DNA of 33,194 bases from a virus (Duplodnaviria; Caudoviricetes): the IMG/VR virus record IMGVR_UViG_3300044647_001071, positions 1 to 33,194 of that record; one strand, written 5' to 3'. Below the pieces are notes generated by a model that worked only from the letters and a program-made list of their open reading frames with translations, had not been told where the DNA came from and did not search any database. Positions 1 through 33,194 of the stretch are shown here, one piece after another. The position numbers and the translations under genes were made by a program. Positions within the stretch are counted from its first letter, which is position 1. Each line of letters begins with the position of its first letter.

Positions 1-2369
1 TGACCATAAAGAATGTTACGGTCGATGATGTCAGGTGTGTTGTTCGACTCATCCATGATAACGCGGAAGGCATAAAGACCTTGACGTTGTTGGATTGACT
101 CAAGATATGGAGTAACAATGTTCAGGAATCGTGTACGTGTTTGTGTTGTGTTTTGTTCGAACACAAGGTAACGTGTAGCAGATGCGATGAACTTCTTAGC
201 TGCAATCAAGAGACGACGAACGTTGATACGGTCAAGAGCAGATGGACGACCTTGAAGTGTCTTCTGACCCCATACACATACTCCTGTTGATGGGAATACT
301 GCGATTGGGTTGATACGTGCTTCATAAAGGGTATCACGCTCAGCGTGTGTAAGACGTGTCTTCACTTCGATAACTTCTGTGAGACCACCACGATTCAGAC
401 CAGCTGGTGCGAACCATTCAGCAGCAACACGGTCGTTGAATGCAATAACACCAGGAAGAACAACTGAAGGTGGAACCCAAATTGGCTTGTTTCTATCGAA
501 GTCAAGAATCTTAACCCACGGATAGTATGTTCCAACATAGTTAGAATCAAATCCTTCTGTTGTTGAAACAGCAGTATTGATGTTATCGTTGTAGCCAATC
601 AAGTCCATCACATAGAAAGCATCACCACGGTCTTCACAAACATCCTTAGCGTATGTTGTGATTGGTGAGTGCAACGAGTGAACAACACCTGGTGTTACAA
701 TCATGTTGATGTCAAATTCATCAGGGTTAGATACCGCATCAATTGCCTTCTTATATGAAACATATCCATCAGCAGAAGTTGTTGATATATCGAATCCCTG
801 TGTATTTGTGTTTAGAATGTATGTTCCGGTCTTCTTTTGGAGGTGTGGCTTGTGACCATCAAATCCGCCTTGGAATGGAATCATGAACTTACGTGTATCA
901 AGAGCAGTGTTTACAGTAAGGTCGATTGACGAACTATATCCAGTTGCAGATGATGGGAAGTTTGCCCCAGCAGCTTGATTATAATCACCAAGATAGAAGT
1001 CTGCATTTGAACCAGTTGTCAAATATGAAGCAACAGGCAACGGACGTAAGAAGTTGAAGTTGTCTGTTGTATCGAAATCGTAGCTAAATCCAAAATATAC
1101 TCTACGGTTATATGAACCACCTACTGTTTGGGCCGATACATATGTTGCTGCACTTGGTTGTGAGAATCCAACACTACCATCCGAACTAAGTGGGATTGGT
1201 GAGTAAGGTGCACGGAATCCAAAAGGAACAAGTGACGGAGAAATAGCAACGTTAGAAACAGCTTCAGTTGCCTCTACACGGATATACTTTGACTTGTTAG
1301 AATAATCACCATTTACAACAACCTTTCCTTCATCTGTAATTGTGATGTATCTATCACCAATTACTCTAGCGATATAACGTGGTGAATTAGGGTCAAGGTT
1401 ACACTTGAATTGTTCTACCACATTTGGACGGAGATCATCATCTTCTGATGTAAATGGAGTTTGTGGGAGCTTTGATTGATCCACAAAACGAACTACAACA
1501 TCAAAGTCACCATATTCAGAACCAGCGATTGTACCAGCTGGACGAACATTTGCAATACCAACCTTCACTTCATAATTAGAATGAATACCGTGTGAAAGTG
1601 TATGGAACTTGAAGAGGTCCGTTACAGCACCACCAATTTTTTGAGAAGTTATCCACGGAGTAGAAGCTTCGAGGTAATCATTAGTGAATTGCCATGGTGA
1701 AGCAGCAGAACCACTTTCCAATATAATTCTTGTAGTTGGGTCCGCGGCCAATGATGCTGAAGCAGCCCATTTGAAATTCACATAGTTATAAACTGCGTGT
1801 GTTCCATATGGATTGTATCCGTAAAGGTTTCCAATAAATGCAGTTGATTCAGGGTCAATTGATGAACTAAACGGTGTTCCGTTTTCACTAACAGCATTTC
1901 CTGTAAAAGCCGAGTTATCTGTTCCAAATGAACCAGAAACTCTAATGACAAATGAACCACTTGCATTTGAAGCAAGAGTAGATTTCTCAAACAATGCTGT
2001 AGCTTCAGTCGTTACAACAAAAGTAGGGTGTAGAAGAGAAATCAATCTCTTTCCATACGAACCAGTTGCAACCACGGCAAGTGGGTACAACAAGGAATAA
2101 CCACCTGAACCGAGTACACGAACTATCGTTGCACTACCAGCATTATTCAGATAGCTTTTAGCAGTATATGGAAGATACGATTGCTCATATGTTCCACCAA
2201 AATGTGTTACGAAGTCATTATATCCTTGAACTACCGTAGGAACAAATGCCGGACCTTTCATTGTTGGTCCGATAAGTGCTGCACCAATCTGTGCAATTCC
2301 CTGTGGTAAGAACGAAAGATCCTTTTCTACCGTAAACACGCCAGGACTTACAATTCTTTCATTAGCCAC
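1..2369 (-). CDS. Tail sheath protein (T4 gp18-like), 3' end runs off the window
   Basis: Missing from the ORF track because it has no stop in the window. GTG at 2369 after SD GGAGA (2376-2380) reads MANERIVSPGVFT. The same frame near the left edge reads SALDRINVRRLLIAAKKFIA...FEQNT...GLYAFRVIMDESNNTPDIIDRN, a typical sheath C-terminus. Confidence 0.95.
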   Translation of the reverse strand, partial: MANERIVSPGVFTVEKDLSFLPQGIAQIGAALIGPTMKGPAFVPTVVQGYNDFVTHFGGTYEQSYLPYTAKSYLNNAGSATIVRVLGSGGYSLLYPLAVVATGSYGKRLISLLHPTFVVTTEATALFEKSTLASNASGSFVIRVSGSFGTDNSAFTGNAVSENGTPFSSSIDPESTAFIGNLYGYNPYGTHAVYNYVNFKWAASASLAADPTTRIILESGSAASPWQFTNDYLEASTPWITSQKIGGAVTDLFKFHTLSHGIHSNYEVKVGIANVRPAGTIAGSEYGDFDVVVRFVDQSKLPQTPFTSEDDDLRPNVVEQFKCNLDPNSPRYIARVIGDRYITITDEGKVVVNGDYSNKSKYIRVEATEAVSNVAISPSLVPFGFRAPYSPIPLSSDGSVGFSQPSAATYVSAQTVGGSYNRRVYFGFSYDFDTTDNFNFLRPLPVASYLTTGSNADFYLGDYNQAAGANFPSSATGYSSSIDLTVNTALDTRKFMIPFQGGFDGHKPHLQKKTGTYILNTNTQGFDISTTSADGYVSYKKAIDAVSNPDEFDINMIVTPGVVHSLHSPITTYAKDVCEDRGDAFYVMDLIGYNDNINTAVSTTEGFDSNYVGTYYPWVKILDFDRNKPIWVPPSVVLPGVIAFNDRVAAEWFAPAGLNRGGLTEVIEVKTRLTHAERDTLYEARINPIAVFPSTGVCVWGQKTLQGRPSALDRINVRRLLIAAKKFIASATRYLVFEQNTTQTRTRFLNIVTPYLESIQQRQGLYAFRVIMDESNNTPDIIDRNILYG

Positions 2370-2404
2370 TATTTATCTCCAAAAAATTGTGTAATTATCT
2401 CTAC

Positions 2405-2413
2405 TATAAATAT
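2405..2413 (-). promoter_or_regulatory. Putative late promoter motif ATATTTATA upstream of tail sheath
   Basis: Recurrent intergenic motif; + strand TATAAATAT. Confidence 0.55.
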
Positions 2414-2431
2414 GAGTAAAAAAACTCAAAC

Positions 2432-2716
2432 TTATTGAGCAGATGGTATAAATTTACCAGAATCTAAGTCAAGAACACCGTCACCGTACTTTTCATTCAA
2501 GGAAGCAACCAACTCCTTTTCTTGTTTTTGAAGTTCATCATAGGTTGAAAAAAGGTTTACTCGCATTTCTTCAATTTGAGATAATCTTCTTTTCAATAAG
2601 TGTAGTTCCACTTCTACTTGACCAATCTGTGCCGTGTTAGTTGCGTATCTTGATTGTAAATCTTTCACAGCTTGAATATCTTCGGCTTGAAATTCTTTTG
2701 ATATATTGTCTGACAT
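2432..2716 (-). CDS. Small coiled-coil hypothetical protein (94 aa)
   Basis: Fills the gap in the operon, has SD-like AGAGGT, a heptad pattern and C-terminal LNEKYGDGVLDLDSGKF. Confidence 0.8.
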   Translation of the reverse strand: MSDNISKEFQAEDIQAVKDLQSRYATNTAQIGQVEVELHLLKRRLSQIEEMRVNLFSTYDELQKQEKELVASLNEKYGDGVLDLDSGKFIPSAQ

Positions 2717-2754
2717 AAAAACCTCTTCTATTATTGTAAAACGTAACTATAGTA

Positions 2755-2762
2755 ATAAATAT
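2755..2762 (-). promoter_or_regulatory. Putative late promoter motif ATATTTAT
   Basis: + strand ATAAATAT in the gap directly after the upstream gene's stop. Confidence 0.5.
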
Positions 2763-3757
2763 CAATCATTTTCCGTAGGATACACATCTGGACTATTTCT
2801 CAATGATATTTCTGTGAGATCATTTAGCCTTCGTTGTAAGTCCAAGTATTTCTCGTATTCATCCGAGTTCATTCCACTATCAAATCTTGAATCATTTTGT
2901 CTTATTGCGGTTGATAAATTAGGATAAGATTCGGTACCGAATGTAACTCTATTTGGTCCAATAAATCTTTTTGTTGTAATATCAGTTCCGGCATTTTTTG
3001 GAAGTAAATAACCATGAACAGTTATTTGGAATGAACATCTCACCACCCTGTCTTGACCAGTTGTATTATTGTCCTCCATCGTGAAAGAGTCCACATTTGT
3101 AGAAAACTTCAGAGAATTTCTTTCACCAAAAGATTGACCAGTGAAATATACAAATTGTTCTACAATATAATTCAATTGATTTTGGTATTCACACCAAGCA
3201 ATAAAATCATACGAAACATCGACGTAATCGGGTATTGGTGTTATAATATATTCCTGAACACTTCTATCGTTTACACCATATAGTGTAGAAAATTTGTCAT
3301 ATGGTGAGTTCTTATTATATTTTTGTTTTAGAACGTAACCAAGTTGATTTGTTGTAGCAACTTTATTCCGTCTCAACTCACTTTTCATATTCACACTTGA
3401 ACGTCTAAATGTGATGAGTGGAACCAATGTTTTTCCTTTTTTATCTTTTAGATAACCGTTTCTTTGTATTGATGCCCATTTTTCAGAATTTGCATAAAGG
3501 GTTGGAACTACAATTGATTCACCGTTATCATCCACTCTGAGTAGCATTGAATTATCTATAAACGATTTTACTGCAAAATCTATATCATATAGAGTAATCC
3601 CTATTGATTTCGTTCTATCCTTGTCTCTACGAGTTTGAGTATGTCTTGATTTACCCAAATCAATCCGTGGACGTTCTTCAATATTTTTGTCATCTATAAA
3701 AGAATCTATGGTTCTTCGTACAGGTGGTTTACGATATGGCGATGAATTTTTTGGCAT
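2762..3757 (-). CDS. Tail terminator / sheath stabiliser (T4 gp15-like)
   Basis: VVPTLYANSEKW, PLITFRR and PIPDYVDVSYDFIAWCEYQNQLNYIVEQF parallel gp15-family motifs; lies between neck and sheath genes. Confidence 0.7.
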   Translation of the reverse strand: MPKNSSPYRKPPVRRTIDSFIDDKNIEERPRIDLGKSRHTQTRRDKDRTKSIGITLYDIDFAVKSFIDNSMLLRVDDNGESIVVPTLYANSEKWASIQRNGYLKDKKGKTLVPLITFRRSSVNMKSELRRNKVATTNQLGYVLKQKYNKNSPYDKFSTLYGVNDRSVQEYIITPIPDYVDVSYDFIAWCEYQNQLNYIVEQFVYFTGQSFGERNSLKFSTNVDSFTMEDNNTTGQDRVVRCSFQITVHGYLLPKNAGTDITTKRFIGPNRVTFGTESYPNLSTAIRQNDSRFDSGMNSDEYEKYLDLQRRLNDLTEISLRNSPDVYPTEND

Positions 3758-4284
3758 TATATGTTATCCGGTAAATTATTGTTTTCAGAAACTCTTGGAG
3801 CGGAACGAACTTCTTCAATATTGATACGAGAACGTCTTGTCAAGTGTGTATTGGCTATGATAGAAACATTGTGACCCCATCTTTCCGTTGCAAAAGAATA
3901 ATCAGGATTCTTACCACCGAAGTATTGATTTTCTTGAATGGCATCTATTTCCCAGTATTCCCCATTATATTCTATTACGTCACCGACTTCAATATACGTT
4001 TCAACGTCTTTTAGAATTTCTCGAATAAATCCAAAATCACAAACCTGAGTATAGTCTTGTCCAAACTCTGTGCCTTCGAATGTCTGTGGTTGACGATTGA
4101 TAAGCGACGGTATCTTTATTGGCTGATGATACACTTTTTTATCAGATTCATCATAGATATTTGTTTTTGTATTTTCTAATGAAAGTTTGTACAAAGCAAC
4201 TTCGGTATCTATAATATCCACAATCAATTCGGTATTGAACTTGTGAACTAAAGAAGCATCTCGTTGTCCATGAAATAGTGGCAT
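3757..4284 (-). CDS. Neck / head-closure protein (T4 gp14-like)
   Basis: Directly after the gp13-like gene; NIYDES, EFG and EVGDVIEYNGEYWEI motifs typical of head-closure proteins. Confidence 0.65.
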   Translation of the reverse strand: MPLFHGQRDASLVHKFNTELIVDIIDTEVALYKLSLENTKTNIYDESDKKVYHQPIKIPSLINRQPQTFEGTEFGQDYTQVCDFGFIREILKDVETYIEVGDVIEYNGEYWEIDAIQENQYFGGKNPDYSFATERWGHNVSIIANTHLTRRSRINIEEVRSAPRVSENNNLPDNI

Positions 4285-4288
4285 GGAT

Positions 4289-5440
4289 TTATCCTATGTA
4301 AATTTTCAAAGGAGTTGCATTTAGTGAAACACCAAGTGCCTCTACCTCAAGTCGTTTTGCTTCAAGTAACTTGGAACGGGTCATCGTGTCCAACATTGTT
4401 CTAAGTTGTTCAACTAAAGCTTGTTTTTCCGTTGAAGCGGCACTTAGTAAGTCCGATGCATTTAGTGTTGTTTCACCGTTTGGAATTGGAATACTTCCAT
4501 ACTTACCACGAACATAACCCAACATTTCTTTTGCCAATGCAAGTCCGTAATTATAGATCCAACTGTGTCCAACCGAATTTATGTTTGAATATACCATGTA
4601 ATCATATGGAGCATTAGACATATCGGAAACGAGCCCTGTTACACCAGAACCAGATATTGGTTGATATTTCAATGGGTTAGAACGTTCTTCTTTTACAATA
4701 TACTCAATCCACAATTTGAAATCTCTGACAGGTCGTGGGAATATTCTAAGTTGATTGTTTATTAACTCAAAAGAATATGACGACTTTCTCATCAAATCAT
4801 TGAACTCAATTGCCTGAATGCGAAGTAAGTCAGCATACATAGGCATCAACATAAAGGAAACACCTGTTGAATATGCACCGAAGCCGAACGTATCTAACAT
4901 CGCCTGATTACCCAAGTATGGGTCATAGAAACGAATAGATGCTGGTGGAGCATAATGGTGAACTTTCTTTATCTCAATAGAACCTGTTGGTTTGTATACA
5001 TCTCGTATTAGTGCATTTAGATCATAATTTTGACGATCATACTGTACATCAATAGAAGCCGAATAAAAATTCACATTACCGTTTGTAAACGTTTCAGAAC
5101 CATATTCAGTTGCAAGTTGAATCAAACCACCCATGTTCGTAGATATATGTTCATGGGTCAAGTTGTTATTTGTGGGAGTACCCATTATACTCAATAGATT
5201 CTGTTGAATATTGAATTGATTCACATTGTAAGAATACTCATAAACTGCTTCTTCAAAACAAGCGTAAAAGTTTACGTCTTGTAATTCAATATCCACTATC
5301 GGATAACCCATTCTCTTAGCACACCAATCTGCAAATGCATCAATATCTGATCGAAATCTTGCATCAGAATCGAATGTTCCGAATGGTGTACTACCGGTTG
5401 TAAAACTTGAACTGCCAGGCCAGATAGGAATTTCTATCAT
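4289..5440 (-). CDS. Neck / head-tail adaptor protein (T4 gp13-like)
   Basis: RMGYPIVDIEL near the N-terminus and WIYNYGLALAKEMLGYVRGKYGSIPIPNGETTLNASDL near the C-terminus match gp13-type neck proteins. Confidence 0.8.
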   Translation of the reverse strand: MIEIPIWPGSSSFTTGSTPFGTFDSDARFRSDIDAFADWCAKRMGYPIVDIELQDVNFYACFEEAVYEYSYNVNQFNIQQNLLSIMGTPTNNNLTHEHISTNMGGLIQLATEYGSETFTNGNVNFYSASIDVQYDRQNYDLNALIRDVYKPTGSIEIKKVHHYAPPASIRFYDPYLGNQAMLDTFGFGAYSTGVSFMLMPMYADLLRIQAIEFNDLMRKSSYSFELINNQLRIFPRPVRDFKLWIEYIVKEERSNPLKYQPISGSGVTGLVSDMSNAPYDYMVYSNINSVGHSWIYNYGLALAKEMLGYVRGKYGSIPIPNGETTLNASDLLSAASTEKQALVEQLRTMLDTMTRSKLLEAKRLEVEALGVSLNATPLKIYIG

Positions 5441-5449
5441 TTATTTCTC

Positions 5450-6172
5450 TTATTTCTGTTCTTCAAAATAGTTCAATATATTGTCAACTATTGGATGGCG
5501 ATGATTTGTTTTTAGTTCATACACACCAAGACCAGGAACAGAGTTGACCATATTAAATAAATATGGGAAACCAGAGTCTTTCTTGTTCTTTAGGTCTGTT
5601 TGTGTTACGTCACCACAGATTAACATCTTGGAATTTGTACCGAGACGGGAAAGAATCATCTCCATCTGTGACTTTGTTACGTTTTGGGCTTCATCAACAA
5701 TAACACAAGCATTTACGAATGTTCTACCACGAAGGAATGAAATCGGTGCAATTTCAATTATGTTTTCGTTTATGAGTTTCTCAATCTTTGGTTTACCGTA
5801 TAACATATACATATTTGCATGAATTGGAGCAACCCACGGATTCATCTTTTCTTTTATGTCACCGGGTAAGAATCCAATATCTTCATTGGAAACCGTCGGT
5901 CTTGTAATGATGATTCTTTCAACTTCACGATAGAAAAGATATTCAAGAGCAATTTGTGTTGCAAGAAGTGTTTTACCAGAACCAGCTTTACCCGTTAGAA
6001 CAGAGATGGTATCTCTCAATATACTAGCTTTTACTTCTTTTTGTTCTACATTCAACGATAAGTTGAAATGTATCTTGTTTTTTATTTGTTTCCTCCCTTT
6101 CTTTATACCTGAAACTTCAATACCAGCAACTTCTTCTTCTATAATGTATTCTTCTGCATTTTCATTTATCAT
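5450..6172 (-). CDS. phoH: PhoH-family ATPase
   Basis: Walker A GKAGSGKT, RIIITRP, GFLPGDIKEK, FLRGRTF, IVDEAQN, GDVTQTD and RHPIV; SD AGGAG. Confidence 0.95.
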   Translation of the reverse strand: MINENAEEYIIEEEVAGIEVSGIKKGRKQIKNKIHFNLSLNVEQKEVKASILRDTISVLTGKAGSGKTLLATQIALEYLFYREVERIIITRPTVSNEDIGFLPGDIKEKMNPWVAPIHANMYMLYGKPKIEKLINENIIEIAPISFLRGRTFVNACVIVDEAQNVTKSQMEMILSRLGTNSKMLICGDVTQTDLKNKKDSGFPYLFNMVNSVPGLGVYELKTNHRHPIVDNILNYFEEQK

Positions 6173-6180
6173 AAAAACTC

Positions 6181-6780
6181 CTACAATAATTTAGAAAGGG
6201 TTTCTCCTATAACTTTACCGTCTTGTTTCAGTTCCACAAAGGAACTTTCCATATTCTTAGCCTTATGTGTCCACTCAAATCCAACCATACCCATCAGTTC
6301 CATACCACGTACAATTGGATATACAACAGCAGACTTCGTTCCACGTTGCGTGAAGAAGGCTCTTGTTAGTATATCATCTATGTCTTCTATTGATGGAAAT
6401 ATACCACGTTCAGTTTGGACTGAATCAACTAAACTGGAATAGAGTGTTATTGGTAGATTTTGATATTCCTTGAACTCTGTACTCACACCCTCTTCAAGTG
6501 CTTCAAAGGTTGTTGAAAGTTTATTCATAGAACGTCCTGTTTTGAACTTACCACCGTTATGACGTTGAAGAATAAATGCACGTTGACATCCATACTCGTG
6601 TAGTTGTTGTTCAAGGATTGTTTGGACTAATTTTGATTGAGAAATTTCACGGGTAACTTTCTTGTGTTTATATTCACCGTACTTGTACTTGAGGAACCAA
6701 GACAAAAACACACCCAAGAGTGTGACAAGACTCGATATTCCGAGTTTTACAAGGTCTATGTAATCTGTGAATATGTCCAT
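6181..6780 (-). CDS. Single-TM protein with GAF-like C-terminal domain (T4 holin T-like architecture)
   Basis: N-terminal hydrophobic helix LGISSLVTLLGVFLSWFL, then RAFILQRHNG...GTKSAVVYPIVRGMELMGMVGFEW, a GAF-like strand pattern. Confidence 0.6.
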   Translation of the reverse strand: MDIFTDYIDLVKLGISSLVTLLGVFLSWFLKYKYGEYKHKKVTREISQSKLVQTILEQQLHEYGCQRAFILQRHNGGKFKTGRSMNKLSTTFEALEEGVSTEFKEYQNLPITLYSSLVDSVQTERGIFPSIEDIDDILTRAFFTQRGTKSAVVYPIVRGMELMGMVGFEWTHKAKNMESSFVELKQDGKVIGETLSKLL

Positions 6781-6784
6781 ATGT

Positions 6785-6792
6785 TATAAATA
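6785..6792 (-). promoter_or_regulatory. Putative late promoter motif TATTTATA, 4 nt before ATG
   Basis: + strand TATAAATA between the terminator and the ATG at 6780. Confidence 0.5.
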
Positions 6793-6805
6793 GTCTTTCA
6801 AAACT

Positions 6806-6834
6806 AAAAAGGGTGAACGAATGTCCACCCTTTT
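6806..6834 (-). terminator. Rho-independent terminator
   Basis: Minus strand GGGTGGAC-ATTC-GTTCACCC followed by TTTTT; A/T tracts on both sides, so possibly bidirectional. Confidence 0.85.
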
Positions 6835-6855
6835 CAGAATTATATTTTTTTTATA

Positions 6856-8274
6856 TCACTGGATGAATACCAGTTTGCCTTCTTTCAATTTGAATGAACC
6901 TTTAGGTTTGTAACCAGCGGTTTGAACTTCTGGTTCTTCACCACCACCTCCACCTTGACCAGCTTTTTCGATTTTCCAATCCGTGTATGCTTTTCTGATA
7001 GAGACAATCAGATTGAACAATATAGTTCCAACTGTATAGACCAACAGAATCGTCTTTATGATTTTTATCACAGTGTCTGCTGTTGCTAGTATTGGTACGA
7101 GTGGTGGATAAAAAATCCCAGCTACCCATTTTGCCGCATCTGCAGTTCCGGGTGTAAATGTTTTGATGACTATTTCTAAAAGTTCAGCAACAATAAGTCC
7201 AAGCATAGGGAACTTATAAACACCCGGACCTCCTAAGAAATTAATACTTTTTGAAGCTGTCTCTAATAGTTCCGGACCTTTCTTTTGGGCGTATTCCTGT
7301 GCCGCTTTTGCTAATGGAATCAAGGCCCATTGAAACACCTGTACACACCAATGGACTGCCTTTTTTAACCACGAATTTCCTAAAGCATCTTCAAGGTGAG
7401 CTGCACCCGAACCACCTTCATTTAGTCTTTTCTGAGAAGAAATATACAATTCACGTAAAAAGTTTGGATTGCTGAACAGACGTGTTTTTGATTCTATAAG
7501 TTTTTTACGGGTCTGAATGCCCTCTTCTTGTTTTAGTTCTTCAAATCCTTTTTCCATTGCCTTTGGATCTACTGCTGGTGGCTCTTCTGGTTGTCCATTG
7601 CCCTTTACAACATCAGTTGCCCACTGGCCTTTTTCAACAACCTGTCCTCTCATTTGAGTTGCAACCCACTGGCCAGTTTCATAAGCATTAACAACTTCAT
7701 TCGCAAATTTCTTTTCCTCTCCAATGTTGTCTAATTTATCAAGTACGGGAGCTGCTAGAGTCATTACTTCATCTTTTACAGAATTAACTTGATCCATAGC
7801 AAATTTCTTAGCTGAATCCAATCCTTTACGGAATCCGTCTTTCATTACTTCTACAAATGCCTCGGTCAATTCTTTGAATTCGCCCCAAATTGCCTTTACT
7901 TTATTCCAACCACCTGATAATGCTTCCTTTGCTTTGTTTCCTAATTTTTTCAAACCATCCCATATATCACCTAAAAATCCTTCGGAAAGAACCCGATTTG
8001 AATCAATGGATTCTACTACTTTATTTACAATCCCGTCGATGGTACTTATAGTCGATTCATTCAGCGATTTTGTATTTGATGCACCAAATAATACGTTTAG
8101 TGCGGTAGATTCGTTCACCGTAAAAAATCCAGATTTTAGCATGGCATTCATCGTAATCTCATCAACATTTGATTGAATTGATAATTGCCTACCAACTCGA
8201 CCGCTGATTTTCTTTTCACTCATTACTTCGTTTAGCAAATACTTGAGTGATGTCATTTTTTGCCTGTCATTCAT
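6856..8274 (-). CDS. Hypothetical protein with amphipathic and C-terminal hydrophobic helices (472 aa), possible internal virion/ejection protein
   Basis: Long ORF with SD AAGGAGA, its own upstream motif and a downstream terminator. Confidence 0.8.
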   Translation of the reverse strand: MNDRQKMTSLKYLLNEVMSEKKISGRVGRQLSIQSNVDEITMNAMLKSGFFTVNESTALNVLFGASNTKSLNESTISTIDGIVNKVVESIDSNRVLSEGFLGDIWDGLKKLGNKAKEALSGGWNKVKAIWGEFKELTEAFVEVMKDGFRKGLDSAKKFAMDQVNSVKDEVMTLAAPVLDKLDNIGEEKKFANEVVNAYETGQWVATQMRGQVVEKGQWATDVVKGNGQPEEPPAVDPKAMEKGFEELKQEEGIQTRKKLIESKTRLFSNPNFLRELYISSQKRLNEGGSGAAHLEDALGNSWLKKAVHWCVQVFQWALIPLAKAAQEYAQKKGPELLETASKSINFLGGPGVYKFPMLGLIVAELLEIVIKTFTPGTADAAKWVAGIFYPPLVPILATADTVIKIIKTILLVYTVGTILFNLIVSIRKAYTDWKIEKAGQGGGGGEEPEVQTAGYKPKGSFKLKEGKLVFIQ

Positions 8275-8313
8275 TGAAATATCTCCTTACAGTATACTAA
8301 GTTTTGTATACAC

Positions 8314-8321
8314 ATAAATAT
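8314..8321 (-). promoter_or_regulatory. Putative late promoter motif ATATTTAT
   Basis: + strand ATAAATAT just downstream of the MCP terminator. Confidence 0.55.
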
Positions 8322-8330
8322 ATCCTAATA

Positions 8331-8361
8331 AAAGAAAAAGGGAGTGATTTCTCACTCCCTT
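8331..8361 (-). terminator. Rho-independent terminator after major capsid gene
   Basis: Minus strand AAGGGAGTGA-GAAA-TCACTCCCTT followed by TTTCTTT; perfect stem with a GNRA loop. Confidence 0.9.
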
Positions 8362-8390
8362 CTTCAATTTACTTCTATCTCAAAGATAGA

Positions 8391-10034
8391 TTAGATGTCA
8401 CCGAGGTCAGAAACTTGGATGAGACCATAGAATTCTGGACGGACAATCTTCTTAGCGTAGCGAGTCATTACACCCTTACGTGGTGTGAAGTTCGCTGGGT
8501 CATATACCAACGGTGTCATCACGAGTGGGATATAAGGAGCATACACTGCACCTGTTTCGAGGAATTGTGTTCCACGGAAACCGACGAGAATTTGATTCTC
8601 AAGCATATATGGGTTCTTATAAACTGTGATACGACCATTGAGTGAACCAACCTTCTGAACACCCATCGCAAACTTCATACCTTCACCGTCTACAGCATAT
8701 CCAGGGATTGACTCAAGGATTGTTGCGACTTGTGGTGAACATACGAGGAAGTTAGCACCACCGCGGAGTGTCTTCTGGTGGATAACGTTTGATACCTTTT
8801 GGATCTTGGTACCAAGTGTTTGGAACCATGTCTGTTGGTTGAAAGCAGCTGCAGCAGCTTGGTTTGTTGCGTAGTCAGAGAAACCACTTGAAGCGGCATC
8901 ATAAGCACGACCGATACGAGCTGACCATCTTTCTGTTGTCTGAGCGTTCTTGATAAGCATATCAAGGATTTCGAGATCAATTTCTTGTGAGATGTACTCA
9001 GAAAGCATTGATGTCAATTCTGCTTCAGCGTCGATTGAGTGGTAAGCGTTCAAGTCTTGAGCATATTCTGGTGTCCAGACTGCCTTCAACTTACGTGTCT
9101 TAGCCACGATTGACTCAGAACGAAGTTCAAGGTTGATTTCTGGGATACCAATGTCTGCACCTGATGATTGTTCTTCAAAGTCACCACGAGTTGTTGATGT
9201 TGGTTGCTTCTGATATGTCACGAATACGTTGCCTGTTGGAGCAGCAGCACCTGAAACAACAAATGTTACTTGTGTGTTTGCTGCGTTTGTAAATGTGAAT
9301 TGTGGGAAGTAACCTGCAACATTTGAACCACTGATTCTGTAAGCACGAACTCCTTCGAAGTCAGGTGTTGAAAGTGATGCTGTTGAGAATGTTACTGTGA
9401 AGATATTGCCAGCGTTGAGAGCTGTAAGATATGCAGCTTCGAATTCTGTATCAAATTGATAAACAGACTTTGAAGATGTTGAAACTGAACCTGTTGTGAA
9501 AGCATCAGCTGCAAGTGATGTTGACTTTGTGATTGCTGTTGTTGTTGTATCGTTGACTGAATAGCCGAAACGTCCAGCACCGTAAAGACCGCCTGACGGG
9601 TCAGCATCCTTAGCACCGGTACCAGTTACACCGAATACAGAGTCAGCTTGTGAATCCTTACCAGCACCTGTTGTGAATCCAGGTTGTGCTGTTCCGTACT
9701 TAAAGTCAAGGAAGAACACGAGACCTGAAGGAAGGTTCATCGGTTGAACTGAAACGAAATCCTTTGCTGCGATTTCAGAGAAGATACGACGAACAAGTGG
9801 GAGAGCAACGCCAGCCCATTCTTCTGAACCAGCTGCTGTACCTGTACGTGATGATTCGTCGATAAGTTGCTTTGCTTGGTTCTCAAGAAGAACCGCGATT
9901 GAGTTCTTTTCGAACTCTGTCTTGATACCATCAAGAAGTCCTGTCTTTTCCCACTTCTTGATAGCGCCCTTGTTCTCATTCATAAGATTCTTATGAGCTG
10001 AGTTTGTAGAGCCTAAAATTGATTGAATACTCAT
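8391..10034 (-). CDS. Major capsid protein (T4 gp23-like)
   Basis: LPLVRR, VSVQPMNLPSGLVFFL, AKTRKLKAVWTPEYAQDLNAYHSIDAEAEL, YAPYIPL and FTPRKGVMTRYA; SD GGAGA at 10042-10046. Confidence 0.97.
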   Translation of the reverse strand: MSIQSILGSTNSAHKNLMNENKGAIKKWEKTGLLDGIKTEFEKNSIAVLLENQAKQLIDESSRTGTAAGSEEWAGVALPLVRRIFSEIAAKDFVSVQPMNLPSGLVFFLDFKYGTAQPGFTTGAGKDSQADSVFGVTGTGAKDADPSGGLYGAGRFGYSVNDTTTTAITKSTSLAADAFTTGSVSTSSKSVYQFDTEFEAAYLTALNAGNIFTVTFSTASLSTPDFEGVRAYRISGSNVAGYFPQFTFTNAANTQVTFVVSGAAAPTGNVFVTYQKQPTSTTRGDFEEQSSGADIGIPEINLELRSESIVAKTRKLKAVWTPEYAQDLNAYHSIDAEAELTSMLSEYISQEIDLEILDMLIKNAQTTERWSARIGRAYDAASSGFSDYATNQAAAAAFNQQTWFQTLGTKIQKVSNVIHQKTLRGGANFLVCSPQVATILESIPGYAVDGEGMKFAMGVQKVGSLNGRITVYKNPYMLENQILVGFRGTQFLETGAVYAPYIPLVMTPLVYDPANFTPRKGVMTRYAKKIVRPEFYGLIQVSDLGDI

Positions 10035-10057
10035 TTATGTGTCTCCAATTTAAAAAG

Positions 10058-11131
10058 TTATAATAAACCTGCTAATTTCTTAAATCTATCTGCCACCTGA
10101 TTTGATTCTGTGAGAATCTTCTTAGATGGACGTGTGCTTGCTTGTGGCTTACTTGCAAATGATTCCTTCAAAGATGATTTCTTTGTTGACTTTGGTGTCT
10201 TCATAGAACGACCCTTGAATGATTCAGCGAGTGTTGCATAAACCAACTTGACTTCACGCAAACTACCTGCACGATCAAAGTTTTCAATAACTGTGACCTT
10301 TTGTGACTCTGTTAAAGAGTATGAACGGAAAAGTTTGTTTGAGAACAAGAGCTTAGAGTTAAGAAGATTGACTTCGTTTAGCTTTTCACGTAAGAATTGG
10401 ATGACCGCATAAGCTTCATTGACTTTTTCTTCCATTTCAGCTTTTTCTTCATCTTCACCTTCTTCCATTGCTGGTTCTTCATCTTCGCCTTCTTCCATTT
10501 CTGATTCTTCGTCTTCTTCACGAAGAGCACGAAGAATTTCCTTGATGTCAGCTTCTTCTTCATCACCTTCTTCTACTGCTGGCGCTTCTTCTTCCTCTTC
10601 TTCAACTAACTGCACAAGCTTTTCTTTCTTGTCTGTTGTGCTGTCATCTGAAGCATACTTGGAAGGTTGCTTGTTATCACCCTTTCCAATTTCTGATGAG
10701 TCGAGTTCTTCTTCGAGTTGACGGATGATTTCCATGAGGTCTTCATCAATCTCTTCGTCGTCACCTTCTTCCATTGGTGTCTCTTCGTCGTCACCTTCTT
10801 CCATTGGTGTCTCTTCGTCATCACCTTCTTCTACCGGCATTTCTTCTTCGGCTTCTTCCATTGCTGGTTCTTCGTCGTCGCCTTCTTCTACCGGCATTTC
10901 TTCGTCATCACCTTCTTCCATCGTTTCTTCACCTTCTTCGCCTTCCATATACCACTCATCTTCACCTTCTGTCATTTCTTCGTCTGACTCGGCTTCTTCT
11001 GAGAGTTTTGTTGCGATCATGGATTGAATACGTGGTTGGAAGGCTTCTTCGAGAGCAAGCTTAGCATTGGCAAGTGCCACTTCACGGACTGCCTTTGCAT
11101 CTGCGATTGCTTCTTTCAGTAAATCTGTCAT
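10058..11131 (-). CDS. Prohead core / scaffold protein (T4 gp22-like)
   Basis: Very acidic helical protein directly upstream of MCP. Start moved to ATG 11131 (MTDLLKEAIADAK), which has SD GGAGA at 11137-11141. Confidence 0.8.
   Translation of the reverse strand: MTDLLKEAIADAKAVREVALANAKLALEEAFQPRIQSMIATKLSEEAESDEEMTEGEDEWYMEGEEGEETMEEGDDEEMPVEEGDDEEPAMEEAEEEMPVEEGDDEETPMEEGDDEETPMEEGDDEEIDEDLMEIIRQLEEELDSSEIGKGDNKQPSKYASDDSTTDKKEKLVQLVEEEEEEAPAVEEGDEEEADIKEILRALREEDEESEMEEGEDEEPAMEEGEDEEKAEMEEKVNEAYAVIQFLREKLNEVNLLNSKLLFSNKLFRSYSLTESQKVTVIENFDRAGSLREVKLVYATLAESFKGRSMKTPKSTKKSSLKESFASKPQASTRPSKKILTESNQVADRFKKLAGLL
10751..10945. repeat. In-frame 30-nt tandem repeats encoding (TPMEEGDDEE)n in the scaffold gene
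   Basis: CTCTTCGTCGTCACCTTCTTCCATTGGTGT is exact at 10751-10780 and 10781-10810, with degenerate copies to about 10945. Confidence 0.9.
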
Positions 11132-11220
11132 TGTAGTCTCCAACTAATTTCAGGGTTATTGATAACGCCTATCTAACAGTAAAAATAGTATTGACTCTAT
11201 ATGTATAGAGTATTATACTC

Positions 11221-11228
11221 ATAAATAT
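11221..11228 (-). promoter_or_regulatory. Putative late promoter motif ATATTTAT for scaffold-MCP
   Basis: + strand ATAAATAT about 90 nt upstream of the scaffold start. Confidence 0.55.
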
Positions 11229-11239
11229 AAGTAACTAAT

Positions 11240-11425
11240 TTATTTTATCACTTTTTTCTTGTTTGGAACTAATTTTTTTAGTAAAATATTTGATTTTTCT
11301 GTATTTTCGTTCTTATCAAATATCGTTCCTGTATCACCGAGTCTGAAAATGTGGGCAACATCTTCCTCGTCATAAATGAATCGTTGTGATGGCTTTGGTT
11401 TTTCTACTTCTTTTTCTTCAGGCAT
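11240..11425 (-). CDS. Small hypothetical protein (61 aa)
   Basis: Overlaps the ART stop, preceded by GGAG, fills the gap. Confidence 0.6.
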   Translation of the reverse strand: MPEEKEVEKPKPSQRFIYDEEDVAHIFRLGDTGTIFDKNENTEKSNILLKKLVPNKKKVIK

Positions 11426-12584
11426 TTGGTTGCTCCACTGATACTGTATAGATATTCTTCTTTTTATCGTGTTTCTCTATTCTGAATCGGCATCCTCTTG
11501 GTAGTGTTATTTCGGACTCAATACAAAATTCATCTTCCTCACATGGTAACATCAAAACTCGTGAACCACGAGTTAGCTTTATCTCAAAAATTGCAGTCTT
11601 ACCACGAGTTTGAAGATTTCTATCTGAAAAATCTTCCGCTATGAGTGGGTTTAGTGTTGTAGAAACGAATCCGTTATCAATCCACTCCCCAGCTTCAATA
11701 AACTGTTGGAGTATTTCTTTTTTTATACCACGATAAACAACTGTATCATTTTGTAATACAGCACCTGGTGATTTGAAATGTTCGTCCATCAACAAAATGT
11801 TATACATCTTATATTTTGTTGGCATTGACGTTTTCGCATCTGGTGTTGATTTGATTACCTTTTCCAATTCGTCCTTCGACCAAGAGATTTTATTACCTTC
11901 ACGTAAAAAAGAATTTATAGAAAAAGAATCATTGTGATAATATTTTGCAGCTTGTATTGTTTGTTCATCACTTTTATATGTTGAAAGTGCTGCTAATTTT
12001 GCAATAGCGATTGATTGAAATCGCTTTGCAGTTTTTCTAATTTGAACCACCGTTTTCTTTGAACCTTCTTTATCACCAACCTCGTCTTGAGTTTTGAGTG
12101 TTTGAAGAAGATTATCATATTCACGGAAGAAAGAAGTAAACTCAAATTTTATGAGTTTATTTTTCAAGTCTGGTCTTGTATTTTGTATATCTTGAACAAT
12201 TTCTTCTTTTTCTTTATCATCAAGATAAATATAAGAACCCAGTTTCTTTTCAAGTTTTTTATGAGGCGGCAGATTTTTTTCATCTTCTTTTTCCTTTTCC
12301 TTTTTCTGCTCCTTTTCTTTCTGGTCAATTTTACCAAAAGCAGCTGCAATTGGATCTCCACCAGAATCACCAGCATCTGCTGGTTTTTCTTCTGTTTCCT
12401 TCGCGGGTTCTTCTTTTTTCTTTTTTTCTTTTGGTTCTGATTTTTCGTGAACAGATGGGTCAAAACTATCCTTACTTATATAGTAAGACTTCCCACTCTC
12501 CTTGTTCTTTACAAGCATCTTATCGGGGTTCTCACTAGCAGGTTTTTCATCCTTTTCAAGTAATATGTTTTTTAGTTTTATCAT
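11418..12584 (-). CDS. NAD:arginine ADP-ribosyltransferase (VIP2/Alt-like, R-S-E class) with charged N-terminal extension
   Basis: INSFLR, VVYRG, WIDNGFVSTT, AIFEI and ESEITLPRG (ExE). Likely start MIKLKNILLE at 12584; GTG 12590 is an alternative. Confidence 0.88.
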   Translation of the reverse strand: MIKLKNILLEKDEKPASENPDKMLVKNKESGKSYYISKDSFDPSVHEKSEPKEKKKKEEPAKETEEKPADAGDSGGDPIAAAFGKIDQKEKEQKKEKEKEDEKNLPPHKKLEKKLGSYIYLDDKEKEEIVQDIQNTRPDLKNKLIKFEFTSFFREYDNLLQTLKTQDEVGDKEGSKKTVVQIRKTAKRFQSIAIAKLAALSTYKSDEQTIQAAKYYHNDSFSINSFLREGNKISWSKDELEKVIKSTPDAKTSMPTKYKMYNILLMDEHFKSPGAVLQNDTVVYRGIKKEILQQFIEAGEWIDNGFVSTTLNPLIAEDFSDRNLQTRGKTAIFEIKLTRGSRVLMLPCEEDEFCIESEITLPRGCRFRIEKHDKKKNIYTVSVEQPNA

Positions 12585-12598
12585 CTTCACCGAGTTAG

Positions 12599-12829
12599 TT
12601 ATTCTTGTTCTCGGTCAAGCTTTCTTTGTCTCTTCCGAGATGCGTTCATTTTATCTTTTTTCTTTTCAGAAGGTTTGATGTATTCAGTCCTTCTCTTATA
12701 TTCTTCAAGTATTCCACTTTCCTTTACCTTACGTTTGAAAATCTTCAACATAAGGTCAATGTTCATTCCATTTCCTTTGACCTTGACGTGTGCTGTTTTT
12801 GGTCTGTTGCTGTAAACTTGATCTGACAT
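12599..12829 (-). CDS. rpsU: Phage-encoded ribosomal protein bS21
   Basis: VKVKG..NIDLMLKIFKRKVKESGILEEYKRRTEYIKPSEKK matches the bS21 pattern; 76 aa and basic. Confidence 0.9.
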   Translation of the reverse strand: MSDQVYSNRPKTAHVKVKGNGMNIDLMLKIFKRKVKESGILEEYKRRTEYIKPSEKKKDKMNASRKRQRKLDREQE

Positions 12830-12843
12830 AACCTATTTCCTTT

Positions 12844-13512
12844 TTATTTTTGATTTTTTTCGTTTACCGATTCAGGCGTTTCTTCATCGCCTTTTTCTTT
12901 GATTTCATAGTATTTGCCGAGTGTTTCACCAATTTCTTCATAAACCGCTTCGAGTCTTTGTTGAAGTTTTGTTACTTCATTTACTGTCTTTTCAAAGATC
13001 TTGAATGATTCATTCATCTTACGAGTATGACGTGAAAGAGTCATTCCATCAAACCAATCACCGGATTCGTCTACGATGTTCTTTGAAGCAAATTCAACAA
13101 TCTTTTTGATGTTTGAGTAAGCTTCTTTTAGTTTACCTTGACGATAGATTGATTCACCGAACTGATTATACTTGCCGATGAGTTCAACATAAAGTTTCTT
13201 TTGTTCCGGTGTCAAGACTCTTTCTGGTGTTTCTTGTTTTTCATCTTCACCTTCACGGAGAAATTTAGTTACAGTTTCTTTTACCATCTTACGAATCTTA
13301 CTTTTCTTTGTTTCTGTCATTTTTACTGACTCCGCTTTATTTGGAAGACCTTTGTGTTTTGTTCCGGCATATTTTTCAAGTTCTTTTTCTGACATAGAAG
13401 CTGCAACTTGTTTTACATTCTTACTTACTTTTGAAGCAGGAACTTCCCCACGTTTGTAGGCAAGAACAAGTCCCATAAATTTCTGTTGTTGTTTACTAAC
13501 TGCAGGCATCAT
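12844..13512 (-). CDS. Hypothetical protein with DUF3008-like N-terminus and helical C-terminal domain
   Basis: MPAVSKQQQKFMG...SMSEKELEKYAGTKHKGLP resembles DUF3008 (from memory); SD AGGAG. Confidence 0.75.
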   Translation of the reverse strand: MMPAVSKQQQKFMGLVLAYKRGEVPASKVSKNVKQVAASMSEKELEKYAGTKHKGLPNKAESVKMTETKKSKIRKMVKETVTKFLREGEDEKQETPERVLTPEQKKLYVELIGKYNQFGESIYRQGKLKEAYSNIKKIVEFASKNIVDESGDWFDGMTLSRHTRKMNESFKIFEKTVNEVTKLQQRLEAVYEEIGETLGKYYEIKEKGDEETPESVNEKNQK

Positions 13513-13521
13513 TTACTCCTA

Positions 13522-14181
13522 TCAAAATATACATTCACATACATCGCCAATTTCACAAATAATCTTTGTGATGTTCTCGTTTATACGTTGAAGTTTAGGG
13601 TCAATCTTAGCAATAGTCTTGAGGTCAACACCTTCTTTGATTAGACCTTCACCAACAACTTGACCAGCACCGGCAGGGTACATAAATGCACCATGAGTAG
13701 ATGGATTTGATACAAAGTCCCAACCAATCAACTCAAAGTCATCTTGGACTTCGACCGTTGTTTCATTTATTTCTTTCACCGAACCCATACCACGGGATGA
13801 TATACCAAGACGAATTCCAGCTTGTAGAAGGTTCTTTAGAATGTTTCCTGAAGGAGTGGGGAGGATTTCTACTTTACCAACAACATCATCACCGTCCCAA
13901 TTTACATCAAGAACGTTATGACAAACATTACGAAGATTGATAACAGATGAATCGGGGTGGTCTAACTCACCGAGAGCACGATTTTCTTTGATTTGTGTTT
14001 TCTTGTAATTGGCAACTTCACGCATAAGAATCTTTTTTGGATAAACACGTCCATTTTGATTCTTTGCCTCTGCACGTTGAAGAACACCCGATACGATAAG
14101 TTTACCACCGTTATCTGATGATTCGTTCAATTGACGTGGGGTTGCTGAAAAAAGTATTGTGTCTACAAGTAAATGTTTCAT
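13522..14181 (-). CDS. Prohead core protease (T4 gp21-like)
   Basis: GVLQRAEAKNQNGRVYP, ALGELDHP, GISSRGMGS and DFVSNPST. Confidence 0.95.
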   Translation of the reverse strand: MKHLLVDTILFSATPRQLNESSDNGGKLIVSGVLQRAEAKNQNGRVYPKKILMREVANYKKTQIKENRALGELDHPDSSVINLRNVCHNVLDVNWDGDDVVGKVEILPTPSGNILKNLLQAGIRLGISSRGMGSVKEINETTVEVQDDFELIGWDFVSNPSTHGAFMYPAGAGQVVGEGLIKEGVDLKTIAKIDPKLQRINENITKIICEIGDVCECIF

Positions 14182-14183
14182 TA

Positions 14184-14732
14184 TTAGGCACCCAATTCGT
14201 TTATTTTCTTACCAATTCTGTTTAGTCTTTCACCGATTTTTACGAGACGACTATGTGATGAACGCCAAAGGGTTCTTTGGTCTACTGCCATTTCTGTCTT
14301 TAGACGAAGAGCGTGTCCAACAGCACGTTCTACACGAAGAAGAGATTGGTTCAATTCTTTAATAGAAGTGTTTATCTTTTCACTTGTTGTTTTTGTTTTA
14401 TCACCACGGTACTCTTTATATGATGCTTCGTGAAGAGCTTTCATTGCCATCTTATAAACAGACTCACTCTTTGTGAAAGAGTTTGCATATTGTTCTTTGG
14501 ATATTGAATTTCTTCTCTTTTGTTTTGGTACAACTTTATATCCAAATTGTTCTGCATTGTCTTTTGTTTTTGCATCAAAAGATTCTTTGCCTTCTCCATC
14601 TTGGGGAGAAAATGCCTTTGGTGTGTCATATCCAGCAACCATGCTAGTGGTACTAGTTTCATTCATTTCATCTCTGAACTTCTTATATGATTCAGATTCT
14701 TTTAGGTTTTTTATGAATTTTTCTATGTTCAT
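14184..14732 (-). CDS. Hypothetical head-module protein (182 aa)
   Basis: Tightly packed ORF containing VAGYDTPKAF and a C-terminal coiled coil. Confidence 0.8.
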   Translation of the reverse strand: MNIEKFIKNLKESESYKKFRDEMNETSTTSMVAGYDTPKAFSPQDGEGKESFDAKTKDNAEQFGYKVVPKQKRRNSISKEQYANSFTKSESVYKMAMKALHEASYKEYRGDKTKTTSEKINTSIKELNQSLLRVERAVGHALRLKTEMAVDQRTLWRSSHSRLVKIGERLNRIGKKINELGA

Positions 14733-14733
14733 A

Positions 14734-15051
14734 TTACTTTGCCACTTGATTACGAATTAGTACATAAACCGTTCCACTATCGACCTTTACACTCCTCAAA
14801 GAAAAGTCATAAATACGAATACTACCTTGTCCTAGAATACCGAGTGGAATATCACCACCGAGTGAAAGAGACGCCGTACCAACGGAACCAGTCGGAACTA
14901 TCAAACCACCTACACCAAAATTGGAACCCGTAAATATTGTTGTTCCAGTTGTACATGGTATTACTTTATGAAATTTTCCAGGATGTCCTAGTCTTTCAAA
15001 CTGACTCAATGTTGGTGCTGGATAATTGTATGGTTGAACTTCTGTTGACAT
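14734..15051 (-). CDS. Hypothetical beta-rich protein (105 aa)
   Basis: SD AAGGAGA; stop/start overlap with the upstream gene. Confidence 0.75.
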   Translation of the reverse strand: MSTEVQPYNYPAPTLSQFERLGHPGKFHKVIPCTTGTTIFTGSNFGVGGLIVPTGSVGTASLSLGGDIPLGILGQGSIRIYDFSLRSVKVDSGTVYVLIRNQVAK

Positions 15052-15893
15052 TATTTTATCTCCTTCAAATCATTTACAAGGTCATAGTATCTAAGTAAGG
15101 CCGATATATGACTTTCATCAAGATTCTTTATTGTCCCATATTGATTTAGTAAGTCAGAGACTTCTGCCAACTTGATTTTCAAAGTCTTATCTTTTGTTTT
15201 CTTTATCTTTTCTTCCAAGAAAATTCGTATCTTTGAAGCTTCACCCTGAACAAATGTCTTCAGGTTATTTGTGTTGCTTACATTGCTGATGTATTCGCGG
15301 AGTAAAGATTTTTGGTCTTGTGAAAGTTCGCCATACTTTTTATTGAACTTTTCAACAAGAATTTTATAGGACATAAGACGAATTTCTTTTGGTTCGTCTT
15401 TTAGTGATACCGACTCTTCAATAAGTTCTTTCTTGGATTCAGATACCATATTTTCCATAATGGTCATCTTAGAACGAGTAATTTCCACAGGACTATCAAG
15501 TTCAGTATATTCAAATATCTTGTAAACAGATGCGAGTAATTTATAGTTTCCGACTTTTGTTTGGAAGAAAGAATTTATATCAAAGTTTTCTGTTATTGAC
15601 TTGATAAGTTCATATTTCTCTTCACTCAACTTCTTCTTATTGATTTTCTTACGGGCGGTAAGGACTGCTTCAATCAACATTTGTGATTTTGCATCGGTTG
15701 GCATCTTCTCTTCACAGAGTGTTTTATACAAACGATACTCCTTTATCATCTCGGTGTTCTTGTTGAAAAATTTCTTCAAGATACCCGTGGCGATAGAGTC
15801 GGTACCGGATATGATGTCAGATGTTATTTGACGTGTTAGTAGTTCAAATAACATTCCCGTGTTTCTATACTTTGAATGTTTAATCTTTTTCAT
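15051..15893 (-). CDS. Hypothetical helical protein between portal and protease (possible prohead core component)
   Basis: 280-aa ORF starting KHSKYRNTGMLFELL; function inferred from position only. Confidence 0.75.
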   Translation of the reverse strand: MKKIKHSKYRNTGMLFELLTRQITSDIISGTDSIATGILKKFFNKNTEMIKEYRLYKTLCEEKMPTDAKSQMLIEAVLTARKKINKKKLSEEKYELIKSITENFDINSFFQTKVGNYKLLASVYKIFEYTELDSPVEITRSKMTIMENMVSESKKELIEESVSLKDEPKEIRLMSYKILVEKFNKKYGELSQDQKSLLREYISNVSNTNNLKTFVQGEASKIRIFLEEKIKKTKDKTLKIKLAEVSDLLNQYGTIKNLDESHISALLRYYDLVNDLKEIK

Positions 15894-15925
15894 CCTTTGT
15901 TTACCTGTAATATATTACTCATAAA

Positions 15926-15933
15926 ATAAATAT
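15926..15933 (-). promoter_or_regulatory. Putative late promoter motif ATATTTAT
   Basis: + strand ATAAATAT in the gap after the portal gene. Confidence 0.55.
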
Positions 15934-15942
15934 GACCTAAAC

Positions 15943-17841
15943 TCAAATTTCTTCCATTAAATTAGACTCATCAAGTAAATTAGATGTTTCTGTATTTTGT
16001 TCCGATGCCGGTTTTAGACTTTCTGAAATAATTGATTTTGTTTTTACTCTACCAAAAGACATAGAGTCCAACATATCACTAATTTCCTTTGTCAAACCAT
16101 CACGTTTTGTAGATTCAGTTGCCAGAGGAGAATTGCCCTTGTAGTTATGTTTTGGAGAAAGGTTTACATCAAGTGTCTTACCGATGTCTTTCTTACCAAG
16201 TGGATCTCTTCCGAATGGACTTCTATCTGTTCCATATGTAGAACCACCTTCTTTTGGTCTACCAGCACCCGGCCATCCACCTTCAGGAACTTCCACATCA
16301 TTGATTTGTTGAGGTCTCTTACCACCATAAATATTCATAGATGCCAAATCGTGTGGAGTTCCAAATGATTCCTTCGTAATCTTTGGATCATTTCCTTCAC
16401 TTTCAATTTGTTTCTGACGGAACTGATGTTTGATGTCTTCAATGATTTCATTCTTCTCAAACTCAGCGTCATCTTCCGAAAGATTGAATACATTTGCATA
16501 AACATATTTCATTGAGAAAAGACGCTTTTCAATCAGATTTGAAGCAAGGTCTACTCTTTCTTTCCAAAGGGCAATCTTCTCTTGTTCATAGATGATAGAA
16601 GGACCGGTAAGAGAAAGTTCAAAGTCAACAAGGTCTGCGTTCTCGTATCCTTGAGCATACAAGTGAACGATAGCAATCTTTGTCAATTCAGAAATAACGA
16701 TACGTTGGATTCTTTCAATCGTTCTTGCAAAACGAATATCAAGTGTTGCAAGTGTTGCCTTACCTTCGAGTGATTCGTCAAATCCAAGATATGCCTTTGG
16801 AACCTTTAGAGCAGCAAATATCTTACTCTTTAGGTATTCAACGTCTTCAATTGCTTGATATTGAAGTCCAGCCAGAGTTTCTATATTAGTACCAGCTTGG
16901 CCACCACGAACAGGAAGATAGAAATCTTCAAGAAGGTTTTGCATATTGTAACGAAGATTATATTCACCTGTTCTTTCGTCCATAACAGGTGTCTTCTTCA
17001 TTGCATTCATTACGTTCTGCATATACTGGTCAACTTCCGCTGGTGGAATATTACCAATATCAATCTTGAAGATTCTCTTTTCAGGAGCTCTCATGATACG
17101 GTGAATCAACATCGCATCTTCCATAAGAACAAGTTGCTTGTAAAGTTTACGAGCACCTTCTAACATTGACTTACCATAAGGTAGGAAGTTTGTGTCACCT
17201 AAAAGACGGAAGTGTGCAATTTCATAATTTTGAAATTCACCTTTACCAAGTGGGCCTTCGTAAACAAACTTTGTCATATAGATGTGTTCAGGATCTGTTC
17301 CTTCATCACGTTGCATTTCATATGGTGAAAGTGGAACAACGTTTGTGATACCGACCTCATCTTTTACATCAAGATAAAGATAATTGTCACCGTACTTACA
17401 AAGGTTACGAATCCACGGCCACAGGTTATATTCAATGTTTATAATATCATAGAAAAGATTGTGTAGAATCTTTCTGATGTTGTCATTATCTGAACGAATT
17501 GAAAGAACATCACCTGTATCATTTTTCAATGTAGATTCGTCGGCGTAAATATCAAGTGCCGATGATACGATTGCGTCTGTGTCCATTGCCTCGTAGTCTG
17601 TGTAAAGGTCAATCTTTGTTGCAGAGAACGAGTTATATTGGTTGTAAACAGAAATAGGAGTTCCGCGAGTTCCGTGTAATCTCCCATAACGATCAATAAC
17701 TTTTGATGTATGTGGGTTTCCATCTGCTTGATAGCGAGCGGTATCAACTACTTTTAGTCGCTTACCCCCGACGTTACGAACGACCACGTTTGTTGAAAAT
17801 AGCACACGGAGCCGATCAAATAATGATTTTCGTTCAGCCAT
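15943..17841 (-). CDS. Portal protein (T4 gp20-like)
   Basis: MEDAMLIHRIMRAPEKRIFKIDIGNIP, LEDFYLPVRG, IETLAG, IEDVEYL and ALKVPK; start taken at ATG 17841 (MAERK). Confidence 0.96.
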   Translation of the reverse strand: MAERKSLFDRLRVLFSTNVVVRNVGGKRLKVVDTARYQADGNPHTSKVIDRYGRLHGTRGTPISVYNQYNSFSATKIDLYTDYEAMDTDAIVSSALDIYADESTLKNDTGDVLSIRSDNDNIRKILHNLFYDIINIEYNLWPWIRNLCKYGDNYLYLDVKDEVGITNVVPLSPYEMQRDEGTDPEHIYMTKFVYEGPLGKGEFQNYEIAHFRLLGDTNFLPYGKSMLEGARKLYKQLVLMEDAMLIHRIMRAPEKRIFKIDIGNIPPAEVDQYMQNVMNAMKKTPVMDERTGEYNLRYNMQNLLEDFYLPVRGGQAGTNIETLAGLQYQAIEDVEYLKSKIFAALKVPKAYLGFDESLEGKATLATLDIRFARTIERIQRIVISELTKIAIVHLYAQGYENADLVDFELSLTGPSIIYEQEKIALWKERVDLASNLIEKRLFSMKYVYANVFNLSEDDAEFEKNEIIEDIKHQFRQKQIESEGNDPKITKESFGTPHDLASMNIYGGKRPQQINDVEVPEGGWPGAGRPKEGGSTYGTDRSPFGRDPLGKKDIGKTLDVNLSPKHNYKGNSPLATESTKRDGLTKEISDMLDSMSFGRVKTKSIISESLKPASEQNTETSNLLDESNLMEEI

Positions 17842-17884
17842 TATAACTCTCACTTTCTACATTTGTAGTAAGATATATTACCAT
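17834..17884 (-). pseudogene. 16-codon mini-ORF MVIYLTTNVESESYNG, possible GIY-YIG homing endonuclease remnant
   Basis: ATG at 17884 preceded by AGGTGA; stop TGA at 17834-17836 overlaps the portal 5' end; resembles the GIY-YIG N-terminus MxIYxTTN...YxG. Confidence 0.4.
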
Positions 17885-17919
17885 TTATCACCTGTTTTTA
17901 TTGTGTATTAGTCCATAGA

Positions 17920-17928
17920 TATAAATAT
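17920..17928 (-). promoter_or_regulatory. Putative late promoter motif ATATTTATA upstream of portal
   Basis: + strand TATAAATAT. Confidence 0.55.
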
Positions 17929-17954
17929 GGATTAGAATAATCTAACGTCATTTT

Positions 17955-19553
17955 TTAGAGAAGCCAAGTAAGGTCTTCGTTTGGTTTCTTATCCCCAACG
18001 TCCATCGTCCAACCAGAATCGGAAAGTGGATTTCTCATATTCGTTGTACTGATTACCGACGTTGTTTTTCTCATATAGTCCAACGCCAACCTTGTTCGCA
18101 TCATACCTTCTTGACGTAGTTTGAGTGCGGTATCACGAATCCAAAGTCCCATAGCAAATGACATAACCAAGTCATCGTTATATCCTGTTTGAGCTTCGGC
18201 TCTACCACCGTTCCAAACGAATACGAACATTTCTTCAGCTAAACGATTTGACTTGATGACTGGTGCACGTTCTCTGAAGTACATCTCATACTTTGATACC
18301 ACGAGTGGTCTTGTCTTTGATGTCATTGAGAATCCCGGCACCATTTGTGATTTATCTTTGAGGTCATATCCCTTTGGTATATGAACCGATGGGTCTGTAT
18401 AACCATCTTCTTTGTATGTGTAGTAAAGGTTTGGATAACCACGGTCAATTATTTGTTGGATTACAGCCCAACCGATAGTCGCATTTTCAACTACAAGTAA
18501 GGCATCGTTGTATTCGGTTGCCAAAGATACAAGAAGATTTCCGTAAGATTTTGTATCTAACTTACCACGGTATTCTGCGACTTGTTCAATGTTTTCTATG
18601 TCCATAATGTGAAAGGCAGAATAATCCTTACCATCACCACGGGCAACGTCAGCACATATCATATATGTCTTATTAGGGTCAGGGTCGTCCCATATCCAAA
18701 GGGCACCTTCGGCACCTCTCTTCTCTCTTGGTTCACATACATAAGTTTTCTGATACCAGTCAATTGTATTACCGTCAACAACAGATTGACCCGATGAAAG
18801 GAAGTCACCATCACACTCTTGGGCAGCAAGTGCAGGTCCAAGAATGATGTCTTGTTGGTCTCTCCAAGCTTGGTCTCTTTCAGGATGAACCGTCCAGTGA
18901 AGGAAGATTGGATTGAAAGCACTTGTTCCTGTCTTTGCATTGACCCATTGTTTATGGTAAAAATTACCAACCCCGTTAGGAGTAGAGTTGATAATTGCAG
19001 AACCACCAGTGTTGATTGTAGACTGTGCAGAGGCCCAAATTTCCTCGATGTTATCAATGAAAGCGGCCTCGTCGATGATGAGAAGTGAAAGAGCTTCTGA
19101 ACGAGCTGCATCAGCAGCAGCTGAAACGGCTTTTATCTGTGAACCATTCTTGAAACGAAGTGAGAGTTTGTTATCTTCTACCACCGCAGTTTTCAACCAC
19201 GATGGAAGATTATCATACATAACTCTGACCTTCGTTACGAGGTTCTTTGCAGTTTCTTGTTTGGTGGCAATAACGAGAATGTTTTGGTCTGTTTGGAATA
19301 ACATCAACCAAAGAGAATAACCAGCAATAAGAGTTGAGATACCCAACTGACGAGACTTGAGACAGATATTGTATCGTTCGTTTTGGAAATCTTTTAGAAC
19401 AGATTCCTGAAAGTCCCACAGTTCAAAAAGGATTTTACCACGAACAGGATGTTGAATCTTGGCGTATTTTCTCATAAAGTATCCCGGATTAGAGGCACAC
19501 TTTACATATTCTTCTTTGATTATATCCCGTAACGTTTTGTTTTGTTGAACCAT
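17955..19553 (-). CDS. terL: Terminase large subunit (T4 gp17-like)
   Basis: LKSRQLGIST (Walker A region), LLIIDEAAF (Walker B), STPNG, ADVARGDGKDYSA and DDLVMS. Start moved to ATG 19553, a TAATG overlap with the upstream gene. Confidence 0.96.
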   Translation of the reverse strand: MVQQNKTLRDIIKEEYVKCASNPGYFMRKYAKIQHPVRGKILFELWDFQESVLKDFQNERYNICLKSRQLGISTLIAGYSLWLMLFQTDQNILVIATKQETAKNLVTKVRVMYDNLPSWLKTAVVEDNKLSLRFKNGSQIKAVSAAADAARSEALSLLIIDEAAFIDNIEEIWASAQSTINTGGSAIINSTPNGVGNFYHKQWVNAKTGTSAFNPIFLHWTVHPERDQAWRDQQDIILGPALAAQECDGDFLSSGQSVVDGNTIDWYQKTYVCEPREKRGAEGALWIWDDPDPNKTYMICADVARGDGKDYSAFHIMDIENIEQVAEYRGKLDTKSYGNLLVSLATEYNDALLVVENATIGWAVIQQIIDRGYPNLYYTYKEDGYTDPSVHIPKGYDLKDKSQMVPGFSMTSKTRPLVVSKYEMYFRERAPVIKSNRLAEEMFVFVWNGGRAEAQTGYNDDLVMSFAMGLWIRDTALKLRQEGMMRTRLALDYMRKTTSVISTTNMRNPLSDSGWTMDVGDKKPNEDLTWLL

Positions 19554-19930
19554 TACAATATCACGCCCAAAATGATTGTTGCTACTGTTGCACCACCACC
19601 GAACCATATCCACTTATTGTCATACCACTTCGGCATCATAATGTCAATAGTCTCACGGAGTTTCTTATTTTCTTGTTCCATTAGATTGATTACCGTTTGA
19701 CGGTTTTCTAATTGACTTTCGTAAACAAGTGCTCGTTGTTTTTGTGTACTAACGAGAGTATCTTGTGCAGTGATTATATCTTTTTGCCAACGAATAGTGT
19801 CTTTTAGTAATTGGATTTTGTTGGCAAGAGTAAGTATGTTACTTTTTGGCAAACAAACTACTGAGTCTTGTGATTGTCCACTTGATGTAATAACTGCAAG
19901 TAGAAATAAAATTGGTAATGTCCATTTCAT
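19553..19930 (-). CDS. Secreted coiled-coil protein with C-terminal TM (spanin-like candidate)
   Basis: Signal peptide MKWTLPILFLLAVITSSG, coiled coil, C-terminal WIWFGGGATVATIILGVIL; SD GAGGAG. Confidence 0.6.
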   Translation of the reverse strand: MKWTLPILFLLAVITSSGQSQDSVVCLPKSNILTLANKIQLLKDTIRWQKDIITAQDTLVSTQKQRALVYESQLENRQTVINLMEQENKKLRETIDIMMPKWYDNKWIWFGGGATVATIILGVIL

Positions 19931-19931
19931 A

Positions 19932-20252
19932 TCACTCCTCGATGAACTCTTCTAGAAATTTTACCGCCGAATCTGAATGATTGATTGGTGGTGTTTTGTA
20001 TTTTATAAATGTTTGTTTTACTATCTTTACCGTTTCTTCTTGATGTGTAACGGCAGAATCTAGCAATTGTGCAACTACAAGAATACTGTCATACTTTTGG
20101 TGATACTTGTTTACTTCTGCACGAAGTGAATCAGCAATTCTCATGTTTTCTGTTACTCGGTCATCGACCATCATAGAAGAATAAATAGCCATACCAACAC
20201 CACCGATGGCGATTACTGGTACTAGGATATTCATAATAATGTTCTTTATCAT
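19932..20252 (-). CDS. N-terminal TM coiled-coil protein (i-spanin-like candidate)
   Basis: ILVPVIAIGGVGMAIY followed by a helical region. Confidence 0.6.
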   Translation of the reverse strand: MIKNIIMNILVPVIAIGGVGMAIYSSMMVDDRVTENMRIADSLRAEVNKYHQKYDSILVVAQLLDSAVTHQEETVKIVKQTFIKYKTPPINHSDSAVKFLEEFIEE

Positions 20253-20597
20253 TTACTTACTCGGATTCGTTGATACAAATTTCGCTTTACCACGTCTTGT
20301 TGAACCGTGTTTTCTTTTACGAGTTACCGCACTTTTCTTTTGTTTAGAAGACATACGATAGGCACGACCAGCAGGAACACATTTAGGATAGGCACGTTTA
20401 CCACCCTTACGTTGTTTAGAACCAGCAGACGCACCACAGGCAGGATGACCTCCAGATTTTGTTTTACGAGAGATGTCAACCCACTTTTCCTTGAACCATT
20501 TGCGAAGTCCACCAGAAGGTTTTTTTCCTTCCGTTAGAACTTCACGTTTGTATTCATGTAAGACTAATTCTAATATGTGTTTTTGGCATGGTGTCAT
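20253..20597 (-). CDS. Small basic protein (GLRKWFKEKWVD...YPKCVP type)
   Basis: Lys/Arg-rich; likely start at ATG 20597. Confidence 0.75.
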   Translation of the reverse strand: MTPCQKHILELVLHEYKREVLTEGKKPSGGLRKWFKEKWVDISRKTKSGGHPACGASAGSKQRKGGKRAYPKCVPAGRAYRMSSKQKKSAVTRKRKHGSTRRGKAKFVSTNPSK

Positions 20598-20601
20598 AAA
20601 G

Positions 20602-20609
20602 ATAAATAT
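20602..20609 (-). promoter_or_regulatory. Putative late promoter motif ATATTTAT, 4 nt before ATG
   Basis: + strand ATAAATAT. Confidence 0.45.
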
Positions 20610-21619
20610 CAACAGGGTTTAGAATTTTCCGATTGTTTTTTCAATCCATCCTTTGCTTTTTTCAGTTTTTCGCCGGCTTTCAAAAATTCACCATCTGGAT
20701 CTTTATTCAATTTTTCTTGACGTTCTTTTTCTTTTTTAGAACCACTTGAATTTGGATCACCGGGTGGTTTTGAAAAGTTTATATTTGGAAATGGAATATT
20801 CAACATTGAAAACCACGGTATAGGTGGTCCTGGAATTGGTGAAGGAAAGAACGGTATTATTCCGAGATAAACTCCAGCGACTGTCAATTGATGTAATACT
20901 AAACTGTTGTATAGTTTACCGATAGCTTGTAGAACAGTGTTCCCTTTTGAGAATGTTTTTGACAAATCAGAATTTAGTGGAACGGGAAGTCCAGGTAGTA
21001 AAATTATCGCGCCAGTTGTTGGACCTATGCACGGTGGCATTGGAGGAACTGGTGACATCTTCGCAGTTATCCAATACAAACAATATCCAGTAGCCATTAC
21101 AAGATATGCTATTTTTGAAACATCTAATAAATCAATCATACCCTGAAGTTTTTTCATACATTTATAAACTTCTCCAAGTTTATTACTTCCAGCTTCCAAT
21201 AAATCTTTGAATATACCCCCGATCAAACTTTTCAAAATCGGAGAGACAAATAGAAGAGGAGCTGGTAGTGAAGATACCAAACGGTCTATTGTATTATTTA
21301 CACTTTTTTGAGCATCTTTTACTGCAGTTTTTATTCCAGATTCAGCGGCTTGGATTGCACCACGAATCGTAGATAAAACTTCAGATAAAGTGGATTGTAA
21401 TTGACCACCATAAAAGTTTATATCAAGACTGAGCTTTACGAATGTTTTTAGAATAGACTTATCTGCGTTCAAAAGTGGTGCACCAAAAGGTGTTGTTGTT
21501 TGACCTATGTTTGATAAATGATAGGCATTTACCATAGCGTCTGCCGCGGCATCTCTATCCTTTGGTAGATGAAACTGAAACTGTGGAGTCAGTAATGTTT
21601 GGTACAAACCCTGATTCAT
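20609..21619 (-). CDS. Hypothetical Pro-rich protein (336 aa)
   Basis: Long ORF in the operon with SPVPPMPP and PSPIPGPPIPW segments. Confidence 0.8.
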   Translation of the reverse strand: MNQGLYQTLLTPQFQFHLPKDRDAAADAMVNAYHLSNIGQTTTPFGAPLLNADKSILKTFVKLSLDINFYGGQLQSTLSEVLSTIRGAIQAAESGIKTAVKDAQKSVNNTIDRLVSSLPAPLLFVSPILKSLIGGIFKDLLEAGSNKLGEVYKCMKKLQGMIDLLDVSKIAYLVMATGYCLYWITAKMSPVPPMPPCIGPTTGAIILLPGLPVPLNSDLSKTFSKGNTVLQAIGKLYNSLVLHQLTVAGVYLGIIPFFPSPIPGPPIPWFSMLNIPFPNINFSKPPGDPNSSGSKKEKERQEKLNKDPDGEFLKAGEKLKKAKDGLKKQSENSKPC

Positions 21620-21622
21620 ATA

Positions 21623-22201
21623 TTATGTTTTATCTATTGCACCTTTACCACTCGAAGGCCATCCGAATCTACATGACCAATAACGGGCGGATGTTCTAGG
21701 TCCAGGAGTATCACAATTATGTCTTGCACGAAATGACTTACGTCTTGCTGCATTTGATTTCTTTATTCTCATCGTTTTCTTACCACCTTCACCCTTGTGT
21801 CCAAAGTTTACTTTTACAACATTACCCTTTGGATTCTTTACATACACAGAGAATTTCTTTGGGCCACCTGGAGTTCTGAATGGTTTACCTAATGATACTT
21901 TACGTCCACGGTATTCAGCTTCACCGAGGACTTCTGTTGTTGCCTCTTGAATACCAAAATGTAATTCTGTGATTTTACCACACTCATTTGTTTTATATGA
22001 TTCAAGACGATAAACAGGATTATTGACCGTTGTTGACTCATTACGATAACCACCACCGGCAGCTTTATACGCTTTTACAAGTGCGGCCGAGGCATAAGCA
22101 CTCGGCCATACTTTGAATTTTTTCTTTATACGTGACTTTACACTACTGTATAATTTTTTATTAGTAGGTACTGCACGTTCTATAACAATAGATTTTGACA
22201 T
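21623..22201 (-). CDS. Two-module basic protein (WPSAYAS..LVKAYKAAGGGY and AEYRGRKV...RARHNC...RYWSC)
   Basis: Two basic modules typical of large-virus proteins, each preceded by an I/L-x-E motif. Confidence 0.8.
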   Translation of the reverse strand: MSKSIVIERAVPTNKKLYSSVKSRIKKKFKVWPSAYASAALVKAYKAAGGGYRNESTTVNNPVYRLESYKTNECGKITELHFGIQEATTEVLGEAEYRGRKVSLGKPFRTPGGPKKFSVYVKNPKGNVVKVNFGHKGEGGKKTMRIKKSNAARRKSFRARHNCDTPGPRTSARYWSCRFGWPSSGKGAIDKT

Positions 22202-22203
22202 AG

Positions 22204-22440
22204 TTATTGTCCCTTACGTGAAAACTTCTCTGCGGCTGCAACACCGAGACCAACAATGATAATATACATCAAACCTTCAAAGATAAACTCTGTGATTTGA
22301 AATCCCCAAAAAAGATTTGCACCCCATGTAACTAACATGGCAAGTACACATAAGAATGTAACAACTCGTTTTGATGAGACCGATCCGTCAACATCTGAAA
22401 TCATTGAAGCCAATCCTGACTTTAGTTGTTCAATCACCAT
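22204..22440 (-). CDS. Two-TM small membrane protein (holin-like candidate, 78 aa)
   Basis: Start moved to ATG 22440 with SD GGAGA (22444-22448); SSKRVVTFL, two TM helices and a basic C-terminus. Confidence 0.65.
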   Translation of the reverse strand: MVIEQLKSGLASMISDVDGSVSSKRVVTFLCVLAMLVTWGANLFWGFQITEFIFEGLMYIIIVGLGVAAAEKFSRKGQ

Positions 22441-23029
22441 AGTTCTCCAATTTCTGAATAAAATCTTCACGAAACTTTTGAAACTCATCTTCAATCTTCT
22501 GTAAGAGTTCCTCTTTTGTTTTACCGGTGTCCCATTTTTCAACGTCACCAAATGAATTTACAAATTCTGTTCTTGAAAGTTCTTCTGCAATTACATTTTT
22601 ATCCTTTTCAGCTTCTGCCAACCATGCCATTGCATTTAGTTTCATTTTTTCTCTTTCATATTCATCCCATCTTCCGTCTATCCTTATCTTATGTTCCATT
22701 TCTGTAACACAGTCAAGGCACATACCGTGTAACGCCTTCATTTTGTTATCAACATTCTTTGGCATATTACACGTACAAACTTCTTTCGGGCAATTCTGAA
22801 ACGTATTGAGATAACCGTGAAGGTCTTGTTGCCAATCCTTTCCTAACTTTATTTTATACCCTTCTTTCTGTTCCCACTCATTACCATCTTCATCCTTCCA
22901 TCTATCACCAACACTCCTTGTTATCTTTTCTTCCGGTTCTCCCGTATATCCCGTTTGAACGGAAGTTTGAGAAGTGTGTTCTCCTTTTAGAAGTTGTTTG
23001 ACATCGTTTACACTGTCAATCTTTACCAT
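22430..23029 (-). CDS. Hypothetical protein with Cys cluster (CPKEVCTC...CLDC), possible Zn-binding
   Basis: 199-aa ORF with the Cys motif and VGDRWKDEDGNEWEQKEG. Confidence 0.8.
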   Translation of the reverse strand: MVKIDSVNDVKQLLKGEHTSQTSVQTGYTGEPEEKITRSVGDRWKDEDGNEWEQKEGYKIKLGKDWQQDLHGYLNTFQNCPKEVCTCNMPKNVDNKMKALHGMCLDCVTEMEHKIRIDGRWDEYEREKMKLNAMAWLAEAEKDKNVIAEELSRTEFVNSFGDVEKWDTGKTKEELLQKIEDEFQKFREDFIQKLENYGD

Positions 23030-23065
23030 ATACCACCATCGAATAAATGAAACTATTTACTATAA

Positions 23066-25348
23066 TTATGTCTTGAATTTGAAATAACCCAATAATTGGT
23101 TTATCGGAGCAAATGCACCCGTTAGTTTATATGTCTTACCGTTGAATGTAAACACAATTCCTTCCAATGGAACTATTGAGTCCATACCACCGGCAGCATC
23201 AATTCTCTTCAATTGTTTTTTGAGAACGTTTATATCTTCCAACTTTTTAGAAGATGAGAGAGTTTGTATTGCATTCTTGACATCCAACTTCATTTGACTT
23301 GTAGTTTTCTTTGGATCTATTGCCATTACACTCTGAACATTCTTTAGAACTTCTGCGCCAAACTCTAACACGAGTAATTCAAACGGTTGAACATTCTTTT
23401 GCATTTGTTCTTGGACTTTCAGTTTATCCGTATTCTTTGCCCAAGTCAAAAGATTGCCGTCAGATATATTTGTACTGTTTAGGGCAAACGACTTATCATA
23501 AAATGCCCATCTTTTTACAAGTCCTTCCATTGTCTTCTCATCTATCGTCAGACCAGCTTCTTTTGTGTTCTTTTTGATATACTTTTCCCACCAACGTTGA
23601 TGCCATACACCAATGGTGTCAGTATCTAAACAATTCATCTTATTCTGAAGAGTTGTTAGTTTTGTTACAAAGTAATTCAGTCGTTGATTGAACTTTTTAG
23701 TCTTACCAACCACGATTGATTTTGGTTTGGTAATACTAAATGTTTCTTGTGAATGTGCATTTACTTGTTCTATCATTCCGGCTAAAACTCTTGCATAGTC
23801 AGGATAATCTTCTATCTTTTCACCTTTATCATTATACAAAGAAACTCCGTGAAAAACAATATAAGCACCGTCGTAGTTGATTACATTTGCACTTTTCGGG
23901 TACATAATTTCAAGATTCATCCAAGCTTTACCATCTTGAAAAATCTTCTTTTGTTGGTTTAGAGTTAGTTTTTGAATTGCCTTTTCCAAATCAGAGAACG
24001 CAAATGTAAATGCCTCTTCAATAGCACCACGACCACCAAACTTCGTCTTGATACTTTCATAATCCATTCCACCATTCTTGATGTCACCTTTATTTCTGGC
24101 AGCATATAGTTTACCTTTTCTAAATGAAGCAAAAAGATTTTGACCGTCTAATTTTTCTGTTGGTTTTCCTGTTGTTGTTATTTCACCCGATAATCCAAGT
24201 CGGAACATTTCTTTCATGTCACCAAATGTAAGACCGAAGTCTTCAAATGGATGTGTCATGTGTCCTGCTGCACCACCTTCTTTTAGAAGTGGTTTATCTT
24301 CCTTAGCAACTTCTGTAAATACTTCATTCCAAAATTCTCTACGAACTACGGAGAGACGTTCTCCCGCAGGTTCATCAGATTCTGGAAGAAGATTGATGTT
24401 GAACTTCTTAGCGAGTTGAACGATAACAGGAATCAATAACATTGTTCCTGGTATTGGTATTGCCGCAATAGCCCCAAGACCCATAAGTTTGAACGTATCT
24501 TTCATTTGTTTCTGAAAGATTGCCTTTTCTTGGTCGGTAAGTTTTCCTGTTTTTACAAACTTTTGTATTATTGGAAGGAGGTCTTTTGTATCCCCGTATT
24601 CTTTTTTGATAATACCAAAGAATAAATCAGACTGAACTTGAGACATATTTAGGAGTGCCCTCATCCATTCATTTAGGTCTTCTTTTAGTTTACTACGTTT
24701 AGTATTCAACTTACTTATTACTAAGTTGAAAATACTCGCATCAAACCAACCAAAAATTTGTTTGAAACGGTATCTCAATTCGGCCAACTTTGCATCGTTA
24801 TCTCCGAGTGCCTTACGAATATTTGTTCCTGACATTTCACCGAATGAAGGTATATTGTATGAAACGTGTGGTGCATAAACATAATATGTGTAAGGGTCTA
24901 CGAGATCTTTTGCAGGGATGAAAGTTGTTCTGTTGTACGCCATAAGACGTTTGAAACCTTTGAGTCTTCCCTTATCTTTTTCACCAATCATGTAAACTAT
25001 TGAAGTAGTTTTTGGATCTAGTCCTGTTTTTTCAAAGAATTCTTGTGGATTGTAAGGACTAACTATTTTTACAATTTGACTTGACGGCACTCCGTGTTTT
25101 ACCATTATTCGTTTCTTTTCTTCAAAGTTGAATGGAGATTTTTGTCCATCTACTTTATCAGAAGTAACGATGTAAGTATTTTTATCACCAAACTGTTTTT
25201 TCAACCACATATAAGCATCTCTGTGATGAATGCCCATTGGTTGAAAACGACCAGGATATACAGCTACGATTTTTCCTTTATTTGAATCTTCTTCATTAAA
25301 GATTTGGAGTTTTAGCTCTTTGATTATTTGTTCTATAAGTCTATTCAT
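23066..25348 (-). CDS. Multidomain protein: HIGH-family nucleotidyltransferase + LETM1-like segment + ligase-like covalent nucleotidyltransferase
   Basis: VYPGRFQPMGIHH, SPFNFEEK and MSGTNIR; QMKDTFKL..IPIPGTMLLIP..LLPES; TEKLDGQN, NLEI, EGIVF and YKLTG. Confidence 0.7.
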   Translation of the reverse strand: MNRLIEQIIKELKLQIFNEEDSNKGKIVAVYPGRFQPMGIHHRDAYMWLKKQFGDKNTYIVTSDKVDGQKSPFNFEEKKRIMVKHGVPSSQIVKIVSPYNPQEFFEKTGLDPKTTSIVYMIGEKDKGRLKGFKRLMAYNRTTFIPAKDLVDPYTYYVYAPHVSYNIPSFGEMSGTNIRKALGDNDAKLAELRYRFKQIFGWFDASIFNLVISKLNTKRSKLKEDLNEWMRALLNMSQVQSDLFFGIIKKEYGDTKDLLPIIQKFVKTGKLTDQEKAIFQKQMKDTFKLMGLGAIAAIPIPGTMLLIPVIVQLAKKFNINLLPESDEPAGERLSVVRREFWNEVFTEVAKEDKPLLKEGGAAGHMTHPFEDFGLTFGDMKEMFRLGLSGEITTTGKPTEKLDGQNLFASFRKGKLYAARNKGDIKNGGMDYESIKTKFGGRGAIEEAFTFAFSDLEKAIQKLTLNQQKKIFQDGKAWMNLEIMYPKSANVINYDGAYIVFHGVSLYNDKGEKIEDYPDYARVLAGMIEQVNAHSQETFSITKPKSIVVGKTKKFNQRLNYFVTKLTTLQNKMNCLDTDTIGVWHQRWWEKYIKKNTKEAGLTIDEKTMEGLVKRWAFYDKSFALNSTNISDGNLLTWAKNTDKLKVQEQMQKNVQPFELLVLEFGAEVLKNVQSVMAIDPKKTTSQMKLDVKNAIQTLSSSKKLEDINVLKKQLKRIDAAGGMDSIVPLEGIVFTFNGKTYKLTGAFAPINQLLGYFKFKT

Positions 25349-25352
25349 ATTT

Positions 25353-25802
25353 TTACGGTTTAGTTGGCCAAATTATGTTGAAAGGATCTTGTTGTGATGT
25401 AATATCTCTTAGTTCTTGACGATATGTTTGCCATTCTATCTTCTTCTCTTCTGAAAGTGGTGAGTCAGATAACTGTGTCCAATCTGATTCTAATAGAAGT
25501 TCATTTCTTTGAACTCTTATATTTTCCCACATTTGATTTGTTTCTTGTTCTAGTTCCTGTTGTGTTTTTTCTCGAACTTGTTCGTACTGAACTACTTCGA
25601 TTCCTTCAATAACAAACATCTGACCCGTCGTAATACTGTTGTTTGTTTTATTTGGGTTTGGAACAAAACGAACAGGAAACCATCCATAAGAACGTAACCT
25701 TTCGTCGTCTAATAGATAAAAATTAGAAACGTCTACCCAATTTTGTGGGAGTGGTCTTGGATAACCTTTTACTTCACCATTTTCAACTTGTATATAATCC
25801 AC
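25353..25802 (-). CDS. Tail fibre assembly chaperone-like protein
   Basis: C-terminal WENIRVQRNELLLESDWTQLSD..WQTYRQELRDI..WPTKP; GTG start with GAGGT. Confidence 0.85.
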   Translation of the reverse strand: MDYIQVENGEVKGYPRPLPQNWVDVSNFYLLDDERLRSYGWFPVRFVPNPNKTNNSITTGQMFVIEGIEVVQYEQVREKTQQELEQETNQMWENIRVQRNELLLESDWTQLSDSPLSEEKKIEWQTYRQELRDITSQQDPFNIIWPTKP

Positions 25803-25819
25803 TTAAAATACCTCATAAA

Positions 25820-25852
25820 CAAAAAGAGACATATTCTATAAATATGCCTCTT
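25820..25852 (-). terminator. Terminator hairpin with embedded putative late promoter (ATATTTATA, 25837-25845)
   Basis: Minus strand AAGAGGCATATT-TATAG-AATATGTCTCTT then TTTG. Confidence 0.65.
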
Positions 25853-25864
25853 CGTAGATTACCA

Positions 25865-26416
25865 TCAATAATACGACCCATCATCTATAACATCTTTCTT
25901 TTTTCGTAGAGCAGCGATACCTTGACCACGCCATTCTACGTCAACAAGATCGTAGTATTTTAGAGTCATCTGATAATCAGGTCTGTTGAAGTCATGGATA
26001 AAAACAATTACATTTTCGTCTATAACTTCCCATATTGATTTTGCACAATACTTTCTTGCCCTACCATCAATCAGAATCTTTGTAAACTTCAATCCCTTTT
26101 CTTTTGGGTAATTGATGTAGTCCTTGAATTGTTCGTATCGGCAAGGAATTGGATTTGGTGAGTGAGCTGCTATATGATGTAGTTCAATATTCTTAACATT
26201 ATAAGCATCTATTACCTTACCCAACGAATTTATCCAATCAATATCGTGTTCGATTGAGATTACCTTTGAAACGATACCCGACCAGTATAGAGTTGAGTTA
26301 CCACTTCCCCATTCAAGAAGTGTATCATCGGGAGTTAGAAACTTCTCGATGAACTTATACTCCCACTCATTCATAAGTGGTCGGTATGACTCGAATTTGT
26401 TATCGGTTGTTATCAT
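25865..26416 (-). CDS. Class I SAM-dependent methyltransferase (glycan O-methyltransferase-like)
   Basis: LLEWGSGNST, VISIEHD, ILIDGRAR and FIHDF; SD AAAGGAGGTG upstream of ATG 26416. Confidence 0.85.
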   Translation of the reverse strand: MITTDNKFESYRPLMNEWEYKFIEKFLTPDDTLLEWGSGNSTLYWSGIVSKVISIEHDIDWINSLGKVIDAYNVKNIELHHIAAHSPNPIPCRYEQFKDYINYPKEKGLKFTKILIDGRARKYCAKSIWEVIDENVIVFIHDFNRPDYQMTLKYYDLVDVEWRGQGIAALRKKKDVIDDGSYY

Positions 26417-27998
26417 AGATGTCAAACACCTCCTTTACAACTTCATCAACTTCTGGAATGTAATCGTATAATGTCTTTCCTTCTGGAATTAGATCAATTG
26501 TATCTGTGTGGAATTCCGTGTGACGAATTTCTAGATCATCGAGAAGAAGGCCTTGACGAAGTGCCTTTGTCTTGTAGTATTGAGTTCCATTACGGAAAGG
26601 AAGAATATGATCTTCGTGTTTACACGTTGGAATCGTTACGATCCAATTATCGAACGCACCGGCAATATGAAGTGGTGAAGAATCGTTGGTAAGAAGACAC
26701 CGAGAAAGAGAAATAAGAGACATCAATTCACCCAATGTTGTTAGGTCACGAAGGTCAATTCCGTCTTTTGGACATTGGATTGGAAGATACCCTTGTTTCT
26801 CATCAATTGTTTTACCGATAAGAACTACCGTTAGTTTTTCTGATAACTTGTCTATGATCTTTTGCCACCAATCTTGTGGAAGAGTTTTTGATGGCCACCA
26901 TTTTCCTGCATGAACTACTACTGTTGGTTTATCTTTCTTCTTGGATTCCAACATATTCAGCACTGACATTGTGTCATCTGCTTCTAGTTTTAGCTTAATT
27001 GTTTTTTCGTTATTTGGTATTGTTCTTTTTATCATTGACATGGAGGCAAAATCTGTTGGGTGAAATAGAACATGAGACAATTTATGATCAGATTGTTCAT
27101 CGTCTGGGCACGTGTACATTGTAAGTATAGCATCATTTATGCCGTTCCACTCATCATAGTTCATTACAGGGCAAGAAAGATGTTCAAAAAGACGTGGGAA
27201 ATGTGAAACAACAAAAATATTTGCATCTGAATATAGTTTTTGTGTGTATCGGATTGCCGGTTCAGAGCATAATTGATCTCCCATACCAGCCGTGACTGAA
27301 ATGAGAATATTTCGATTGTATTCATAATTGGGGGAATCCAATTTCCATTGCTCTATATCTTTTTTCATCACATCCATTTGAATTTCTTTTGGGGCACCTG
27401 CATAGTGTACAAAATATGAGTCAAGTCTAGAAATTCCACAAAACCTATCAAGTATATCCATTCGATTAAATTTATAATCCAAGTCAAACATTTCAATCTT
27501 GTCATTCAAAATACGAAGATTGATATAAGGTTGATCCGTTTCTACAAAGTCAATACCTTTTGGTAACTTAAAAATATTTTTGTGAATACGAGAAATCACC
27601 ATCACGCCAGAATTATAGAATTTACCATCCCATTTTTTAAGTGGTTCGTTATAGTATTCAGATGCCTGTTCAAGAAATTCAAAACGAGTGGAATATTTAC
27701 CTTCATTAAACATACCTAATTTATTTTCAGGAACTATTTCAAAAAGATTTGGAGTATCCTCACGAACAAGAATATCAATATCCAAGTAAAGAATCCTTTT
27801 ATATTTGTTTAGGAGTTCATGAATATGAAACTTATTCCATTTCTGTGTAATATAGTGCGGGTTGAACTCATTGATGTTCAAATAGTCTGCACCAATTTTT
27901 TTAGCATATGCCTGAATTGAAGGTGTTGTAAGTTTTGATACTTCATTATAGTAATCCCCGATTGAAATCGTTAGGACGAGTGTGTCTTTTGTTTTCAT
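26400..27998 (-). CDS. Fused glycosyltransferase: GT-A (GT8-like) + GT-B (GT9/heptosyltransferase-like)
   Basis: RILYLDIDIL (DxD), YNSGVMVI, DQPYIN and FVHYAG; then GMGDQLC, DLRDLTTLGEL and LLTNDSSPLHIAGAF. Confidence 0.88.
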   Translation of the reverse strand: MKTKDTLVLTISIGDYYNEVSKLTTPSIQAYAKKIGADYLNINEFNPHYITQKWNKFHIHELLNKYKRILYLDIDILVREDTPNLFEIVPENKLGMFNEGKYSTRFEFLEQASEYYNEPLKKWDGKFYNSGVMVISRIHKNIFKLPKGIDFVETDQPYINLRILNDKIEMFDLDYKFNRMDILDRFCGISRLDSYFVHYAGAPKEIQMDVMKKDIEQWKLDSPNYEYNRNILISVTAGMGDQLCSEPAIRYTQKLYSDANIFVVSHFPRLFEHLSCPVMNYDEWNGINDAILTMYTCPDDEQSDHKLSHVLFHPTDFASMSMIKRTIPNNEKTIKLKLEADDTMSVLNMLESKKKDKPTVVVHAGKWWPSKTLPQDWWQKIIDKLSEKLTVVLIGKTIDEKQGYLPIQCPKDGIDLRDLTTLGELMSLISLSRCLLTNDSSPLHIAGAFDNWIVTIPTCKHEDHILPFRNGTQYYKTKALRQGLLLDDLEIRHTEFHTDTIDLIPEGKTLYDYIPEVDEVVKEVFDIYDNNR

Positions 27999-28061
27999 AA
28001 CCTATTTTTTATTAGTGATACAATACATTAATATACAAAAATTATTTTAATATATCATTAC

Positions 28062-30338
28062 TTAAATATTACAAACACGAATTGGTGTGCTGGAAAATTG
28101 AACTGATGAATTTCCTAATCCAAGAAGATTACTAGCACCTATTGCAGAAACTGCAACATTTAGTCCCCACCCCCAAATTATTCCATTTTTATCTATTGCA
28201 AAACCACTGTATCCATTTGCCATAACTTGACAAAAAGTTTTTGTTGCACCAACCACAGATACTGGAGTGCTTCTTGAAGTTGCTGTACCGTTCGCTAATT
28301 GACCATACTGATTCTGGCCCCACGACCAAAGACGGCCGGCTTTATCAATGGCAACTGTAAAGTTTAGTCCTGCTGCTATTTTACAAAAAGTTTTATTTGC
28401 ACCTAAAAGACCAACCGGAGTTATTGCTCTAATGGTTGAACCATTACCAAGTTGTCCAAATGAGTTAATTCCCCAACCCCATACTTTTCCATTTTTGTCT
28501 ATTGCCATAGTGTGAGCCAGTTTTGTAGATATTTCGCAGAATGTTTTTGAACCATAAACAGCAACTGGTGTTCTTCGCGATGTAGTGGTTCCGTCTCCCA
28601 AATAAGCATTACTGGAATTATTTCCCCATGACCATGCTTTTCCATTTTTATCTATTGCAATTGTAAATCCTTGTGCACCAGCTTCTATTTTACAAAAAGT
28701 TTTTGCTGCACCGGCTACTGCTACTGGTGTAGATCTAGCAGTTATTGTATTATCTCCCAATCTTCCATTTGTATTACTTCCCCACCCCCATGCCTTTCCG
28801 TTTTTATCAATTCCCATAGTGTGGTTGCCAGATGTTGCTATTTTACAAAAAGTTTTTGTAGTTCCAGCAACAGAAACTGGAGTACATTTACCGGTTGCCG
28901 TGTTATTTCCAAGTTGACCACTACTATTAGCACCCCAACCCCATACTTTTCCATTTTTGTCTATACCGACTGTATTTGATCCATTTGAACTTATAAAACA
29001 GAAGGTCTTAGCAGCGCCTGCAATACAAACGGGTGTTGCTTTACAAGTAGATGAATTATCTCCATATTCACCTGTTGAAGAATTATAACCCCAAGACCAA
29101 ACTTGTCCATTTTTATCAATACCAGCTGCGTGTTGACCCAGTATAGTTGAATTATATCCCATCTGAATACTACAAAATGTTCTTATCGTTCCTCCAATTG
29201 ATATTGGACTTGTTATGGATGTAATGTATGGTACACCAAGTCCTCCATATCCGTTCCACCCCCAAGACCAAACTTTTCCAGAACTATCTATTGCAAATGC
29301 ATAATCGCGGCCGCCCGCAATTTCACAAACTACTTTATTAGCGAGTGCACCACCAACAGCAACTGGTGTTAGTGCCGATGCGCACGATATATTTCCATTT
29401 CCCAATAGATATGTTGATGCAATATTCTGTCCCCATGACCATAGTTTGCCATTTTTATCTATTCCATATGAGTTGAATAATCCAGTAAATATTTTACAAA
29501 ATGTTTTATTTGTTCCACCAACAGCAACGGGTGTTGATTTACATATTACACTATTGTCACCCACTTGTCCGTGTGCATTATATCCCCAACCCCAAAGTTT
29601 ACCATTTTTGTCTATTGCGAGTGCTTGGTTTTTTACTTTTATGACACAAAATGTTTTTGTAGCACCACCGAGAGCAACCGGAGTAAGTTTAGAGATTGTA
29701 GTGTTATCACCAACTGTCCCATATGAGTTATTTCCCCATGCCCATACTTTACCGTCTTTGTCTATTGTAAGTCTAGTACTGTATCCGGCTATGTGGCAAA
29801 AAGTTCTTGTCAGTGCAGCACCAACAACAGATACTGGAGTAGATTTTAAAATTGTTGTTCCATCGCCAATCTGTCCACTACTGTTTTCACCCCAAGCCCA
29901 AAGTTTACCATTTTTATCTATTCCAGTACTAGAATTACCACCACTATCTATTTTACAAAAAGTTTTTGCAGTTCCAGCAACAGAAACTGGGGTGCATTTT
30001 GAAGTTATACTGTTATCCCCAAGTTGACCACTACTATTAGCACCCCAACCCCATACTTTTCCATTTTTGTCTATGGCAAGATGATTTTGATCGCCAGTTG
30101 CTAACATACAAAAAGTTTTTGTTAAACCGGCGATAAGTGTAGGAGTACACTTACAAACTGTTGTGGAAAGATTTTGACCCAATTGTCCCCTGGTATTTTC
30201 TCCCCAAGTCCATATGCGACCAGTTCCACTCAAAAATGCTGCCGTAATTTCTCCTTCTCCAACTTGACCAATTACAACAGGAGGAACAGGACTATATGTT
30301 CTTTTTATCTGTACTGTTACATTTTTTATAAATGGCAT
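28062..30338 (-). CDS. RCC1/BLIP-II-like repeat protein, 14 repeats (two 7-bladed propellers)
   Basis: Counted 14 copies of G(K/R/Q/I)xWxWGxN..G.LG....TPV, each about 52 aa. Confidence 0.92.
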   Translation of the reverse strand: MPFIKNVTVQIKRTYSPVPPVVIGQVGEGEITAAFLSGTGRIWTWGENTRGQLGQNLSTTVCKCTPTLIAGLTKTFCMLATGDQNHLAIDKNGKVWGWGANSSGQLGDNSITSKCTPVSVAGTAKTFCKIDSGGNSSTGIDKNGKLWAWGENSSGQIGDGTTILKSTPVSVVGAALTRTFCHIAGYSTRLTIDKDGKVWAWGNNSYGTVGDNTTISKLTPVALGGATKTFCVIKVKNQALAIDKNGKLWGWGYNAHGQVGDNSVICKSTPVAVGGTNKTFCKIFTGLFNSYGIDKNGKLWSWGQNIASTYLLGNGNISCASALTPVAVGGALANKVVCEIAGGRDYAFAIDSSGKVWSWGWNGYGGLGVPYITSITSPISIGGTIRTFCSIQMGYNSTILGQHAAGIDKNGQVWSWGYNSSTGEYGDNSSTCKATPVCIAGAAKTFCFISSNGSNTVGIDKNGKVWGWGANSSGQLGNNTATGKCTPVSVAGTTKTFCKIATSGNHTMGIDKNGKAWGWGSNTNGRLGDNTITARSTPVAVAGAAKTFCKIEAGAQGFTIAIDKNGKAWSWGNNSSNAYLGDGTTTSRRTPVAVYGSKTFCEISTKLAHTMAIDKNGKVWGWGINSFGQLGNGSTIRAITPVGLLGANKTFCKIAAGLNFTVAIDKAGRLWSWGQNQYGQLANGTATSRSTPVSVVGATKTFCQVMANGYSGFAIDKNGIIWGWGLNVAVSAIGASNLLGLGNSSVQFSSTPIRVCNI

Positions 30339-30350
30339 ATCACTCTACCT

Positions 30351-30716
30351 TTACAAATTTTGACCACCAACAAATCCATGCCAGTTTGCACCCCCGTCGA
30401 GTGTAACAAATGAAAATATATCTTTTTTAGCATTGGTAGATGTCAAGACTGGTGAGGCGCCTGATGGCCATAAAATAGAACCACCCCATGTAACCGAGCG
30501 AGCAGTTCCGTCGGCGGTAAATATAAGAGTAAATGCAGATGAACCAACGTTTTGAACATTTGAAATTGTAAGTGATGTTATATCCGCATTTAGACTAACA
30601 TAAAAAACACCGGCGGTGCTCAAATCCAATGTAAGTGTTCCAGAACTTATACTGGCGCTTGCACTTACTTCTGAAAGAGTTTGTACTCCAGCAAGACTTC
30701 TTGACCAATTTGACAT
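30351..30716 (-). CDS. Small beta-rich tail-fibre-associated domain protein (121 aa)
   Basis: LTLDLS...SVTWGGSILWPSGASPVLT...DIFSFVTLDGGANW; SD AAGGAG. Confidence 0.75.
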   Translation of the reverse strand: MSNWSRSLAGVQTLSEVSASASISSGTLTLDLSTAGVFYVSLNADITSLTISNVQNVGSSAFTLIFTADGTARSVTWGGSILWPSGASPVLTSTNAKKDIFSFVTLDGGANWHGFVGGQNL

Positions 30717-30740
30717 ACTACATTACTCCTTTATTTATAA

Positions 30741-33194
30741 TTATCCACTAACTTGGACAATATGTGTTACGGCGTTCCAGTAAATTGTTTTTGCAGCTTC
30801 ACCGGTTACTCGTAGAAGTAATCTACCACCAAGAGCAACTGCTGTTGTATTCCAAGCAACTGTATCTTCTATTGCAGTTACTTGAACAGCACCTACAAGA
30901 GCAACGGCACCCGCATTATTATCAATAGCACCTTGTAACCAATAGGCCGCACTTTCATTGTCTGCATCAGTTCTTCTTGCCACAATATACGAAGTAAACA
31001 TCCAAGTTGTATCATTTGGAACAGCCAATCCAGCAACATTATTCCAAACATTAAATTGAAGTGTTGTTTGGGTTCCGTCTGTTGTACTACCCGATGCATA
31101 AACTCGATATTCTGGATAAGCACCTGTAAAGTCACCGAGTTGTGGTGTAGCGGCCGTAAGTCCACCATTGAATGAACCAATAACACCTGGAGCAAACATA
31201 TGAGAACGAACAGAAGTTCCTGTATCTTTCAGCACTATTTCAGTTTGTCCCCATTCACTTCCATTTGTATGTGTTGTCCATACATAATCAAGGAAACCGA
31301 CGGTTGTATTTTCTGTTGTACTTGTTTCTGATTCAAATTCAATACCAACACCGAGACTTTGTGTTGCAGTTCCGGTGGTGTTATTTATGATATTTAGATT
31401 TCGTACCGAGGCATTTGTAGTTGCAGTGCTTGATGAAACTGTAAGGATATTACCGGCAAATGTTAAATTTGCAGATGCAGTTGCCGCATTATTTGTACCG
31501 TCACTTATTATTAAACGACTACCACTTGCACTATTTATTGTGTTGAATCCTGTCCCTGATGTTCCTGATGAACCAGCTCCACCTGTTTGACCTGAACTTC
31601 CTGATGAGCCAGTTGAACCGGATGTTCCTGATGAACCAGCTCCACCTGTTTGACCTGAACTTCCTGATGAGCCAGTTGAACCTGATGTTCCTGATGAACC
31701 AGCTCCACCTGTTTGACCTGAACTTCCTGATGAGCCAGTTGAACCAGATGAACCTGTTGAACCCGAACTTCCAGTTGAACCAGATGAACCGGCTGTACCA
31801 GATGAACCTGCCCCACCTGTTTGACCTGAACTTCCTGATGAACCGGTTGAGCCACTTGTTCCCGATGAACCTGTTGAGCCAGATGAACCAGTTGAACCAG
31901 ATGTTCCCGATGAACCGGTTGAGCCAGATGAACCGGTTGATCCAGATGTTCCCGATGAACCGGTTGAGCCAGATGAACCAGTTGAACCCGATGTTCCAGA
32001 AGAACCAGATGTTCCTCTTGTACCAGAGGATCCTGATGAACCCGATGAACCAGTTGATCCAGATGTTCCCGATGAACCGGTTGAGCCAGACGAACCAGTT
32101 GAACCAGATGTTCCTGATGAACCGGTTGAGCCAGACGAACCAGTTGAACCAGATGTTCCTGATGAACCAGCAGCTCCAGATGAACCTGAAGTCCCTGAAG
32201 AGCCTGATTGTCCTGATGTTCCTGATGAACCAGAAGCACCAGCAGCTCCAGATGAACCTGATGTCCCTGAAGAGCCCGATTGTCCTGATGTTCCCGATGA
32301 ACCTGTTGAGCCGGACGTTCCCGATGAACCCGTTGAACCCGATGAACCTGATGTTCCTGATGTTCCTGAAGTTCCTGAAGAACCAGTTGAACCAGATGTC
32401 CCCGATGAACCAACTGACGCAAGCCAAGTAGAACCATTTGAACGATAGATGTTATTATCAACGGTATTATAATAGATTCCTCCAAGAATAGCATCTGGAT
32501 TTGATGATGCTCTTGGAATTTGTAATGAACCTGTTATTGATAATGAACCTGTGAACTTATGAGTATCATCTATACTATCACCAAATTTAGTTGAACCACT
32601 TTCAAAAATAATTGAAGCAGATACAAACTCTGTATAAAATTCTTGAGCCGTAAGTTTACCAGTTACAACCGTATCACCCGTTACCGTGAAAGTATTTGAA
32701 CTATATGTTAGATTTACTGAAGCAGTTGCAGCGTTTATCGTTCCATCTGAAAGTAATACTCTACCAGATGCCGGTGAATTTATTGTGTTGAAACCTGTTC
32801 CTGATGAACCCGATGACCCCGATGTTCCCGAAGAACCAGTTGAACCTGAAGAACCTGTTGAACCTGATGTTCCCGAGCTTCCTGTTGAGCCAGATGAACC
32901 TGATGTCCCTGATGAACCAGTTGAACCTGAAGAGCCAGTTGAGCCAGATGTTCCACTTGAACCAGTTGAGCCAGAAGAACCAGTTGAACCAGAAGAACCC
33001 GTTGAGCCAGATGTCCCTGATGTTCCTGAACTTCCTGTTGAACCTGATGAACCTGTTGAACCTGATGTTCCACTTGAACCAGTTGAACCTGATGAACCAG
33101 TTGAACCAGATGTTCCACTTGAACCAGTTGAACCAGAAGAACCGGTTGAACCAGATGTTCCTGAAGAACCTGTTGAGCCAGATGAACCTGTTGA
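30741..33194 (-). CDS. Long fibre protein with Gly-X-Y (Ser/Thr-rich) collagen-like tracts; 5' end outside the window
   Basis: The annotated 164-aa ORF is only the C-terminus. The same frame reads (GSSGTSGST)n, GTGFNTINS and LTAQEF...SGSTKFGDSIDDTHKFTGS at the points checked, out to position 33194 (over 810 aa). Confidence 0.9.
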   Translation of the reverse strand, partial: STGSSGSTGSSGTSGSTGSSGSTGSSGTSGSTGSSGSTGSSGTSGSTGSSGSTGSSGTSGTSGSTGSSGSTGSSGSTGSSGTSGSTGSSGSTGSSGTSGSSGSTGSSGTSGSTGSSGSTGSSGTSGSSGSSGTGFNTINSPASGRVLLSDGTINAATASVNLTYSSNTFTVTGDTVVTGKLTAQEFYTEFVSASIIFESGSTKFGDSIDDTHKFTGSLSITGSLQIPRASSNPDAILGGIYYNTVDNNIYRSNGSTWLASVGSSGTSGSTGSSGTSGTSGTSGSSGSTGSSGTSGSTGSSGTSGQSGSSGTSGSSGAAGASGSSGTSGQSGSSGTSGSSGAAGSSGTSGSTGSSGSTGSSGTSGSTGSSGSTGSSGTSGSTGSSGSSGSSGTRGTSGSSGTSGSTGSSGSTGSSGTSGSTGSSGSTGSSGTSGSTGSSGSTGSSGTSGSTGSSGSSGQTGGAGSSGTAGSSGSTGSSGSTGSSGSTGSSGSSGQTGGAGSSGTSGSTGSSGSSGQTGGAGSSGTSGSTGSSGSSGQTGGAGSSGTSGTGFNTINSASGSRLIISDGTNNAATASANLTFAGNILTVSSSTATTNASVRNLNIINNTTGTATQSLGVGIEFESETSTTENTTVGFLDYVWTTHTNGSEWGQTEIVLKDTGTSVRSHMFAPGVIGSFNGGLTAATPQLGDFTGAYPEYRVYASGSTTDGTQTTLQFNVWNNVAGLAVPNDTTWMFTSYIVARRTDADNESAAYWLQGAIDNNAGAVALVGAVQVTAIEDTVAWNTTAVALGGRLLLRVTGEAAKTIYWNAVTHIVQVSG
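31549..32412. repeat. 9-nt-periodic Gly-X-Y coding repeat tract including three 63-nt tandem copies (31561-31749)
   Basis: Units such as GATGAACC, GTTGAACC and GATGTTCC; the 63-nt copies start at 31561, 31624 and 31687 and differ at one synonymous site. Confidence 0.95.
32793..33194. repeat. Second Gly-X-Y Ser/Thr repeat tract (truncated by the window)
   Basis: Same 9-nt periodic units as the first tract. Confidence 0.95.

Follow-up and report, generated by a model that had tools for sequence, protein, structure and literature searches.

Can a ribosomal protein encoded among the head genes of a phage change which mRNAs the infected cell translates? Among the ribosomal proteins of phages, bS21 is the commonest, and we know of no mechanism of mRNA selection that has been demonstrated for a phage bS21. 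The question is raised here by rpsU, a bS21 gene of a Caudoviricetes virus (IMG/VR record IMGVR_UViG_3300044647_001071; the whole stretch analysed, 33,194 nucleotides long, is hereafter called the window). In Bacteroidia, the anti-Shine-Dalgarno (anti-SD) sequence is sequestered and bS21 is autoregulated (Jha 2021, PMC7797042; McNutt 2023, PMC9976891). The initial annotation proposed that the phage protein lacks the Tyr residue that takes part in this sequestration and that its incorporation frees the anti-SD, selectively boosting SD-led virion mRNAs over SD-less host mRNAs. Our analysis of the window is mostly a correction of that proposal: the gene and the SDs are real, the mechanism is wrong for the lineage of this rpsU, and the pattern found at the level of the family is testable.

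The rpsU gene (12599-12829, minus strand, like all genes of the window given below) codes for a 76-residue protein that matches PF01165 (E 1.2e-14; 54.2 bits for a Pfam gathering cut-off of 27, over positions 5-55 of the 55-position profile), PHROG 21469 and bS21 chains of the PDB (E 5e-7). Its identification as a phage bS21 of the head module is thus borne out: it lies on the same strand as its neighbours, between the genes of the prohead protease (13522-14181, PF03420) and a DUF3008 protein (12844-13512) and those of an acidic scaffold-like protein (10058-11131) and the major capsid protein Gp23 (8391-10034, PF07068). The T4-like head module reads, all on one strand, terminase large subunit (17955-19553, PF03237), T4-like portal (15943-17841, PF07230), protease, DUF3008, rpsU, ADP-ribosyltransferase, scaffold and Gp23. 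The scaffold-like protein was named from its position and composition, and no family match was found for it in Pfam or PHROG. The DUF3008 gene stops 14 nt ahead of rpsU, which leaves no space for a promoter between the two; the gene run that includes rpsU is headed by the putative late-promoter motif ATATTTAT at 15926-15933 (-), which in every genome of the family is enriched in intergenic DNA in the sense orientation, mainly before structural genes. Directly 3' of rpsU, an Alt-like ADP-ribosyltransferase is encoded (11418-12584; PF03496, E 1.7e-10, with a weak match to PHROG 26651), in whose sequence R, STT and ExE-type motifs are discernible. Such a gene follows rpsU in 35/53 loci of the clade to which this phage belongs, hereafter the rpsU clade, and we detected none in the further genomes of the family that were checked. 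Elsewhere in the window, the tail sheath gene (3-2369), syntenic with the annotated sheath gene of phage Mel-JY01, runs off the window, as does that of a long fibre-like protein with Gly/Ser/Thr repeats (30741-33194), and a 758-residue RCC1-repeat protein is encoded at 28062-30338. Small shares were seen in 24 lake or freshwater RNA runs; among the four examined, one (X5) yields a 201-nt contig over most of rpsU, but such contigs say nothing about expression level, strand or co-transcription, and the samples may contain DNA.

As initially annotated, no aromatic residue follows the KPS motif of this bS21, whose only aromatic residues are Y6, H14, F31, Y44 and Y50. Alignment with the 7jil chain places Tyr54 of Flavobacterium johnsoniae 14 residues after the K of KPS; by this rule its column is occupied in the phage protein by Lys66 (12632-12634), within a very basic tail, and the Tyr is absent. 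The tail is rich in Lys and Arg, hence not weakly basic as in Bacteroidia-type bS21 (PMC7797042), and the Tyr at 54 of that type is replaced by Lys66. At the other end, an extension of about 12-14 residues precedes the bS21 core (12788-12829), as evidenced by the Pfam match, which begins at residue 19, corresponding to profile position 5, and by an alignment of 39 bS21 proteins of the family.

All 11 SD motifs listed in the initial annotation are present on the minus strand, including GGAGA ahead of the sheath (2376-2380), capsid (10042-10046) and scaffold-like (11137-11141) genes. GGAG or GAGG precedes 14 of the 33 hand-set starts of the window, compared with 1 in a control region 20 nt further upstream and a shuffle mean of 1.3 (p<=0.0005), and any of GGA, GGT, GGG or GAGG precedes 24/33, compared with 8 in the control region and a shuffle mean of 8.2. 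Their description as strong does not hold, as 8/33 sites reach -7 kcal/mol and 1/33 reaches -13 kcal/mol (RNAduplex with a 12-nt anti-SD). The sole very strong SD is AAAGGAGGTG (26427-26436 (-), -14.8 kcal/mol), which precedes a 183-aa, non-structural-looking ORF. Nor is rpsU left with AGGT only, as first stated: that motif (12831-12834 (-)) is too near the start to serve as an SD, and AAGGA at -13 to -9 (12838-12842 (-)) constitutes a weak SD; a GG-type motif at SD spacing is found before 36/39 distinct rpsU genes of the clade. The SD of rpsU amounts to -4.9 kcal/mol with RNAduplex, a method different from the published one, and falls short of the -13 kcal/mol of Bacteroidia-type rpsU.

Because the window belongs to a 19%-complete record and covers the head and tail region only, without the early region, a late bias of the SDs was sought in relatives. 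Close relatives of the bS21 protein occur at 54 loci in IMG/VR, and a single relative, that of Mel-JY01, comes from a cultured phage. We rebuilt from stretches the genomes of Mel-JY01, Flavobacterium phage immuto, the Rhodothermus phage RM378 and 19 further records; complete genomes include G009 (177 kb) and G001 (253 kb) in the rpsU clade, as well as immuto and G010. Genes were called blind to SDs, a procedure that on Mel-JY01 gave 213/213 calls matching annotated stops, 179 of them with the same start. An SD in relatives was defined as GGA, GGT, GGG or GAGG with its last base 3-13 nt ahead of the start, for which the control 20 nt upstream gives approximately 15-35%. Late and non-late genes were told apart through homologues in the structural modules of Mel-JY01 and immuto, or according to which promoter motif precedes the gene; both criteria are approximate. 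RM378, tried as a control outside Bacteroidia, showed SDs before 44/122 classed genes, compared with 30-35% in the control, and no host-type promoters.

Two motifs stood out in the intergenic DNA of the relatives. The former, TTG-N18..23-TAnnTTTG, is of the Bacteroidota housekeeping promoter type (PMC6847099) and was taken as the early, or host-type, promoter. It is found in 21/84 intergenic regions of G009, 17/85 of Mel-JY01 and 10/120 of G001, compared with 2.9, 1.7 and 1.3 in shuffled sequences, respectively; a less strict version of it is known from Chlorobaculum (bioRxiv 172254). The latter, ATATTTAT, is present in sense intergenic DNA before structural genes of all family genomes including immuto, and its placement suggests that it is probably a late promoter, unlike the T4 motif TATAAATA. 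In the window it occurs on the minus strand at 15933, 11228, 8321, 2762, 2413 and other positions. No enrichment of sigma70 TTGACA/TATAAT promoters or of T4 late TATAAATA promoters was detected in the intergenic DNA of relatives.

The early genes of the clade carry SDs as often as the late ones. In ten clade genomes, SDs precede 73/96 first genes behind host-type promoters and 111/159 behind late-type promoters (p=0.31), and a stricter promoter pattern gives 49/65 and 126/181, respectively. Structural and other genes compare similarly, with 49/77 vs 67/102 in the complete G009, 37/73 vs 129/220 in the complete G001, 26/37 vs 57/80 in G002, 44/68 vs 29/41 in G014 and, using its own annotation, 55/68 vs 116/165 in Mel-JY01 (p=0.11). 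GGAG and GAGG are late-biased in Mel-JY01 alone (22/68 vs 20/165, p=6e-4), and four other clade genomes do not repeat this. The assignment of SDs to late genes in the initial annotation is therefore not borne out by the complete relatives, and an early-to-late switch fails for the rpsU clade, being contradicted by the SDs of early genes. Equal SD frequencies in the two gene classes are among the outcomes that the initial annotation itself named as refuting its proposal.

We then asked what SD use follows across the family. Three capsid-protein scans yielded 142 loci that passed our filters (a whole capsid gene, at least nine genes, and bS21 or a visible protease-to-capsid slot), which were condensed into a table of 75 rows plus an outgroup. 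A share of SD-preceded genes of at least 0.4 is found in 37/38 rows with bS21 and 1/37 rows without it; in fragments, a bS21 gene lying outside the sequenced part could have gone unseen, immuto and G010 being complete. Rows with Tyr or Phe at position 54 are SD-rich in 18/18 cases and those without in 17/18, with a mean share of 0.73 in both; two rows were unscored, and the automatic column call overlooked the Tyr of L302. SD use thus follows the presence of bS21 and not the loss of Tyr54, contrary to the claim that loss of the Tyr is what frees the anti-SD. The status of bS21 changes at least four times on the family tree, a single clade of bS21-less rows being rejected (AU p=0.0008). These changes afford four pairs of independent contrasts, too few for significance (sign test p=0.125). 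Exceptions to the coupling are L242/G008, with bS21 and few SDs (4/39 structural genes in G008), L351, outside the tree, with a Tyr-type bS21 and an SD share of 0.22, and L171, with a share of 0.46 and no detected bS21. In the alignment of 39 family proteins, the N-terminal extension is present on every bS21 from an SD-rich locus and missing from the bS21 of G022, of the type described by Chen et al.; its distribution would make it a better candidate than the Tyr for the link with SDs. bS21 is kept in 56/56 clade loci spanning protease to capsid, although these loci are not independent. We found no cultured phage with a Tyr-type bS21 of the family, and gp069 of immuto, which occupies a similar position, is not a bS21.

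Across the family, promoters and SDs combine in distinct arrangements. Phages without bS21 (arrangement A) lack SDs, which precede 4/76 first genes behind host promoters and 1/53 late ones. In arrangement B, that of the sister clades, the bS21 gene has a promoter-like motif immediately upstream in 34/44 cases, a count made without a shuffle control, and an SD in 1/44. Most of these more distant phages retain the Tyr in their bS21. SDs are late-biased in the sister clades, with 6/55 first genes behind host promoters vs 42/65 late ones (p=9e-10), and structural genes compare with other genes as 40/63 vs 39/141 in G007, 26/54 vs 32/208 in G018, 44/60 vs 15/34 in G016 and 25/41 vs 23/60 in G006. 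Poorer fits are G018, in which 2/11 first genes behind late promoters have SDs, and the fragment G019, in which 46/75 non-late genes have SDs and the bS21 slot is missing. From these sequence features, arrangement B looks like a true switch, as it is what a switch would need: a bS21 mRNA readable by unmodified ribosomes and made first.

In arrangement C, that of the rpsU clade, rpsU belongs to a late run, has its own SD (36/39) and no upstream promoter-like motif of the host type (0/39), and SDs occur genome-wide. Neither mark of a switch, namely a bS21 gene with its own host-type promoter and no SD, or SDs on late but not on host-promoter genes, is thus found in this clade; given its late operon, its own SD and its lack of a host promoter, bS21 could not precede the other products and trigger a switch. 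A fourth type is represented by G022, whose bS21 (G022:C1 181186-181371) is short, encoded on the reverse strand and endowed with Tyr54, as in Chen et al., and in which SDs are lacking, late genes included (1/21, 4/36); Chen-type bS21 likely has a different role. The bS21 genes of the sister clades (loci L217, L219, L222, L224, L227, L231, L232 and L283-L322; genomes G006, G007, G016 and G018) combine a host-type promoter, an SD-less A-rich start region and a Lys-rich N-terminal extension, often with an IPG motif, amid SD-led late genes. They are our best candidates for a true ribosome switch.

The nature of the host matters for the rpsU clade. The early promoters of the relatives indicate that the host of the rpsU phage is probably of the Bacteroidota type, in line with the initial annotation. 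Its membership of the class Bacteroidia meets mixed observations, as early TIRs are not Bacteroidia-like and an accessory gene of G001 is. A-12 and A-13 are determinants of initiation in Flavobacterium (PMC6847099). In non-structural genes of five clade genomes, A at -13 to -11 remains at background (0.37-0.43, background 0.36-0.43), and it is raised in seven genomes without bS21 or with an early bS21 (0.51-0.67 vs 0.37-0.45). The clade promoters also tolerate G in TAnnTTTG (19/93 vs 8/148, p=6e-4, mostly from Mel-JY01 and G001), at a position where G is nearly absent in F. johnsoniae (PMC6847099), hinting at another sigma factor. SD-preceded genes make up 28.4% in Ignavibacterium album and 36.4% in Melioribacter roseus vs 1-2% in Bacteroidia, Kapabacteria not being listed in the part of that source available to us (PMC10783764); Ignavibacteria-like hosts, with 28-36% SD genes, would fit the clade. 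Against a host outside Bacteroidia, the named homologues of the G001 accessory protein are from Bacteroidia (Cytophagales, Chitinophaga, ~70%), this protein nests among SD-less bacterial loci, and the sister row of the clade, L309, has neither bS21 nor SDs, like immuto. Similarly, a cluster of relatives of the G009 glutamine synthetase has one MAG label, 'Flavobacteriaceae bacterium', which may stem from a binned phage contig. In favour of a host outside Bacteroidia, the closest homologue of the G001 accessory protein (76%) belongs to G021, a complete distant phage without bS21 and with SDs genome-wide (55% vs 23% in the control); against this use of it, no TAnnTTTG promoters were found in G021, which may therefore infect another phylum.

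Other routes to the host gave no name. The relatives of bS21 provided one GTDB match, which was spurious; a search of 50% clusters yielded, outside the clade, only divergent proteins, and the five inspected bear no organism names; a cluster look-up of ten clade proteins found no host, and the best 120 relatives of the glutamine synthetase bear no organism names. Among accessory genes (G001:C1 230-247 kb; L069, L070 and L272), G009 codes for a glutamine synthetase II and an asparagine synthase, and in G001 we noted 33 tRNA genes, panB, RfbH, GuaB, MetK, peptide deformylase and an IscB-like HNH gene. Three unrelated large phages, G001 (C1 232879-237289), G021 and G022, each carry an ABC transporter operon that includes a lipoprotein-like gene with an OmpA domain, ~70% identical to Cytophagales and Chitinophaga counterparts. 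The early regions of Mel-JY01 (PP395634, L056-L059; 63-150 kb), which is filed under Microcystis elabens, contain Bacteroidota-type promoters and no sigma70-type enrichment. Judging from these promoters, Mel-JY01 probably infects a Bacteroidota bacterium that accompanies M. elabens in culture, and the listed host is likely misassigned.

As early mRNAs are read before the bS21 of the late operon exists, either the host reads SDs natively or a virion component converts its ribosomes. We lean, with moderate confidence, towards a host of the Bacteroidota type but outside the class Bacteroidia that natively reads SDs, in which bS21 would be a late-made replacement sustaining SD-led initiation rather than a switch. 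Unmodified host ribosomes would read the early mRNAs and would thus already pair with SDs, and the basic, Tyr-free tail would be the ordinary non-Bacteroidia type. Late-made bS21, predicted to enter the 30S subunit, would keep the anti-SD available for the abundant virion mRNAs. The clade would descend from phages with an early, SD-less bS21 gene and late-biased SDs. None of the features measured accounts for the strict retention of bS21 (56/56) if the host already reads SDs. Conversely, bS21 itself might be the virion component: in an SD-blind Bacteroidia host, it would be packed in the capsid and injected, converting ribosomes from the first minute so that early genes can use SDs. Packaging would account together for the move of rpsU from an early promoter to the late head operon, for its retention and for SDs on early genes, and indeed the loss of the host promoter (0/39), the late-operon position and early SDs coincide in the clade, bS21 is never missing from its 56 loci, the promoters are canonical TAnnTTTG and the G001 accessory gene is Bacteroidia-like. 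Packaging is among the possibilities mentioned by Chen et al. (PMC9723584). In 35/53 loci, moreover, rpsU adjoins the gene of the Alt-like transferase. T4 Alt is packaged and injected. Nevertheless, we consider this explanation unlikely, as bS21 lacks the N-terminal IKLKnILLE-type motif of the neighbouring transferase and other head-region proteins, which by an analogy drawn from T4 may be a packaging signal, a small number of injected copies would need to replace the bS21 of a large pool of intact ribosomes, and the promoter and TIR features are unlike those of Flavobacterium-type phages. In addition, the complete G001 has SD-led early genes and no transferase, and we discarded the transferase as the cause of early SDs on this ground.

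The mechanism initially put forward, in which a late Tyr-less bS21 frees the anti-SD in a Bacteroidia host and gives SD-led virion mRNAs an advantage over host and early mRNAs that lack SDs, appears very improbable for this clade. The Lys in the Tyr54 column, the late bias of GGAG/GAGG in Mel-JY01, the family-wide coupling (37/38 vs 1/37) and the effect of Y54A, which lifts strong-SD reporters by 70% to 3-fold in F. johnsoniae (PMC9976891), speak for it. The gain from loss of the tail or of Tyr54 was, however, shown for strong SDs only, and tail-less ribosomes perform less well, rather than better, on a weak-SD mRNA (PMC9976891), so that Tyr loss alone would not explain sites that are mostly weak; furthermore, rpsU itself is SD-led, the 18 aromatic-54 rows are all SD-rich, and late bias is missing from four other clade genomes and from the promoter-defined classes. 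What stands of the proposal is the probable Bacteroidota-type host, the coupling of bS21 with SDs in the family and the late bias in sister clades; its application to the rpsU clade does not (73/96 vs 111/159). bS21 might finally have an unrelated job, restoring a protein lost to host defence or starvation and keeping ribosomes active while SD use follows the host. The SD-less late genes of G022 in spite of its short Tyr54 bS21 (1/21, 4/36), G008/L242 with SDs on 4/39 structural genes, the proximity of bS21 to head genes also in phages whose assigned hosts are Proteobacteria and Firmicutes (PMC9723584) and the low number of independent contrasts, four (p=0.125), are in keeping with such a role. 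The host alone, however, can produce neither the within-genome split of the sister clades (6/55 vs 42/65, p=9e-10) nor SD-less rpsU genes amid SD-led neighbours (1/44 with SD), and we find this role unlikely.

What is new here is the split into arrangements, the use of the promoter and TIR of rpsU as a predictor, and the likely misassignment of the Mel-JY01 host. In our survey of the family, the presence of bS21 and not the loss of Tyr54 tracks SD use, the N-terminal extension marks the SD-linked forms of bS21, and late-biased as opposed to genome-wide SDs can be predicted from the promoter and TIR of rpsU. In literature whose coverage excluded most subscription journals, we found no work tying phage bS21 to SD distribution and none on Mel-JY01. 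The true host of Mel-JY01 and the content of its virions would distinguish a shift of host from the injection of a ribosomal protein. If packaged, bS21 would be a ribosomal protein acting as an injected factor of host takeover, and the family would form a series from no bS21 and no SDs, through early bS21 and late-biased SDs, to packaged bS21 and SDs everywhere.

Compared with known systems, the presence of bS21 near phage head genes, its late expression and the idea of replacement have been published (PMC9723584). Chen et al. (2022, PMC9723584) described freshwater myophages assigned to Bacteroidetes that resemble the rpsU phage in their lake origin, in a Bacteroidota-type host, probable for the rpsU phage, and in a bS21 gene close to those of terminase, portal, prohead protease and capsid, with a proposed late role favouring phage mRNA. 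In those phages (clades a-e), bS21 is on the opposite strand, 61/61 have an aromatic residue at Tyr54 and complete genomes are 293-331 kb, whereas the rpsU phage has a co-oriented bS21 with Lys at 54 and an N-terminal extension, and its complete relatives are 177-253 kb; G022, with the layout of Chen et al., lacks SDs, in contrast with the genome-wide SDs of the rpsU clade. Bacteroidia bS21 is the same protein at the same platform site, where loss of the tail or of Tyr54 lets ribosomes use strong SDs (PMC9976891). In Bacteroidia, an SD stronger than -13 kcal/mol precedes the host rpsU, whose product ends in a weakly basic tail with Tyr; the phage rpsU has a weak SD (-4.9 kcal/mol) and codes for a basic, Tyr-free tail. 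Mel-JY01 shares with the window the gene order from terminase to sheath, a bS21 63% and a capsid protein 69.5% identical, and has SDs genome-wide; unlike the window phage, it is cultured, complete and listed with a cyanobacterium as its host. Flavobacterium phage immuto (Immutovirus, NC_055915) has the same family architecture, a capsid protein 57% identical and the same two promoter types, but it has no bS21 and no SDs (18/209 genes, below the upstream control).
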